The position numbers were made by a program, and so were the translations under genes. From Candidatus Binatia bacterium (GTDB lineage: Bacteria > Desulfobacterota > Binatia > UBA9968 > JAJDTQ01): a stretch of DNA of 64,000 bases. Each line of letters begins with the position of its first letter. Positions within the stretch are counted from its first letter, which is position 1. Shown one piece after another: positions 1-64,000 of the stretch. The notes beneath the pieces are model-generated. The model had not been told where the DNA came from, did no database searches, and was given only the letters and a program-made list of their open reading frames with translations. Location of the stretch: positions 1,568,001 to 1,632,000 of the forward strand of contig OY762897.2 in assembly GCA_963666515.2 (NCBI GenBank). Direction: 5' to 3'.

Positions 1-16
1 AGTGGAGACGGGCCAT
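1..16 (-). CDS. Start of a gene running off the window edge, possibly DUF4276/TOPRIM-like partner of the AAA ATPase
   Basis: ATG (16-14) overlaps the ATPase TAA (TAATG) and reads MARLH. Only 5 codons are visible; the family guess rests on the usual COG4637-DUF4276 pairing. Confidence 0.35.
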
Positions 17-1122
17 TAGCGAGGCCCCGCGCCGATGACGTTCTTCTCCCAGATCTCGCCGAGCGAATACTCATCCAGCCATGCGTCAAGCTTGTCGGCG
101 TCTGGTCTGTAGAACTCCGTAGCTTCACCGTTTCGCTCGACAACGACGATGTCCTCTGGTGCAAAACTGTCGAGAAACGCACTGGACTGCGTGCTGACGA
201 GAACTTGAGCGTGATGGCTTGCGGCTCGAAACAGCGAAGCAATCAGATTGAGCGCATACGGATGCAATCCGAGCTCCGGTTCGTCCACCACGATCAGGCA
301 AGGGAGTGCTTCCTTGGGTTGCAACAGGAGTGAAATCAGGCAGATGGCACGCAGCGTACCGTCCGAGAGCTGATGGGGACCGAAAACGAGATCGGAACTC
401 CTGTGGCGCCAGTTGAGGACAATGTCTCTGTCGGCCGGTCCGGTCGGCTCCAGTTCGAAGTCTTCGAAGAACGGCGCCGCCTGCCGGACCGTCGCGACGA
501 TCCGGCGATACACCGCTTCCTTGCAGGACTTCAGCTCATACAATATCGCCGCCAGGTTCGCCGCGTCGGGCATGAGCCAGCGATTGTCGCCGACGTAGCA
601 ATACTGCCGGACTCTCGCGGTCGGCGAAGTATCGTGGAAGTGGTAGACCCGGCAGTGATTCAGCAAATACCTCAGCGTTTTCGCCGTAATGTCGCCTTCC
701 TCCGCTTTATCTCCGATCCGTGTTTCCTGATGGCCGCTCCCCAACGGCACCTCCTTGGGTTCCGTATATCCCGTCTGATGGAAGAAGAGTTGCTCGTTGG
801 CAAAGATCAGGGAGTCCCCAGCGGCGTGGAACAGTCTCATCCGGTAGGTGTCCGTCCCGTTATCAACCTCGAACTCCATTTCCGCTTCCAGTTGAAGCGT
901 CGTCCTCGGACCGAAGTGCAGATTGCCTGTAGCGCGTCCGGTGGTTCCGATATGTTGCTGAAGCCGTCCAGCCATCAGTTCGTTCACCAACTTGAAGAAG
1001 GCAATGAGATTGCTCTTCCCGGCCCCGTTGGCGCCGATCAGGACATTGAGCGGTCGGAGTTCCAGACCCATCTCCTTGATGGATCGAAAGCCCTTGATCT
1101 GGATTCTCTTCAGGCTCGACAT
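16..1122 (-). CDS. AAA_21/COG4637 ABC-type ATPase (RecF/SMC-like, defence-associated)
   Basis: Walker A GANGAGKSN, signature LSDGT, Walker B/D-loop IVVDEPELGLHP, H-loop variant STQS, C-terminal YSLGEIWEKNVIG. Confidence 0.9.
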   Translation of the reverse strand: MSSLKRIQIKGFRSIKEMGLELRPLNVLIGANGAGKSNLIAFFKLVNELMAGRLQQHIGTTGRATGNLHFGPRTTLQLEAEMEFEVDNGTDTYRMRLFHAAGDSLIFANEQLFFHQTGYTEPKEVPLGSGHQETRIGDKAEEGDITAKTLRYLLNHCRVYHFHDTSPTARVRQYCYVGDNRWLMPDAANLAAILYELKSCKEAVYRRIVATVRQAAPFFEDFELEPTGPADRDIVLNWRHRSSDLVFGPHQLSDGTLRAICLISLLLQPKEALPCLIVVDEPELGLHPYALNLIASLFRAASHHAQVLVSTQSSAFLDSFAPEDIVVVERNGEATEFYRPDADKLDAWLDEYSLGEIWEKNVIGAGPR

Positions 1123-1277
1123 GGTCCATTCTCCTCACCTACCCCGGAGCTCCTGTGACGATGCATCAAGCACCTGCATCATCACCCCATCTTTACCATA
1201 CTGCTGCATAAAGACCACGAAGTCGGGATGTTATGGGACCGGAGAGCCCTTCACCCGACATCGCACTGATTCCCGAT

Positions 1278-1307
1278 GTCGGATTACGCTTTGCTAATCC
1301 GACCTGC
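1278..1307. repeat. REP-like palindrome (GTAG-type)
   Basis: GTCGGATTA-N8-TAATCCGAC followed by CTGC; intergenic, overlapping a second hairpin CCGACATCG/CGATGTCGG (1255-1282). Confidence 0.55.
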
Positions 1308-1325
1308 GCTGGAAATGGGCTCTGG

Positions 1326-2273
1326 TTAGTGGCCCGCCACGTCTTCCAGGTCCGCTACAAAGTCCCTGAACGCCTCCTCCATCGTGTACCGCGGCTCCCA
1401 TCCGAGAAGGTTCCTGGCCGTGGAGCAGTCCAAGGGCTGCTTCACCTGCAGCGGGGGCAGCGGACCGGGCAGGATTTCGACTTCCAGAGTTGGCAGAACT
1501 CGTTTGATCGCGGCGATCAACTCCTCAAAGGTCAGCACTTCGCCGCTGCCGATGTTGAAGTGCGTCTGGGCCGGCAGCGGGATGGTGGCGGCGATGTCGA
1601 CGGCGCGGCCCACGTCCTTGGCGTAGACGTACTCGAAGTCCGTAGTCAGGGGCCGGGGCACGCGCGCCACCTCGCCACGCAGGGCGCATTGCACGAGGGT
1701 TTGAATGAGCCGGCCGCCGGAGGAGCCGCCGTGGAAATTGCCGAGCCCGTAGAGCTTCGCCAGCCGCAGAGCGATCACCTCGAAGCCGTACAGGCCCTGG
1801 TAGGCCTCCACCATCAGCTCCTTGGCCACCTTGGTGTTGTCGTAGAGTCTGCCGTTCCCGCGCGGAAAATCCTCGCGCAACGGCGCCGGACAGTCACGGC
1901 GCTGGTCGTAGACGCTGAGCGAGCTGATGAGCACGAGACGCCGCACACCGGCCAGCCTCACGGCTTCCAGGACGTTGATCGTCCCCATCACGTTGATGTT
2001 GACTCCAGTGTAGGGGGCTTCCGCGACCTTGTTGCCGATCAAACCGGCGGTGTGCACCACGGTGTCCACGCGGTGCTTCGTCATGGCGTGAAGCAGCGCG
2101 GGCAGGTCGAGGATGTCGCCCTGGACGAACTCGACGTCCGCGCCTGGAAGTCTGCTCCCGATGAAGTCGCCCAGGGGCTGCGCGTCATAGAAGACCAGCG
2201 GGACATCCCTTCGCACGGCGAACTGGGCGAAGGAGGTCCCCACCAGTCCCGCACCGGTGATGAGCGTGGTCAG
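1326..2273 (-). CDS. NAD-dependent epimerase/dehydratase (extended SDR), probable CTG start
   Basis: TLITGAGLVG Rossmann motif lies upstream of the ORF-track start; HTAG, SSLSVY and YDNTK (YxxxK) motifs. CTG at 2273 overlaps the upstream TGA, with GGAG 7 nt before it. Confidence 0.85.
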   Translation of the reverse strand: MTTLITGAGLVGTSFAQFAVRRDVPLVFYDAQPLGDFIGSRLPGADVEFVQGDILDLPALLHAMTKHRVDTVVHTAGLIGNKVAEAPYTGVNINVMGTINVLEAVRLAGVRRLVLISSLSVYDQRRDCPAPLREDFPRGNGRLYDNTKVAKELMVEAYQGLYGFEVIALRLAKLYGLGNFHGGSSGGRLIQTLVQCALRGEVARVPRPLTTDFEYVYAKDVGRAVDIAATIPLPAQTHFNIGSGEVLTFEELIAAIKRVLPTLEVEILPGPLPPLQVKQPLDCSTARNLLGWEPRYTMEEAFRDFVADLEDVAGH

Positions 2274-3652
2274 CGGTCGTCTCCGTTCCCGGAGAGGAAA
2301 TAGCCGCCCGTTATCGCATCATGCCAAGTCTTGGCGACGCCCGGCGCCACGCCGAGGGGGAGGTCCACCTCCGGCGTCCAGTAGGAGTGGACACCGGCCT
2401 GGAAGTGCATGAGCGCGGTCTTGGGGGCCGGCTCCATGCGAGCGTACATGGGCATCACCATGGTGCGATAGGCGTCGGCGGCGTGATCGCGGCTGTCCTT
2501 GGTGACGCAGAACAGGACCGGCGGAACCGGTTTGACACCGGCTCCCTGGAGTTCGCGGCCGTAGCTCAGGTACTGCTTCACCAGCGCCTCGGTGCCGGCC
2601 TGATCAAGGCCCAGGCGGCCTGCGGTGACCCGGGCGGCCTCCTCCAGCGACGGCTCGATGTTGGTGCTGACGATGTACTCGCACTTGAACTGGGGCTGGT
2701 CCTTGGCGGCATCCCAGGCCTCCATCACCTCCTCGATCACCATCGGCAGCCGCATGAGTGCCACGGGGCCGTCCTGCCCCAGCTTCTCCGGGCCGATGTA
2801 GCGCGCCTTGTCGCGCCAGGTGCGGACGTACAGCTCGTAGAACGGGTCCACCCGGCTGGTCTCGGTGACTCGCCGTTCGTAGTCGCCGATGGCGCCCAGG
2901 GAGCCCTGTTCCGCGAGCTTGGCTTCGTTGATGTAGCCGAAGGCCGAGTTCTCCACCGCCATGACACCTGCGATGTTGGGCACCCGCTGGGACAGCATGA
3001 AGACGAACGGGCCGCCGGTGGAGTGGCCGTGCACGTAGACGGAGTACTTCCCGTCCGGCAGGTTCCGCGCCATCACCTGCTTGCCGCCCTCCTCGAAGGC
3101 CGCCGGCCAGCCCGCCAGCCGGTGCCAGAAGGTGGTGCCGGGCCTGGCATGGAGCACGGTGCGGGTGCCGTAGCGCTCGCGGAGGGAGCTGTCCTTCACC
3201 ACCTCGTACTGGTCCGGGGTGATGTGCTCGCCGGTGAGCCACATGGGCGTGCGGATGGTTCCGTCCGGGTTGATGGTGTCGCCGGGCCAGTTGCGCGACG
3301 GGTCGTCCAGGTAGAGACGGCCCGGATAGGTCATGGCGGCGACCTTGAAGCCAAACTTGCCGGCCAGGAGCCGGGCCACCGGCGCCATGGTCTTGAAGTC
3401 GCCGTCGCCCCCCGACAGCAGATAGGCCCCCGCCTTGCGGCCGTCGGCTCCCACGACGATCTTCGCGGGGTCCTCCGGCTCGTATATCTGTGCGCCCACG
3501 TCCCAGTCCATGCCAACCGCCCGGATGCGGACCAGGTCCTCGTATTCCTTCAGCGAGATGTCCGGCATCGCCAGCACCGCGCGGGAGTCCGCGAGGCACT
3601 GCTCCCGCGACACCTCCGTGGGAGGAGTCCACACCGCGAATCGATCTATCAT
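2270..3652 (-). CDS. Uncharacterised alpha/beta-hydrolase-fold protein
   Basis: Nucleophile elbow VHGHSTGG, candidate Asp (TKDSRDH) and His (AGVHSY); GC-rich codon usage. Confidence 0.65.
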   Translation of the reverse strand: MIDRFAVWTPPTEVSREQCLADSRAVLAMPDISLKEYEDLVRIRAVGMDWDVGAQIYEPEDPAKIVVGADGRKAGAYLLSGGDGDFKTMAPVARLLAGKFGFKVAAMTYPGRLYLDDPSRNWPGDTINPDGTIRTPMWLTGEHITPDQYEVVKDSSLRERYGTRTVLHARPGTTFWHRLAGWPAAFEEGGKQVMARNLPDGKYSVYVHGHSTGGPFVFMLSQRVPNIAGVMAVENSAFGYINEAKLAEQGSLGAIGDYERRVTETSRVDPFYELYVRTWRDKARYIGPEKLGQDGPVALMRLPMVIEEVMEAWDAAKDQPQFKCEYIVSTNIEPSLEEAARVTAGRLGLDQAGTEALVKQYLSYGRELQGAGVKPVPPVLFCVTKDSRDHAADAYRTMVMPMYARMEPAPKTALMHFQAGVHSYWTPEVDLPLGVAPGVAKTWHDAITGGYFLSGNGDDR

Positions 3653-3995
3653 GTGCTTCTCCTATCCAGGTAGCATTGACTGTCAGCGGGCGTGCAGCAA
3701 CCGCCAGGATTACCAAGCGAACAACGGAGAGGGCGAACCAGTCTCAGCAGTGCCGCTCGATGTACTTAAGCGGTTCCTCGTGATCGAGCACACGTATACC
3801 ACCCGCTACGCGGCCATGAACGACCACGCGATTGCCGACATTTGTGAAGAGAAATTCTCACACCCGTTCCACTGCGACCAAACAAGATGACTTAACCCCA
3901 GTGGAAGTCCACAGCGTCGGGTTCAACCATGCATTCCAGCGTTCGCCAAAGGAAACCGCGACACCGGCGTCAAGGCTACATCCTTTCGCACGCAA

Positions 3996-5291
3996 CTACC
4001 CTTTCTGTTTCGATGACAACTTCTTCGAGATTTCGATGAGCTGCTCGGACAATTCCAGATTGTCAAGTGGAAGAAGTTCCGGTGTGGTGATCTCGGACAT
4101 CCTTGCGAATTCTGCCAGCGCCTTTGATGTAATATCTGTCACGTCCCCTAGAAGTTTCAGTGTGTCGAATGTGTTACGGGCCGCCTGCACGTCTTCGTGA
4201 GCTTGGCGCAACAGGTCCCCTGTTGTTCCACGGTGTTCTTTCAACCACTCTCGGTAAAGAGCCATTGCTCGACCTGTCTTGCGAAGGAGTCGAATGTTGT
4301 TCTCCACGGCCGCGCGGTTCTCATCTCCGGTCATTTTGGCAAGAATGCCTTCGCTGTCTCGAAGCGTCTCTTGTCTCCTGCCTTCCAGCTCATCCAAACC
4401 GCTTAGGTACACGGAGTCGTAGTTCTCGAGATGCCTTGCATGAAGTCGCTCCACGATGAGTCGGACAACGAACGCATATCCGTAATACTGCAAGAGTACC
4501 TCTGGTGGTGTTTCTCGTTCAATAGAGTTCCGAATGTGCTCCTCAACTCTGACAAGCACTTTGGCAACTACAACTCCCTCCACGAGTTCGGCCCCGTTGA
4601 TCTGATACAGCAAGGCTTTCACCTCTGATAGCTCAAGCGTTTGACCGAACTCTTTCTTCAGGAGTTTACGAAAGCGCTCAAAGAGTTCATCGCGTGTTCG
4701 CTCCTGCTCATCGATTTGCGCGAGCAGGTCCCGCATTTGCTCACCGGGGTCCTTGTCAATCCAATTGAGCATACGTCCCACAAGGCCCGGCCTGTCAGAA
4801 GGTCGCAGCGCATCGAGTTTCTGTTCGGTTTCCAACTTTGATTTCTCCGCATTCAATCGGTCGAGGCTTGTGTCGATCTCCTGCAGGTTTTCTCGTTCAC
4901 TGAGATAGCTGTCGGGAAGCAGGATCGAAAGTGCATCGTCGAGATAGTCGTTGAGGTCCTCTTGATATGACTCCTTGTCCCAAATCACGAACATGCCCGA
5001 ATCGGGCGCCTTATCCCTCTTCTGAATCGTTTCTTGAATTGACGGAAGCTCGTCCTCCATGTGGCGAATAAGCTGAAAAGCGTGAGAGTCCCAGAGTGCA
5101 GTTTGAGAATAAAGGGGAATTGGACTGAGGAGCGCGATTGGCGAAATTAACCCAACTAGAAGAAGCGAAACAATCAACTGCTTGCCCTGCTCCAGACTCC
5201 AAACTGGCTCCCGGCGAAACTCGGGGCAAACCAACAGCTTGGGAAATCCGTGCATTCGTTCCCGATTTGTCATCTTCCTTTCCTTCTTCAA
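3996..5291 (-). CDS. Hypothetical exported/membrane-anchored coiled-coil protein (start uncertain)
   Basis: 431-aa ORF with hydrophobic segment LIVSLLLVGLISPIALL, then E/L/R-rich helical sequence; AT-richer than its neighbours. Confidence 0.7.
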   Translation of the reverse strand: MKKERKMTNRERMHGFPKLLVCPEFRREPVWSLEQGKQLIVSLLLVGLISPIALLSPIPLYSQTALWDSHAFQLIRHMEDELPSIQETIQKRDKAPDSGMFVIWDKESYQEDLNDYLDDALSILLPDSYLSERENLQEIDTSLDRLNAEKSKLETEQKLDALRPSDRPGLVGRMLNWIDKDPGEQMRDLLAQIDEQERTRDELFERFRKLLKKEFGQTLELSEVKALLYQINGAELVEGVVVAKVLVRVEEHIRNSIERETPPEVLLQYYGYAFVVRLIVERLHARHLENYDSVYLSGLDELEGRRQETLRDSEGILAKMTGDENRAAVENNIRLLRKTGRAMALYREWLKEHRGTTGDLLRQAHEDVQAARNTFDTLKLLGDVTDITSKALAEFARMSEITTPELLPLDNLELSEQLIEISKKLSSKQKG

Positions 5292-5462
5292 TTTGCGCCC
5301 CTGTCTAAGCTAGCGCTAGCTAGCATTCGGCAAATCCACTTGGTCCCAGTGGGTGCTATCCGCATGCGCGACCAAACGCGGTCAGCGAAGAACTACGCTG
5401 CGTTCGTCCGTTACAGGCGACAGAATTTCCAGCAGCTTTCGATGTATGCCACCCCTGACCGA

Positions 5463-6602
5463 CTACTCCACCCCGTACAGCCTAGCGCAGTTGGTCCAGA
5501 GTATCTTCTCCAGGGACTCCTTCCTGAGGCCCGGCAACGAGGTGAAGGTGGAGACCGCCTCGGGCCAGCGGGAGTCGATGTGGGGGTAGTCGGTGGAGAA
5601 AACGATGTTGTCATCGCCCAGGTAGTCGATGACGTTGACCACCAGGCCCTCGTCCACGTCCGCGGAGATGAAGCACTGCTCGCGGAAGTACTCGCTGGGC
5701 TTCTTGCGCAGCGGAATCTCGGCCATGGCCCCCTGAAGCTCGCAGTACTCGTCCAGGCGGTACATGAGCCACGGCAGCCAACTGCAGTTGCCCTCCAGAA
5801 AGGCCACACGCAGCTTGGGGAAGCGCTCCAGCACGCCGCCGGCGCAGAAGGCGCTGACCGCCAGGATCAGTTCCACGGGATTGCGTAGCGGGTTGACCAG
5901 CAGCTCTTCGTTGGGGTGTCCTTCGAACCGCCGCGACACCTGCACCTGGTTGGGCCGGGCCGGCGGATGGAAGCAGATGGGCACGTCCAGATCTATGGCT
6001 TCCGCCCACAGGGGGTCGAACTCCCGGTCGTGGATATGGCGCCCATTGATGGGCTCCGGACAGAGGGACAACCCGATGGCGCCCAGCTCCTTCACCGACC
6101 GCCGGGCCTCCCGGACCGCCAGATCCACGTCGTGCAGCGTGATCAGCGCCGAGCCCTTGAGCCGCGCCGGATCGGCGCTGCAGAAGTCGTGCATCCACTC
6201 GTTCCAGGCCTTGCAGAGGTCATTGGCGTACTCGGGCTCGAAGTCCTCGTTGGTGTGCAGCGGCGAGGTGCGAAACTGAACGGCCACGTCCAGCCCCTCC
6301 TCGTCCATGGCTTCGATCTGCGACAGGTTGTTGTAGTTCTGGCTGGCGGGCCGGACATACGCCTCCTTCTGGCGTTTCTCGTGGAAGCTCACGACCTTGC
6401 CCGGGGTCCGGATGGGGCTGCCGTCGCCCAGCACATACCGGGTCATGCCGTGCCGGGTGAGCCCCTTTCCCTCGCGCTCCTCGCGGGGGGCTCCGCGGGG
6501 AATGCGGTCTCCCCACTTGGGGTTCATGTAGTTGAGGTAGAGGTCATGGGGCTCGAACACGTGCATGTCGCTGTCGAGTATCCTCAGGCCGTCTCTCGTC
6601 AT
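5463..6602 (-). CDS. Amidohydrolase_2 family protein
   Basis: ILDSDMH, PICFH, AFLEGNCSWLP, FSTDYPH motifs. Confidence 0.92.
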   Translation of the reverse strand: MTRDGLRILDSDMHVFEPHDLYLNYMNPKWGDRIPRGAPREEREGKGLTRHGMTRYVLGDGSPIRTPGKVVSFHEKRQKEAYVRPASQNYNNLSQIEAMDEEGLDVAVQFRTSPLHTNEDFEPEYANDLCKAWNEWMHDFCSADPARLKGSALITLHDVDLAVREARRSVKELGAIGLSLCPEPINGRHIHDREFDPLWAEAIDLDVPICFHPPARPNQVQVSRRFEGHPNEELLVNPLRNPVELILAVSAFCAGGVLERFPKLRVAFLEGNCSWLPWLMYRLDEYCELQGAMAEIPLRKKPSEYFREQCFISADVDEGLVVNVIDYLGDDNIVFSTDYPHIDSRWPEAVSTFTSLPGLRKESLEKILWTNCARLYGVE

Positions 6603-6632
6603 GGGATCCCTCCGTCTTCCGGGCAGGCCGTC

Positions 6633-7910
6633 TCAGCCCCGGTCCGCCTCATCGTTGGCATAGGCCTCGGCCAGGAAATCCGCGGTATGCATGACGCGGA
6701 TGGCCGAGCCCCGCTCCCGGAGCGCCGCGCGGATCTGGATAATGCAACCCGGGTTCCCGGTCACCAGCACATCGGCCCCCGTGGCCATTACGTTCCCGGC
6801 CTTTCGTGCCGCCAGCCTTCCCGCCAACTCCGGTTCCGTCAAATTGTAGCTGCCGGCGCTGCCGCAACAGACATCGGCCTCGTGGAGGTCCACCCACTCG
6901 ACGCCCGGGATGTCCTTGAGCAGCCGCCGCGGCTCCGCCTGAACGCCCTGTCCGTTCAACAGGTGGCACGCGTCATGGTAGGCCACCTTCACGTTCATGT
7001 GCCTCCTGGGCGCGAAATCGGGGAGCCCGTGGAAGAACTCTGACACATCCCGCACCTTGGCGGCAACGCGTTCGGCAGCCGGCCGGAGCACGGGATCGTC
7101 CCTGAAAAGCTCGCCGTACTCCCGCATGGCCGCGCCGCAGCCCGCCGCGTTGGTCAGCACGGCGTCGAGGTCCGGGGAATCGAAGGCCGCGATGGTCCGG
7201 CGCGCCAGTTCCAGGCCCCGCTCCCGGTCGCCGTTGTGCAGCAACAGCGCGCCGCAGCACCCGGCACCCGCCGGCGCCCGGACCTCGCAGCCGTGCCGGG
7301 ACAACAGCCGGACGGTGCTCGCGTGGGTGCCACCGAACAGGCTCTGCATCACGCAACCGGCCAGTAGGCCCACGCAGTGGCGGATCTCACCCCGCGCCGG
7401 GGTGCGTTCGGGAAGGCGCACCGACCGGAAGGTTGCCTCCCCTTCGGGCAGATAACGCAGCAGCCCGCGGACCGGTGCCGGGACCATGCCGGAACGGGCC
7501 AGGCGGTGGAGGCCCAGCCGGGTCATGCAACGCACGGCCCAGCCGAACATGCGCATGATGACCGGGTTGGGAAACGTCCGGTTCACCACCCAGCGCTTGG
7601 CGCGGTCCCGCCAGCCGCGGCGGTGCCGGGACTCGATGAAATGACGCGCCCCTTCGATGAGCGCGCCGTAGCGCACCCCGGAGGGGCACGTGGTCTCGCA
7701 CGCCCGGCAGCCGAGACAGCGGTCCAGGTGCCTGACGCTCACGTCGTCCAGCGGCACCGTCCCCTGGTCGATGGAACGCATGAGCTGAATCCGCCCCCGG
7801 GGCGAGTCCATCTCCGTCCCCAGCTCGAGGAACGTGGGACAGGACGCGACGCACAGCCCGCAGTGAACGCAGTTCCCGGAGCTTTCAAAATCGGCAACTT
7901 GTAGATTCAT
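6633..7910 (-). CDS. glcF: Glycolate oxidase iron-sulfur subunit
   Basis: Two CxxCxxCxxxCP motifs, SPRGR, two CCG domains; downstream of glcD/glcE. Confidence 0.9.
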   Translation of the reverse strand: MNLQVADFESSGNCVHCGLCVASCPTFLELGTEMDSPRGRIQLMRSIDQGTVPLDDVSVRHLDRCLGCRACETTCPSGVRYGALIEGARHFIESRHRRGWRDRAKRWVVNRTFPNPVIMRMFGWAVRCMTRLGLHRLARSGMVPAPVRGLLRYLPEGEATFRSVRLPERTPARGEIRHCVGLLAGCVMQSLFGGTHASTVRLLSRHGCEVRAPAGAGCCGALLLHNGDRERGLELARRTIAAFDSPDLDAVLTNAAGCGAAMREYGELFRDDPVLRPAAERVAAKVRDVSEFFHGLPDFAPRRHMNVKVAYHDACHLLNGQGVQAEPRRLLKDIPGVEWVDLHEADVCCGSAGSYNLTEPELAGRLAARKAGNVMATGADVLVTGNPGCIIQIRAALRERGSAIRVMHTADFLAEAYANDEADRG

Positions 7911-7930
7911 TCCTCGATCGCCACTACAGG

Positions 7931-9277
7931 TTATTCGATGCCGTCAACGAACCGTCCCGGCGACAGGATACCCTTGGGATCGAGGGTCTGCTTGATGCGT
8001 TTCATCAAGGGCAACGCCTCGATGCCCCCGCCCCAGAGGTCCAGTCCCGGCTTGATCTCCGGGGCGGCCTGCTCCACCACCAGGGTGCCGCCCAGCCGTG
8101 CGGCCTCACGGCGCAAGCGGTCCACCACGGCCCGCGCCGACGCTTGCGGCCCGGGATCATCGGGGCGCTCAACCCGCACGTGGATGATGCCGTTGCCGGC
8201 ATGGGCCTGGACGGCCATCGCCAGTCCGACGGTCCTGCCCTCGCCCTCCAGAGCCGCCACGAAGGCCGACACCCTGGTGGGCAGGACGCTGACCTTGAGC
8301 CCAAGAAAAGCCTCGCCCACCGCCCGTGAATCCCTCAACTCCACAATCGCCGCATGTGCCTCATCTTCAGCCAAGTGCTCGATCCGGTCACCGGCCTCGG
8401 CCAACGCCGTCAGCGTCGCCGACTGGGCGGCCACGTCCTCCGTCGCGCCGGCGAGCCCCACCACGACTACGCAGCCGGAACCGTCCGCCGGAAGACGCGT
8501 CACCAGTTCGATACAGGAAGGCTCCAGCGGCGCCTTGAGAATCCGTTCCAACAGCGCCTGCGCACGCGCCACGTCGCCGCAGGTCATACGGACCGCGGCC
8601 CTGGCCTCGGGCGACGTGCGCAGCTTGAAGGTGGCCTCAACGATGACGCCCAGGGTGCCCAGGGAGCCGCAATAGAGCTTACCCAGGTCGTAGCCGGCGA
8701 CGTTCTTCACCACCCGGCCGCCGCTCCTGGCCACCGAACCGTCCGCCCTCACCACAGTGACCCCGATGAGCAGGTCCCGGACGGTTCCCTGCGAGAACCG
8801 CGACGGGCCGCTCAGGTTGGCGCCGATGAGCCCGCCCACGCTGGTGGCTGCGGGCAGCGGCGGGTCCACCGGCAGCCACTGGCCGCTGCCTGCCGCGGCG
8901 GCCTGAACCGCTGTCACGCTCATGCCGGTCTGCGCCGTCAGGGTCATGTTGGCCGGCTGGTGCTCCACCAGCGCGTCCAGGGACGCCAGCGACAGCGCCA
9001 GGAACGGCCGGCACGGCGCCGCGCCCAGCCCCAGATGCGCGCCGAATCCCACGGGCACCACCGCCAGTCCCCTTGAGTGCGCGGCCGCCATGATCCGGCT
9101 GACCTGCGGCACCGACGCCGGGCAGACCACCCGCTCGGGCCGCACGCCGTCGATGGCGAACCGGGCGAAGTCGGCGGCCGTGCCCGCGGCGGGAACGTCC
9201 GGGGACTGCCGCAGGTCTTCGTCGAATCCGGACCAGTCCGGCGCCGTGGGGGCTTCCTGCTCTGGACGGGCTGCCAA
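7931..9277 (-). CDS. glcE: Glycolate oxidase FAD-binding subunit
   Basis: GGRVVKNVAGYDLGKL, GSLGTLG, C-terminal DPKGILSPGRF. Confidence 0.88.
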   Translation of the reverse strand: MAARPEQEAPTAPDWSGFDEDLRQSPDVPAAGTAADFARFAIDGVRPERVVCPASVPQVSRIMAAAHSRGLAVVPVGFGAHLGLGAAPCRPFLALSLASLDALVEHQPANMTLTAQTGMSVTAVQAAAAGSGQWLPVDPPLPAATSVGGLIGANLSGPSRFSQGTVRDLLIGVTVVRADGSVARSGGRVVKNVAGYDLGKLYCGSLGTLGVIVEATFKLRTSPEARAAVRMTCGDVARAQALLERILKAPLEPSCIELVTRLPADGSGCVVVVGLAGATEDVAAQSATLTALAEAGDRIEHLAEDEAHAAIVELRDSRAVGEAFLGLKVSVLPTRVSAFVAALEGEGRTVGLAMAVQAHAGNGIIHVRVERPDDPGPQASARAVVDRLRREAARLGGTLVVEQAAPEIKPGLDLWGGGIEALPLMKRIKQTLDPKGILSPGRFVDGIE

Positions 9278-9317
9278 ATGAATCCTCGTGACCGGTTGGG
9301 GGTACGGGACCCGGCCC

Positions 9318-10745
9318 TTACATCGCCGCCTGCCGCCGCGGCGCGCGGACCTCGACCTGCCGTCCGGTCGAAGGGAATATCTTGTTGGGGTTGCAACGGT
9401 CCTCGGGATCGAACACGGCGCGCACGTCCTCCATGACGCTCAGGTCGTCAGGCGTGAAGATCAGCGGCATCAGCGCCACCTTTTCCACCCCGATGCCGTG
9501 CTCGCCGGTGAGGCTGCCGCCCAGGGCCACGCATTCCCGGAGGATCTCGCGGCCCGCGGCCACCACCCGCTCGGTCTCGTCCCGGTCCCGCTCGTCGTAG
9601 AGGAGAATCGGATGGATGTTCCCGTCGCCCGCGTGGAAGACATTGCCGATCCTGAGATCGTATGCGTCGCCGATGGCCTCGATGCGCTGCATGATCTCCG
9701 GCAGCCGGTTGGGCGGCACCACGCCGTCCTGGCAGCAATAGTTGGGAGCCAGGCGTCCGAGGGCCCCGAAGGCCCGCTTGCGGCACTTCCACAGCGCTTC
9801 CCGCTCTGCGTCGTCCCGGGCGACCCGTATCCCGGTGGCGCCGTTAGCCTCGCAGACCTCGCGGATGCGAGCGGCGGCGCCGTCGAGACCGGCCTCCGGC
9901 CCGTCCAGCTCCACGATCAGCACCGCGCCGGCGTCCCGAGGGAAACCGAAGTGGAAAGCATCCTCCACCGCCTGGATGATGAGCCGGTCCAGCATCTCCA
10001 GGGCCGCGGGAACGACGCCGCTGGCGACGATGCCGGCCACCGCGGCGCTGCCGTCGGCAACGGAATCGAAAATCGCGAGCAGGGTCTTGTAGCCCTGGGG
10101 CAAGGGACAGAGCCTGAGAATCGCCTCGGTGACGATGCCGAAGGTACCCTCCGAGCCGACGGTGACGCCGAGGAGGTCGTATCCCGGCGTGTCCTCGGTC
10201 ATGCCGCCGAGATGGACCACCTCGCCGTCCGGCAACACCAGCGTGACGCCGAGCACGTGGTTGGTGGTGACGCCGTACTTGAGCGTGTGGGGACCGCCGG
10301 AGTTCTCGGCCACGTTGCCGCCGATGGAGCAGGCCATCTGGCTCGAAGGGTCCGGCACGTAGTGAAGGCCGTGGGGCCTGGCCGCCCGGCTGACCCAGGC
10401 GTTGATCACGCCGCTCTCCACCACGGCTCGCCGGTTGGCCGGATCCAGCTCCAGGATACGGTTCATGCGGGTGAGGCTGACCATCACCGGCGCTCCCAGC
10501 GGCAGGCAGCCGCCGCTCAGGCCGGTGCCGGTGCCGCGGGGGACGAACGGAACGCCTTCGGCGTTGAGCAGCTTCAGGACCGCCGCCACCTCGTCGGTGG
10601 AACGCGGCAGCACCACCACGTCGGGGATCGACTTCTCCAGCGTGTACCCGTCGCAATCGTAGACGCTCAACTCGGTGGCATGAGAAACCACGCCGTCGCC
10701 GCCCACGACGTTCCGCAAGGAGCTTTGCAGCCCTTCGGTGATCAT
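9318..10745 (-). CDS. glcD: Glycolate oxidase subunit (FAD-linked oxidase)
   Basis: PRGTGTGLSGG, PDPSSQ, HAGDGNIHP, GEHGIG motifs. Confidence 0.92.
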   Translation of the reverse strand: MITEGLQSSLRNVVGGDGVVSHATELSVYDCDGYTLEKSIPDVVVLPRSTDEVAAVLKLLNAEGVPFVPRGTGTGLSGGCLPLGAPVMVSLTRMNRILELDPANRRAVVESGVINAWVSRAARPHGLHYVPDPSSQMACSIGGNVAENSGGPHTLKYGVTTNHVLGVTLVLPDGEVVHLGGMTEDTPGYDLLGVTVGSEGTFGIVTEAILRLCPLPQGYKTLLAIFDSVADGSAAVAGIVASGVVPAALEMLDRLIIQAVEDAFHFGFPRDAGAVLIVELDGPEAGLDGAAARIREVCEANGATGIRVARDDAEREALWKCRKRAFGALGRLAPNYCCQDGVVPPNRLPEIMQRIEAIGDAYDLRIGNVFHAGDGNIHPILLYDERDRDETERVVAAGREILRECVALGGSLTGEHGIGVEKVALMPLIFTPDDLSVMEDVRAVFDPEDRCNPNKIFPSTGRQVEVRAPRRQAAM

Positions 10746-10748
10746 ATG

Positions 10749-11252
10749 TCAGCCGCCGTAGAAGACCTTCTCCCCCAAGTCCTTCATGATGAGCGTGGCG
10801 TCGTCGGCGCGTCCCTCGATCTCGCCCCGCACGCCCGCTTCCACCACCTCGCCGATGAAGACGGAGTGGTCGCCCTTCTCCACCGTCTCCACGAGCTTGC
10901 ACTCGACGTAGGCCGGGGTGCTGGCCAGCACCGGAGCCCCGGTCGCCCCGGCGGTGAACGCCTCGCCGCCGATGGTGTCGCCTTCCCGCTCCAGAGACTT
11001 GAAGAAGGCGAATGCCTGCCCTTGCTGCCCCTTGCCCAGCACGTTCAGGGCGAAGCTGCCGGATTCCTTGATGATCTCGTGCGCACCCGAGTCCGCCTTG
11101 ACCCCCACCACCACCAGAGGCGGCGCGAAGGATGCCTGGGTCACCCAGTTCACGGTGGCCGCGGCCACCCGGCCGTCCTTGGCCTCACTGGTGAGGACGT
11201 ACAGTCCATAGGGGATCATGCGAAGCGCGGTCTTCTTGGCATCGGCGTCCAT
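10749..11252 (-). CDS. Flavin reductase-like FMN-binding protein
   Basis: IPYGLYVLT, WVTQASFAPP, GDHSVFIGEV. Confidence 0.9.
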   Translation of the reverse strand: MDADAKKTALRMIPYGLYVLTSEAKDGRVAAATVNWVTQASFAPPLVVVGVKADSGAHEIIKESGSFALNVLGKGQQGQAFAFFKSLEREGDTIGGEAFTAGATGAPVLASTPAYVECKLVETVEKGDHSVFIGEVVEAGVRGEIEGRADDATLIMKDLGEKVFYGG

Positions 11253-11365
11253 TCGTTCCTCCTCTTGAATTTCCGATTGTCGTTTGAACCGACCGCAAAG
11301 TTAGCAATTCCGGTGGAAGCCGTAAAGATGTTTGCCCTGGGGAAGTCAAAGCCAAACACACGCGG

Positions 11366-11416
11366 TTGACAATTAGACGGTTAAGGTTGACAATAGGGAG
11401 AGCATAAATTGACAAA
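11366..11416 (+). promoter_or_regulatory. Three phased TTGACAA direct repeats (putative operator/-35 boxes)
   Basis: TTGACAA at 11366, 11387 and 11409 (spacing 21 and 22 bp), just upstream of the 11431 gene. Confidence 0.6.
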
Positions 11417-11430
11417 AGGGGAAACCGACT

Positions 11431-12477
11431 GTGGCAGTTTCACGCGAACGGGGCCGAGTGATACGCGACTTCATCCTCACGCACGTCCACGCCCATCCGG
11501 AAAACATTGCGCAGGTCTGCGCAGACCACTTTGGCGTCTCACGGCAAGCGGTCAACAAGCATCTCCGTCGTCTTCTTGCCGATGGACTCTTGACCGCCCA
11601 GGGCGCGACGCGCAATCGCCGCTACTCCCTCTCGGTATTGGACCACAGGGACATCGTCGTTGCACTTGCCGACGGGACCGACGAGGATACGGTTTGGCGG
11701 AGGGAGGTCGAGCCGCTTCTTTCGGATTTACCCCGAAACACACGGGAGGTTTGGCAATACGGCTTTACCGAGATGCTCAACAACGCAATCGATCACTCGT
11801 CGGGAACAAGCGTGCGAATAATGGTCTCGCGGACGCCCGTTGGCGCAAAAATCAATCTGATCGACGATGGTGAGGGCATTTTCCGCAAGATCACCAGAGA
11901 ACTTCAACTTGACGACGAGCGGCATGCCGTACTCGAACTGGCAAAGGGCAAACTGACCACAGACCCCGATAACCACACGGGCGAAGGGATTTTCTTTACC
12001 TCACGACTGTTCGACGAGTTCAACATCCTTTCCCGGGAGGTCTTCTTCTCACACGACAGCGCTACCCAAGAGGATTGGATTCAGGAAACCCGGACGATTT
12101 CCAACGGCGCCGAATTCCGGGGCACGTTGGTGGTCCTCGAACTGAACAACGACACGGACAGAACGCTCAAGGAAGTCTTCGACGAATATACCGCCGATGG
12201 AGACTACGGGTTTTCCAAGACCGTCGTGCCTGTCAGTTTGGTCCGTTACGGTGACGAAGCCTTGATATCTCGCTCGCAAGCCAAACGGCTGTTGACCCGA
12301 TTTGACAGGTTCAAGAGGGTCATCCTGGACTTCAAGGGTGTCGAGCAGATCGGACAAGCGTTCGCGGACGAGGTGTTTCGTGTGTTTCCGCGATCACACC
12401 CCAATGTCGAGCTCGTCCCGTTCAACGCGAGCCCGGACGTTGAAGCGATGATTCGACGCGCTCGAAACGTGACCTGA
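11431..12477 (+). CDS. HTH - HATPase - STAS-like (DUF4325) regulator
   Basis: N-terminal HTH (FGVSRQAVNKHLRRL), N-box EMLNNAIDHS, DDGEGI, HTGEGIFF, C-terminal SRSQAKR...LDFKGVEQIGQAFADEVF. Confidence 0.85.
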   Translation: MAVSRERGRVIRDFILTHVHAHPENIAQVCADHFGVSRQAVNKHLRRLLADGLLTAQGATRNRRYSLSVLDHRDIVVALADGTDEDTVWRREVEPLLSDLPRNTREVWQYGFTEMLNNAIDHSSGTSVRIMVSRTPVGAKINLIDDGEGIFRKITRELQLDDERHAVLELAKGKLTTDPDNHTGEGIFFTSRLFDEFNILSREVFFSHDSATQEDWIQETRTISNGAEFRGTLVVLELNNDTDRTLKEVFDEYTADGDYGFSKTVVPVSLVRYGDEALISRSQAKRLLTRFDRFKRVILDFKGVEQIGQAFADEVFRVFPRSHPNVELVPFNASPDVEAMIRRARNVT

Positions 12478-12600
12478 CCCGAAACGAACCCGCGCTGACA
12501 CTCGATCCGGAACTCAAGCAACCGAGGGCCGAGACGCGGGAAACCGTGCCAATGTCCAAGGGTTTCTGGTAAATTCAAAACTCGATAGACCGACGAATCC

Positions 12601-13557
12601 ATGCGACCCAAGGTTCACATAGACGGCCACGTGGGCACCACGGGGCTGCGCATCCGCGACTGGCTCGCGGGGCGTCGAGACATCGAGCTTTCCACGCTGG
12701 ACGAGGCCAAGCGGAAGGACGACGCGGCGCGGCGCGCGGCCATCGAGGCGGCGGACCTGACGGTGCTGTGCCTGCCGGACGACGCCGCCCGAGAGGCTGC
12801 ATTGTGGGCTGGAGAATCCGGAACCCGCGTCATCGACGCCAGCACGGCGCACCGGGTCGCGGATGGGTGGACCTACGGGCTGCCGGAGCTCGATGCGGCG
12901 CGGCGCGGCGCCATCCGCGATGCCCGCTTCGTAGCCAACCCCGGTTGCTATCCCTCGGCCTTCATCCTGTTGACGCGGCCACTGGTGGACGCCGGGCTGC
13001 TGCCCCACGACACGCCGGTCTCGATCCACGCTCTGTCGGGCTATTCCGGCGGCGGACGGGGATTGATCGAGAAATGGGAGAGCGCCGAGAACGGGCTGGG
13101 CTCGCTACCTTACGAAGCGCCCTATGCCTTAGGCGCCCGGCACAAGCACATCCCCGAGATGATCGCCTACAGCGGCCTCACCACCGAGCCGCAGTTCGTG
13201 CCTGCGGTGGGACCGTTCCGTTGCGGAATGCGGGTGGAGGTGCCGATTCCTCTAGGCATGTTGCCCATGGGCGGCACCAGTTCGGCAATCCTGGAGTGTC
13301 TGCGGGAGCGCTACGACGGCGAGCCCTTCGTCCGGGTGGTCCATCATCCGGAACCGCGGAAGGCCGATGAGCGCAGCTTCGATCCGCAGGCTTGCAATGA
13401 CACCAACTCCATGGAGTTGCACGTGGTGCCCCATCCTTCGGGCCACACGCTGCTGGTGGCCCTCCTCGACAACCTGGGCAAAGGCGCCAGCGGCGTCGCC
13501 ATCCAGAACCTGAACCTCATGCTGGGGCTGCCGGAGACCGCACACCTGCCGGAGTGA
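12601..13557 (+). CDS. argC: N-acetyl-gamma-glutamyl-phosphate reductase (type 2)
   Basis: IDGHVGTTGL, DASTAHR, ANPGCY, DNLGKGASG. Confidence 0.95.
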   Translation: MRPKVHIDGHVGTTGLRIRDWLAGRRDIELSTLDEAKRKDDAARRAAIEAADLTVLCLPDDAAREAALWAGESGTRVIDASTAHRVADGWTYGLPELDAARRGAIRDARFVANPGCYPSAFILLTRPLVDAGLLPHDTPVSIHALSGYSGGGRGLIEKWESAENGLGSLPYEAPYALGARHKHIPEMIAYSGLTTEPQFVPAVGPFRCGMRVEVPIPLGMLPMGGTSSAILECLRERYDGEPFVRVVHHPEPRKADERSFDPQACNDTNSMELHVVPHPSGHTLLVALLDNLGKGASGVAIQNLNLMLGLPETAHLPE

Positions 13558-13572
13558 CCCCGCCTCGCCGCT

Positions 13573-13602
13573 CCTGGATTCCGGCTTCCGCCGGAATGAC
13601 GG
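13573..13602. repeat. Intergenic palindromic repeat (GGAATGAC class)
   Basis: CCTGGATTCCGGCTTCCGCCGGAATGACGG; 29/30 identical to 36600-36629. Confidence 0.75.
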
Positions 13603-13657
13603 TTGCGACGTATTATGGCGTATTTCGCCTCGCAGCCCCGTCTGTGGAACTCGCTTC

Positions 13658-14401
13658 CTACTCCATCACGCCCTGCCAGATCAGCTTGGCCTCCACCACG
13701 ACAATGATGGTCACAATGACGCGATTGAACCATGCCTTGCTGATGTAGGGGGTCACCCGCATGCCCAAGGGCAGGAATACGGCGATGGGGACCAGCGCGA
13801 GAATACCTTGGCCGAGAAGCTGCCAGTCGAACAGGCCCGCAGCCACGACGAAAAGGAAATGCGCCGTCGTGAGCCCGAGGAACATGGTCGAAGCCGCAAA
13901 GATGTATCCTTCCTTCTCCAGGCCGAAGGCGCGTACCCACGCCGCCACCACCGCGCTGGACATGCCGGCCGCACCCTGGGAGACGCCGGCCGCGGCGGCG
14001 ATGACCGGCGAGAGCACGCGGCCGGACCGGCCGGCAAAACGCAACTCGATCCCGAACGCCAGCAGCACCAGGTAGGCGCCCACGCAAACCGCCAGCACCA
14101 GGGTCAGCATGCGCTCGTCCGCGGTGGCCAGGAACCAGGTTCCGCCGGCGACCCCCAAGGCGCCCGTCATGGTGGCGAAGGCAAGTCCCGGCACGGTGTG
14201 GAACCTGGTGCGGTAGGACCACATCACCCAAAAGTTGCTCACCATGTTGGGGATGGTGATGACGATAATGGCCTGCTGCGCGCCCAGGAATCCCGCCATG
14301 ATGGGGACGGCGATGAGCGGGAGGCCCATGCCCGTCGCTCCCTTCGAGAACGCACCGGCGCCCAGGGCTACGAAGATGATGAGCAAGGTATCGAGGTGCA
14401 T
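13658..14401 (-). CDS. TauE/SafE sulfite-exporter-family membrane protein
   Basis: GAFSKGATGMGLPLIAVP motif; about 8 hydrophobic segments. Confidence 0.85.
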   Translation of the reverse strand: MHLDTLLIIFVALGAGAFSKGATGMGLPLIAVPIMAGFLGAQQAIIVITIPNMVSNFWVMWSYRTRFHTVPGLAFATMTGALGVAGGTWFLATADERMLTLVLAVCVGAYLVLLAFGIELRFAGRSGRVLSPVIAAAAGVSQGAAGMSSAVVAAWVRAFGLEKEGYIFAASTMFLGLTTAHFLFVVAAGLFDWQLLGQGILALVPIAVFLPLGMRVTPYISKAWFNRVIVTIIVVVEAKLIWQGVME

Positions 14402-14605
14402 GTCAGCAAATGGGTGTCAGGAACCGGTTTCCGGGTCAAGCCCGGATTGACGGGCGTGCCTCTTGAATGACGGGTCGGACACCACGCTGGACGGGCTCCA
14501 TGGGCTCTTGCACTCGGAACTTCAACCGGAGTAATGTGCGGGCGTGTCAAGCTCGGGCGGAATCAAGGGCTTATCAAACGAATCGGCAACAAGGAGGATT
14601 TGACC

Positions 14606-16183
14606 ATGTTGAACGCTTCGAAAAGGCTCCTGCTGTTCCTGTTTCTCGCGCTTCCGTTGGCTCTGGGCACGCCGGCTCTCGCGGCCGACACCGGCAAGAC
14701 GCTCCGGTACGCCGCCGGAAGCTTTGGCGAGGAATCCATGGATCCCACCCGCACTTCCATCAGCGCTTCGCTGGGGCTGGTGGGTCCGCTGTGGGACTGG
14801 CTCACGGAGATCGACGCCGCCGGCAAGCTCACGCCGGGGCTGGCGCTGAGCTGGAAGGCCGGGGAGGACGGAAAATCCTGGACCTTCAAGCTGCGGCCCG
14901 GGGTCAAGTTTCACGACGGCAGCGAGATGACCGCCGAGGACGTGCAGTTCACGCTGATGGAGGGGTTCCGCCGGCCCAAGGCCAAGGCGTCCCGGGTGCG
15001 GCAGTTCCGCAAGGGCATCAAGGACGTGCAGGTGGTGGACCGCCACACGGTGACGGTGGTCACGGCGAAACCGTGGCCCACCTTTCCCTATGACATGTCC
15101 TTTCAGCCCGGCATCGAGGGCATCGTGCTCCCCAAAGCCTACATCGAGAAGGTCGGCTGGGACGGCTTCGCTCAGAAGCCCGTGGGCACCGGGCCCTGGA
15201 AGTTCGTCAAGCACGAGGTCGGCAACTTCATCGAGTTCGAGGCCGTCAAGGACCACTGGCGCCAGTCGCCGAACTTCGACCGCCTGCGCACCGTGCTGGT
15301 GAAGGAAGCGGCCACACGCGTGGCGATGCTGAAGACCGGACAGGTGGACGTGGCGCGTATCTCGCTGGACGAGGTTCAGGACGTGACCAAGGCCGGTCTC
15401 AAGATCGCCGAGGACCCCCAGCCCACGTCGGTGCGCATCCATCTCTACGCCACCTACTATGACAAGGCCGGTCCGGTGAAGGACGTGCGCGTGCGCCAGG
15501 CCCTGAACCTGGCGGTCAACAGGCAGGAGATCGTGGACACGCTGCTGCACGGCAAGGGCAAGCCGGCGGCGGTGTTCCCAAGCTCCCCCATCTCCATCGG
15601 CTATCCCACGGACCTGAAGCCGTACCCCTATGACCCGGCCAAGGCCAAGAAGCTGCTGGCGGAAGCGGGCTATCCCAACGGCTTCTCCATCAAGCTGTTC
15701 GCGCTGCCCACCGGCGGCTTCACGCAGTACCTCCAGCTTGCCGAGATCGTGGCGGGGTACTGGGAAGCCATCGGAGTCAAGACCAGCATCGTCCCCACCG
15801 ACATCGGGGCGTTCCGTCCGCTCTACATCGCCAACCCGCAGTCTCCCAAGATCGTGGGGCAGGCCGGCACCTTCGCCACCACCGGACGGCTCAACGGCTC
15901 CGACAGCCTGCGCATCTGGTGGTCGGCAAAGGGCAGGATCATCAAGATGGCCAACACCGTGGACGACATCGCCGCCAAAGCCGCGGGCGAAGCCACCATC
16001 GACGGCATCGCGGCCCAGGTGAGGAAGGCCTACACGATACTCCACAACGAGTACCGCGGCGTGCCCATCGCCGACGTCAAGGGCATCCTGTGGGGCTACG
16101 GGAACCAGGTGAAGGACATCCAGTTGCGGCCCCACCGGGGCTACATCGAGCCCAGCCTGGTGACCGCCGCTCCGGCCAAGTAG
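14606..16183 (+). CDS. ABC transporter substrate-binding protein, family 5 (Dpp/Opp)
   Basis: AAGGAGG RBS, signal peptide, TFKLRPGVKFHDG, PVGTGPW, RVRQALNLAVNR. Confidence 0.92.
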   Translation: MLNASKRLLLFLFLALPLALGTPALAADTGKTLRYAAGSFGEESMDPTRTSISASLGLVGPLWDWLTEIDAAGKLTPGLALSWKAGEDGKSWTFKLRPGVKFHDGSEMTAEDVQFTLMEGFRRPKAKASRVRQFRKGIKDVQVVDRHTVTVVTAKPWPTFPYDMSFQPGIEGIVLPKAYIEKVGWDGFAQKPVGTGPWKFVKHEVGNFIEFEAVKDHWRQSPNFDRLRTVLVKEAATRVAMLKTGQVDVARISLDEVQDVTKAGLKIAEDPQPTSVRIHLYATYYDKAGPVKDVRVRQALNLAVNRQEIVDTLLHGKGKPAAVFPSSPISIGYPTDLKPYPYDPAKAKKLLAEAGYPNGFSIKLFALPTGGFTQYLQLAEIVAGYWEAIGVKTSIVPTDIGAFRPLYIANPQSPKIVGQAGTFATTGRLNGSDSLRIWWSAKGRIIKMANTVDDIAAKAAGEATIDGIAAQVRKAYTILHNEYRGVPIADVKGILWGYGNQVKDIQLRPHRGYIEPSLVTAAPAK

Positions 16184-16273
16184 CCGAGCGCGACAGCTAC
16201 GGCAGGCGGCCCGTGCCACACGGATCTCCGGTGATTCGAGCGGTACGGGCCGCCCACCTCCCAACCAGTTTCC

Positions 16274-17197
16274 ATGCAACGCTACATCGCCGGCAGGCTG
16301 ATCCAGTGCCTCGTGACGTTGCTGCTGATCAGCCTGCTGGTGTTCGCCCTGGCGCGGCTCACCGGCAACCCGCTGGACGTGATGATGCCCATCGACGCCT
16401 CGGCCGAGCTGCAGGAGGAGATGAGCCGGGAACTTGGGCTGGACCAGCCCATGTACGTCCAGTACGCGCGGTTCGTGCAGAGCCTGCTGTACGCCGACCT
16501 GGGCACCTCGATACGGACTCGCAAGCCGGTTGCGGAGCTGATCGGCCAGAGGCTTCCCAACACCCTGAAGCTCGTAACCTTCTCCACGGCGATGGCCCTG
16601 CTCATAGCCCTGCCGCTGGGGGTCATCGCGGCCACGCGGAAAGGCGGATTATGGGACGTGGGGGCGCGCACCGTGGCGCTGTTCGGCCAGTCCGTGCCCA
16701 CCTTCTGGGCCGGCATCGTGCTGATATCCATCTTCGCGGTCAACCTCGACGTCCTGCCGGCCGGGCGCAAGGAAGGCATCGAGTCGTACGTGCTGCCGGC
16801 CGTGACCCTGGGCCTTTTCGGCTTCATGCTTGCGGGGGTGGTGCGGCTCCTGCGCGGCTCCATGCTGGACGTGCTGGACAGCGAGTACGTCAAGTTCGCG
16901 CGCATGAAGGGGCTGGCCGAATCGGTGGTGACCTGGAAGCACGCGTTAAAAAACGCGCTGATCCCGGTGGTGACCTTCGTCGGCTTTTACTTCGGCATCC
17001 TCATGGCTGGAAGCGTGGTGGTGGAGACCGTGTTCGCCTGGCCGGGCATCGGACGCCTGGCCTTCGAGGCGGTCCAGTGGCGCGACTACCCGGTGATCCA
17101 GGGCGTGGTGCTGCTGGTGTCCACCATCATCCTGGCGGCCAATCTCGTGGTGGACATCCTGTACGCCTACATCGATCCGCGTATTCGCTATGGCTGA
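16274..17197 (+). CDS. Dpp/Opp ABC permease (DppB-like)
   Basis: EAA motif FARMKGL, HALKNA, VETVFAWPGIG. Confidence 0.93.
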   Translation: MQRYIAGRLIQCLVTLLLISLLVFALARLTGNPLDVMMPIDASAELQEEMSRELGLDQPMYVQYARFVQSLLYADLGTSIRTRKPVAELIGQRLPNTLKLVTFSTAMALLIALPLGVIAATRKGGLWDVGARTVALFGQSVPTFWAGIVLISIFAVNLDVLPAGRKEGIESYVLPAVTLGLFGFMLAGVVRLLRGSMLDVLDSEYVKFARMKGLAESVVTWKHALKNALIPVVTFVGFYFGILMAGSVVVETVFAWPGIGRLAFEAVQWRDYPVIQGVVLLVSTIILAANLVVDILYAYIDPRIRYG

Positions 17198-18101
17198 CTC
17201 CGACATCACCGCGACCGCGGACACCGGCGTGGCCGTCCCTGCGAGCGATCTTCCCGGATCGTTGCGCGCCCGCGCGCGCAGGCTGCTGATCGTCCCCTTG
17301 CTGATCCTCGTCACCTTCGGCGGCCTCGGGCTGCTAGCCGACGTGGTGGCCCCGTACCCCCCCAACAAGATCGCGTTGAGGGCACGCCTGCTGCCGCCGG
17401 CGTGGCAGGAGGGAGGCCGGCTGGCCCATCCGCTGGGCACCGACCGGCTTGGCCGTGACATGACCAGCCGCATCATCCATGGCGCGCGGGTGTCCATCGC
17501 CGCGGGCCTGGCGGCCGTGGCCGTGGGCGGCGTCATCGGCACCCTGCTGGGGCTTATCTCAGGCTACTTCGGACGCTGGATCGACACCCTCATCATGCGC
17601 ACCACCGACGCCATGCTGTCGCTTCCCATCATACTCATCGCGCTGCTGTTCGCGGTGGTGTTCGGCCCGAGCTTTCGGAACCTCATCGTAGTTCTCGGGC
17701 TGGTGATGTGGGCGAGGTTCGCCCGGTTGGTGCGCGGCGAGGTGCTGACCTGGAAGGAGCGGGAGTTCGTCGCCCTGGCCCGGGTGGCGGGCTGCTCGTC
17801 GTTCCGCATCCTCCAGCGCCACATCTTTCCCAACATCGTCAACCCGCTGGTGGTGCTGGCGACGCTTCAGGTGGGCTGGGTCATCATCGTGGAGGCTTCG
17901 CTGAGCTTCCTGGGCGCGGGGATTCCGCCGCCGACGCCTTCCTGGGGCGCCATGATCGCGGACGGCCGCTCGCACATCACCACGGCATGGTGGCTGTCGT
18001 TCTTCCCCGGTGTGGCGCTGGTGCTGGTGGTGCTCTCCATCAACCTGCTGGGAGACTGGCTGCGTGACTTCCTCGACCCCAGGACCCGGAACCTGACGTG
18101 A
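17190..18101 (+). CDS. Dpp/Opp ABC permease (DppC-like)
   Basis: HPLGTDRLGRD, HIFPN, EASLSFLG. Confidence 0.93.
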   Translation: MADSDITATADTGVAVPASDLPGSLRARARRLLIVPLLILVTFGGLGLLADVVAPYPPNKIALRARLLPPAWQEGGRLAHPLGTDRLGRDMTSRIIHGARVSIAAGLAAVAVGGVIGTLLGLISGYFGRWIDTLIMRTTDAMLSLPIILIALLFAVVFGPSFRNLIVVLGLVMWARFARLVRGEVLTWKEREFVALARVAGCSSFRILQRHIFPNIVNPLVVLATLQVGWVIIVEASLSFLGAGIPPPTPSWGAMIADGRSHITTAWWLSFFPGVALVLVVLSINLLGDWLRDFLDPRTRNLT

Positions 18102-18214
18102 AAGCGGCCGCCGGACGTTGCCTTCGACCACCTGGGGTCCGGCGTCACAAACCTGTGGACTTTCACCCGTCGATGTGTGACACGACATCACACGCCACTT
18201 GAGGAGGCCTTGCC

Positions 18215-18931
18215 ATGTACGGATATCGCGCCCGAATCGGCTACACGTCCCCGCCCTACCTGACGGAGACCTTCCCCTACGAGTTCTACAAGATGGTCCC
18301 GGAGGGCGTGACGCTCGTCCTCACCACCCTGGCCATCAAGAAGCTCACGGAGCAGGAGACGACCCGAAGCGTCGAGATGACCCTGGAGGCGGCGCGCGAA
18401 ATGGGCAAGGCCGGCGTCGACATCATGGTTTTCGGCGGCGTCCCGCTCAACCTGTCCCTGGGCTACGAAGGACTCGATGAGACCCTGCGCAAGACCGAGG
18501 AGGAGATCGGCATCCCGGTCACCTCCAGCATCACCGCACAGGTGAACGCGCTGCGCGCCGTGGGCGCCGACAAACTGGTGCTCCTCCACCCCTTCTCCGA
18601 CCCCGAGGGCTTCCACGCCGAGTACGTCACCCACTACGGCTTCGACCTGCTGGGCTTCAGAGGCGCCCAGAAGACCGTGGCAGACCTCGCCACCATCTCG
18701 CAGGACGAGGTGAAGGCGCTCGCCGAAGCCCTCTACCGCGACCACCCCGATGCCGACACCATCTACATCCCCGCGCCCCACTGGGGCATCATCGAGCTCA
18801 TCGACCCGCTGGAGCAGGAACTCGGCGTCAACGTCATCATCGCCATTCAGGCCATCGTCTGGGAGACCCTGCGCCGCACCGGCGTGAACGACAAGATCAA
18901 CGGGTACGGGCGGCTGCTGCAGGAGCACTGA
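18215..18931 (+). CDS. Maleate isomerase/arylmalonate decarboxylase (Asp/Glu racemase) family protein lacking both catalytic Cys
   Basis: RARIGYTSP start, IPVTSSITA; FGGVP and IPAPHW stand where the family has its Cys motifs. Confidence 0.75.
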   Translation: MYGYRARIGYTSPPYLTETFPYEFYKMVPEGVTLVLTTLAIKKLTEQETTRSVEMTLEAAREMGKAGVDIMVFGGVPLNLSLGYEGLDETLRKTEEEIGIPVTSSITAQVNALRAVGADKLVLLHPFSDPEGFHAEYVTHYGFDLLGFRGAQKTVADLATISQDEVKALAEALYRDHPDADTIYIPAPHWGIIELIDPLEQELGVNVIIAIQAIVWETLRRTGVNDKINGYGRLLQEH

Positions 18932-18954
18932 CGCGGCGAAGAACCTCACTCACT

Positions 18955-19830
18955 TCAACGCGAGTCTGATAGAATAGCGGCGATCCGTGGTTGCAGCTCG
19001 CCGGCAACCGTGTCGAAAGAGGGCAGGCCGGGCACCAGCACGCCGAGTGACTGTTCCCAAGTCTCTTCGACATACGCAAGAACGCGCTGGCGAAAGAAAT
19101 CCTCGGTACCTGAGAATGCAACGCCTCGGAGAGCGCATTTTTCACGGAGTCGTGGGTTGAAGTTCGCCCAATCCATATGGTCGCCGTAGGTCCTGAGCAC
19201 TCGCCAGAGGTCATAGTAGTCGCGGGCTCGGGAACGGCTCCAACCCCGCTTCTCCAGCATGTCGGCCTGTTGCAGGAGCGCCCGCAGCTTTTCGGCGACT
19301 ATCTCTTCGAGGGGATACACCTGTAGCGCCGCTTGGAGAGGTTCATCATAGTTGTGGATCACAAGCCGCTTCTCGGGAGGCCATAAGATCCTCTCGTCCA
19401 CGGTGACCTCGATCATGACCCGCGTCTGCATGCGACTGTGCCACGGAAGCCTTGCCCTGATTGTGAAAGCTTCCTGGCCTCCCGGATGCGGTTGCCGTTC
19501 CCTGTAACGCTCGCAGGTGATTTCAACAGGGGCGTATTCGTCCAGCAACTGAACAGCCGTTGCGCATGCCTCCTCTACCGAGTGCTCCATTTCATCGCCT
19601 GCGGGAGTCCCTTCGAGTCCCGAGAAGTCCAGATCCTCGGAGAAACGATACTCGCCGAAGTAGCACTTCCTGAGGGCGGTTCCACCCTTGAAGATCAAGT
19701 TGTCCCGGAGCGCAGGCATCTCAGCGATCCCGGCGAGTAGCCACGACAACAGGTAGTCTCTTTCAAGCACCTCCCATGGAGTGTCCGAGCGCTTACGCTC
19801 CTCCAGAAGACGTGTACGTAGCGGCCTCAT
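18955..19830 (-). CDS. abiEii: AbiEii nucleotidyltransferase toxin (type IV TA)
   Basis: LERDY, FKGGTALRKCY, RFSEDLDFS, AEKLRA, RARDYYDLW; ATG at 19830 overlaps the antitoxin TGA (ATGA). Confidence 0.9.
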   Translation of the reverse strand: MRPLRTRLLEERKRSDTPWEVLERDYLLSWLLAGIAEMPALRDNLIFKGGTALRKCYFGEYRFSEDLDFSGLEGTPAGDEMEHSVEEACATAVQLLDEYAPVEITCERYRERQPHPGGQEAFTIRARLPWHSRMQTRVMIEVTVDERILWPPEKRLVIHNYDEPLQAALQVYPLEEIVAEKLRALLQQADMLEKRGWSRSRARDYYDLWRVLRTYGDHMDWANFNPRLREKCALRGVAFSGTEDFFRQRVLAYVEETWEQSLGVLVPGLPSFDTVAGELQPRIAAILSDSR

Positions 19831-20666
19831 GCCTGGATGCTCCCCGGCAGGTTCTCCTGGAGCATCCAACGACCATTGTACGGTCCCCTTCTTGGCCCGG
19901 AGGGATCGAGTTGACGGTAGCCCTTGACAGGAAGGGAGGCGAGCCTCTCGACGTCAAATGAGTTGACGGCGTGCGCTTCGAGGACCCATCCCAGGCGCTT
20001 GGCCGTCGCCGTACCGAGAAGAATCGCGTACCGGGTAATGCGTTCAATGTTCAGTCGAGGCAGTGCAACTCGAAATGCATGGAGGACCTCCGTGAAGTCA
20101 CCGTAGTGTCGAGGCATCGACAGGCCATCCAGCAGGGTACGCTCCAGGTCTGTAATGGTTACCCGGGCGTCGCCAACCCAGATTCGCTCGGTTCCGAAGA
20201 ACCGCTCCGGCCTCACCTGGGTGAAGCGATACGTCGTGCCCCCTACCACACAACCGTTGCCAGTGTCCTTGGAGCCCCCCCTCTTTGCACGGGGAACGGT
20301 CGTTCCCACGGTTGTAAGGACGAACACCGCCCTCGGAATCTGTTCGGTCAGGCCGTGTTGGTGCAAGGCGGACCAATGGGAAATCGCCGAAGGTACGACG
20401 AGAGCTGTGCCGATCTCGAATTCGTGGGCAGCCGTGACACCGGGCACGGTGGAAGAAAGCGCATGAAGGCCGCGCCGTAGCGAAACAATCCAGCCGTTGC
20501 GTCTGAGGTGATACAACGACTCCGCGACGTAAGCATCCTTAAGGCCCACACGAGGCGCCAATTCCTTTGCCTGTGCCGTGGTGAAGATCCGGTAACCTTC
20601 ATGGGCAAGGACTCGGACCAACTCGATGCCGACGAGAGATTGCTTGGGCTTTGTGATGCCATTCAT
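19827..20666 (-). CDS. abiEi: AbiEi antitoxin / winged-HTH transcriptional regulator
   Basis: N-terminal wHTH, ISHWSALHQHGLTEQIP, ERFFG, TDLERTLLD, KRLGW. Confidence 0.88.
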   Translation of the reverse strand: MNGITKPKQSLVGIELVRVLAHEGYRIFTTAQAKELAPRVGLKDAYVAESLYHLRRNGWIVSLRRGLHALSSTVPGVTAAHEFEIGTALVVPSAISHWSALHQHGLTEQIPRAVFVLTTVGTTVPRAKRGGSKDTGNGCVVGGTTYRFTQVRPERFFGTERIWVGDARVTITDLERTLLDGLSMPRHYGDFTEVLHAFRVALPRLNIERITRYAILLGTATAKRLGWVLEAHAVNSFDVERLASLPVKGYRQLDPSGPRRGPYNGRWMLQENLPGSIQA

Positions 20667-20880
20667 TGGATGGCCTCAAACGCCGCATTACTGAGGCTAT
20701 GCGCAGGCGCAAACTATTGTAAGTATACGTCGATATTTGGACAAATGTCAAATTTTAGCGCAAAGCGATAATGTCTCCTTCTCCGGAAGGAAGGGGCTGA
20801 CCATGCGGGAAGTGGACCCGCTGGGAGTGATTCGGGAGGGTAGCGGGTAAGGGGTTCGGCAACGGGAAGCGGCTGAGCGG

Positions 20881-22877
20881 CTAGACTGAACTTCGAGAGC
20901 CGCGATATACTAACTTATTGATTTTGATGGGGAAAGAGGAGAAGTGGGGTATGGGCTACTGAGTACGTTCGAGGCGTACCCCCAAGAGTTTGAGGATTTG
21001 AGCCTGGAGGGGAGTGGGGCGGGTAATGATGTCGAAGGGTTGTGGGTCGGGGAGTTGGGGTGTGACGACGCGGTTTATGGCGATGGTGGCCAAGTCCTTG
21101 AGCAGGGAGCGGAAGCTGTGCACGGGCAGGCCTGAGGCGGTGATTTTGCGGTCGGCCTTGTCCTTGGCGGCGGGGGAGACCTGAGCGGGGGCGACCACGG
21201 AGGGGCGCAGGGCTTCGGCGGCTTGGGGATCGTGGTCGTCGAACAGCAGGGGCTTGAGGCGTTGGCGCATGTGCCACTCGACATAGTAGGCGAGCATGCA
21301 CAGGAAGACGTGGGCACGGACCCTGTGGGCGGCGTAGTGGAAGATGGGGCGTACCTTGAGGTCCACGGTCTTGTAGCTGCGGAAGGCTCGTTCCACCACA
21401 CTCAGACTCTTGTAGGCGCCCACCGTCTCCTGGGCATTGAGCACGGCCTGGGGGAGGTTGGTGCGGATGACGTAGAAGCCGTCGAGGGCGGCTTCCTGAG
21501 CGATGGCTGCGGCACGGCGTTGATGGGTCAAGACGCCGTCCTCCGAGACTGTGGTCTCGAAGTGCTTGCCGACCTTATGTTTGCTCAGGACCTTGCCGAG
21601 GCGCTGCTGGATGCGGCCGGGGTCGCTCAGGCGGCGCTTCTCACGGGTGGTGGCGGCGACGATGCGGTCGAGTTCTCGTTCGGTGGCCTGGAGCAGGGCT
21701 TCGCGCTTGCGCGCCCGCTCTTGGGCCAGCAGGGGATTGCGGCACACGATCAGGCGTTCTGCGGGATAGTCCGGGGATGTGATCTCGGCCAGGTGGCGCT
21801 GGTCGAACAGCGAGGGTTGCAAAGCCCCGTCTTCGGCCAGCCTGCGGATGGCCGGTGCGCGCAAGGCGCTGATCCAGTCCAGCCCTGCGGGTTGCACTTC
21901 CTCGCGGATGCGCGCTGTGGTGAGCAGGCCCCGGTCCCCCACCAGCACCACTCGGGCAAGAGCGAAGCGTCGGCGCAGCTTGTCGATCTGGATGCTCAGG
22001 GTGGCCGGGTCTGCGGTGTGGCCCTCGAACACCTCCACCGCTACGGGACAGCCCTCTCGGTTGCACAACAGTCCGAAGACGATCTGGAGCTTGCCCCGCT
22101 TGCCGTCTCGGGAGTAGCCGTGCCGGGCCAGGGGACAGCGTCGGCCCTCGACGTAGCTTGAGGTCACGTCGTAGAGCACCAGGGAGCCTTCCTCAAGATG
22201 GCGCTTGGCCAGACGCTTCTCGATGGCCCCTTGGCGTTCCAACAGCCAGTCCATGGCTGCGTACAGGTCATCCTCGTTGCTGTCGTCCAGACCGAGGGTT
22301 GAGGCCAGCGAATCCCGAGCGGTTTCCCGAGCCAAGCCGCGGGCGGTGGCCAGCTTCGAGCCCGGGGCCAGGACACGGGCCACCACCAAGGCGAGGACGC
22401 GGTCCCGTTCAGGCGAGGGTTGGGTTGAGATGAGGCGATCCAACTCCAGCTTGCGCACGGTGCCCAGGGCAGCGGCCACATGACCGTGGGGCAGGGAGCG
22501 GACGATGTCGAGGGCTTGTTCCGGGGCCGCCAGCGGTTCGTCCTTGAGCACCCGGCGCAGGGCTTCGATCCTGGCTTGGGGCCATTTGGAGAGGTTGGCG
22601 AGGGTGCGGCTTTTGACTTTGCCGTTGTGGCGGTAGCTTTCCCGCAGCAGGATGGCAGGGGGCGAGTTGCGGTTGGGGACGGCAGTTACGTACATGCTTA
22701 CTATAGTAGGCCATGATCCACTATAATGTCAAGCCTAAAAGCCGCAATAACCAGACATCCCTCTATATACATGCCTACATAGGAACCCCGTTTCAACTCG
22801 ATATTTGCAATTTCCCTTGCCTTTTCAACCACTTGACCCTGCAACTCAAGCTTGGTCCGCCGGGAAGTTCGGGCTAG
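20881..22877 (-). mobile_element. IS1634-family insertion sequence
   Basis: Ends CTAGACTGAACTTC and GAAGTTCGGGCTAG form an imperfect inverted repeat with CTAG at both junctions; full-length transposase inside. Confidence 0.85.
20956..22695 (-). CDS. IS1634-family DDE transposase
   Basis: LLRESYR...VKSRTLANLS, LYDVTSSY, HGYSRD, VGDRG, VERAFRS, RVRAHVFLCMLAY. Confidence 0.93.
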   Translation of the reverse strand: MYVTAVPNRNSPPAILLRESYRHNGKVKSRTLANLSKWPQARIEALRRVLKDEPLAAPEQALDIVRSLPHGHVAAALGTVRKLELDRLISTQPSPERDRVLALVVARVLAPGSKLATARGLARETARDSLASTLGLDDSNEDDLYAAMDWLLERQGAIEKRLAKRHLEEGSLVLYDVTSSYVEGRRCPLARHGYSRDGKRGKLQIVFGLLCNREGCPVAVEVFEGHTADPATLSIQIDKLRRRFALARVVLVGDRGLLTTARIREEVQPAGLDWISALRAPAIRRLAEDGALQPSLFDQRHLAEITSPDYPAERLIVCRNPLLAQERARKREALLQATERELDRIVAATTREKRRLSDPGRIQQRLGKVLSKHKVGKHFETTVSEDGVLTHQRRAAAIAQEAALDGFYVIRTNLPQAVLNAQETVGAYKSLSVVERAFRSYKTVDLKVRPIFHYAAHRVRAHVFLCMLAYYVEWHMRQRLKPLLFDDHDPQAAEALRPSVVAPAQVSPAAKDKADRKITASGLPVHSFRSLLKDLATIAINRVVTPQLPDPQPFDIITRPTPLQAQILKLLGVRLERTQ

Positions 22878-22933
22878 AGCTGAGCGTGCGGCAAGTGAAG
22901 CGGCTGTTGCGGCGGTATCGAGAGTTGGGGGCG

Positions 22934-24081
22934 ATGCCCGGAATCAAGTACAAGGTGACGTTGACAGGTGAAGAGAGACAAATGCTGGAGGAGGTTGCGA
23001 CGCGTGGCCGGCACAGCAGCCAGAAGATGCTGAATGCGCTGATCCTGCTTCGATGCGACGAGGGTCCGGAGCAGAAGCGGAAGATGACGAACCAGGCGAT
23101 TGCGGACGTGTTGCCGGTGAGCATGAAGAAGATCGACCGTGTGAAGCGGCGATTCGTGGAGGACGGTCTGGAGGCGGCGTTGGACAAGCGGAAAGCGGAA
23201 CGGAGCCATATTCGGAAGGCGGATGGGGATTTTGAGGCGCACTTGGTGGCGCTGAGTTGCAGCCAGCCGCCGGCTGGACATGCCCGCTGGTCGTTGCGTT
23301 TGTTGGCGGACCAAATGGTGGAACTGCACTATGTGGACACCATTTCCCATGAGACCGTCCGTCGGGTACTAAAAAAACGAGTTGAAGCCGTGGAAGAAGC
23401 AGCAGTGGGTGATACCGCCGAGTGGAAGCGGCGAGTTTGTGGCCCGGATGGAACAGGTGCTCGATGTCTACAAGCGGCCCTATGACGGGCAGCACCCGGT
23501 GGTCTGTATGGATGAATCGCCGCGCCAGCTCATCCGGGAGATGCGGACACCGGTGCCCGCCTGTCCCAGCCAAGTGGCGCGCCAGGACTACGAATACGAG
23601 AGGTGTGGCGTCTGCAGCGTGTTCATGGCCGTGGAACCCCTCAGCGGTCAGCGCACGGTCCGGGTGAGCGAACGCCGTGCTCGAGCCGGCTGGGCCTACT
23701 TTCTCAAGGACATAGCCCGGCTCTGGCAGCGGGCTGAGAAGATCACGCTGGTGATGGACAATCTGAACACGCATGGCCCCGGATCGCTGTATGACACCTT
23801 CGAGCCCCGCACCGCCAAAGCGCTCTGGGATCGTTTCGAGTTCGTTTACACTCCCAAACACGGCAGTTGGCTGAACATGGCTGAAATCGAACTGAACGTC
23901 CTGATCCGCCAATGCCTGGACCGCAGAATCGATACCATCGAGGAAATGCGGCACGAGGTCGCCGCTTGGCAAGAGCGCAGAAACAACGCCAACGCCAAAA
24001 TCGACTGGCACTTCACTGCTGCTAATGCCCGAACCAAACTGAAACGCCTTTATCCGACACTTCAGACATGACGTGACACTA
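22934..24081 (+). mobile_element. IS630-family element (left end missing), transposase split by a -1 frameshift
   Basis: OrfA from ATG 22934 (RWSLRLLA, SHETVRRVLKK), A7 slippery run at 23371-23377, OrfB with CMDE, MDNLNTH, TPKHGSWLNMAEIE ending 24071; right end TGACGTGACACTAG. Confidence 0.88.
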
Positions 24082-24489
24082 GTGCGGGAGCGCTACGAGG
24101 ATTTCTCACCGACCTTGGCAGCGGAAAAGCTCCGGGAGGTGCACGGCCGTCGGGTGTGGACGGAGACCGACGGCTCACCGCACCGGTGGTTGGAGGACCG
24201 GGGGCCTTCGTACACCCTGATGGTGTTCATCGACGACGCCGCCAGCCAGTTCATGCCCTGCGCTTCGTCGAGGCATCGACTCCATGGTGGAAGCCAACGC
24301 CTTCCTGCCCGAGCACATGGCCGACCACAACCGCCGCTTTGCCGTGCCCCCGCAAACCCCCGCGACGCCCACCGCCCGGTGCTCCACAACGCCGCTTCTC
24401 TCGACCTCATCCTGAGCCTCCACTCCATCCGAAAGCTCAGCCGCAACCGCACCCTGAGATATCAGGACCATGAGTACCAAGTCCTGAAC

Positions 24490-24508
24490 CCGGGGAACTT
24501 CGGTCTAG
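24490..24508. mobile_element. Orphan IS1634-like terminus
   Basis: CGGGGAACTTCGGTCTAG resembles the element end CGGGAAGTTCGGGCTAG at 22861-22877. Confidence 0.55.
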
Positions 24509-26244
24509 TCTTGTGACCACGCAGGACCGAATTCCGCCGCCGGCGCATTCATCTGTTCAATGAGGGCTGGACCGGTAGGAAAACCGGATAGCATGCCCGC
24601 TTGTGTTGCGGCAACTAGTTTTTCCCCCTGCCAACTGGAGTTGCCTTTGAGCCAGTTCTGCGGACTAAACACCTTACCCTTAGTTTGTGTCTCAATAAGT
24701 GCATTCTGCATGGCAGTTTCTACGCAGGTGGCTGCCATCGGAAGAATGGCGCTGGCCTGCTCCAGCGCATTCGTCGTGGCACCCGGCGCCACGACGGCTT
24801 GGGTTTGTTGATTGATAGCGGCGATGAGAGATGAGACTGCGAAAAGAATATGATACCTCGCGTGAGAGCGTCCCGCCCGCAATTCGTTATTCATATTCAA
24901 ATTCGGCCACGCTTCATCAATGGCTCGTATCCAACCGTTTAATGCAGCGATATTCTCAGGTGGATAGCCACTACGAAAGAGCGTTTTGTAGTACTCGTCA
25001 AAGATCTTCTTCTCATTGTGCGAGATATTCGGCCGCTGGCAATGCCAAGCCATGACGCACTTACCGAACAATGACGCATCGACCACGAGGTCAGGCGGTT
25101 TGACTTGATCATCAGGCGCCATTTGGCCACGTTTGGTAAGAAACGCTCCATTTGGGTATCGCGTCTCAAAGGCCTTCTTCAAGCCGACCATTATACGATC
25201 GTTACTCCGTAGATCACGCTGTTTAACGGCGCTTTGGGAGTTGGTGTTGATGCTGATATGGTCTCCGAAGGCACGATCCTTAATTTCGTAGAAACGAAAA
25301 AGGATGTGTGCCCCTTGCGCCTCCGGAGCGCGGACTCGCTCGGAACAGCTGTAGATGGTACTAAGGGACTGACAACCATTGACTACGCTTATACCCTTTA
25401 AGGTTAGTTTAGTTTGGTCAGCACTCATAGTCATCGCGTCACAGATCGCTGTGATTCCGTTGTGGTAGAACATGAAATCGCGGACACGCTCACCTTGGAT
25501 CGTCTGTTTCAATGCACGGTTCACCTTATTGTTGGTGCCCAGTGATTGTCGAACGTTCTTGGCAAACAACCGCCCATCGGCGATGCCGGGAAACTTAAGG
25601 CACTCGGTTAGCGGAAGCATGGCGATGACGGTATTCGCACTCGAAAATGGGGAGTTGACTGTCTTAGCCGGGTCTAGCGTGACGGTGTGCTCCAGCGATG
25701 GTAGAACCGTGTTTTCCGCCTCGGAGAGCCGCGCTGTCAACATTTCGGTGTCGATAAGATGTATGGTCGCTGCGAGATCTTCGAACTGCGAAACCTGCTC
25801 GGTGAACGCCAAAAGGTCGTCTTGAGCCGCCTGTGTCAGGGTTCCCGTGGTCAACAGTTCAAATTCTACGCGGTAGTCGTCATCCAAGGCGGTGCGGACT
25901 GCTTCTATCTTCTTCTTCAGTCTCTCGTTGCAATTTTCCTGCAAGGAATTCAAGTCCTGAATCCTTAGCCATGCGGTCAGGACTTCCTGAATTGGTCCGC
26001 CGTCCACTTGGCCAGTCGTGATAAACTTGCCCTGAATGACAATGATACGCTGTTCCTCATCGTCCACGATCACGGCGTCGATTTCCTTGTCATTCGGCCC
26101 GTCGGTGATGTCGTCGCGCGTCTGCGCATCGTCTCGCAGGAGCACCCGTCTGAGGTACCAGGCGATGAAGCGTTGGCCATCGTTGGTGAAGTTAGTTCGG
26201 TAGTACGGGTCGCCCGCGATCTCGCGCTGAATCTGAGCAAGCAT
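24505..26244 (-). CDS. AIPR (abortive infection phage resistance) family protein
   Basis: N-terminal DGPNDKEIDAV...IQGKF; AIPR core LFAKNVRQSLG, FMFYHNGITAIC, SVVNGCQSL, TNSQSAV; AT-richer than backbone. Confidence 0.9.
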   Translation of the reverse strand: MLAQIQREIAGDPYYRTNFTNDGQRFIAWYLRRVLLRDDAQTRDDITDGPNDKEIDAVIVDDEEQRIIVIQGKFITTGQVDGGPIQEVLTAWLRIQDLNSLQENCNERLKKKIEAVRTALDDDYRVEFELLTTGTLTQAAQDDLLAFTEQVSQFEDLAATIHLIDTEMLTARLSEAENTVLPSLEHTVTLDPAKTVNSPFSSANTVIAMLPLTECLKFPGIADGRLFAKNVRQSLGTNNKVNRALKQTIQGERVRDFMFYHNGITAICDAMTMSADQTKLTLKGISVVNGCQSLSTIYSCSERVRAPEAQGAHILFRFYEIKDRAFGDHISINTNSQSAVKQRDLRSNDRIMVGLKKAFETRYPNGAFLTKRGQMAPDDQVKPPDLVVDASLFGKCVMAWHCQRPNISHNEKKIFDEYYKTLFRSGYPPENIAALNGWIRAIDEAWPNLNMNNELRAGRSHARYHILFAVSSLIAAINQQTQAVVAPGATTNALEQASAILPMAATCVETAMQNALIETQTKGKVFSPQNWLKGNSSWQGEKLVAATQAGMLSGFPTGPALIEQMNAPAAEFGPAWSQD

Positions 26245-26532
26245 CGGAGTATTCTCCCATTTTGGGGTTCTGACAGCTTGTTGTGTGTGCCTTCATCGTC
26301 TCCAACTACGTCCGTGGCAGGTAACCGTTCGCTGCCTTAGCCAAACCTCAAACCGCCTCCAAGGGGTATTGGAAAGCTGCTAGAAACCTAGCGCTGATCC
26401 GACCGGCTCGTCGCATCGTTCCAAACGGCTAACAGTGTCAGTAGTGACGTGAATCCTCGCTAATTTTTATGTGAAGGAGTTCTTATCATACTATCGAATG
26501 GAAGGAAATGCGGGGGGTGGGCTGCGGGAACG

Positions 26533-27498
26533 CTAGAACAGGTGGCAAGCCACCCTCCGCTCCGGCGCGGCTTCCTGGAGCACCGGCTCCTCCTCTGCGC
26601 ACCGGGGCATGGCCAGAGGGCAGCGCGGGTGGAAGCGGCAGCCGGAGGGCGGGTTCATGGGGTTGGGGACCTCGCCGGCCACTACCATCTCGTCCGACTC
26701 CTGCCCTTTCCGCACCGGCAGGGCGGCGGCGATGAGCGCCTTGGTGTAGGGGTGCAGGGGCTCCGCGTAGAGCGCATCGGACTTGGCTTCCTCGACGATC
26801 CGCCCCAAGTACATGACCGCGACCCGGTGGCTCAGGTGTCGGGACACGGCCAAGTCGTGGGTGATGAGCAGATAACTCAGGCCGTGCTGGTCCTGCAGGT
26901 CCTTGAGCAGGTTGATGATCTGGCTCCGGATCGAGGCGTCGAGGGAAGCTACCGGCTCATCCAGGACGATCAATCGGGAATGGGTAGCCAGTGCCCGCGC
27001 CAGGGCGATGCGCTGGCGCTGTCCGCCGCTGAACTCGTGGGGGTAGAGCCGGGCGAAGGCGGCGTCGAGGTTGACGTCCTTCAGGACCTCCGCGACGCGC
27101 TCGCGCACCGCCTTGCGGGGCAGCCCGGTGTTCACCTCCAGCGGCTCGCCGATGATGTCGCCCACCCGCATCCTGGGGTTGAGGGAGCTTTGGGGGTCCT
27201 GGAACACGGCCTGCACGGTGCCGCGGTAGCGCCGCAGGTCCTGCCCGGACATCTCCCGCAGGCTGACCCCCTCGTAGAGCATCTCGCCGCTGGTGGGGTG
27301 CTCCAGCAGCAACACCATCTTCGCCGTCGTGCTCTTGCCGCAACCCGACTCCCCCACCAGTCCCAGGGTCTCACCGCCGTCGATGTGAAAGCTGATGTCC
27401 TCCACCGCATGGATCCAGCCCACGTTGCCGCCGAGGATCAGCCCCTTGGTGACCGCAAAGCGTTTACTTACGTTCCTGGCTTCCAGCAGCGGACTCAT
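26533..27498 (-). CDS. Dpp/Opp ABC ATPase (DppF-like)
   Basis: [37 protein letters not shown] tail. Confidence 0.93.
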
Positions 27499-28495
27499 GC
27501 CCGTCCTTCTCGTGCAGCCAGCAGGACACGGCGTGGTCAGCACCGAGTCTCGTCACCGGCGGGGACTCCGACCGGCAGATATCCATGGCCCTGGGACAAC
27601 GGGGTGCGAACGCGCAGCCCGGTGGCAGGTCGTGGATCAACGGCGGGCTTCCCTCAATGGACGGAAAGCGGTGCACCTTGCGGTCCATGCGCGGGACCGA
27701 TTGCAGCAACGCTTCCGTGTAGGGATGCGCGGGACGTTCGAACAGCGCCTCCACGGTCAACTGCTCCACGATCCTGCCGGCGTACATGACCGCCACCCGA
27801 TCACAGATCCTCGCCAACGTGGCCAGGTCGTGAGTGATGTAGATGATGGAGAGGTTCGACTCCCGTTGCAGCTCCTTCAGCAGCCGCAGGTACTGGGCCT
27901 GGATGGTGACGTCCAGGGAGGTGGTGGGCTCGTCCGCGATGAGGATCTTCGGTCCGGCGGCGATGGCCGTGGCGCCCACCACCCGCTGGCGCATGCCGCC
28001 GCTGAACTGGTGCGGATAGTCCCTCAACCGCGACTCCGGCGCGGGTATGCGCACCAGGCTCAGCAGGTTCGAGACCCGCTCCCAGAGGCCGGAACGGGAC
28101 ACGACGCCGTGGACCCGCAACGGCTCCGCCACCTGGTTGCCGATGGTGAACACCGGATTCAGGGTGCTCAGGGGATCCTGGAGGATCATGGCGATCTCCC
28201 GGCCCCGGACCGCGCGCATTTCCTGCTCGGATATTTTCAGCAGGTCCCGGCCCCAGAACAGCACCTCGCCCGAGACGATGCGCCCGGCCGGCCGCGGCAC
28301 CAGCCGTAGGATGGAGAGGCTGGTCATGCTCTTGCCGCAGCCCGACTCGCCCAGGAGCCCCAGCGACTCCCCCTGGTCCAGCGTGAAGGAGACCCCGTCC
28401 ACGGCCCTGCCCGTTCCGGAGCGGGTGAAGAAGTAGGTTCTCAGGTCCTTGACTTCGAGCAGGGGCTGCTGGGGAGCATTGGCGTGGGTATCCAT
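27464..28495 (-). CDS. Dpp/Opp ABC ATPase (DppD-like)
   Basis: [36 protein letters not shown]; start taken at MDTHAN. Confidence 0.93.
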
Positions 28496-28645
28496 GGAAT
28501 CCACCGCGAGGCACCGGCATCTTGACATAAAAAAGGTCCCGGTAGTAACGGTAAAACGGCAGCGAGCCATTCAACCACGAGGCCGCGGACACCTGCCTTC
28601 CGCGCATCTTCCGCACATCGGGACGGCTGGATCGGAGCAACTCAC

Positions 28646-29842
28646 ATGGACGATTTCACGAACACGCTGGTCATCGACGCGGACGGTCACGTCAACGAGG
28701 GCGACATCGACTTCGCGCCGTGGCTACCAGAGAAGTACAAACCGCTGGCGCCGGTGCGCCTCAAGGACAATCGCGGCGGCAACCGCCTGATGCTGGAGGG
28801 GCGCATCTGGCCCGCCAACGAGGGACCGGGTCCGGGCGTGACCGGGCCCATGACGGAGGAAGCGCGCAAGGGCCGCCCCGGCATGACCGACCCCAAGGAA
28901 CGCCTCAAGGACATGGACATCGAGGGCATCGACGTGGCGGTGATCTTCGGCACGCAGATCGCGCTCACCGTGAACGGGCTCATGGACAAGGGCTTGGCCG
29001 GCGCCCTGTGCCACGCGGTCAACGAGTGGCTGATCGAATACTGCTCCGCGGACACGAGCCGTCTGCGGGCGGTGGGCCTCATCCCCTGCCAGGACCCCGA
29101 GGCCGCGGTACGTGAACTGCACTACCTGGCCGACCACGGCGCCACCACCGCCATGCTGCCCACCAACGTCTACGGCCGCAACATGGGCGACGCCATGTTC
29201 GATCCCATCTACGCCGCCGCACAGGAAATCGGCATCCCGCTCTCGGTGCACCCGCAGACCGGCCACGACGGGGTTCCGGGCGTGTCAGGGGTGATGGGCG
29301 CGGGCAGCCGGCGTTTCTACAAATACGTCTACGTGCACATGACGGCGTTCCCCTTCGAGCTGATGATCGCCATGATGCACATGCTCGGCGAAGGCGTATT
29401 CGACTGCTATCCCAAACTCAAGGTCGCCTACATGGAGGGAGGCGCCGGCTGGCTGCCCTTCTGGATGGAACGCCTGGACGAGCACATGGAGAAGCTGGCG
29501 CCGCAGATGCCGGAAATGCGCCGCCGCCCCAGTGAGGTCATCCGTAGCGAGCAGCTCGTGCTGTCCTGCGAGTCCGAGGAGATCGGACTCGACCGGGTCC
29601 TGGACGCCTCCGGAGCAGCCACCGTGCTCTACGCTTCGGACTACTGCCACTGGGACTGCCATTTCCCCTACTCCGTCCGCGACGTCATCTCCGGCGACGA
29701 CCTGAGCTTCGAGCAGAAGGAGCAGGTGCTGTACAAGAACGCGGTGGAGTTCTTCGACCTGAAGGACCTGCCCGAGCCCAGTGCGCTGGCCAAGGCCATG
29801 AGCACGTGGGACAGCTATAATGGGGGCGTGCCGCCGGCCTAG
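28646..29842 (+). CDS. Amidohydrolase_2 family protein
   Basis: IDADGH, LSVHP, YMEGGAGW, ASDYCHWD. Confidence 0.92.
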   Translation: MDDFTNTLVIDADGHVNEGDIDFAPWLPEKYKPLAPVRLKDNRGGNRLMLEGRIWPANEGPGPGVTGPMTEEARKGRPGMTDPKERLKDMDIEGIDVAVIFGTQIALTVNGLMDKGLAGALCHAVNEWLIEYCSADTSRLRAVGLIPCQDPEAAVRELHYLADHGATTAMLPTNVYGRNMGDAMFDPIYAAAQEIGIPLSVHPQTGHDGVPGVSGVMGAGSRRFYKYVYVHMTAFPFELMIAMMHMLGEGVFDCYPKLKVAYMEGGAGWLPFWMERLDEHMEKLAPQMPEMRRRPSEVIRSEQLVLSCESEEIGLDRVLDASGAATVLYASDYCHWDCHFPYSVRDVISGDDLSFEQKEQVLYKNAVEFFDLKDLPEPSALAKAMSTWDSYNGGVPPA

Positions 29843-29913
29843 ACCCGTAGCGGGGCATCCACCGCAATGCATGCCCCTGTGAATCGGACCAACAGCATCG
29901 ATCGGAGGACACC

Positions 29914-30624
29914 ATGGTGAACGAAGCGCGCATCGGCCTGATCATTCCGTCGGCCAACCGGCTCACCGAGCCCCAGTTCAACCGCTACCTGCCGGAAGAC
30001 GTTGACATCCACGTCACCCGGCTGCGCATGACCGGCAAGTGGGCCAAGCCCCTTGGCGAGCTTCAGGGAGCCATCGAGGAAGCCGCTGCCGTTTTGTCCG
30101 ACACTCGCCCGGACGTGATCGTGTTCCACTGCACGGCCAACTCCATGGAAGGCGGGCTCGATGGTGAGCGACGCATCACCGAATGGGTCAGCCGGGCAAG
30201 CGGGTGCGCGGCCGTGACGACCAGCCAAGCCATCACCGAGGCGCTGCGGGAACTCGCCATCCGCAAGCTCGTGCTGATCAGCCCCTACGTGGAGGCGACG
30301 AACCAGGCCGAGATGCGCTACATGACCGAAGCCGGCTTCGAGGTGGTCCACGAGCTGGGGCTCGGCCTTCCCGGAAGCGACGACTACATCGCGGTGACGC
30401 CGGAGCAATGGCTGGACATCACCTGCGACAACAGCCGACCGGAGGCCGAGGGCTACTTCCTGAGCTGCACCAACACCCGCATGATCGAAACCATCGAAGC
30501 CGTGGAAAGCCGCCTCAGCCGCCCGGTGGTGTCGAGCAACCAAGCGGCGCTGTGGGCCTGCCTGCGGCGCATGGACCGTTCGCCGTCGATCCCAGGACTG
30601 GGGCGGCTGTGCGCCGAGGGGTGA
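29914..30624 (+). CDS. Maleate isomerase/arylmalonate decarboxylase family protein (both Cys present)
   Basis: RIGLIIPSAN, FHCTA, LSCTN, VSSNQA. Confidence 0.9.
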   Translation: MVNEARIGLIIPSANRLTEPQFNRYLPEDVDIHVTRLRMTGKWAKPLGELQGAIEEAAAVLSDTRPDVIVFHCTANSMEGGLDGERRITEWVSRASGCAAVTTSQAITEALRELAIRKLVLISPYVEATNQAEMRYMTEAGFEVVHELGLGLPGSDDYIAVTPEQWLDITCDNSRPEAEGYFLSCTNTRMIETIEAVESRLSRPVVSSNQAALWACLRRMDRSPSIPGLGRLCAEG

Positions 30625-30818
30625 CGGCACCTTCCCCGTCATTCCCGCGGACCAAGCTATGCCGATACTGCGATTGGATACGGAATGACGTGTCCGGGTC
30701 TCCTGCCGACCCATCACGTTTGACAACCTATCTCCGCTGGCAGTAAAAACGGATAGGCGCACCGTCCGTGCTTCCGCGCGGGTCCCGACCGCGGCGCCCA
30801 TTTTCCAAGGAGGCAATC

Positions 30819-31910
30819 ATGGCAGGAGTCATCGATGCGGATACGCATATCGCCGAGCCCGAGGCGATGTGGAAGTTCTTCGACGAGGACATGCACCCGC
30901 GCCGGCCGGTGCTGACGTCCATCACCGACGACACGCTGTACGGCGCCCGCAACAAGTTCTGGCTCATCGACGGCAACATCTTTCCGAAGCCCTCGGGCAA
31001 GGGCGGCTTCAGGCTGGTGACGCCGGCGGCCTCCACGCTGGAGACGGAACGAAACGACAGCCTCGTGGCGAGCCGTGAGATCACCGATGTGGGCGTGCGG
31101 CTCGCGGACATGGATCGCCTTGGGGTCGAGACCCAGGTGATCTACCCCACCCTCTTCCTCGTCTACCTGACCGAGGACGTGGACCTCGATATCGCCCTCG
31201 CCAAGGCCTACAACCGTTACATGTGGGAAGTGGAGGAGAAGGCCGGGGGACGGATGCGCTGGACCGCGGTGCTGCCTCTGCGCTCCATCGACGCCTCCAT
31301 CGAGGAAATGCGGCTCGCCAAGGAGCACGGCGCGGTGGGGATATTCTTTCGCGGCATGGAGGGGGAGCGGACCCTGGACGACCCCTACTTCTTCCCGGTG
31401 TACGAGGAGGCCAACTCCCTGGAGCTGCCCATCTGCATTCACACGGGGTCGGGCTGTCCGAGCCTCACCAACATGTTCAACCTCGAACGCAACCACACCT
31501 TCCACCACGGCCGGGTGCTGCCCATCTTCGCGTTCCGGGACATCATCCACAACCGCATCCCGGAGATGTTTCCGAAGCTCCGGTTCGGCTTCATCGAGGC
31601 CTCGGCCGGCTGGGTTCCGTTCCTGCTGCACATCTTGAGGCGTCTGCTGAAGCAGCAGTTCAAGTTCGACTCCAGCGTGGAGCTGTTCCAGAAGTACCGG
31701 CTGTTCGTGGCCTGCGAGGCCGACGAGGACATCCCGTACCTGATCCGCTACATGGGCGAGGACAACATCGTCATCGGCTCCGACTACGGCCACAACGACC
31801 CGTCCTTCGAGCCGGAGCTGGCCCAGACCATCCGGTCGCGGGAAGACCTGTCCCCCGCCATCGCGGACAAGATACTGTACGAGAACCCAAAGCAGCTCTA
31901 CGCGCTGTGA
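30819..31910 (+). CDS. Amidohydrolase_2 family protein (tandem paralogue A)
   Basis: AAGGAGG RBS; IDADTH, ICIHTG, EASAGW, GSDYGH. Confidence 0.92.
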   Translation: MAGVIDADTHIAEPEAMWKFFDEDMHPRRPVLTSITDDTLYGARNKFWLIDGNIFPKPSGKGGFRLVTPAASTLETERNDSLVASREITDVGVRLADMDRLGVETQVIYPTLFLVYLTEDVDLDIALAKAYNRYMWEVEEKAGGRMRWTAVLPLRSIDASIEEMRLAKEHGAVGIFFRGMEGERTLDDPYFFPVYEEANSLELPICIHTGSGCPSLTNMFNLERNHTFHHGRVLPIFAFRDIIHNRIPEMFPKLRFGFIEASAGWVPFLLHILRRLLKQQFKFDSSVELFQKYRLFVACEADEDIPYLIRYMGEDNIVIGSDYGHNDPSFEPELAQTIRSREDLSPAIADKILYENPKQLYAL

Positions 31911-31968
31911 GGCGCTGAGACCTGACCGCGGCCGGGCATGATTCCCGGCCACAACCGCGAACTCCGCC

Positions 31969-33066
31969 ATGACGATCATCGACTCCGACACGCACATCGC
32001 CGAGCCCGTCGCCATGTGGGACCACATCGACGAGGGCATGCACGCGCGCCGGCCGGTGCTGACCTCGGTGCCCGAAGACACCCTTTACGGCCCTCGCAAC
32101 GCCTTCTGGCTCATCGACGGCAACATCGTCCCCAAGCCCAACGGCAAGGGCAGCTACCGCCTGGTGACGCCGTCGGCCACGAAGCTGGAGTCGTCGCGCA
32201 GCGACAGCCTCATCGCCAGCCGGGAGATCACCCAGCCCGAGGTCAGGCTGGCCGACATGGACCGCCTCGGCATCGACGTGCAGGTCATCTATCCGACGCT
32301 GTTCCTGGTCTACCTGACTCACGACGCGGAGCTGGAGATCGCCCTTTGCCGGGCCTACAACCGCTACATGTGGGAGGTCCATCGCACCGGGCAGAACCGC
32401 CTTCTGTGGACCGCGGTGCTGCCGCTGCGCTCCATCGAAGCCTCCATCGACGAGATGCGGCTGGCGAAGGAGCACGGCGCAGTCGGCATCTTCTTCCGCG
32501 GCATGGAGGGTGACCTCACCCTGGACAACCCCTACTTCTTCCCGGTCTACGAGGAGGCCGCCAAGCTGGACCTGCCCATCTGCATCCATACCGGCATGGG
32601 CGCGCCGTCCATCATCAACCTGTTCAGTTTCGAGCGAAACTTCTCGTTCGCCCAGGGCCGGGTGTTGCCGATATTCGCCTTTCGGGACCTCATTGCGAAC
32701 CGCATCCCCGAGGAGTTCCCGGACCTGCGCATCGGCTTCATCGAGGCGTCCGCCGGCTGGGTGCCGTTCATGCTGCACATCCTCAAGCGGCTTCTCAAGA
32801 GCGACTGGAAGCACAAGCACGATGAGGGCCTGTTCGAGGACTACCGGCTGTTCGTTGCCTGCGAGGCCGACGAGGACGTCCCCTACCTCGTGGACTACAT
32901 CGGCGAGGACCACCTGCTCATCGGGTCGGACTACGGTCATCAGGACCCCTCGTTCGAGCCCGATCTGACCGGCACCATCCGCGGGCGGGAGGACATCCCG
33001 CAACGGGTCGCGGACAAGATGTTCGACGACAACGCCAAGCGGTTCTACGGCATCAATGCAGCCTGA
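31969..33066 (+). CDS. Amidohydrolase_2 family protein (tandem paralogue B)
   Basis: IDSDTH, ICIHTG, GSDYGH; colinear with paralogue A. Confidence 0.92.
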   Translation: MTIIDSDTHIAEPVAMWDHIDEGMHARRPVLTSVPEDTLYGPRNAFWLIDGNIVPKPNGKGSYRLVTPSATKLESSRSDSLIASREITQPEVRLADMDRLGIDVQVIYPTLFLVYLTHDAELEIALCRAYNRYMWEVHRTGQNRLLWTAVLPLRSIEASIDEMRLAKEHGAVGIFFRGMEGDLTLDNPYFFPVYEEAAKLDLPICIHTGMGAPSIINLFSFERNFSFAQGRVLPIFAFRDLIANRIPEEFPDLRIGFIEASAGWVPFMLHILKRLLKSDWKHKHDEGLFEDYRLFVACEADEDVPYLVDYIGEDHLLIGSDYGHQDPSFEPDLTGTIRGREDIPQRVADKMFDDNAKRFYGINAA

Positions 33067-33114
33067 GCCGAACCGACACCCAGCCCCTTGCTTGAGAGTG
33101 AAAGGAGAATTCCC

Positions 33115-34176
33115 ATGCGCGAGAACGCCTACCCGGTCATTGACGGCGACGGCCACATCATGGAGAACGCCAGCGAGATCATGCCCTACATGGGCGAGAA
33201 GTACGTGGGCAGCGACGGCCAGCCCGCCTGGGCGCGCATGTACTCGCTGTTCCCATCGCTGGACGGCTGGACCCGGCTTTCGAACATGAGCTCCTCCGGG
33301 CTCAGGGACTATCCCGACTGCGACATGTGGGTATCCTTTCTGGACGACTGCGGCATCGACCGCACCGTCGTCTACCCCACCGCGGGCCTGGGGTTCGGGC
33401 TGATCCAGGATCCGGCGTACTCCGTCAACATCGCCCACGCCTACAACACATGGCTCCACGAGTACTACATGAAGCATACGCCGAGGGTGCTGGGCGTCGC
33501 GCTGATCCCGATCCACAGCGTCGAGGACGCGGTCAAGGAGATGCGCCACGCCAAGCAGGAGCTGGGCATGCCGGCCGCGGTGCTGCCTTCGGTGAACTCG
33601 CTGGGCAAGGGCTACGGCCACGAGAGCTTCTTCCCCATCTACGAGGAAGCCTGCCGGTTGGACATGGCGCTGGCCATCCACGGGGCGCCGAGCCGCGGGC
33701 TGGGCTTCGACTACCTGGACAGCTTCGCCGAGGTCCATGCGCTGGAGCATCCCATTCCGCTGCTGATCCACCTCACCAACATGGTATTCCAGGGCGTGTA
33801 CGAGCTGTTCCCGGACCTGCGCGTCGCCTACCTGGAAGCCGGGGCTGGCTGGGTGCCGTTCATGATGGACCGGATGGACGAAGGCTACGAGCGGCGCGGC
33901 AAGAAATGGGCGCCCCGGCTGAAGCACTCGCCTAGCCAGTACATCAAGAGCGGCAGCGTCTACGTCTCGGTGGAGTCCGAGGAACGCACCCTGCCCTACG
34001 TCATCGAGCTGTTCGGCGAGGACCACATCTTCTTCGCGTCGGACTATCCTCACGAGCGCCCGCGCCAGGAATATCTCAAGGATATCCCTGAGTTGTGCGC
34101 CAGGGAGGACGTATCGGACACGGCGAAGCGGAAGATCCTGGCCGACAACGCGAACCGCTTCTACCGCCTGAATTGA
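33115..34176 (+). CDS. Amidohydrolase_2 family protein
   Basis: AAGGAG RBS; IDGDGH, LAIHG, EAGAGW, ASDYPH. Confidence 0.92.
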   Translation: MRENAYPVIDGDGHIMENASEIMPYMGEKYVGSDGQPAWARMYSLFPSLDGWTRLSNMSSSGLRDYPDCDMWVSFLDDCGIDRTVVYPTAGLGFGLIQDPAYSVNIAHAYNTWLHEYYMKHTPRVLGVALIPIHSVEDAVKEMRHAKQELGMPAAVLPSVNSLGKGYGHESFFPIYEEACRLDMALAIHGAPSRGLGFDYLDSFAEVHALEHPIPLLIHLTNMVFQGVYELFPDLRVAYLEAGAGWVPFMMDRMDEGYERRGKKWAPRLKHSPSQYIKSGSVYVSVESEERTLPYVIELFGEDHIFFASDYPHERPRQEYLKDIPELCAREDVSDTAKRKILADNANRFYRLN

Positions 34177-34200
34177 CAACGCCGGAAAATAACTTATAAT
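34173..34200 (+). promoter_or_regulatory. Consensus sigma70 promoter upstream of moeB/moeZ
   Basis: TTGACA (34173-34178), 16-bp spacer, TATAAT (34195-34200). Confidence 0.75.
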
Positions 34201-34252
34201 AGAAACTCTAAAACTCAGTTATTGTCGGAAACCCTCCGGCGAGGTAGCGATC

Positions 34253-35425
34253 ATGGCCAAGACATTTCAGCAACTGATGGACGAGGCGCGCGGCACCGTC
34301 AAGGAGTTGTCGCCTCAGCAGGTGCACGAGCTGCTGCAGAACAACGGCAAGCACGCGCTCCTGGACGTGCGGGAGAAAGAGGAATACCGGGAGGGACACC
34401 TGGACGGCGCGGTATCGGTGCCGCGCGGCTTCCTCGAAATGAAGATGGACGCCGAGGTGCCCGACAAGTCGACCCCCATCATCGCCTACTGCGCCGGCGG
34501 CGTGAGGTCGCTGCTGGCCGGCAAGGTGATGCAGGAGATGGGCTACACGGACGTGATCTCCATGTCCGGCGGATACACGGCCTGGAAGAACGAGGGCTAC
34601 TCGTTCGTGCAGGACCGGCAGTTCACGCAGGAGCAGCTCACCCGCTACAGCCGCCACTTCCTGCTGCCTGAGGTGGGAGAAGAGGGCCAAGCCAAGCTCC
34701 TGGACGCCAGGGTGCTGATGGTGGGGGCCGGCGGCCTGGGTTCACCCTCCGCCTACTACTTGGCCGCGGCCGGCGTCGGCACCATGGGCATCGTCGATCA
34801 CGACGTGGTGGACCTGTCCAACCTGCAGCGTCAGATCCTCCACACCAACGACCGCATCGGCGAGCCCAAGACCGAGTCGGCGCGGCAGACCCTGCAGGGA
34901 CTGAACCCCGACGTCAACGTGATCCCCATTCCGGAGCGGCTGACCTCCGAGAACATCATGGAGATCATCAAGGACTACGACATCGTGGTGGACGGCTGCG
35001 ACAACTTCGCCACCCGCTACCTGGTGAACGATGCCTGCGTGATGACCGGAAAGCCCAACGTCCACGGGAGCATCTTCCAGTTCGAGGGACAGGTGTCGGT
35101 GTTCCACCCGGGCAACGGCCCCTGCTACCGCTGCCTCTACCCCGAGCCGCCTCCTCCCGGCATGGCGCCGAGCTGCGCCGAGGCCGGCGTGCTGGGAGTC
35201 CTGCCCGGACTCATCGGCACGATCCAGGCAGTGGAGACCATCAAGCTCATCCTCGGCAAGGGCGACTCGCTGGCCGGACGGCTGCTCCACTTCAACACGC
35301 TGACCATGGAAATCAACACGCTCCGCCTCCGCCAGGACCCCGAGTGCCCCATGTGCGGCGAGAAGCCCACCATCCACGAACTGATCGACTACGAGGAGTT
35401 CTGCAACCTCCAGGGAGCGGCCTGA
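34253..35425 (+). CDS. moeB: Rhodanese-ThiF fusion sulfur-carrier adenylyltransferase (MoeB/MoeZ)
   Basis: Rhodanese YCAGGVRS, then RYSRH, GAGGLG, SNLQRQ, CYRC, CPMC. Confidence 0.92.
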   Translation: MAKTFQQLMDEARGTVKELSPQQVHELLQNNGKHALLDVREKEEYREGHLDGAVSVPRGFLEMKMDAEVPDKSTPIIAYCAGGVRSLLAGKVMQEMGYTDVISMSGGYTAWKNEGYSFVQDRQFTQEQLTRYSRHFLLPEVGEEGQAKLLDARVLMVGAGGLGSPSAYYLAAAGVGTMGIVDHDVVDLSNLQRQILHTNDRIGEPKTESARQTLQGLNPDVNVIPIPERLTSENIMEIIKDYDIVVDGCDNFATRYLVNDACVMTGKPNVHGSIFQFEGQVSVFHPGNGPCYRCLYPEPPPPGMAPSCAEAGVLGVLPGLIGTIQAVETIKLILGKGDSLAGRLLHFNTLTMEINTLRLRQDPECPMCGEKPTIHELIDYEEFCNLQGAA

Positions 35426-35428
35426 GGG

Positions 35429-36148
35429 CTACCGGTACGGTGTGCGTTGCGGACGGACGGTGATCTCCACTGGACACGCGGTGGGCGGCGCCGTGAGCAC
35501 GAAGAGCACCGCCTCAGCCACATCCTCAGCCTGGATCATCCTGGTCCGGTCGAGGTGCCGGACCGGCGGGATCATGTCCGTGTCCACGAAACCGGGCAGG
35601 ATCGCCGCCACCTTGATGTTGTGCTCCCGCACCTCCTCGAACAGCGCCTGGCTGAATGCGATGAGTCCGGCCTTGGAGGCGGCGTAGGCCGCGGAGCCGC
35701 CCTGCCCTGCCCGCCCCGATATTGACGCGATGTTGACGATGGCCCCTGACTGCCTGGCAGTGAGGGTCGGCAGAACCAGTTGACTCAGGATCATGGGCGC
35801 CATCAGGTTGACCCGGAGAGTCTGCTCCCAGTCCTTCACCCGGGCCTTTGGGACGTTGGCCTTGGTGCCCCAGCCGGCGTTGTTGACGAGGAAATCGATG
35901 GTGCCGAACCGATCGAGGGTCTGCGCCACCAGCGCCTCCAGATCTTCTTGCTCGGACAGGTCGGCGCGAAACGGGAAAGCCTGCCCGCCCCGTGACTCGA
36001 TCTCGGCCCGCACCGCTTCGAGTTGGTCCTCGCTTCTCGCCACGAGCACCGTGCGGCAACCTTCCTCCGCGGCCCGGAGCGCGATGGCCCGGCCGATGCC
36101 CCGGCCCGCGCCGGTGACGATGCAGACCCTGTCCTGGAGACGTTTCAC
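35429..36148 (-). CDS. Short-chain dehydrogenase/reductase
   Basis: TGAGRGIG, NNAG, YAASK. Confidence 0.93.
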   Translation of the reverse strand: MKRLQDRVCIVTGAGRGIGRAIALRAAEEGCRTVLVARSEDQLEAVRAEIESRGGQAFPFRADLSEQEDLEALVAQTLDRFGTIDFLVNNAGWGTKANVPKARVKDWEQTLRVNLMAPMILSQLVLPTLTARQSGAIVNIASISGRAGQGGSAAYAASKAGLIAFSQALFEEVREHNIKVAAILPGFVDTDMIPPVRHLDRTRMIQAEDVAEAVLFVLTAPPTACPVEITVRPQRTPYR

Positions 36149-36561
36149 TGAACGGTGGAATGGGGCTCGGGCTCGGCCATCATCACGGGCGAGCCGTGGT
36201 GGTGGATCATGAACCAGCCGTCGGGGCGCTGCTCATAGATGTTGGTGGCGAGCACGACGGCCGCGTTGGTCTGCCCCTGCAGCCTGGAAGCCAAGTTCTC
36301 GTAGAGAGTGACCCAGGCCAGACCGTCCTGCTCCCGCACCTGGACGTCGGTGAGCGTGAAGCGCATCTGCTCCGTGTTCTCGAAGATCCGCCGCCAGCTC
36401 TCCATGACCGCGTCCCAGCCGGACAACAGCGCCCAACCCGGGTGGACGCACTTGATGTAATCCTCGCGCAGCCAGATTCCTTCCATGCGCTTGATGTCGA
36501 GGCTCTCGAACGCCTCATAGAAGCGCCGGTTGACGTCCTTCACGGGATATTCCGCCGTCAT
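36145..36561 (-). CDS. NTF2/SnoaL-like protein
   Basis: NRRFYEAFE, CVHPGW, ATNIY, HHGSP. Confidence 0.88.
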   Translation of the reverse strand: MTAEYPVKDVNRRFYEAFESLDIKRMEGIWLREDYIKCVHPGWALLSGWDAVMESWRRIFENTEQMRFTLTDVQVREQDGLAWVTLYENLASRLQGQTNAAVVLATNIYEQRPDGWFMIHHHGSPVMMAEPEPHSTVQ

Positions 36562-36599
36562 CCCCTACCCTCCAACGGCTGTGCTCCCGCCGCCCCGCC

Positions 36600-36629
36600 C
36601 CTGGATTCCGGCTTTCGCCGGAATGACGG
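36600..36629. repeat. Intergenic palindromic repeat (second copy)
   Basis: CCTGGATTCCGGCTTTCGCCGGAATGACGG, one mismatch to 13573-13602. Confidence 0.75.
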
Positions 36630-36668
36630 AGGGGACGCGGGACTGACGGTTTGGTGGCCGCGTGATCA

Positions 36669-36995
36669 TCAATGACTCGGGCGCGGCGCCATGACCACCA
36701 GCAGCTTCAACCGCTCCGGCCCGGGATTCTCCACGCCGTGGGGCTCCCCCGACGGCGCCAGCGCCACCTCGTCCTTGCCGAGTTCCCGCCGTTCCCCGCC
36801 GATGTGGAACATGCCTTTCCCTTCCAGCACGAAGTAGACCTTGTCAGAACCGTCGTGGGTATGCACGCTCTGCGCCTGTCCGGCCTCGAAGCAGTAAACG
36901 TCGCAGAAGAGCCGATCCGTCTCGAAAACACCGTTCTTCTTCATCTTCTCCGAGGAGAATTGCACAACCTCGGAGACCTTCTTGAACACGTCCAT
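36669..36995 (-). CDS. Cupin_2 domain protein
   Basis: HTHDGSDKVYFVLEG ... PHGVEN. Confidence 0.88.
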   Translation of the reverse strand: MDVFKKVSEVVQFSSEKMKKNGVFETDRLFCDVYCFEAGQAQSVHTHDGSDKVYFVLEGKGMFHIGGERRELGKDEVALAPSGEPHGVENPGPERLKLLVVMAPRPSH

Positions 36996-37078
36996 CTGGA
37001 ATACCTCCCGGTGAACCGATCATGATATCACACGCGGCTTTCCATGCAAAAGTTCCGTCGATCTGCTATTTTCCGAAC

Positions 37079-38326
37079 ATGCGCTCGGCCCTGGTTCGAT
37101 ACCACGAAATCGCCCTCAAGAAGGGCAACCGCGCCTACTTCGTCGAGCACCTCAAAAGGAACCTGAGCACGGCCCTTCGGGGAATGGGACTCAAGGAGAT
37201 CCGCAACGCCTCTTCGAGACTGCTGCTGAACTTCAACCACGACGTGCCGCCGGAGGAAGTCACCGACCGGCTCGGACGGGTCTTCGGCATCGCCAATTTC
37301 TCCCCGGTGGAGCGCACCGACGCCGACATGCCGGCCCTGTCGGCACACGTTCTGGAAGCCCTGCAGGGTCAGTCCTTCGACTCTTTCCGGGTGGAGACCC
37401 GGCGCGTTGACAAACGCTTTCCGCTCACCTCCAACGACATCAACCGGGAGCTGGGTGCACTGGTGCAGGCCCGGTCGGGTGCGCGGGTGGACCTCACCCA
37501 GCCGGAGTTGACGGTGTCCGTGGAGATCCTGCCGTCGAGCGCATTCGTCAGCCTGCGCAAGGTACCGGGACCCGGAGGCCTGCCGGTAGGCGCCAGCGGG
37601 CGGCTGGTGTCGCTCATCTCCGGCGGCATCGATTCCCCGGTGGCCTCGTACCGGATGATGCAGCGCGGCTGCCGGCTGATCTTCGTCCACTTCCATAGCA
37701 GCCCGTTCCTGGACCGGTCGTCGCAGGAGAAGTCCAAGACCCTCGTGGAGATGCTGACCCGCCATCAGTACGTTTCACGCCTCTACCTCGTGCCGTTCGG
37801 CGAGATCCAACGCCGCATCGTCGCCGCGGTGTTGCGCCCGCTCCGGGTCGTGATCTACCGCAGGATGATGCTGCGGATCGCCTCCGTCATCGCCGCCAGG
37901 GAACGCGCCCGGGCGCTGGTGACCGGCGAGAGCCTGGCCCAGGTGGCGTCCCAGACGCTGCCCAACATCGCGGTCATCGAAGAGGCCGCGCGCCTGCCGG
38001 TGCTGCGCCCGCTCATCGGCATGGACAAACAGGAGATCATCGACCAGGCCATGACCATCGGCACCTTCGAGACCTCGGTCCAGCCCGACCAGGACTGTTG
38101 CCAGCTCTTCGTTCCCAAACACCCCGCGGTGAAGGCCACCCTGCGGCGGGCGCGGGAGGCCGAAGCCGCGCTCGACGTGGAGGAGTTGACGGCCCTGGGC
38201 GCGGACCATGCGGAGATAGAACGTTTCCACTACCCGGAACCGAAGGAAGACCGGCATCCCGAACCTGCCCACGACAAGGGAGCGCCGGAGACGAACGAAC
38301 AGACTTCCGAAGCCGGACAGTCGTAG
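37079..38326 (+). CDS. thiI: tRNA 4-thiouridine(8) synthase ThiI (no rhodanese domain)
   Basis: EIALKKGNR, THUMP domain, GGLPVG, ISGGIDSPV PP-loop, GESLAQVASQT, DCCQLF. Confidence 0.93.
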   Translation: MRSALVRYHEIALKKGNRAYFVEHLKRNLSTALRGMGLKEIRNASSRLLLNFNHDVPPEEVTDRLGRVFGIANFSPVERTDADMPALSAHVLEALQGQSFDSFRVETRRVDKRFPLTSNDINRELGALVQARSGARVDLTQPELTVSVEILPSSAFVSLRKVPGPGGLPVGASGRLVSLISGGIDSPVASYRMMQRGCRLIFVHFHSSPFLDRSSQEKSKTLVEMLTRHQYVSRLYLVPFGEIQRRIVAAVLRPLRVVIYRRMMLRIASVIAARERARALVTGESLAQVASQTLPNIAVIEEAARLPVLRPLIGMDKQEIIDQAMTIGTFETSVQPDQDCCQLFVPKHPAVKATLRRAREAEAALDVEELTALGADHAEIERFHYPEPKEDRHPEPAHDKGAPETNEQTSEAGQS

Positions 38327-38341
38327 ATCGAGCAGGTAGAT

Positions 38342-39754
38342 ATGAGCCAGCCCCAATCATTCATACGCGAAACCTGGGAGACGAGCATCGTTCCGGCGCT
38401 GAAGGAATACATCGCCATCCCCGCCGAGTCTCCGGCCTTCGACGCGGAGTGGCAGGAGCACGGACACGTGGACCGGGCGGTGGATCTCTTCAGGCAGTGG
38501 GCAACGGCCCAGAACGTTCCGGGCCTCGATCTTCACGTGGCCCGGGCGGAAGGCCGTACGCCGCTGCTGCTGATGGAAATACCCGGAACGGGTCGGGGCA
38601 CGGTGTTGCTCTATGGCCACCTCGACAAGCAGCCTCCCATGGAAGGATGGCGGCCGGGGCTCGGGCCGTGGACGCCGGTGCTGGAGGACGGCAAGCTCTA
38701 CGGCCGTGGCGGCGCAGACGACGGCTACGGCATGTTCGCGGCCCTTACGGCCATCAAGGCGCTCAAGCTCGAGTCCATCCCTTGCGCGCGTTGCGTCGTG
38801 ATGATCGAGGCCTGCGAGGAAAGCGGCAGCTTCGATCTCCCCCACTACGTCGATGCGCTGGCGGACCGCATCGGCACGCCCGACCTGGTGGTGTGCCTGG
38901 ACTCGGGGTGCGGCGACTACGAACGGATGTGGGTCACCACCTCCTTGCGGGGCGTGATCAACGCCACGCTGTCGGTCTCGACCCTGACCGAGGGAGTTCA
39001 TTCCGGCGCGGCCAGCGGCATCGTGCCGTCGAGCTTCCGTATCCTCCGGCGCCTGTTGAGCCGCCTGGAGGACCAGGATACCGGCCGGATCCTGCCGCGC
39101 GAACTGCACGTGGAGGTTCCGCCCGACCGGCTTGCTCAGGCCAGGGCCGCGGCCGGGGTACTCGGCGGAGGCGTGCATCGGGAGTATCCCTTCCAACCCG
39201 GCGCCACGCCCGTGGTCGAGGACCCCGCGGAGCTGGTGCTGAACCGCACCTGGCGGCCGCAGCTCGAGATCATCGGCGCCGCAGGTCTGCCCGCGCTGGA
39301 GCAGGCCGGCAACGTCCTTCGCCCGGAAACACGGGCGAGGCTGTCCCTGCGCCTTCCCCCTACCGCCGACCCCGATGCCGCGGTGGCCTGCATGAAGGAA
39401 ACGTTGACCAAGGACCCGCCCTACGGCGCCAGGGTGACCTTCGAGCCGGGACAGGGCACCGGCGGCTGGAACGCGCCGGCGTTCGCGCCGTGGCTGGAAG
39501 ACTCGATGTCCCGCGCTTCCCGGGAGTTCTTCGGCAAGGACGCCTGCGCCATCGGCGAGGGCGGCACCATACCCTTCATGGCCATGCTGGCGGAGAAGTT
39601 CCCCGAAGCGCAGTTCATGATCACCGGCGTGCTGGGCCCCAGGTCCAATGCCCACGGCCCCAACGAGTTCCTGCACATCGAGACCGGCATCAACCTCACG
39701 GGTTGCGTGGCGCGGGTGTTGCAGGACCACTGCAGAACTGCCAACGCCGCCTGA
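38342..39754 (+). CDS. M20 family dipeptidase-like metallopeptidase
   Basis: YGHLDKQP, GRGGADDG, CEESGS, NAHGPNE. Confidence 0.92.
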   Translation: MSQPQSFIRETWETSIVPALKEYIAIPAESPAFDAEWQEHGHVDRAVDLFRQWATAQNVPGLDLHVARAEGRTPLLLMEIPGTGRGTVLLYGHLDKQPPMEGWRPGLGPWTPVLEDGKLYGRGGADDGYGMFAALTAIKALKLESIPCARCVVMIEACEESGSFDLPHYVDALADRIGTPDLVVCLDSGCGDYERMWVTTSLRGVINATLSVSTLTEGVHSGAASGIVPSSFRILRRLLSRLEDQDTGRILPRELHVEVPPDRLAQARAAAGVLGGGVHREYPFQPGATPVVEDPAELVLNRTWRPQLEIIGAAGLPALEQAGNVLRPETRARLSLRLPPTADPDAAVACMKETLTKDPPYGARVTFEPGQGTGGWNAPAFAPWLEDSMSRASREFFGKDACAIGEGGTIPFMAMLAEKFPEAQFMITGVLGPRSNAHGPNEFLHIETGINLTGCVARVLQDHCRTANAA

Positions 39755-39958
39755 GGACCTCCCTCCTTTGCGCATCCCCCGGGAAACCGGACGCGAACGG
39801 CATCAAGCCCGTCGACTGTCATTCCAGACGCCGTTGACAAGCTGTCGGCGGAGAGTCTAATGTGTCGCGTCAAACTGCCCGTCACCATCGCCGCAACTGC
39901 CGAGCCGGCCGCGATGAAGACTATTGGACGAGCAGGTCACCAACACAGGAGGTTTGAT

Positions 39959-41023
39959 ATGGGCTACCGCTCGCTGCGGAAACGATTTCTTCCGATATTG
40001 TGCTGCCTTGTCATCGGAGCCGTCACGTTGGGCGGCCCGTCCAGCAGTTCGGCCGCAGATGACATGTTCTTCAAGGGCAAGACCATCCGCATCGTGGTGG
40101 CGTTCTCCGTCGGCGGCGGTTTCGACCTCTATTCGCGTGCCATAGGCCGGCACATGGGCCGCTACATTCCGGGAAATCCGAGTTTCCTGGTACAGAACAG
40201 GACCGGAGCCGGGGGACTCATCTCAGCCAATTACGTCTACAGAAAGGCCAAACCCGACGGCCTGACCATCGGGAACTTCCCCGGCAGCCTCTTTTGGGCA
40301 CGTCTCTACGGACAGAAGGGAATCCAGTTCGTTTCCAGCAAGTACGAGTTCATCGGGGTCCCGGAATCGACCATCTCCGTTTGCGCCTTCACCAAGGCGA
40401 GCGGCATCACGGACGTCGACAAGTGGATGAACTCGCCGAGACCGGTCAAGCTGTCCGGCACGGGTCCCGGCAATTCCACCAACGACGGCCCCAGACTGCT
40501 CAACGCCGCGCTCGGTCTGCCCATCAAGCTGATCGAGGGTTATGGAGGCGCGCCGGGGATGCTTCTGGCGGCAGAGAAGGGCGAGGTGGACGGCATCTGT
40601 GGACTGAGCTGGACGGCCCTGACCGCCACCTGGGGAGCGAAGTTCAAGTCCGGGGAAGCGGTGCCGGTGCTGCAGATGTCTCCGAAGAAGCATAGCGCGC
40701 TTCCGGACGTACCCCTGGACATCAGCTTCGCCAAGACCGACGAGGCGCGGCTCCTCATCAAGACCGGCATCCACGATCCCGCCGCGCTCACCCGCATTTA
40801 CGCACTGCCTCCGGGTACGCCGCCGGAGCGCGTGGAGATCCTGCGGACGGCTTTCATGAAGACGATGCGGGATCCGCAATTCCTGGCGGATGCCAAGAAG
40901 ACGCGCCTGTACATCGACCCTTCGCCCAGTACCGAGGTGCTCAAGGTCGTCAAGTCACTGGACGCTCTGTCACCCGAAGTGGTCCAGAAGCTGAAAGGCA
41001 TTCTCTTTCCGAAGAGGAAGTAA
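39959..41023 (+). CDS. Tripartite tricarboxylate transporter substrate-binding protein (Bug/TctC-like)
   Basis: AGGAGG RBS, signal peptide, GKTIRIVV..GGGFD, QNRTGAGG, KPDGLT, PPGTP. Confidence 0.88.
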   Translation: MGYRSLRKRFLPILCCLVIGAVTLGGPSSSSAADDMFFKGKTIRIVVAFSVGGGFDLYSRAIGRHMGRYIPGNPSFLVQNRTGAGGLISANYVYRKAKPDGLTIGNFPGSLFWARLYGQKGIQFVSSKYEFIGVPESTISVCAFTKASGITDVDKWMNSPRPVKLSGTGPGNSTNDGPRLLNAALGLPIKLIEGYGGAPGMLLAAEKGEVDGICGLSWTALTATWGAKFKSGEAVPVLQMSPKKHSALPDVPLDISFAKTDEARLLIKTGIHDPAALTRIYALPPGTPPERVEILRTAFMKTMRDPQFLADAKKTRLYIDPSPSTEVLKVVKSLDALSPEVVQKLKGILFPKRK

Positions 41024-41066
41024 CCCGCGCAGGAAGTAAGTCATTGGACAAAGGAGGGACCCAGAC

Positions 41067-42074
41067 ATGAGCGAAAGAAACGGGCGTAAGCGTTTGTCAC
41101 ACTGGACGACGTGCGCGGTGCTGGCCGTCGTCCTGGCGGTGCCGTCCGTTGCCGCGGCCGCGGATGCCGTGCAGCTCCGGTTCGCGACGGTGGGCATTGG
41201 ATCGGCCTGGTACAACTACGGCGCCGGCATCGCCGACCTGGTGAAGCCCAATCTTCCCAAGGGCTCGACGGTGGACGTGCTGCCGATCGCGGGCACCGTC
41301 GGAAACATGAAACTGCTGCAATCCGGTGAGACCGAGTTGGGCCTCAGCTTTCCCAACGTGGCCGCGGAGGGCTGCGGCGGGTTCGGCTCGTTCGACAAGA
41401 AGACCGACAAGGTGCGCGGGCTCATGGGCGGGCTCGACACGTACTACTACGGCACCTTCGTTACGGTGAAGTCCGGAATCAATTCCTGGGACGAGCTCGC
41501 CGCCGGCAAGGCACGGATGACCACGACGAGGGTCGGCGGTTCCGGCGAGTTGGGGCTGCGCCAGATCCTCGCGCTCTATGGGAGCAGCAAGAAGGACGTG
41601 GCCGCGAAGGGAGGCTCCGTCAAGTCATTGAAGCGACCGGCCACGGCCGCCGCCATCGCCGACGGCAAGGCCGATAGTTGGTCCCACGTCGTAACCAAGG
41701 GACATCCCGTAGCCACCGAGCTGACGACCCTCGCGGACATGAAGATGCTGCCGCTCTCGGACGCCGTGATCAAGGGGATGGTCGAGAAGCACGGCTGGGT
41801 GGAGGCGGTCATTCCGCCCAACACGTACAAGGGCCAGACCGGTCCCATCAAGACCGTCAAGGCGGCCACCAACATCATGATTCGCGAAGGCGTTTCCGAC
41901 GAAGTCGCCTACATCATCACCAAGACGATCATCGAGAACGCCGAGAAGGTCCGTAAGGTTCACGCCGGCCTTTCCGGCTTCGACCCGAAGGGCGTGGCCA
42001 GCGCCGGGCTCGTGGGCAACTGCCCGTTCCATCCCGGCGCCGCCAAGTACTACAAAGAGAAGGGCATGATGTAG
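41067..42074 (+). CDS. TAXI-family TRAP solute-binding protein
   Basis: ATVGIGSAWY, GTVGNM, IPPNTY, PFHPGAAKYY. Confidence 0.9.
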   Translation: MSERNGRKRLSHWTTCAVLAVVLAVPSVAAAADAVQLRFATVGIGSAWYNYGAGIADLVKPNLPKGSTVDVLPIAGTVGNMKLLQSGETELGLSFPNVAAEGCGGFGSFDKKTDKVRGLMGGLDTYYYGTFVTVKSGINSWDELAAGKARMTTTRVGGSGELGLRQILALYGSSKKDVAAKGGSVKSLKRPATAAAIADGKADSWSHVVTKGHPVATELTTLADMKMLPLSDAVIKGMVEKHGWVEAVIPPNTYKGQTGPIKTVKAATNIMIREGVSDEVAYIITKTIIENAEKVRKVHAGLSGFDPKGVASAGLVGNCPFHPGAAKYYKEKGMM

Positions 42075-42087
42075 GCTTCGACGCCCC

Positions 42088-44016
42088 GTGCCCATTGTTC
42101 TACCCACCATACCGGCGCGCGTCGTCCGCTACGTCTACGCGGGCACCGCGCTGGTATGGTGCTTCGCGCAGTTCCTGCCGCTGTACACGGGCGGATACGA
42201 ATACGACATCGTTCTGCTGGGCACGCACGTCGGCTCGGCGGTGACCGTCGCCTTGCTCGTCAACGGGTTCGCCGGCGCAAGGCGGCGCGAGGAGGAAGGC
42301 ATTCCCCTTCTCGACGCGATCCTGGTCGCCGCCGTGCTCGCCTGCACCGCGTATTTCGTGAGTCAGGGCCAGAGGGTGGCGGAACGCACGGAGGGTGTGG
42401 ACGCCGTCTTTGCTCTCGACTACGTCGCCGGCATCGTCTTCATCGCGGTCCTGTTGGAAGCATGCCGGCGGGCGGCCGGCATCACGCTCACGCTGGTGGG
42501 GGCGGCTTTCATCGTCTACGTCTTCACCGGACCCTGGCTGCTCGATCTGATTGCCCATCGCGGCATGTCCCTCAAGCGGTTCGTCGACCTCCAGGTGCTC
42601 TCTACGTCGGGCATGTTCGGGACGCCGGTGTCGGCGTCGGCGAACATGGTCTTCTACTTCGTGCTGGTGGGGGCATTTCTCGAACGTTCGGGGGCGGGCA
42701 AGCTGTTCGTCGACATCGCCTATGGCGCCACCGCCCGCTCCTGGGGCGGCGCCGGGAAGGCCGCGGTCATCGCCTCCGGCCTGTTCGGGACGGTTTCGGG
42801 CAGCGCCGTGGCCAACGTGCTGCTCAGCGGCCTGATGACCATCCCGCTGATGATCCGCTCGGGCTTCCAGCGCACGCTTGCCGGCGCCATCGAGGCCACC
42901 GCGTCCACCGGGGGCCAGCTCGCGCCGCCCATCATGGGAGCGGCCGCGTTCATTCTCGCCGACGTGGTGGGCGTGCGTTACGTCGAGGTGGTGTCCGCCG
43001 CCATCGTGCCGGCGATACTGTACTACACCTCGCTGTTCCTGCTGGTGCACTTCTACAGCCTGCGCAACGGGCTCAAGCCCGACCTCGATCTGCCGATCCG
43101 GGAGCACCTGGCCGGGCTGGCCGAGCGCTGGCATCTGCTGATTCCGCTGGGCTTCATGGTCTACCTGCTCATCTCCCGATTTTCCCTGATGACCATCGGT
43201 TCCTACACCATCGCCCTCATCGTCGTCGTCAGCGTGCTCCGCAAGGCGACCCGAATGAGACCGGGCGCGATTTTCGAAGCCGTCACCGGCGGCGTGCGCT
43301 CGGCCTCCGAGGTGGCGATTCCTTCGGCCATCGCCGGCATCATCGTGGGCACCCTGGTGCACACCGGCATGGCGCTACGGCTTCAGCGCTGGCTTCTGGA
43401 CATGGCCGGCGACTCGCTGGCCATATCGCTCGCCGGCGCCATGATCCTCACCATCATCCTCGGCATGGGGATGCCGACCGCCGCGGCCTACCTGGTGTCC
43501 GCCATCCTGGTGGCGCCCGCTCTCCAGACCCTCGGCGTGCCGGCCTTGCCGGCGCACCTGTTCATCCTCTATTTCAGCATCCTCTCGATGGTGACGCCGC
43601 CGGTGGCGTTGTCCGCCTTCGCCGCGGCAGGCATCAGCGGCGCCAACATGTGGCGTACCGGCGCACGGGCGTTTCTCCTGGCCGTGCCCGGTTTCCTGAT
43701 CCCCTATGCGTTCACGCTGAACCCCGCATTGCTGCTGCTGGGCGAGACGCGGGAGATCCTTCAGGTGCTCGCCACCGCCCTCGTCGGCGTCACGGTGATG
43801 GCCGCGGCATCAGGCGGCTATCTGTTCGGCCCCCTGTCCATGTTCCTCCGCGTGCCTCTGTTCTGCATGGGGCCACTGCTTATCGTGCCCGATCTGCGGA
43901 CGGACCTCCTGGGGCTGGGCGCGATTGTCGTGATCGTGGCTGCTCAGCTCATCGTCCGGCGCAGGCTCGGCCCGGCCAGCGCCACGCGGGATGCAGAGCC
44001 GGAAACCGGACAGTGA
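42088..44016 (+). CDS. TRAP fused permease (4TM/12TM)
   Basis: SGSAVAN, EATASTGGQLAPPIMG, GMGMPT, TPPVAL. Confidence 0.92.
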   Translation: MPIVLPTIPARVVRYVYAGTALVWCFAQFLPLYTGGYEYDIVLLGTHVGSAVTVALLVNGFAGARRREEEGIPLLDAILVAAVLACTAYFVSQGQRVAERTEGVDAVFALDYVAGIVFIAVLLEACRRAAGITLTLVGAAFIVYVFTGPWLLDLIAHRGMSLKRFVDLQVLSTSGMFGTPVSASANMVFYFVLVGAFLERSGAGKLFVDIAYGATARSWGGAGKAAVIASGLFGTVSGSAVANVLLSGLMTIPLMIRSGFQRTLAGAIEATASTGGQLAPPIMGAAAFILADVVGVRYVEVVSAAIVPAILYYTSLFLLVHFYSLRNGLKPDLDLPIREHLAGLAERWHLLIPLGFMVYLLISRFSLMTIGSYTIALIVVVSVLRKATRMRPGAIFEAVTGGVRSASEVAIPSAIAGIIVGTLVHTGMALRLQRWLLDMAGDSLAISLAGAMILTIILGMGMPTAAAYLVSAILVAPALQTLGVPALPAHLFILYFSILSMVTPPVALSAFAAAGISGANMWRTGARAFLLAVPGFLIPYAFTLNPALLLLGETREILQVLATALVGVTVMAAASGGYLFGPLSMFLRVPLFCMGPLLIVPDLRTDLLGLGAIVVIVAAQLIVRRRLGPASATRDAEPETGQ

Positions 44017-44084
44017 CATGAAAAGATTTCAGGCAAACCGGGGACAGTTGACGGGCCCAAGAGCCCGTCCGAGTAGTCGAACTG

Positions 44085-44109
44085 TAAGGGCGACCCGCGG
44101 TCGCCCTTA
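44085..44109. terminator. Hairpin between convergent genes (terminator or REP-like)
   Basis: TAAGGGCGACC-CGC-GGTCGCCCTTA, perfect 11-bp stem. Confidence 0.55.
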
Positions 44110-44676
44110 GCGAGAGGGTCCGGAGCCGCGTATCCAGCGGGCGAGGCTCTCCAGGGCCATGCGGCGGTGGGACAGTCGGTTCTTCTCGTTGCCAAGCTCG
44201 CCATAGGTCCTGCCGGATGCGCTCTCTGCGATGAAGATGGGATCGTAGCCCCAGCCCCCTCCCCTGCACTCCAGGGCTATGGTCCCGATGACGGCAGAGG
44301 GAAAGCACTCCGGCGAGCCATCCGGACGACAGTAGGAGAACACGGACTGGAACGTCGCGCCCCGGTCCGGCGCCCCTTCCAGGAGTCGCAGGACACCCTC
44401 GTTGCCAACCGTACGAAACACGTACGCCGAATAGGGACCGGGGAAACCACGCAAACCGTCGACGAACAGCCCCGTGTCTTCCACCATGGCGGGACCGCCC
44501 ACCCTCCGGCACGCCTCCCTAGCCTTCTCCGCGGCGATCTCCTCAAGCGTATCCGCCTGGATCTCCCGGAGTTCAAGGGAAGCCATCTCCACGGGGATCT
44601 CGTAGTCCCGGAGGATGGCGCTCACCTCGCTGAACTTGTGCCGGTTGGAAGTGACGAATGTCAGAGGTCTCTGCAC
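44107..44676 (-). CDS. rdgB: Non-canonical purine NTP pyrophosphatase (Ham1/RdgB, archaeal/eukaryote-like signature)
   Basis: FVTSNRHK, EIQAD, EDTGL, FPGPYS, GWGYDPIF, SHR; GTG start at 44676 (the track start overlaps the tRNA). Confidence 0.9.
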   Translation of the reverse strand: MQRPLTFVTSNRHKFSEVSAILRDYEIPVEMASLELREIQADTLEEIAAEKAREACRRVGGPAMVEDTGLFVDGLRGFPGPYSAYVFRTVGNEGVLRLLEGAPDRGATFQSVFSYCRPDGSPECFPSAVIGTIALECRGGGWGYDPIFIAESASGRTYGELGNEKNRLSHRRMALESLARWIRGSGPSR

Positions 44677-44736
44677 GGCATCGAAACGGTGACGGCTGCG
44701 ACGACGAGTCGAAAAGGCGTGTGAAGAAGGTGAGAT

Positions 44737-44813
44737 TGGAGCGGGTGACCGGGGTCGAACCGGCGACCTTATGCTTGGCAAGCATACGCTCTAGCCAACT
44801 GAGCTACACCCGC
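44737..44813 (-). tRNA. tRNA-Gly(GCC)
   Basis: GCGGGTGTAGCTCAGTTGGCTAGAGCG-TATGC TTGCCAA GCATA-...GGTTCGACCCCGGTCACCCGCTCCA; encoded CCA; TTGACA-N17-TAAGCA upstream. Confidence 0.96.
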
Positions 44814-44969
44814 ATCCTTCTCGATGCTTACAGCATCACCCGGGGCTTGTCAACGACTCGGACTCCGGCAGACCCATCCAACCGTGATTCTCGACCGGCC
44901 CGGCCGAGTGCGGTATAGTCACCGGTGCATCCTTGAGAGCGGTTGCCCCGGCGGCGAAGGGGGCTGTGA

Positions 44970-45743
44970 ATGAACAGATTCGGCACCACATACGAAGGAC
45001 CCCTCGGGTCCACGATCCACGTCCTCCGAGCCGATGCGGACACCATTGCGGCGCTAGCCGAAATGGACTGGAGCCGGCGCTTCCGCCGGGTCTGTCTTGA
45101 CCCGGCGAGCGGGCTCATCACGTTGATGTCCCCGTCCCACCTCCACGAGAACCTGTCTGGTATCCTTGACCGCATTCTGGACGTTGCCGGCAGCATGCTC
45201 GCTGGCGCGGCGCAGGGACTTCGCCAGACGCGCCTGCGGGGACCCGGTGATCCGCCGGGAACCGGGATGGAAGCGGATTGCGCGTTCTACTTCGGGGAAC
45301 GCGCCAGGGACTTCCGCGCAACGCTTGTCGAAAGCGATGAAGCCGCCGAAGCGTTTCTGGAGCGGAACGCGCCGGACCTGGTGGTCGAAGTGGAGATCAC
45401 CAACGCGGACGAAGGCAAGGTCGAGCGTTACGCCGCTCTCGGTGTACAGGAGATGTGGCGGCTGCACGGCAGCAAGGGCAACCGGGAGCTGAGCACCGAA
45501 TTCCTCGCGCTGCATGCCGGGCAAGCGCCGAGAACCCTCGATGCGTCGGCATTGCTGCCGGGACTTACGTCCCGGGACATCTGCGAGGCCGTTGACGGCG
45601 TACGCAACAGCGATACCGACGACGAGCGGGCGGCGGCCGTCGCCCGCATCGTGCGCCGCCGCCGGCGTGACAGCTTCCGCGTACGCGAGAAAGAGCCGCC
45701 CTACGCGAATGCTCCCCGCCCGGACCCGGGCGCCGGCGACTGA
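44970..45743 (+). CDS. Uma2/DUF820 family PD-(D/E)xK endonuclease-like protein
   Basis: MSPSHLHE, MEADCAFY, PDLVVEVEIT, KVERYAALGVQEMW. Confidence 0.85.
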   Translation: MNRFGTTYEGPLGSTIHVLRADADTIAALAEMDWSRRFRRVCLDPASGLITLMSPSHLHENLSGILDRILDVAGSMLAGAAQGLRQTRLRGPGDPPGTGMEADCAFYFGERARDFRATLVESDEAAEAFLERNAPDLVVEVEITNADEGKVERYAALGVQEMWRLHGSKGNRELSTEFLALHAGQAPRTLDASALLPGLTSRDICEAVDGVRNSDTDDERAAAVARIVRRRRRDSFRVREKEPPYANAPRPDPGAGD

Positions 45744-45776
45744 CGCACCCATCCGCGGGTACGTTCCGGCGCTCCC

Positions 45777-46337
45777 CTACTCTCCGGCCCGCACGGCCTT
45801 CAGGAACTGCACGAAGTATCCCACCCCGGACCACACGGCGAGGACCGCTGAGAGGACGAGGAACGACATGCCGATGAGGTGGAAGTCGACGCCGAGGTAG
45901 GGATAGTGGATCATCAGGCCCACGAGAGCCACGGTCTGGGCCAGGAGCTTGTACTTGCCGAGCCGTTCCGCGGGGATGACCATGCCTTCCGTGAGAGCGA
46001 TACCGCGCAGGACGGTGACAGCGACTTCCCGCGCAACGATGATGATCACCAGCCAGACGGGCACGTGGGCGTCGCCGGGGCGGTCCACCGCCACCAGCAT
46101 GATGAGGGCGGTGACCACCAGCAGCTTGTCGGCAAGGGGGTCCAGGAGCTTGCCGAAATCGGTGACGCTCTTGTTCCGGCGCGCCAGCCAGCCGTCGAGC
46201 ATGTCCGTGACCGAGGCGACGATGAAGACCAGCGCGGCCAGCGCGCACGACACCGGGTCGGTGAACGCCATCAGGTAGGCCAGGAACGGGACCAGGAGGA
46301 TCCGGAACAGGCTCAGCAGATTCGGCAGTGTCCACAT
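45777..46337 (-). CDS. pgsA: CDP-diacylglycerol--glycerol-3-phosphate 3-phosphatidyltransferase
   Basis: TLPNLLSLFR, TDMLDGWLAR, FGKLLDPLADK, AREVAV. Confidence 0.93.
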   Translation of the reverse strand: MWTLPNLLSLFRILLVPFLAYLMAFTDPVSCALAALVFIVASVTDMLDGWLARRNKSVTDFGKLLDPLADKLLVVTALIMLVAVDRPGDAHVPVWLVIIIVAREVAVTVLRGIALTEGMVIPAERLGKYKLLAQTVALVGLMIHYPYLGVDFHLIGMSFLVLSAVLAVWSGVGYFVQFLKAVRAGE

Positions 46338-46352
46338 GATGCAGGCCAACCC

Positions 46353-47234
46353 TTACGCGGTCGCAGACGACCACCTCGACCACGCGATCAGCAGCACGCC
46401 CAGCACCACCATGGAAGTGGCGAAGACCTTGCGCCGGGTGATCGGGTCGGAGTCGCCCAGGATAAGCGGGGAGAGCCCCAGGGTAAAGAGCGAGAAGCAG
46501 TGGACCAGCGGGGAGACCACCGCCACGTCCGCCATGTCCAGGGCCGTGAACATGAAGAAGTAGGCGACGAAGTGCACGAACCCCACCAGCGCGAAGCAGC
46601 CCAGGGTCGCCCACGCGCAAGTCCTTAGCCGCGCCAGACCGTGGAACGGGAAGTAGGCCGCGGACATGGTCAGGAACGAACTGGTCACCGTGATGGCCGC
46701 CCCCACCATGGGCGCCGGACCGGCGAGAAGCCCGAGCCGGACCACGTTGTCGCGCAAACCCGCGAACATCGCTCCCGCTACCGGGTAGAAGAGGTCCCGG
46801 GGGCGCCAGTATCTCGACTCGCCCTTCCACGACAGGAACACCAGGCCGGAGACAACGGCCAACGCCCCCAGCATGTTGGCCGGACCGGGCCTTTCGTCCA
46901 GCAGCACCATGGCCAGGAGCACGGCGAAGAGTGGCGCCGAATTGAGCACCGCGGTGGCCGCCGCGGCGCCCATCCTCTCGATGCCCTTGAACGCCACCAG
47001 ACGGAACAGCCCCGGAACGATGAGGCCCGAGGCCGCGAAGATCAGGTTGGCCCCGGCCCAAAGCTCCGAGAGATCATGAAAGGTGAAGACGAAGAGCCAC
47101 AGCACCAGCCCGTTGAAGAAGAGGTCCACCACCAGGCCGCTGAAGGGATCGAGATCCCGCACGCCTCGGTGAACCAGCGTTGCCGTGCAGGCGAAGGCAA
47201 GGGAGGCCAGCAGGCCCAGGGCGACGGGGAGCAT
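46353..47234 (-). CDS. EamA/DMT family transporter
   Basis: About 10 TM helices in two repeats, from MLPVALG; the longer ORF-track extension is a shadow frame of tctA. Confidence 0.85.
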   Translation of the reverse strand: MLPVALGLLASLAFACTATLVHRGVRDLDPFSGLVVDLFFNGLVLWLFVFTFHDLSELWAGANLIFAASGLIVPGLFRLVAFKGIERMGAAAATAVLNSAPLFAVLLAMVLLDERPGPANMLGALAVVSGLVFLSWKGESRYWRPRDLFYPVAGAMFAGLRDNVVRLGLLAGPAPMVGAAITVTSSFLTMSAAYFPFHGLARLRTCAWATLGCFALVGFVHFVAYFFMFTALDMADVAVVSPLVHCFSLFTLGLSPLILGDSDPITRRKVFATSMVVLGVLLIAWSRWSSATA

Positions 47235-47299
47235 GTCCAGTGGCCTGTAACGTGCATCGCCCGGCGCCGGTTTGAACCCGTCTTGCGCGGGCGGCGCCG

Positions 47300-47327
47300 G
47301 TAGGGGGCAGGGTCGGACCTGCCCTAC
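47300..47327. repeat. REP-like palindrome (GTAG-type)
   Basis: GTAGGGGGCAGGGTCGGACCTGCCCTAC at the tctA stop. Confidence 0.5.
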
Positions 47328-48847
47328 TCGCGCGGTGCTTCCACGCCCAACCTCTTCTCGATCTCGTCCTCCAGGGAACTGCCCCGGCGCGCCTGGATCG
47401 CGGAGTAGACCAGCGTCCCGACGATGAGGAGGGCGATGCAGACCACGGTGGGCTGCAGGAGCCAGCCCGCGCCGTAGGCGCTGCTGGAGATCCACAGGTA
47501 GTTCTCGACGATGGTCCCCAGCACCAGGCCCAGCACGAAGGGAGGCCGCGGCCACTGGAACAGCACCATGACGTAGCCGACGATGCCGAAGATGACCGTG
47601 ACGATGATGTCGCTGAAGTTGTTGTGGGCGGCGAAGGCGCCGAGGAACACGAACATCAGCAGGAACGGTATCAACAGGTGGCCGCGCACGAAGGTGAGCT
47701 TCACGAGTTGGTTCAGAAACAGGAAACACGCGCCCGCGGTGAGGATGTTGGCCACCACCAGGATCCACACCATGGCGAAGGTCACGTCCAGGTGCTTGGT
47801 GAGCATCTCCGGACCGGGATTGAGGCCGACGATGAGAAACGCTCCCAGCAGGATGGCCATGGCGCTGCTGCCGGGAATGCCGAAGGCCACCGTGGGAATG
47901 AGGTTGCCGCCTTCGCGGGAGTTGTTGGCCGCGCCGGGCCCGAGGACGCCGCGTACGTCGCCCTTGCCGAAGCCGCTCTTGTCCTTGGCCGACTGCACCG
48001 CGTGGCCGTAGGCCAGCCATTGCGAGACGCCGCCGCCCAGGCCCGGCAGGGCGCCGATGAACGCGCCGATGAAGCCGCAGCGCATGGTCAGTGCGAAATG
48101 GCGGAAGGTGTCCTTGACCCCTTCCATGACGCCGGTGATCTTGCCGATCTTGGCCTCGGCGATGCTGGTGCCGCGCACCGCCAGGTCGATGATCTCCGGG
48201 ATGGCGAAGAGCCCGACCACCACCGGGCCCAGGCTCAGGCCGTCCCAGAGATACAGCGTGCCCATCGTATAGCGCAGCGTCCCGGTCTGGGGATCGACGC
48301 CGATGGACGCCAGCATGAGTCCGATGCCGCCGCACAGGAGCCCCTTGGTGAGAGACGACCCGCTCAGCGACGCGATGAAGGTGATTCCCAGGATCGCCAG
48401 CATGAACAGCTCGGGAGAGCCGAAGAACAGCACCAGCGGACGCATGATGGGAATGGCGAGGGCCAGGATGACGGCGCCTTCGAGGCCGGCCACCAGCGAG
48501 CTCATGAGCGCGGCGCCCATGGCCCGGCCGGCTTCCCCGTTCTTGGTCATGGGGTAGCCGTCCATGATGGTGGCCGCGGCCGTGCCTTCTCCCGGGATGC
48601 CGAAGAGGATCGAGGTGAGGTCACCGGTGGTGCCGGTGATGGCGTGCATGCCCAGGAGAAAGGCAAAGGCCGAGATCGGCTCCCCGATCTTGTAGGCGAA
48701 GGGGAGCATCAGGGCGAGGGTGGCCAGGCCGCCCAGGCCGGGGAGAATCCCCACGACGAACCCCACCAGCGCGCCCAGCAGCAGGAAGCCGAAGGCCGGC
48801 CAGGAGAGGACGTGGAGCAGTCCGTCTATGAAGGCGTCGAGCATCAT
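47324..48847 (-). CDS. tctA: Tripartite tricarboxylate transporter permease TctA
   Basis: GILPGLG, IPGEG..A.IMDGYPM, AANNS..GGNLIPT..FGIPG. Confidence 0.92.
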   Translation of the reverse strand: MMLDAFIDGLLHVLSWPAFGFLLLGALVGFVVGILPGLGGLATLALMLPFAYKIGEPISAFAFLLGMHAITGTTGDLTSILFGIPGEGTAAATIMDGYPMTKNGEAGRAMGAALMSSLVAGLEGAVILALAIPIMRPLVLFFGSPELFMLAILGITFIASLSGSSLTKGLLCGGIGLMLASIGVDPQTGTLRYTMGTLYLWDGLSLGPVVVGLFAIPEIIDLAVRGTSIAEAKIGKITGVMEGVKDTFRHFALTMRCGFIGAFIGALPGLGGGVSQWLAYGHAVQSAKDKSGFGKGDVRGVLGPGAANNSREGGNLIPTVAFGIPGSSAMAILLGAFLIVGLNPGPEMLTKHLDVTFAMVWILVVANILTAGACFLFLNQLVKLTFVRGHLLIPFLLMFVFLGAFAAHNNFSDIIVTVIFGIVGYVMVLFQWPRPPFVLGLVLGTIVENYLWISSSAYGAGWLLQPTVVCIALLIVGTLVYSAIQARRGSSLEDEIEKRLGVEAPRE

Positions 48848-48874
48848 GGCCTGGTAACTACCTCCCCCTGGGAG

Positions 48875-49930
48875 CTACCTCCCGAGAAGCCCCCTGACGC
48901 CGTCCACCACCTCCTTGGGCTGGCTTACGACGGCCTGGGCCACCTTCTGCAGATCCTCGCCCCTCAACAGCTTGAAGGGCACCATCCGCCCCTTCTTGGC
49001 CTCGGCCCCCAACTCCGGATCCGCCAACGTCTTGGCGTAGGCGTCGCGCAACATCTTCACGCGGTCCGCCGGCACGCCCGGCGCCACGGCGAACGGACGC
49101 CCGAAGTCGCCGCTGGCGAAGATCACCTTGGACATGGCCCGCACCAGCTTCGGGGCGTTGTACTTGTCGAACAACTGGGAGAGGGTGGGGACGTCCTTCA
49201 TCCTCGGGTCCGGCTCATCCCCGCTCTGAGCGAGCTGCCGGACGAACTTGTTCTTGTGCCAGGTGAGATAAGGCTCGCGGCCGAAGTGCGGGGGAATGGT
49301 CATGCCGCGGCAAAGAACCTCTCCCCGCTCCACCGCCAGGTCGATCTCGCTGCCGCCGGGATAGCCCATGACGAAATTGAAGTTCGCGCCCACGCCCTTC
49401 TCCAGGATCTTGCCCATTAGATAGCTGTTGCCCGCGGTGCCCGAGTTGCCGAGTCTCGCAGGCTCCTTCTTCTCCTTGATCAGTGCATCGATGCTGGTGA
49501 ACTTCGAGTCGCTGCGGCAGAAGAGCACGGAGTGGCTCACCTCCTGCGTGCCGATCCACTGGAACTTGGCGATGTCGAAGCGCACCTCCTTCCGCCCCAC
49601 GACCTGGTCGAGGTACAGCCCCGCCAACGGCATCACCAGGGCCGTGCCGTCCTGCTTGGCGATGTTGTAGACATAGTTGGCGGCGATGAGAGAACCGGCC
49701 CCGGGCATGTTCTGGACGATGATGTCGGGCTTGCCCGGGATGTACTGGCCCATGTGCCGCGCGAACAGCCTGGCCCACCGGTCGTAGAACCCGCCCGGCG
49801 AGCAACAGACGAGGATGCGTATGGTCTTTCCTTCGTAGAAGTCCTTCGCCGCCGACTGTCCGGCAAAGCTCATGACCATGAACCCGCCCAGCAGCAGCAC
49901 GAGAAAAATTCGACAGATCGCTCGCTTCAT
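48875..49930 (-). CDS. tctC: Tripartite tricarboxylate transporter substrate-binding protein
   Basis: Signal peptide, GKTIRILV..PGGFYD, QNMPGAG, GYPGGSE..LAVERGEV. Confidence 0.88.
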   Translation of the reverse strand: MKRAICRIFLVLLLGGFMVMSFAGQSAAKDFYEGKTIRILVCCSPGGFYDRWARLFARHMGQYIPGKPDIIVQNMPGAGSLIAANYVYNIAKQDGTALVMPLAGLYLDQVVGRKEVRFDIAKFQWIGTQEVSHSVLFCRSDSKFTSIDALIKEKKEPARLGNSGTAGNSYLMGKILEKGVGANFNFVMGYPGGSEIDLAVERGEVLCRGMTIPPHFGREPYLTWHKNKFVRQLAQSGDEPDPRMKDVPTLSQLFDKYNAPKLVRAMSKVIFASGDFGRPFAVAPGVPADRVKMLRDAYAKTLADPELGAEAKKGRMVPFKLLRGEDLQKVAQAVVSQPKEVVDGVRGLLGR

Positions 49931-50011
49931 TGCACACCTCCGTGTTTGGAACCGAGGGCCCTGCGCCACACAAACGGGCGCAGGGTTACGACTCGCCTTT
50001 CCCGTCCTTGT

Positions 50012-50506
50012 CTATTCAAAACCCAGCCAACGAAACACCTGTCCCTCGGGAAACGGCAGCAACAGCGTCCGCTCGAACACCACGTAGTAGATGAGCCACG
50101 CCGAGGCCGTGAGGATCAGCGACATGGGCCAGCCTTCCTTCGACTGAATCTTCAGATAGCCGAAGGTCATTGCCGCCACGGTAATGGAAAACCCGATCAG
50201 CCAGATACCGGCCATGAATCCCACGATCCAGGACAAGATGCTCGTCGTGCGCCTGACCGCCACCGCCCAGTCGACGGTCTGCGTGAGCTGGAAGTCGGCG
50301 GGCGTGTTGCTCGAGGCGCTCTCGCTCTCCTCCCTCGGCCCCCTGAACTCCTGGATGATATTGATGACCGCCAGCAGGATCATGGGAATGCCGATGGCCC
50401 ACGGGTAGAGACGCGCCTGCAGGCGCCACTCGCCCGCCTCCCAGACCAGGTAGCAGAAGAAGATGAGCACCAGGAAGCTGAAGCCCATCCTGGGTGTCAG
50501 TCGCAC
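50012..50506 (-). CDS. tctB: Tripartite tricarboxylate transporter small subunit TctB
   Basis: 4 TM helices, ARLYP, FERTLLLPFPEG; adjacent to tctA/tctC. Confidence 0.85.
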   Translation of the reverse strand: MRLTPRMGFSFLVLIFFCYLVWEAGEWRLQARLYPWAIGIPMILLAVINIIQEFRGPREESESASSNTPADFQLTQTVDWAVAVRRTTSILSWIVGFMAGIWLIGFSITVAAMTFGYLKIQSKEGWPMSLILTASAWLIYYVVFERTLLLPFPEGQVFRWLGFE

Positions 50507-50533
50507 GTGAAAATCCCGTTGCCCGCGGCGCGG

Positions 50534-51547
50534 CTAGCTCCAGCCGTAGAGCGCCTTGGCGTTGTCGCCCAGGAACTTGGCCTTGAAGTCGTCCGAGATG
50601 TCGGTCCGTTCCTTGATGGTCTTGGTGACGTTGGGGAACATGCCGTCCCAGTGCGGGTAGTCGGAAGCGAACACGATGTTCTTGTCGCCGATCCGCTCGA
50701 TGCCGTAGGGCAGGCTCTCCTCCTCAGGCTCGGCCGCGTAGTACCAGTTCCCAGCCTTCATGTACTCGCTGGGCTTGGCCTTGAGGAGCGGCGCCTCGGA
50801 CTGCCGGTGCTCCCACTCCTCGTCCATGCGGTCCATCCAGTAGGGCACCCAGCCGACGCCGCACTCCAGGAACGCGATGCGGAGCTTGGGGAACCGCTCG
50901 GGCACGCCGCCGTACATGAGCGCGGCGCAGTCCAGCATGGTCTCGAAGGGACGGCCGATGGTGTGCTTGAACAGGAACGTATCGAAGCGGTTCTCGCCCG
51001 CCGGACCCGAGCGCGAGTTGTGGATCAGGAGCGGCACGTCGAGCCGCTCCAGCTCCTCGTAGATGGGCCAGAACAGCTCCTGCCCCAGGTGGTCCTTCAT
51101 GCCGAAGGTGCCCACCGTGATGCCCACCACGCCGAGCTTGGTGACCGCGCGGTTGATCTCTTCAACGGCCGCGGGCACGTCCTGGAACGGCGCGACGCCG
51201 ACGCCCTTGAGCCGTTCCGGCGCCTCGCTGCACATGCTGGAGATCCAGTTGTTGTAGGCGCGCGAGAAGGCCCCCGCGTACGCCTTCTCCGGCATGCGGT
51301 TGACGTGGAACGCGCCGGTGGGAAACAGCACCGACACCTCGATTCCCTCGGTGTCCATGTCGCGCAGGCGCGTGGGGACGTCGGTGATGTTCATGCCCAG
51401 CGTGCCGAACATGCTGGAGTCCCACTCGTCCGAGGGCAGCAGCGAGCCTTCCCGCTTGTTCCAGGGGTCCTCCATGTGGGCGCGGATGTCCGCGTCCCGG
51501 TCCCGGACGTGTCCGTCGGCGTCAATGATCTTGGCGTTCACGTTCAT
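50534..51547 (-). CDS. Amidohydrolase_2 family protein
   Basis: IDADGH, LLIH, ECGVGW, ASDYPHWD. Confidence 0.92.
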   Translation of the reverse strand: MNVNAKIIDADGHVRDRDADIRAHMEDPWNKREGSLLPSDEWDSSMFGTLGMNITDVPTRLRDMDTEGIEVSVLFPTGAFHVNRMPEKAYAGAFSRAYNNWISSMCSEAPERLKGVGVAPFQDVPAAVEEINRAVTKLGVVGITVGTFGMKDHLGQELFWPIYEELERLDVPLLIHNSRSGPAGENRFDTFLFKHTIGRPFETMLDCAALMYGGVPERFPKLRIAFLECGVGWVPYWMDRMDEEWEHRQSEAPLLKAKPSEYMKAGNWYYAAEPEEESLPYGIERIGDKNIVFASDYPHWDGMFPNVTKTIKERTDISDDFKAKFLGDNAKALYGWS

Positions 51548-51566
51548 GTCAACCTCCTTCAAGGGG

Positions 51567-52607
51567 TTATTGCGAAAACCGTACCTGCGCCGGGTTCAGC
51601 GCGCCGTGCCTGGACTTGTTGGCGGTGATGTCCAGCGCCTCGGGCATCTTGTCGATGCCCTCCAGCTTGTGGGTGATCATGGGGTCGATGTTGATGCGCT
51701 TCTGCGCCACCAGCCGCGCGGCCAGGGTCATTTCGCTGGGAGCCGCCAACTCCGGCGGGAACATGTAGGTGACCCGCTTGGCCCTGAGGTAGTTGAAGTC
51801 CAGGGTTACGGGCTCGTGGAAATGCGGGATGCTGAGGACCTTGCCGCCGGCGGCCACGCACGCCACCGCCTCCGACACGGTGGCGCCGCCCGAGAGGCCC
51901 ATCTGCGGGCTGCCGCTGGCCGCCTCGATGACGAAGGGAATGCCCTTGCCGCCGCTCAACTCCATCACCGCGTCCACCACGTTCTCCCTGGACGCGTCGA
52001 TGGTGACGTCGACCCCCAGCTCCTTGGCCAGCTCCAGGATCTCCGGCCTCATGTCGGTGCCGATGACCGTGTCCGCGCCAGCGGCCTTGGCCGCCTGCGC
52101 CGAGTTGAGGCCCATGACTCCCTGGCCCAGCACCAGCACCGTGTCCCCCAGCGTCACCCCCAGCACCTGGATGTTGTGGACGCAGCTTGTCAGCGGCTGC
52201 AACGCCGAAACCTCCCAGTCGCTGATGCCTTCGGGTATCTTGGCCAGCGCGTCCAGCGGCACCGCGGCGTACTCGGAGAAGAGTCCGGGGAAATCCCGGC
52301 CGATGGTACCGATGTGGGTGTGGGTCGCGCCCACCCGGTCGCCCACCGAAAGACCGTAGCCGTTGTCCTCCTCGATCTCGACGATCTCGGCGCAGAACTC
52401 GTGGCCGAACAGGGGCTCAGGACCCTGGGCCAGCTTCTTCTTCACCTTGTCGTAGCTGTTGGAGCGTTCGCCGTAGAAGAGCTGGACCTCGGTCACCGAA
52501 GGCTGCACCACCCGGGTCTTCAGCACCGCCCAGCCAGGCCGGCATTCCGGCTCCGGCAACTCCTCCAGCCGCATGTCCTTGAACGCGTGCGTCACCCAAC
52601 CGCGCAT
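51567..52607 (-). CDS. MDR-superfamily dehydrogenase with atypical zinc sites
   Basis: GHEF, GDRV, LGQGVMG; QPSVTE replaces GICGSD and no structural-zinc Cys cluster is present. Confidence 0.85.
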   Translation of the reverse strand: MRGWVTHAFKDMRLEELPEPECRPGWAVLKTRVVQPSVTEVQLFYGERSNSYDKVKKKLAQGPEPLFGHEFCAEIVEIEEDNGYGLSVGDRVGATHTHIGTIGRDFPGLFSEYAAVPLDALAKIPEGISDWEVSALQPLTSCVHNIQVLGVTLGDTVLVLGQGVMGLNSAQAAKAAGADTVIGTDMRPEILELAKELGVDVTIDASRENVVDAVMELSGGKGIPFVIEAASGSPQMGLSGGATVSEAVACVAAGGKVLSIPHFHEPVTLDFNYLRAKRVTYMFPPELAAPSEMTLAARLVAQKRINIDPMITHKLEGIDKMPEALDITANKSRHGALNPAQVRFSQ

Positions 52608-52791
52608 GATGCTTTCTCCCTTCAGGGGCGTGACCCGGAATGGCTGCTTCCGCTGACTAATAGTGAAAGGCCGGGGATTTTGCAAGGCGGACCGGGCCGC
52701 CCCGTGTCCTCAGGAGGACGCGGCTTGCATGTTCGCCAGCCGCGTTCTATGATTAACGCCTCTCCTTGCGCGACCGCGCTTCACGTACAAT

Positions 52792-52868
52792 GGCGGTGTA
52801 GCTCAGTTGGTCAGAGCACGCGGCTCATATCCGCGGCGTCGCTGGTTCAAGTCCAGCCACCGCCACCA
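52792..52868 (+). tRNA. tRNA-Met(CAT), elongator type
   Basis: GGCGGTGTAGCTCAGTTGGTCAGAGCA-CGCGG CTCATAT CCGCG-...GGTTCAAGTCCAGCCACCGCCACCA; G1:C72 paired; TTGCAT-N17-TATGAT upstream. Confidence 0.93.
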
Positions 52869-52902
52869 TTCACCCCTTTCGGCGGCCTCCCGCGGCACAG
52901 GT

Positions 52903-54663
52903 TCACGACGTCTTGCGAGACGCCGGGGCGTCCACGTGAACCGTGACGATGTCGGTGTCGTGATACTGCTGGTGATGGACCCTGGAGGCCAGGTGACGGA
53001 GCAGCCGGAGCGAGAGCTCCCGCTCTTCCGGCGCATCGACGGGACCGTTTCCGAGCAGCGCGATGCTGTCCTGGATGTTCTCCGTGCCGGCGCCGGCGAC
53101 GAACTCCAGCACGGCTCCGCCGCCTTCCTTGCGGGCGGTCAGCCGCAGCCGGCGCGGTTCCCGTCCCTCGCCCTGCTCGTCCTCGCGCATGAGCGTCAGC
53201 AGCGTCTCCTCGCCGGCGGCATCGAGACGGTCGGCCATGGCCTTGTCCCAGCCGCCGCGTGAAGCGAAGGCGGCGAGGAATTCGCGGATCTTCGGCAGCG
53301 CTTCCAGCCCGAACTCCACCTCCATGCGGCTCGGCCGGGGCGCGGTCAGTTCCACGAACGCGGTCATGAGGATGGCCACCAGCCCGCCGGCGGTCATGCC
53401 GTTCTGCAGCAGCCCGCCGGCCAGTTCGCCGAAGTATTCCGGGAAGATGACCCCGTTCTGGAAGCCGACCCCGGCCCAGAAAGACACGCCCACCACCAGC
53501 CCGGTGCGGTAGTCCAGCTCATCGTGGACCACCACCTTCATGCCGACCACGAACAGCATGGCCAGCAGCACGGTGGCGTAGGCCGCGACCACCGGCGCCG
53601 GGACCGCCAGAACGACCGCAAGCACCTTGGGCAGAAACGCCATGCCGACGAAGATCAACCCGATGGCGATGCCGACGTTGCGGGACGCGACGCCGGTCAG
53701 CTCGGTCACCGAGATGCTCGTCGAGTAGGTCGTGTTCGGCACCGTCCCGGCGAGGCCGGACAGCAGATTGCCCACGCCGTCCGCGCCCACCGCGCCCTGC
53801 ACCGCGCGGAAATCCACCGCACGGGTTGCGCGCCAGGAGACGCGCTGGATCGCCACGGCGTCGCCGATGGTCTCGATGGCGCCCACCAGGGTCACGAACA
53901 CGAACGCCGGCAGCAGCGCCCAGAAGACCCCTCCGAAGCTCAGGTCCAGGCCCGGCCACGTGCCGTCCGGAAGCCCCACCCAGGACGCCTTGGCGACCAT
54001 GCCCACGTCGTAGATGCCGAACGACGCCGCCACCACGGAGCCCACCACGACGCCGATGACCGGCGCCCACAGCCGCAGCGATCCGCTGGCCTTGAGGGCG
54101 ATGCAGGTGATCACCAGCACGGTGACCAGCGCGCTCAGCGGCGCCGCCAAGGCCGGGGAACCCTTCGGCACGTCGTCCAGCATGCCGAAGATGATGGGCA
54201 TCACCGTCACCGGGATCAGCATGATGACGGTTCCCGCCACCGCCGGCGTCAGTATCCGCCGCATCAGCGAAAGCCGGGACGAGAGGAGGAACTGGAAGAA
54301 CGACGAAACCAGCACCAGGGTGGCGAGCATCGCGGGGCCGCCCTTGACCAGGGCCGTGACGCAGACCGCGATGAACGCTCCCGAGGTGCCCATGAGCAGC
54401 ACGTGCCCGGCGCCGAAGCGGCCGACCCGGACCGCCTGCAGCACGGTGGTCACGCCGCTGATGGCAACCGCGGCGAACACCGCCCAGGAAAGGAACGCTT
54501 CGCTGCCGCCCGCGGCCCGGATCACGATGGCCGGAGTCAGCACGATCCCGGCGATGCAGAGAATGGCGAGTTGGAGGCCCAGCCCGAAGGCCAGCGCCAG
54601 CGGCGGCTGCTCGTCGGGCTGGTAGCGGATGCTCGTGCGATGGCCGGAGTCGTCGGTTGGCAT
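52903..54663 (-). CDS. NCS2 (xanthine/uracil) permease with C-terminal degenerate HATPase-like domain
   Basis: YQPDEQPP, GTSGAF, IETIGD, ADGVGN..PNTTYS; soluble tail of about 140 aa. Confidence 0.85.
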   Translation of the reverse strand: MPTDDSGHRTSIRYQPDEQPPLALAFGLGLQLAILCIAGIVLTPAIVIRAAGGSEAFLSWAVFAAVAISGVTTVLQAVRVGRFGAGHVLLMGTSGAFIAVCVTALVKGGPAMLATLVLVSSFFQFLLSSRLSLMRRILTPAVAGTVIMLIPVTVMPIIFGMLDDVPKGSPALAAPLSALVTVLVITCIALKASGSLRLWAPVIGVVVGSVVAASFGIYDVGMVAKASWVGLPDGTWPGLDLSFGGVFWALLPAFVFVTLVGAIETIGDAVAIQRVSWRATRAVDFRAVQGAVGADGVGNLLSGLAGTVPNTTYSTSISVTELTGVASRNVGIAIGLIFVGMAFLPKVLAVVLAVPAPVVAAYATVLLAMLFVVGMKVVVHDELDYRTGLVVGVSFWAGVGFQNGVIFPEYFGELAGGLLQNGMTAGGLVAILMTAFVELTAPRPSRMEVEFGLEALPKIREFLAAFASRGGWDKAMADRLDAAGEETLLTLMREDEQGEGREPRRLRLTARKEGGGAVLEFVAGAGTENIQDSIALLGNGPVDAPEERELSLRLLRHLASRVHHQQYHDTDIVTVHVDAPASRKTS

Positions 54664-54860
54664 GATGTGACCCCGTGGGACGCGAACCTGCGACGGCGTG
54701 CTGTCCAGGATCATTGTCGGCACAGACAAAGAAAATATATCAGACCATTTTAGGGCGGCCAATACCACGCTGGACTTAATCTCTGCCGTCTTCCTGTCTG
54801 ACAAACCAGGACCATCTCAGTCTGGACACCAACTTGAGTATTTGCCCCAGTACGGTATGA

Positions 54861-55170
54861 TGAACTGGTCCCGGAAAATCGGACAGGTTGCTAAGGAGTA
54901 TTCCACCGACCGAAGGAGGAATACGCGATGAGCACACGACGGCGATTCAGCGGGGAGTTCAAGGGCAAGGTGACCCTGGATGCGTCGCGCGGGGACAAGA
55001 CGATCCGGGAAACGGCCACACGCCACAAGGTGCATCTGAAGCAGGTAAGACGCTGGGGACGGCCGGCGGTGGACGGCATGCAGGACGTCTTCTTCAACGG
55101 GCGGAACCGGCTCGTGAGAACATTTCATCGAACACCTTCGGTACCCCTTCAAGTACAAGGCCGTCTACCT
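54861..55170 (+). mobile_element. Internally deleted IS3-family relic
   Basis: Left IR TGAACTGGTCCCGGAAAATCGGACA, orfA start MSTRRRFSGEFKGKV (54928), then an orfB C-terminal fragment (F)IEHLRYPFKYKAVYL. Confidence 0.75.
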
Positions 55171-55460
55171 TCTACTAATTCTCCGACAGCTTCGAGGGAG
55201 ATTCTGCCTTGACAGCCTCCACCCCGACCGGGGTTTTACGAAAAGGGAATGCTTCTGCTAACGCAGGCCAAGCGCAGCAGCTCGCTTTCCCCTCCCTCGG
55301 CTCAACCGGAACAGCAAGACATGTTAAACAGGAGCTTGGCGGCATGGCCCTACATTCGGAATACACGTCATCTCTGCAGCCCAACCGTCCAACAAATTGG
55401 GATCAACTCAATCCTACTGGCGTCGTGCATTGGAGTTGACCCGATTAGGTGGACACCTAA

Positions 55461-56510
55461 CCCAAGTTTAACAGAGGTAGTTGAGAGTCGTTATAATTCA
55501 TGGGGTTAGCGGGGCAATTTTGGTCTTCTGGCACTACATTCTGGTGTTTTTGACGATAATTCCAAGAGTTCAGACGGTCAACTTTTTGATACCGCCGGGT
55601 GCGGGATTGAGCCCGAGAGCGTTGTAGATTTGGAGTTGCTGGGGCTCGGCCCGGGTGGCCTTACGGACATGCAGGGTGCGGCCGTCCTTGCGGCGGAAGG
55701 TGGCGGTGACCCGGTGCTGGCCTTGGAGGATGCAGCGCAAGGTGGTCCAACTGGCGGTCTCGCCCAAGGCCGCGAGGCGGCGGCGGATGATCTGCACGAG
55801 TTGGTACGCGATGACGGTGATGAACAAATGGCCGTCGGAGCGGTGCTGCTTTTGGTGGAAGATGGGGCGCAGGCCGAGTTCGGACTTGAGGGAGCGGAAC
55901 ACGGCTTCGAGATCGGTGATCATGGTGTAAGTGCGCCAGAGGGTTTGCGGGTCCCAGTCGCCGAGGTTGGTGCGCAGACAGTAGACGCCGGGATGAGTGA
56001 GCATGGTGCCCGGGCGGGGCTGGCGCTCCCAGGTGACGGCCGCGGCCTTGCCGCCTTGGGGGTCGGCCACCACCTCGACCCGGTAATGCTGCGCGGCCCC
56101 TCGGCTTTGTTCCTGGATGCGCCCGATGCGCTGCCAGACATGGTCGAGGGCCTTGCGGGGGCGGGAGAGCCCCTCATGGAGTTTTTGCAAGGCGCCTTCG
56201 AAGCGTGCGGCAAAGCGTTTGGAGATGCCTTCCTCCTTCTTGGCGCGAGCTTCGGAGTAGCAGTACAATCGCACCTCGTCGTGGTCCTCGTCAACGACCC
56301 GGTGCAGGTGAACCTTGTGGTGAGAGCGGGTCTCGATGGCAGTGGCCAGTTCGGGATCGAAAAGCCGGGTGCGTTGGCGGCTGACCACCAGATAGCGGTA
56401 GCCCTGGTCCCGCAGCCAGGCGATGTTGTTCTCGGTGGCAATGCCTGCATCCATCACCACCACAGCATCGGCGGGCGTCTGGAGGGCTTCAAGCATGGAC
56501 GCCAGGGTCT
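55461..56510 (-). pseudogene. 5'-truncated IS1634-family transposase and element end
   Basis: VVMDAGIATE, GVYCLRTN, LEAVFRSLKSELGLRPIFHQ, HLFITVIAY; stop at 55570; N-terminus missing. Confidence 0.8.
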
Positions 56511-56932
56511 TTAAGGGTCTTCGTGAGGACGGATTGACGACGGCGGAGCGCGAGGAGTTGCGTCGGCTTCGGCGGGACAATCGCCAGCTCCGCGAAAAGC
56601 GGAAGATCCTAAAAAAGCCGCGGCTTGGTTCGCCCGGGAGACTGGGACAGTACCGGGGAGGTTTTCGAGTTCGTGAAGGCGAATCAGGCCGAACATCGGG
56701 TGGCCACGATGTGCCGGGTGCTGGGCGTCTCCCTCAGCGGGTACTACGCGTGGCTGGGGCGCGGGCGGTCGCGTCGTGCCAAGCGCGACGAGGAGTTGCG
56801 CGGGGCGATCCGAAAGATCCACAAGGCTTCCCGAGGCACCTACGGGGTTCCTCGGGTGCAGGCGGAGTTGGCCGCTGCCGGCTCGGCTGTGAGCCGCAAG
56901 CGGGTGGCGCGTCTGATGCGCGAGGGCACATG

Positions 56933-57030
56933 GAGAGCCGATGCGGTGAGAGTCGCACGTCCGGTTCGGAGGGCGGGCCGGAGAAACCCATCGCTCGAAA
57001 GACGACAGGGCGCTCCGGTCCGACCCCTAC
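56933..57030 (+). ncRNA. Group II intron remnant (domains V-VI, 3' splice site)
   Basis: GAGAGCCGATGCGGTGAGAGTCGCACGTCCGGTTCGG (DV), then a DVI hairpin ending CGACCCCTAC; IS3 orfB resumes with TYVPTW. Confidence 0.85.
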
Positions 57031-57734
57031 ACGTACGTGCCGACCTGGACGGGATTCGTGTACTTGGCTATAGTGCTGGATGTGTTCAGCCGCAAGGTCG
57101 TGGGGCGGTCCATGACTCATCATCTTCGTACCGAACTGGTGCTCGCAGCGCTCAACATGGCCGTCGGCCAGCGCCGTCCCACGGAGGTGGTCCATCATTC
57201 CGACAAGGGCTCCCAGTACACGTCGCTGGCCTTCGGCAAGGGCTGCCGCCAGATGGGAGTGCTGACCTCCGCCGGGTCGGCCGGGGATTGCTACGGCAAC
57301 GCCATGGCCGAGAGCTTCTTCGCCACCCTGGAGTGCGAGCTGAGCGAGCGGCAGGCGTTCCAAACCCAGGCCGAGGCACGCATGGCCGTCTTCCAGTTCA
57401 TCGAGGGCTGGTACAACACCCGACGCCGGCACTCTGCCCTACGCTACCTGAGCCCCAACGACTTTGAGCGCGCCGTTGAGGCGGCTGGGGCGCATCCTGA
57501 TGGCAACACTGGCCCGAACCAGGAGACCGACCCTGTCGTCTTCCTGATCCCCGAGCCGGATGTCCATGACCGCCCTCGGGGGCTCAATCCCTCGGTAATG
57601 GGGAAGGCTATGTTTCCAACGGCTGTCGCGCACCGCGGTGCCGGTGCATACAGCCCCCAACTATCCACGGGGTAACTCCACATTGACTCTTTTCACACTA
57701 AATTCTGACGACCACCGTAAAAGGATCTAGTACC

Positions 57735-60638
57735 ATGACCAGAGGCACACGTAGGATCAAAGACTCCCTTCGGTCTTGCTCTCAGAACCAGAAATTGGCC
57801 AAGCAAGCGTTTGCAAAAAAGGATCTTGACGAATACCACAAGCACGCTCAGCTCTTGATACACGATCTGCATACTGCTTTCAATTTCACAATGGAAGTGA
57901 TCTTAAACCATTTTCTACCGGCCGAACAGTTTGGCAGTAAAGGTTTTGAGGAGCGATTGAATCGGTTAAAGGAAGCCGTTATATCCCCCCTCGACGACGA
58001 AATAGACCGAGCAATTGCTGAGATAAAACTGCTACGTGACAAGGGGGACCATAGTTTAAACTCTCCCGGGTATATCTTGACGCCCGACGCCTTGGACCAC
58101 CATTTGAAATACATCCAAGAGTGGATCAATACCGAACTAGAGAATGTAAAAAAAAGGCCAATTGACCTGGGGTATTGTGATTTTCTGGTAGATACGCAAA
58201 AAGCACAAGCTATGCTGCTTCTAAAGTCTGTAAAGGTCGGAGAGGACCGAAAAGGTGCCGTGATCCTCGTTCACGGGGAAGGTGGAACCGGGAAATCAAG
58301 ACTTGCGGGTACAATACTTGATTTGGCACACCGTACTGGCTGGGATACTTTTGAGTATCATTGTACACCCCCAGGTGCCGTACTCAAATCGTTTGTCGAC
58401 ACAATTACCGCTGACCTTTCGAAGAGCAATGGATATAGGGGTTCCGCAACAATCAAACTCCCGGCTGAATCTCAGCGGGTCGCACGAGTCGGCGATACCA
58501 GTAGTGACGATTATACAGCTCCAGTCAGAAACCGGGCCATGTCATTTTCCCAGGCCCTATACGGCCGCTTCGAGAAGACCCGAACAGGAGGATCAGCAAA
58601 ACCGATCCTGATTTCTATAGACAACATGCAATGGTTGACGGAGACCGAGACCGACGAGATTTCCATTCTTATCAGAGATTACCGTAAAGGCCCTGTTGTG
58701 TTGATGGGTGTTTTCGGAGGTGACGTCGAAAAAGCCTCATCACCGAACCTTAGCCGTTTGATGAGCCTCGTGGAGAGGGGACGCCTCGTGAAACTTCGCC
58801 TTGAGAACATTCCCAAGGAAAAGATCAAAGACGCGATCAGATTAATGTTCTGGGACAAGCCATCTGACTTTCCTGAATGGTTCCATGAACTCTTATACGA
58901 CGCAACTAACGGCAATATCTTTTTTCTCCGTGAACTATTAAAAGGGATGACGTACGTCGGTGACACTAGAAAAAGTACGCCAATTCTCGTAAACAACATA
59001 ACGGATGACGAGGATGACCAAAGTGGCAAATGGGTTATCACAAAATCGAAAGAAGACTTGGAAATCCCGAGACGGGTCAAATCGGTTGTGACGGAAATAC
59101 TGCGTAGGCTCGATAAGGAATCGACTGGTGTTGCCGAGTGCGCGGCGGTGGCAGGAGGTCTGACCAATTTTCCTCAGGTACTGGTTGAGCGACTGGTGGA
59201 ACGTGTGGACAGTCAACCGCAAAAAACCATAGAGGATGCCCTCATAAGGTTGGCACGGGAAGGGATAATCGTTTTTCAGCAACAACATCATGATGTAGCC
59301 ATTAGGTTTTTGCACGAACTTACTAAGGACCAAATATATTCAAATATCGACACGGAACGAAAAAAGGAACTTCACTCGGCGACGGCAGCTATTATGGCGA
59401 ACGATCCTAATCTCCGTGTCCTCGGAGAGGATTACCACGAAACTATCGCAAACCACTTCTTCCAAGCCGAAATGCACTTGGATGCTGCCCGTCATTACCA
59501 CATTGCGGCGAACGAGTCAGTCCAAAACTGCTTGTTTAGAAATGCGACAAGACAACTCGAACAATCAATCGCGGCGATGAAAAGGATCCAAAAATTCCAT
59601 TCTTCTGAAGAAGAGCTTGACGTCCAAATTGCCTATTCAGATGCCTTGAGGCAGTGCGGCGACTTTGGAAAAGCAATTGAAGTCCTGGAGTCGATTTACC
59701 CGATTAGCGACGACTCAATACGCGCCCGTGGTAGGATCCTCAACATGCTGGGAGACTTGTACTGCTTGAATGGCTCAAGGGAGCTTGCTTTACAAGCCTA
59801 CAATGAGTGCCACAAGTTAGCTGAAGCCGAGAATCTTTCAGAACTTCTATTGGAAGTCACATCAGACCTCTGCGAGTTTTACGATCGTGAAGCAGAACGG
59901 TACTCAGGCAACCCAAACAAAGTGAAGGAGTTGATTGAAAAGGGTGATCAGTTTTTGATCCAACAGGTAAGTTTGGCGAATAAAAGCAACGACGACTCTG
60001 CGAAGGCCCGGGCGGCACGTAACCAAGCGAAACAGATGCGACGACGTGGCGAATTTGAACAGGCAATTGGCATCTACAAAAGGGCTTTGAGTTTTTATTC
60101 CTCTCAACCTAACGACCATTCCGTCCTTATTCCCTATGCAAAAACACTTTTTCTTTCCTATAAGTCCGCCACTCGTCTTGGCGGAGCGCCGGCACTGCCA
60201 GCCCGACTCGCGGCCAAAACGAGGAGACAAGAGGCGTACAATATTGTCGCCGATTTGCTCAAACGCGGAAAAAAAACAGGAGCCAAAAGAACACGGGCAA
60301 TCGCGCGGCAGTATAGAGGGTTGTTTCGTATGGGAGACGAGAACAGTAAAGCCAAGAAAGACCTAAAGGCAGCATTGAAGGTTTTTAAGGAGATCAAATT
60401 TGCTCGTGGTCTTACTGAAACATATATAGCGTTAGGAGAATGGTACCTCGAGAAGGGTAAGAAAAAGAAGGCAATCGAAATGTTTTCCTCAGGCCTGGAG
60501 ATTAAGGGCGACATCCGTCATCTTGCACTGCGCGCGGCCGACACTCTTGACGTGATGACCGAGACTGATCGAGCGGAAAGGCTCCGCGAATTGGTCGGCG
60601 GGAAGCGCCAGAGATGGCCGGAAGCCAGACGCACCTAA
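57735..60638 (+). CDS. HEPN-like - STAND (AAA_16) ATPase - TPR protein, putative NLR-like antiviral factor
   Basis: RDKGDH (aa 101-106), Walker A GEGGTGKS (aa 181-188), Walker B ISIDNMQW, TNGNIFFLREL, RFLHEL, helical TPR-like C-terminus; AT-rich. Confidence 0.8.
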   Translation: MTRGTRRIKDSLRSCSQNQKLAKQAFAKKDLDEYHKHAQLLIHDLHTAFNFTMEVILNHFLPAEQFGSKGFEERLNRLKEAVISPLDDEIDRAIAEIKLLRDKGDHSLNSPGYILTPDALDHHLKYIQEWINTELENVKKRPIDLGYCDFLVDTQKAQAMLLLKSVKVGEDRKGAVILVHGEGGTGKSRLAGTILDLAHRTGWDTFEYHCTPPGAVLKSFVDTITADLSKSNGYRGSATIKLPAESQRVARVGDTSSDDYTAPVRNRAMSFSQALYGRFEKTRTGGSAKPILISIDNMQWLTETETDEISILIRDYRKGPVVLMGVFGGDVEKASSPNLSRLMSLVERGRLVKLRLENIPKEKIKDAIRLMFWDKPSDFPEWFHELLYDATNGNIFFLRELLKGMTYVGDTRKSTPILVNNITDDEDDQSGKWVITKSKEDLEIPRRVKSVVTEILRRLDKESTGVAECAAVAGGLTNFPQVLVERLVERVDSQPQKTIEDALIRLAREGIIVFQQQHHDVAIRFLHELTKDQIYSNIDTERKKELHSATAAIMANDPNLRVLGEDYHETIANHFFQAEMHLDAARHYHIAANESVQNCLFRNATRQLEQSIAAMKRIQKFHSSEEELDVQIAYSDALRQCGDFGKAIEVLESIYPISDDSIRARGRILNMLGDLYCLNGSRELALQAYNECHKLAEAENLSELLLEVTSDLCEFYDREAERYSGNPNKVKELIEKGDQFLIQQVSLANKSNDDSAKARAARNQAKQMRRRGEFEQAIGIYKRALSFYSSQPNDHSVLIPYAKTLFLSYKSATRLGGAPALPARLAAKTRRQEAYNIVADLLKRGKKTGAKRTRAIARQYRGLFRMGDENSKAKKDLKAALKVFKEIKFARGLTETYIALGEWYLEKGKKKKAIEMFSSGLEIKGDIRHLALRAADTLDVMTETDRAERLRELVGGKRQRWPEARRT

Positions 60639-60666
60639 TAAGTCGCGGGGCATTACCTCGGCGTTT

Positions 60667-60690
60667 TGGAACTGCCCCGGAAAACTCGGC
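60667..60690 (+). mobile_element. IS3-like terminal inverted-repeat stub
   Basis: TGGAACTGCCCCGGAAAACTCGG resembles the IS3 end at 54861. Confidence 0.5.
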
Positions 60691-60791
60691 AACGTCACGG
60701 AACTGGTGACCGCGAGGCGGTATTATACAGCCCATGGCCGTTTGTGATGCAGTATCTTGATTAAGACGACAGGGACCCGGAGGGGTTTTCC

Positions 60792-61970
60792 ATGATAGAT
60801 AAGGCGCGTCTCCGAGAGTGCGTGGTGAAATTGGTGCAGATCGACAGCCTGTCCCGCAAGGAGCGGGCCATCGCTCTGCACCTCACCGAGGCACTCAAGG
60901 GGTTGGGCGGTGTCGTCTACATGGACAACGCGGGAACCGCAGTCGGCGGCGAGGTGGGGAATCTCGTCGCTCACTTCGACGGCAACGTGGACGGTGCCGA
61001 GCCCATACTGCTGTCGGCGCACATGGACACGGTGGCCCCGGGCGAGGGTGTCGTCCCCGTGGTGGACGGCGACGTGATACGGAGCGACGGCAGCACAGTG
61101 CTTGGAGGCGATGACAAGAGCGGTATCGCCATCATCCTGGAAGTGCTGCAAGCCCTGCACGAGGAGGAGTTGCCCCACGGGCACATCGACGTAGTCTTCA
61201 CCATTTGCGAGGAGGTCGGCCTCCTAGGCGCGAAACACCTAGACCTGGGACTTGTGCGGGCGAAGACCGGTCTCGTGCTCGATAGTGACTCCATCGGCTT
61301 CCTCATCACGAAGGCACCCGCAGTCAATCACCTTGAATTCGAAGTCTACGGTCTGGAGGCCCACGCCGGGATATGCCCGGAACGGGGCATCAACGCGATT
61401 CAGGTGGCCGCCAACGGCGTGGCCGCCATGTCGTTGGGGCGCATCGACGAGGACACCACTGCTAACCTAGGCTTGGTGAGCGGTGGCACAGCCGTAAACA
61501 TCGTGCCGAACCGGGTGGCGCTCACCGGGGAAGTACGTAGCCACGACGAGGACAAGCTCGAACGGCAGACGCAGGCGATGGTAGCGTGCATGGAGGAAGC
61601 CGCCGCCGGCGCCAACATGGAACTGGACGGTCACCGCCACGAAGCACGCGTGGAATGCCGGGTCCGGCGGGAATACGACCGCATGGACCTGTCCCACGAC
61701 ACCGCCATCGTCCGGCAGGTCCACGAAGCCGCGCACAACCTGGGTTTCACCGTCGACACCGTGGCCAAGGGCGGCGGCTGCGACGCCAACGTGTTCAACA
61801 GGCGAGGTCTCCAGGTCGCCAACCTGGCCAGCGGCATGCGGGACATCCACACGGTGCATGAATGGCTCGATGTCAACGACCTCGTGAGCGCGGCCCGCAT
61901 CATCCACGAGGTCCTCCGGCTGGAGGGTTGCGGTCAAACATGCTCGGACGTGAGCTTGAAACGCTCCTGA
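60792..61970 (+). CDS. M20 peptidase T-like metallohydrolase
   Basis: SAHMDTV, LGGDDKSG, CEEVG, AHAG, GGGCDAN, IHTVHE. Confidence 0.92.
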   Translation: MIDKARLRECVVKLVQIDSLSRKERAIALHLTEALKGLGGVVYMDNAGTAVGGEVGNLVAHFDGNVDGAEPILLSAHMDTVAPGEGVVPVVDGDVIRSDGSTVLGGDDKSGIAIILEVLQALHEEELPHGHIDVVFTICEEVGLLGAKHLDLGLVRAKTGLVLDSDSIGFLITKAPAVNHLEFEVYGLEAHAGICPERGINAIQVAANGVAAMSLGRIDEDTTANLGLVSGGTAVNIVPNRVALTGEVRSHDEDKLERQTQAMVACMEEAAAGANMELDGHRHEARVECRVRREYDRMDLSHDTAIVRQVHEAAHNLGFTVDTVAKGGGCDANVFNRRGLQVANLASGMRDIHTVHEWLDVNDLVSAARIIHEVLRLEGCGQTCSDVSLKRS

Positions 61971-63385
61971 AGGAAGAGCGGGGTCAGTTCTTCGAGTTCG
62001 TCAGCGCCTACGAGCAGAAGAAGCGCGGAACTCAGACCAAACGGCCCCAGGACCTCGCCCGCGAAATCGCGCGCATCCTCAACGGCATGGTCAACGCCGA
62101 CGGCGGCGTGCTCCTGGTGGGGGTCGAGCCCGACAAGAGCCTCACCGGCCTCCCCTATGCCGAACAGGAGATACGGGAGCTTTGCGAAGTGCCCCTGAAC
62201 CTCCTCAATCCCCCGCTCCCGTCCCTGCACGAACGCATCGACCTCGGCAACCTGCTGCTGCTCCGATTCGAGGTGAGCCCCGGCCTGGAGATCCGCCGCG
62301 TGGCCAGCGGCAGGACGTTCTACCGCATCGCCTCGGAAAACCCCGCGGTGGCACCCGAGCAGATCCGGCTCCTCAAGGACGCCAAGCTGTCGTATTCCTA
62401 CGAACGGCAGCACATCCACGACGCGAGCTGGGACGATCTGGACGCCGCCGCCATGGAGTCCTTCGCCGAACGCATGGATGCGCAGACGGACCCCCGGTCG
62501 CTGCTGTCGCGCACCTATCATCTCGTCCGCGGCTCCGCGGACCGGCCCGAGATCTCCATGGCCGCCCTGCTGCTCTTCGCCAGGGAGCCCACGAGATGGC
62601 ATCCGCGTTGCGGCATCGACTTCGTGAAGTACGAGGGCACCGAAAGACGCTATGGAGCGTCCCTGAACGTGGTCAAGCGGGTACGCATCGACCGTCCCCT
62701 GTGGATGCTGGTCGATGAGGCCGTGGGACGGATCAAGGAGCATATCCGCGAGCGCATGGTCAGGCACGACCTGTTCTTCCGGGAGCGGCTGGAATACCCC
62801 TCTTTTGCCTGGCAGGAGGCCCTGGTCAACGCCGTCGGGCACCGCGACTACGCCATCACCGGCGCGGAGATCGAGTTCTGGATGTTCGACGACCGCCTGG
62901 AAGTGAGAAGTCCGGGCGTGTTGCCGCCTCCTGTCGCGCTGGACCACCTCAACCGGCAACAGCGGGTGCACTTCTCGCGCAATCCGCTGCTGGTCCGGGT
63001 GTTGTCGGACCTGGGCTACATGCGCGAGATCGGCGAGGGCGTGCCGCGCATGTTCCAGGAGATGGAGCACAATGCGCTCCGGCCGCCCGAGTTCTCCACC
63101 GAGGGCTTCCTTTTCACCGTGACGCTGCGGAACACCCCCATCTACGACGACGAGACCCTGCGGTGGCTCAACCACTTCGACCGCTCCCGCCTGAGCCCGC
63201 GCCAGCAGCGTTTGCTGGTGTATGCGCTGTCGCACGACAAGCTGCTTTCCAGCGCCGACTACCAGCGCGTTGCCGCGGTCGACCGCGACACCGCCTACCG
63301 CGATATCCGCGGCCTAGTGAACATGGGCATCCTCGCCCCGGTCAAGCCCAAGAGCCGGACCTACAAGATCGTGGAGCCCATATGA
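61940..63385 (+). CDS. AlbA_2 (Schlafen-like) - HATPase_c_4 - wHTH protein
   Basis: GQFFEF, MVNADGGVLLVGVE, EALVNAVGHRDY, SPG, RNP, EIGEGV, TAYRDI. Confidence 0.88.
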   Translation: MLGRELETLLKEERGQFFEFVSAYEQKKRGTQTKRPQDLAREIARILNGMVNADGGVLLVGVEPDKSLTGLPYAEQEIRELCEVPLNLLNPPLPSLHERIDLGNLLLLRFEVSPGLEIRRVASGRTFYRIASENPAVAPEQIRLLKDAKLSYSYERQHIHDASWDDLDAAAMESFAERMDAQTDPRSLLSRTYHLVRGSADRPEISMAALLLFAREPTRWHPRCGIDFVKYEGTERRYGASLNVVKRVRIDRPLWMLVDEAVGRIKEHIRERMVRHDLFFRERLEYPSFAWQEALVNAVGHRDYAITGAEIEFWMFDDRLEVRSPGVLPPPVALDHLNRQQRVHFSRNPLLVRVLSDLGYMREIGEGVPRMFQEMEHNALRPPEFSTEGFLFTVTLRNTPIYDDETLRWLNHFDRSRLSPRQQRLLVYALSHDKLLSSADYQRVAAVDRDTAYRDIRGLVNMGILAPVKPKSRTYKIVEPI

Positions 63386-64000
63386 GCGAAGGATTCACAC
63401 GACTCGCCGGGATCGCGGGCGGGTACGTGGAGGCCCGCATCCTGCAGGCGGCCGTGGGGCTCGGCGTGTTCGACGCCGTGGGCGAGGGAGACGCCGCGGA
63501 CGCCGCCGCGGTGGCGGCCCGCGTCGGTTCGGAGGCCCGCGCCACCGGGCAGCTTCTGGACGCCCTAGCGGTCATGGGACTGCTGGAGAAGGACGCTTCC
63601 CGCTATCGCCTCAACGATCTGTCCAGAGCTTACCTGACGAGCGGCTCGCCCAGGGATTTCAGCGGCATGATCCGGTTCGACGCCCTGTCGTGGGACGCCT
63701 GGGGCGGGCTGGAAGACGCGGTGCGCACCGGACGGCCCGCGCGGACCCCGGACATGTACCAGACCGACGAAGCCGAGACCGGGGTCTTCATCAACGCCAT
63801 GGATTCTCTGGTCAGGGCCCGGGGCGACGGGGAGATCACCGCCGACGCTTTGGACCTGAGCGGGGCGCAACGGCTGCTGGACATCGGCCCCGGGCCTGCC
63901 ACCTATCCCATCGCCCTGTGCCGGCGCTATCCGGCCCTGCGGGCAACCCTCTACGACCTGCCGGGAACCTTGCGCATCACCGAGCGCTACGTCCAGGCAT
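63382..64000 (+). CDS. SAM-dependent O-methyltransferase (Methyltransf_2), truncated by the window edge
   Basis: ATGA overlap with the previous gene; RILQAAVGLGVFD dimerisation domain, LLDIGPGP, LYDLPGT. Confidence 0.85.
   Translation, partial: MSEGFTRLAGIAGGYVEARILQAAVGLGVFDAVGEGDAADAAAVAARVGSEARATGQLLDALAVMGLLEKDASRYRLNDLSRAYLTSGSPRDFSGMIRFDALSWDAWGGLEDAVRTGRPARTPDMYQTDEAETGVFINAMDSLVRARGDGEITADALDLSGAQRLLDIGPGPATYPIALCRRYPALRATLYDLPGTLRITERYVQA

What the first reader, a model, noticed from the sequence alone, without database searches (positions are those of the whole stretch)
57735..60638. Single-gene HEPN-STAND-TPR protein: candidate undescribed NLR-like antiviral RNase system
Seen in sequence: a 967-aa, visibly AT-rich ORF bracketed by IS3 debris. 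It has a ~135-aa helical N-terminal domain with R-x4-H (RDKGDH, aa 101-106; nt 58035-58052), a P-loop ATPase (GEGGTGKS, IDNMQW, GNIFF as GxP-like motif, RFLHEL) and a long TPR-like C-terminus. Established: Avs/STAND proteins use effector-NTPase-TPR architecture to sense phage proteins and oligomerise, and HEPN RNases need RxxxxH dimers. Inference: the TPR region senses a phage ligand, oligomerisation activates the HEPN RNase, and the cell arrests or dies. This AAA_16 type of ATPase is usually fused to adenylate cyclase, kinase or LuxR domains, so a HEPN effector would be unusual.
Basis: partly seen in the sequence, partly recalled or inferred. Interest (0 to 1): 0.82.

Follow-up and report, generated by a model that had tools for sequence, protein, structure and literature searches.

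The report
Foreign HEPN-like STAND-TPR sensor gene
This is a foreign, single-gene NLR-like protein with a likely RNase-type front end, an ATPase switch that has lost its hydrolysis residues, and a TPR sensor; the design was already predicted in print, but this copy is an unusually divergent variant.

Summary
The 967-aa ORF (57735-60638, +) is real. Its GC3 is 0.51 against 0.79-0.90 in neighbouring genes. It lies in a 6.1-kb insertion (about 54664-60789) missing from 4 of 4 congeners examined. IS debris lies upstream only.

Pfam confirms AAA_16 and TPR. The whole-protein model best matches solved STAND proteins (6mfv, SAMD9, Avs3, Apaf-1, MalT). An exhaustive search found a subfamily (33 representatives at E<=1e-30) whose N-termini swap between TIR, DUF4145 (a HEPN family), nothing, and a rare helical module shared with our protein.

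That module has six known members; R101, H106 and P111 are invariant. Its model retrieves mostly HEPN structures, but weakly (best E 4.8e-3). The HEPN reading is therefore supported, not proven.

The protein deviates at 30 of 99 conserved columns and has the longest branch in the tree. The module's E-x3-K motif and the kinase/phosphatase partner genes seen in relatives are also absent.

A fragmentary relative gives dN/dS of about 0.23 over 70 codons and keeps GNI, hinting at maintained function.

HEPN-STAND-TPR fusions were catalogued in 2013. Verdict: a new variant of a known kind; activity uncertain.

The parts
54664..60789 (.). Strain-specific insertion of about 6.1 kb between the xanthine/uracil-type permease gene and the M20 peptidase gene
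   Evidence: blastn of the window against 4 congener loci: in 4 of 4, homology stops at 54663-54763 and resumes at 60769-60793, with only 221-379 bp between the two genes.
54928..55212 (+). IS3-family orfA fragment (HTH_Tnp_1)
   Evidence: Pfam HTH_Tnp_1, E 3.6e-6.
55570..56580 (-). Fragment of a DDE_Tnp_1 (IS4-like) transposase gene lying between the two IS3 pieces
   Evidence: Pfam DDE_Tnp_1, E 1.3e-6.
56423..57675 (+). Frameshifted IS3 orfAB (HTH_21; rve, rve_2, rve_3). The element ends at 57668.
   Evidence: Pfam. Contigs of other copies diverge after 57668, and depth there is about 3 times that of the gene.
57735..60638 (+). 967-aa STAND protein gene (P0001), single copy in the genome
   Evidence: Gene GC 0.48, GC3 0.51.
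57735..58178 (+). N-terminal HEPN-like helical module (aa 1-148)
   Evidence: Homologous to the N-termini of P0049, P0057, P0198, P0199 and the L094 protein. AF2 model pLDDT 74.4, pTM 0.70. Foldseek top hits are mostly HEPN proteins.
58035..58052 (+). R101-D-K-G-D-H106, the candidate HEPN R-x4-H motif
   Evidence: R and H are invariant in 6 of 6 module members. D102 replaces the N found in the other 5.
58275..58298 (+). Walker A, GEGGTGKS (aa 181-188), intact
   Evidence: G181, G184, G186 and K187 are invariant across the 33-row subfamily alignment.
58605..58640 (+). Walker B region ILISIDNMQWLT (aa 291-302). D296 is kept; D297N, E299Q and D302T are changed.
   Evidence: Relatives have D297 in 32/32, E299 in 31/32 and D302 in 32/32.
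58716..58718 (+). G328 where the subfamily has an invariant Arg at the end of a core strand. The sensor-1-like role is my inference from its position.
   Evidence: R in 32 of 32 relatives. Strand 321-328 in the model.
58911..58919 (+). GNI (aa 393-395) in place of the subfamily's GxP motif
   Evidence: 25 of 32 relatives have GNP or SNP; none has I. The roughly 88%-identical relative seen in sequencing runs also has GNI.
59313..59315 (+). H527, the conserved His in the winged-helix region
   Evidence: Invariant in the 33-row alignment. Strands 512-517 and 520-525 in the model.
59352..60599 (+). TPR-like helical-repeat sensor region (aa ~540-955)
   Evidence: Pfam TPR_12, TPR_14, TPR_2 and others. 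The model shows continuous helical pairs here, mostly at pLDDT above 85.

Best explanation
The gene encodes a horizontally acquired, single-gene NLR-like (STAND) protein built on the effector-NTPase-sensor plan. It has an N-terminal helical module of the HEPN superfamily type (aa 1-~145; R101, H106), an AAA_16/MalT-type STAND NTPase with helical and winged-helix domains (aa ~165-540), and a TPR sensor (aa ~540-955).

It belongs to a distinct STAND-TPR subfamily whose N-terminus is exchanged between TIR, DUF4145-HEPN, this HEPN-like module, other domains, or nothing. That pattern is typical of conflict and immunity proteins.

Most likely mechanism, all steps inferred: the TPR region binds a foreign (probably phage) protein; autoinhibition is released; the STAND core oligomerises; the N-terminal modules are brought together so that paired R-x4-H motifs form an RNase site; RNA cleavage then arrests the cell.

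This copy keeps the Walker A lysine and the Mg-binding Asp but lacks the second Walker B acid, the following Glu, a conserved Arg and the GxP proline. It would therefore bind nucleotide without hydrolysing it, or act without nucleotide. That would make it a one-way switch rather than a resettable one.

Shown here: the architecture, the homology, the foreign origin, the motif states and the branch length. Inferred: ligand sensing, oligomerisation, RNase activity and any defence role.
For: Architecture:
- Pfam AAA_16 and TPR.
- Whole-protein AF2 model: pLDDT 77.9, a five-stranded P-loop core, a winged helix, then TPR helices.
- Foldseek top PDB matches: 6mfv STAND-TPR (E 4.6e-12), SAMD9, Avs3 (8dgc), Apaf-1, MalT (8bob).

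Subfamily:
- 33 representatives at E<=1e-30, matching aa ~160-950.
- Of 10 scanned, 4 carry TIR_2 (E 3e-10 to 8.6e-35) and 2 carry sub-threshold DUF4145.
- The L052 member carries DUF4145 at E 4.4e-8, above Pfam's cut-off.
- On the tree, P0001 falls inside the subfamily (99% support). The four proteins with the HEPN-like module fall on one side of a branch with 98% support.

HEPN reading:
- BLASTP of our N-terminus against P0049's gives E 4e-5 with R and H aligned.
- Six module members; R101, H106 and P111 are invariant.
- The residue after R is D. The 2013 survey says this position is 'mostly N, D or H' (PMC3710099 passage).
- Most of the listed Foldseek PDB hits for the module model are HEPN proteins: 2hsb E 4.8e-3, and 7bxo TM 0.62.
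- hhalign against a genuine DUF4145 alignment: 68% probability, E 4.8e-5, with His aligned to His.
- The module also sits on a NACHT-HEAT protein, P0198, so it behaves as a portable effector.

Foreign origin:
- GC3 0.51 against 0.79-0.90.
- The insertion is absent from 4 of 4 congeners.
- No orthologue in 24 same-genus genomes; 2 of them gave only short matches at E~1e-4.

Maintained function:
- dN/dS of about 0.23 over 70 codons; 12 of 21 substitutions fall at third positions (P=0.02); the relative keeps GNI.

Precedent for a working Avs with degenerate Walker motifs: KpAvs8, in the legend of Extended Data Fig. 11 of Lee et al. 2026 (PMC13581612).
Against: - No defence model matches. PADLOC's best hit for P0001 is E 0.0026. 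For 9 relatives only TIR or TPR pieces hit.
- The locus sits between housekeeping genes that are conserved in congeners.
- Among 51 neighbours of 7 relatives' loci, only scattered PADLOC hits appeared, each family in 1-2 members.
- No relative was found in viral contigs.
- The HEPN evidence is weak in absolute terms. No Foldseek hit reached E<=1e-3. hhalign gave only 68%. There were no Pfam, NCBIfam or PDB sequence hits for our module.
- The R-x4-H sits at the end of a helix followed by a low-confidence loop in the model.
- The E-x3-K motif, invariant in the other 5 members, reads N50...E54 in ours.
- P0001 deviates at 30 of 99 conserved columns, against 1-11 for most full-length relatives (P0081 17, P0083 15). 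Its branch is 2.3 against a median of 0.77, and its composition is deviant. This fits decay as well as specialisation.
- The kinase and phosphatase genes that follow relatives are absent here.
- The dN/dS estimate rests on 21 substitutions from one low-depth contig.
Confidence: 0.5

Rival explanations
1. The gene is an inactive relic. It is a STAND gene torn from its operon, carried in beside an IS3 element, and drifting. Its ORF is still open, but its NTPase and HEPN catalytic apparatus are already lost, so it does nothing or nearly nothing.
For: - 30 of 99 subfamily-conserved columns are changed, including Walker B D297N and E299Q, D302T and R328G. The GxP proline is also lost.
- The module's E-x3-K is lost.
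- It has the longest terminal branch, 2.3 against a median of 0.77.
- The AAA_33 kinase and His_Phos_1 phosphatase that follow 3 relatives (L049, L053, L094) are absent, and the insertion ends about 150 bp after the stop.
- It lies next to degraded IS copies.
Against: - A 967-codon frame is intact in 48% GC DNA.
- dN/dS is about 0.23 with an excess of third-position changes, and the ~88%-identical relative shares GNI. The deviant motifs therefore predate the split and have been kept.
- Walker A, the Mg-binding D296, the winged-helix H527, and R101/H106 are all retained.
- The TPR region folds with very high confidence.
- An active Avs with degenerate Walker motifs is reported in the Lee et al. 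2026 legend.
Confidence: 0.25
2. The protein is a STAND-TPR immune or conflict sensor, but the N-terminal helical bundle is not a nuclease. It would be an adaptor or oligomerisation domain that recruits or activates a separate effector. R101 and H106 would be conserved for structural or binding reasons.
For: - The HEPN evidence is sub-threshold throughout.
- The motif lies at a helix end next to a disordered loop in the model.
- Effector-less relatives exist (L050, L051, L054), and many relatives have conserved downstream enzymes. So the chassis can work with effectors or partners encoded separately.
- Adaptor-type N-termini on bacterial NACHTs are described in Kibby et al. 2022 (passage).
Against: - The five other members show both HEPN hallmarks together: R-N-x3-H and E-x3-K (definitions in the PMC3710099 passage).
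- The fold search returns HEPN proteins rather than other helical bundles at the top of the list.
- No partner gene is present in the window's insertion.
Confidence: 0.12
3. The protein is a non-immune regulatory STAND of the MalT/GutR kind. It would sense an endogenous small molecule or protein through its TPRs and control some cellular process, with the N-terminal bundle as its output domain.
For: - The AAA_16/MalT-type core: the nearest word-index relatives are cyclase, LuxR and kinase fusions.
- MalT (8bob) is among the fold matches.
- Relatives' partners (kinase, histidine phosphatase, HAD hydrolase, pentapeptide protein) are not classical defence genes.
- There are few defence neighbours.
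- Lee et al. 2026 note that defence and non-defence STAND clades are interspersed (section 5).
Against: - TIR and DUF4145-HEPN N-termini on the same chassis point to conflict functions.
- No DNA-binding or signalling output domain was detected.
- The gene is a sporadic, horizontally acquired singleton absent from congeners. That is atypical for a housekeeping regulator.
Confidence: 0.08

Closest known systems
Predicted bacterial HEPN-STAND(-TPR) fusion proteins catalogued in Anantharaman et al. [quoted passage not shown]
   Same: An N-terminal HEPN-type domain, a STAND NTPase and TPR repeats in one polypeptide, with a predicted RNA-targeting conflict role (passages seen).
   Different: I could not compare sequences with those examples because none was fetched. 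Our N-terminal module matches no Pfam HEPN family, and only six members were found. Our copy also has a degenerate NTPase.
Avs / AVAST antiviral STAND NTPases (e.g. Avs3, PDB 8dgc) and the defence-associated STAND clades of Lee et al. 2026 (PMC13581612)
   Same: The tripartite effector-NTPase-TPR-like sensor plan. Avs3 is among the top fold matches. KpAvs8 is reported to have degenerate Walker motifs (legend seen).
   Different: No PADLOC Avs model matches. The core is AAA_16/MalT-like by Pfam. The trigger is unknown and no phage assay exists. Whether this subfamily is one of the paper's 589 clades is recorded only in supplementary tables I could not open.
PH0952-type STAND-TPR protein (PDB 6mfv) and MalT (PDB 8bob)
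   Same: These are the best structural matches for the NTPase plus TPR body (6mfv E 4.6e-12; MalT TM 0.60 on the target).
   Different: As I recall, those are regulators without a nuclease-type N-terminus. Sequence identity is 13-14%.
HEPN toxins of HepT/MNT pairs (PDB 7bxo, 5yep, 7ae8, 8xdj), HEPN-T proteins (2hsb, 1wol), and the DUF4145 family
   Same: They are the top fold matches of the N-terminal module. The entry titles name R102 and H107 mutants of a ~145-aa HepT, close to our R101 and H106 in a ~145-aa module; that these are its catalytic residues is my recollection. DUF4145 is a HEPN family (PMC3710099 passage), occurs on the same chassis, and aligns by profile at 68%.
   Different: E-values are weak (none at or below 1e-3). 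There is no MNT antitoxin partner. Our copy lacks E-x3-K.
Bacterial NACHT (bNACHT) NLR-related proteins, Kibby et al. 2022 preprint
   Same: HEPN is listed among their fused domains (passage). P0198 is a NACHT-HEAT protein carrying the same N-terminal module as ours.
   Different: Our NTPase is not a NACHT. Pfam gives AAA_16, and the Walker B region lacks the D[GAS]hDE signature quoted in that paper.

Membership tests
STAND NTPase (AAA_16 / MalT-like type) | Walker A GxxxxGK[ST] | tested here: met
   GEGGTGKS at 181-188. G181, G184, G186 and K187 are invariant in the 33-row alignment.
STAND NTPase (AAA_16 / MalT-like type) | Walker B hhhhD followed by a second acidic residue (the definition is recalled) | tested here: not met
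   The first Asp, D296, is kept. The second is N297, where 32 of 32 relatives have D. E299 is Q (31 of 32 have E) and D302 is T (32 of 32 have D).
STAND NTPase (AAA_16 / MalT-like type) | Conserved Arg after the fourth core strand (sensor-1-like; the role is inferred from position and recalled knowledge) | tested here: not met
   G328, where 32 of 32 relatives have R.
STAND NTPase (AAA_16 / MalT-like type) | GxP motif in the helical domain | tested here: not met
   GNI at 393-395. 25 of 32 relatives have P, 5 A, 1 S and 1 V; none has I.
STAND NTPase (AAA_16 / MalT-like type) | Winged-helix domain with a conserved His, and the tripartite NBD-HD-WHD fold resembling solved STANDs | tested here: met
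   H527 is invariant. The model has the P-loop core, helical domain and winged helix. Top PDB matches are 6mfv, SAMD9, Avs3, Apaf-1 and MalT. Pfam AAA_16 E 1.6e-12.
TPR sensor | Tandem TPR-like helical hairpins C-terminal to the NTPase | tested here: met
   TPR_12 at 3.1e-14, TPR_14 at 7.1e-12 and TPR_2 at 2.1e-8. The model shows helical pairs over 540-953 at high pLDDT.
HEPN superfamily | Conserved R-x4-6-H with a polar residue (N, D or H) after the R (PMC3710099 passage) | tested here: met
   R101-D-K-G-D-H106. R and H are invariant in 6 of 6 module members. D102 is polar; the other 5 have N. The motif alone is not beyond chance.
HEPN superfamily | Second conserved acidic residue, typically E-x3-[KR] (PMC3710099 passage) | tested here: not met
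   The other 5 members have E-x3-K ('LEWTLK' and similar). Ours reads N50...E54 at the aligned positions.
HEPN superfamily | Helical-bundle fold like solved HEPN domains | tested here: inconclusive
   AF2 model pLDDT 74.4, pTM 0.70, built from a 4-row alignment. Most top Foldseek PDB hits are HEPN proteins, but the best E is 4.8e-3, TM is 0.41-0.62, and none reaches E<=1e-3.
HEPN superfamily | Profile-level match to an established HEPN family | tested here: inconclusive
   hhalign against DUF4145: 68% probability, E 4.8e-5 over 59 columns. No Pfam hit for any of 4 members. 1 of 6 members hits TIGR02391 'hypoth_ymh' at E 0.0025. Ymh is listed as a HEPN family in PMC3710099; the equivalence of the two names is my inference.
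HEPN superfamily | Dimerisation forming a composite RNase site; RNase activity | not testable with these tools
   No biochemical data exist. The complex prediction gave no verdict; see Tried and rejected.
Avs / known anti-phage STAND systems | Match to a curated defence-system model | tested here: not met
   PADLOC: no hit better than E 0.0026 for P0001. In 9 relatives only TIR or TPR pieces hit.
Avs / known anti-phage STAND systems | Defence-island or mobile-element context | tested here: inconclusive
   The window gene is in an IS-associated insertion between housekeeping genes. Neighbours of 7 relatives gave scattered PADLOC hits only. L094 has a T4SS coupling-protein-like gene upstream. 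No relative was found in viral contigs.
Avs / known anti-phage STAND systems | Protection against phage, triggered by a phage protein | not testable with these tools
   An experiment is needed.

The most novel reading that the evidence does not exclude
The subfamily may be an undescribed three-gene immune module: an effector-STAND-TPR sensor followed by an AAA_33 polynucleotide-kinase-like enzyme and a histidine phosphatase. The two enzymes would repair or reset the damage made by the effector. For a HEPN RNase that means healing 5'-OH and 2',3'-cyclic-phosphate RNA ends, which would make the arrest reversible.

The window's gene would then be a natural 'solo, locked' derivative. It has no repair partners, and its Walker B carries amide-for-acid changes (DN..Q) resembling the hydrolysis-dead trap mutations used in the laboratory. 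It would act as an irreversible, one-shot NLR-like switch.
Probability: 0.1. Interest if true: 0.75.

Novelty: new variant of a known kind. Interest (0 to 1): 0.42.

Why it matters
If active, this would be a compact single-gene NLR-like sensor with an RNase-type output and a naturally hydrolysis-deficient NTPase. It could be used to ask whether nucleotide hydrolysis is needed at all for bacterial STAND immunity.

Its N-terminal module is in neither Pfam nor NCBIfam. It occurs on two different STAND chassis (AAA_16 type and NACHT), so it would add a new HEPN-like effector family.

The recurrent kinase plus histidine-phosphatase partners of its relatives may mark a larger unstudied system.

If the copy is inactive, it is simply a foreign gene in decay next to an IS element, and of little interest.

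Tried and rejected
- Sequence searches for the N-terminal module found nothing usable: Pfam, PDB by profile (best hit E 0.098, a designed helical repeat), NCBIfam for our copy, and the ESM Atlas (best score 0.76, below any useful level).
- Complex prediction with two copies of the module returned 'no answer'. It is not evidence either way.
- The look-up of sequencing runs listed no RNA holder, so nothing can be said about expression.
- Promoter and terminator scan of 57450-60900: no + strand site, and counts were at or below shuffle expectation. Uninformative.
- Terminal inverted repeats of the IS3 copy and an IS-like right border of the insertion: local alignments gave only 9-13 nt matches. 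The 25-nt direct repeat flanking the gene (57632-57656 and 60709-60733, 72% identity) remains unexplained and may be chance.
- Plasmid collection: tblastn found only distant AAA_16 relatives (0 of 39 records cover at least 80% of the query; at most 24% identity among the 8 records listed). The IS3 copy had no match.
- Viral contigs: 13 pattern matches, none confirmed.
- First metagenome scan with alignment A3: the tool reported no conserved stretch. It was repeated with alignment A7, built without the window's row, and gave one locus, L094.
- The careful tree search did not finish; the quick IQ-TREE result was used. P0082 was dropped because its core is under 600 aa.
- Earlier notes of this scan: nothing near the locus. 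The two notes elsewhere in the genome do not bear on it.
- I tried to learn what kind of organism this is from cluster names and got no names.
- I considered an Avs1-5 or bNACHT assignment and rejected it. There is no PADLOC hit, and Walker B lacks the NACHT signature.

Full report
THE OBSERVATION

It is strongly AT-shifted. Sliding-window GC is 0.45-0.52 against 0.62-0.70 on both sides. The gene's GC3 is 0.51, against 0.79-0.90 for five neighbouring genes including the IS3 transposase.

All the quoted motifs are present at the stated residues. Pfam confirms AAA_16 (171-322, E 1.6e-12) and a set of TPR families between 614 and 934.

Three details do not hold:
- IS debris lies only upstream: an IS3 orfA piece, an IS4-like DDE transposase piece on the other strand, and a frameshifted IS3 orfAB.
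- An R-x4-H is not significant by itself. 39% of shuffles of aa 1-148 (7797 of 20000) contain one.
- 'IDNMQW' and 'GNIFF' are damaged versions of the family's motifs (see 'This copy is the outlier' below).

THE LOCUS

The gene is single-copy in its genome. It has no orthologue in 24 same-genus genomes; 2 of them gave only short matches at E~1e-4.

The M20 peptidase gene just downstream is conserved in 25 of 27 congeners. In 4 of 4 congener loci that I fetched, the permease gene and the M20 gene are adjacent, 221-379 bp apart. Window ~54664-60789 is therefore a 6.1-kb strain-specific insertion made of the IS remnants plus this one gene.

Contigs of public runs show that other IS3 copies diverge after 57668. 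That marks the IS end, 66 bp before the start codon. A diverged copy of the gene runs into unlike sequence after 60665, 27 bp past the stop. The foreign unit is thus essentially the gene alone. I found no inverted repeats or IS-like right border.

THE BODY OF THE PROTEIN

The word-index search found only relatives at 24% identity or less, with cyclase, LuxR or kinase fusions.

The exhaustive HMMER search changed the picture. It found 6089 hits, 33 of them at E<=1e-30. These align from about residue 160 to 950 and mostly carry their own 180-200-aa N-termini.

A whole-protein AlphaFold model built on 33 of these has pLDDT 77.9. It shows a five-stranded P-loop core, a helical domain, a winged helix and about 400 residues of confident TPR-like helices. 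Its best PDB matches are the archaeal STAND-TPR protein 6mfv (E 4.6e-12), SAMD9, Avs3, Apaf-1 and MalT. The STAND-TPR reading is secure.

THE N-TERMINI OF THE SUBFAMILY

Of 10 relatives scanned:
- 4 carry TIR_2 (E 3e-10 to 8.6e-35);
- 2 have sub-threshold DUF4145;
- 4 have nothing in Pfam.

A genome-derived member, L052, carries DUF4145 at E 4.4e-8, above Pfam's cut-off. The 2013 HEPN survey treats DUF4145 as a HEPN family (PMC3710099, passage seen). Three actinobacterial members (L050, L051, L054) have no N-terminal domain at all. This effector swapping on a constant chassis is the main argument for a conflict or immunity role.

OUR N-TERMINUS

It has no Pfam, NCBIfam or PDB sequence match. 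It does align with the N-terminus of the best full-length hit, P0049, at BLASTP E 4e-5, with R101 and H106 on that protein's 'RNQAEH'.

Profile searches and a metagenome scan brought the family to six members: P0001, P0049, P0057, the L094 protein, the NACHT-HEAT protein P0198, and the short-contig fragment P0199. P0200 is truncated before the motif.

R101, H106 and P111 are invariant in all six. The other five also share R-N-x3-H and an upstream E-x3-K. The 2013 survey gives these two hallmarks for HEPN, and says the residue after R is 'mostly N, D or H'. Ours is D.

An AF2 model of the module (pLDDT 74.4, pTM 0.70, from only four sequences) is an all-helical bundle. Its Foldseek hits in the PDB are dominated by HEPN proteins: 2hsb, HepT toxins 7bxo/5yep/7ae8/8xdj, 4nqf, 1wol and 2q00. 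The best E-value is only 4.8e-3 and TM-scores are 0.41-0.62.

A profile-profile comparison with a DUF4145 alignment that I built from 11 genome loci gives 68% probability (E 4.8e-5), with His aligned to His. One of the six members weakly hits TIGR02391 'hypoth_ymh' (E 0.0025), and Ymh is another HEPN family in the 2013 table.

Taken together, I rate 'HEPN-superfamily module' at about 0.7. In our copy the E-x3-K is gone, replaced by N50...E54.

THIS COPY IS THE OUTLIER

In the 33-row alignment, 99 columns are at least 90% conserved among the other 32 rows. P0001 differs at 30 of them. Most full-length relatives differ at 1-11 (P0081 at 17, P0083 at 15). The higher values of 20-29 belong to truncated rows.

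The changes hit the NTPase engine:
- D297N: 32 of 32 relatives have D.
- E299Q: 31 of 32 have E.
- D302T: 32 of 32 have D.
- R328G: 32 of 32 have R.
- GNP to GNI: 25 of 32 have P, none has I.

Walker A, the first Walker B Asp (D296) and the winged-helix His (H527) are kept.

From general knowledge of P-loop NTPases (recalled), this pattern predicts nucleotide binding without hydrolysis.

On a tree of the NTPase-TPR core, P0001 lies inside the subfamily (99% support). It falls on one side of a 98%-supported branch with the other HEPN-like-module proteins. However, its terminal branch is 2.3 against a median of 0.77, its composition is deviant, and the program warns about long-branch effects.

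DECAY OR SPECIALISATION?

Low-depth contigs in two runs hold a relative at about 82-90% nucleotide identity. Over the one stretch for which substitutions were listed (aa 333-402; 21 of that contig's 25 differences):
- 12 of 21 fall at third codon positions (binomial P=0.02);
- dN/dS is about 0.23;
- the relative also reads GNI.

This is a small sample from one contig. It suggests that the lineage, deviant motifs included, is under purifying selection. Lee et al. [quoted passage not shown]

CONTEXT OF RELATIVES

In 3 loci (L049 and L053 with TIR, L094 with the HEPN-like module) the STAND gene is followed by two co-oriented genes, abutting or overlapping in L049 and L053. These encode an AAA_33 P-loop kinase and a His_Phos_1 histidine phosphatase.

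The three effector-less members are followed by a pentapeptide-repeat protein, and two of them (L050, L054) also by a HAD hydrolase. The window's insertion has no room for such partners.

PADLOC on 51 neighbours of 7 loci gave only scattered hits, each family in 1-2 members. No PADLOC model covers the STAND core of P0001 or of 9 relatives. No relative was found in viral contigs or, at subfamily level, on plasmids. The defence role therefore rests on domain logic, not on context.

COMPARISON WITH WHAT IS KNOWN

N-terminal HEPN fused to STAND NTPases, with TPRs, is in Table 1 and the text of Anantharaman et al. 2013 (passages seen). HEPN is among the domains fused to bacterial NACHTs in Kibby et al. 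2022 (passage).

Lee et al. 2026 (abstract, sections 5 and 15, and passages read) sort prokaryotic STANDs into 589 clades, 198 of them defence-associated. Whether this subfamily is among them is recorded only in supplementary tables I could not see.

My searches for a described STAND + kinase + histidine-phosphatase system found none in the main texts. In one search, none of the 9 STAND or defence papers among the 10 listed contains 'histidine phosphatase' (13 papers matched in all). Searches also found nothing.

VERDICT

This is a real, foreign, intact gene for a STAND-TPR protein with a probable HEPN-type N-terminal effector. The kind is known from computational surveys.

Three things are new here:
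- a naturally hydrolysis-deficient NTPase;
- a solo arrangement without the partners seen in relatives.

Whether it still works is open. I put about 0.5 on a functional NLR-like conflict sensor with an RNase-type output, and 0.25 on an inactive relic. The rest is split between an adaptor-type N-terminus and a non-immune regulator.

Noticed in passing
L049:12247-13448; L053:12295-13395; L094:6854-8066: In three relatives from different lineages (two TIR-STAND-TPR, one HEPN-like-STAND-TPR), the STAND gene is followed by two co-oriented genes, abutting or overlapping in L049 and L053. They encode an AAA_33 P-loop kinase (Zeta-toxin-like) and a His_Phos_1 histidine phosphatase, in either order. 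This may be a conserved three-gene system. I found no description of it in the papers searched.
   Followed up: partly
L050:12376-14113; L051:12310-13197; L054:12262-13958: Effector-less STAND-TPR members in three actinobacterial genomes are followed by a pentapeptide-repeat protein. In L050 and L054 a HAD (Hydrolase_3) phosphatase follows as well.
   Followed up: partly
window 58719-60665: Runs X1 and X3 hold, at about 2x depth, contigs of a relative at 82-90% nucleotide identity. It leaves the window's sequence after 60665. A run of a different organism and study (X5) holds two 151-nt pieces identical to the gene. Closer relatives therefore exist in raw data than in the protein databases.
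   Followed up: partly
window 57632-57656 and 60709-60733: A 25-nt direct repeat (72% identity) sits just inside the IS3 end and just after the gene, flanking the AT-rich unit. It may be chance. No other IS-like sequence was found at the right border.
   Followed up: partly
P0198 (1226 aa): The same HEPN-like N-terminal module ('RNAAEH', E-x3-K) sits on a NACHT + HEAT-repeat protein. The module is therefore shared between two different STAND chassis.
   Followed up: partly
window 61862-63385: A gene for a Schlafen AlbA_2 + HATPase_c_4 protein overlaps the 3' end of the M20 peptidase gene by about 109 nt. The DNA of at least its first part is conserved in the congeners, so it is core rather than part of the insertion.
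   Followed up: no
window 57600-57668: The IS3 end has about 3 times the contig depth of the neighbouring gene, and several different flanks follow it. The element is multi-copy in the genome or sample.
   Followed up: no
L094:2096-3334 (-): A T4SS coupling-protein-like gene (TrwB_AAD_bind, T4SS-DNA_transf) lies immediately upstream of the HEPN-like STAND gene in the metagenome locus. This hints at a conjugative-element context there.
   Followed up: no
window 52792-52868: tRNA-Met (CAT) lies between the dehydrogenase and permease genes, about 1.8 kb from the left edge of the insertion. It is not at the insertion junction.
   Followed up: no
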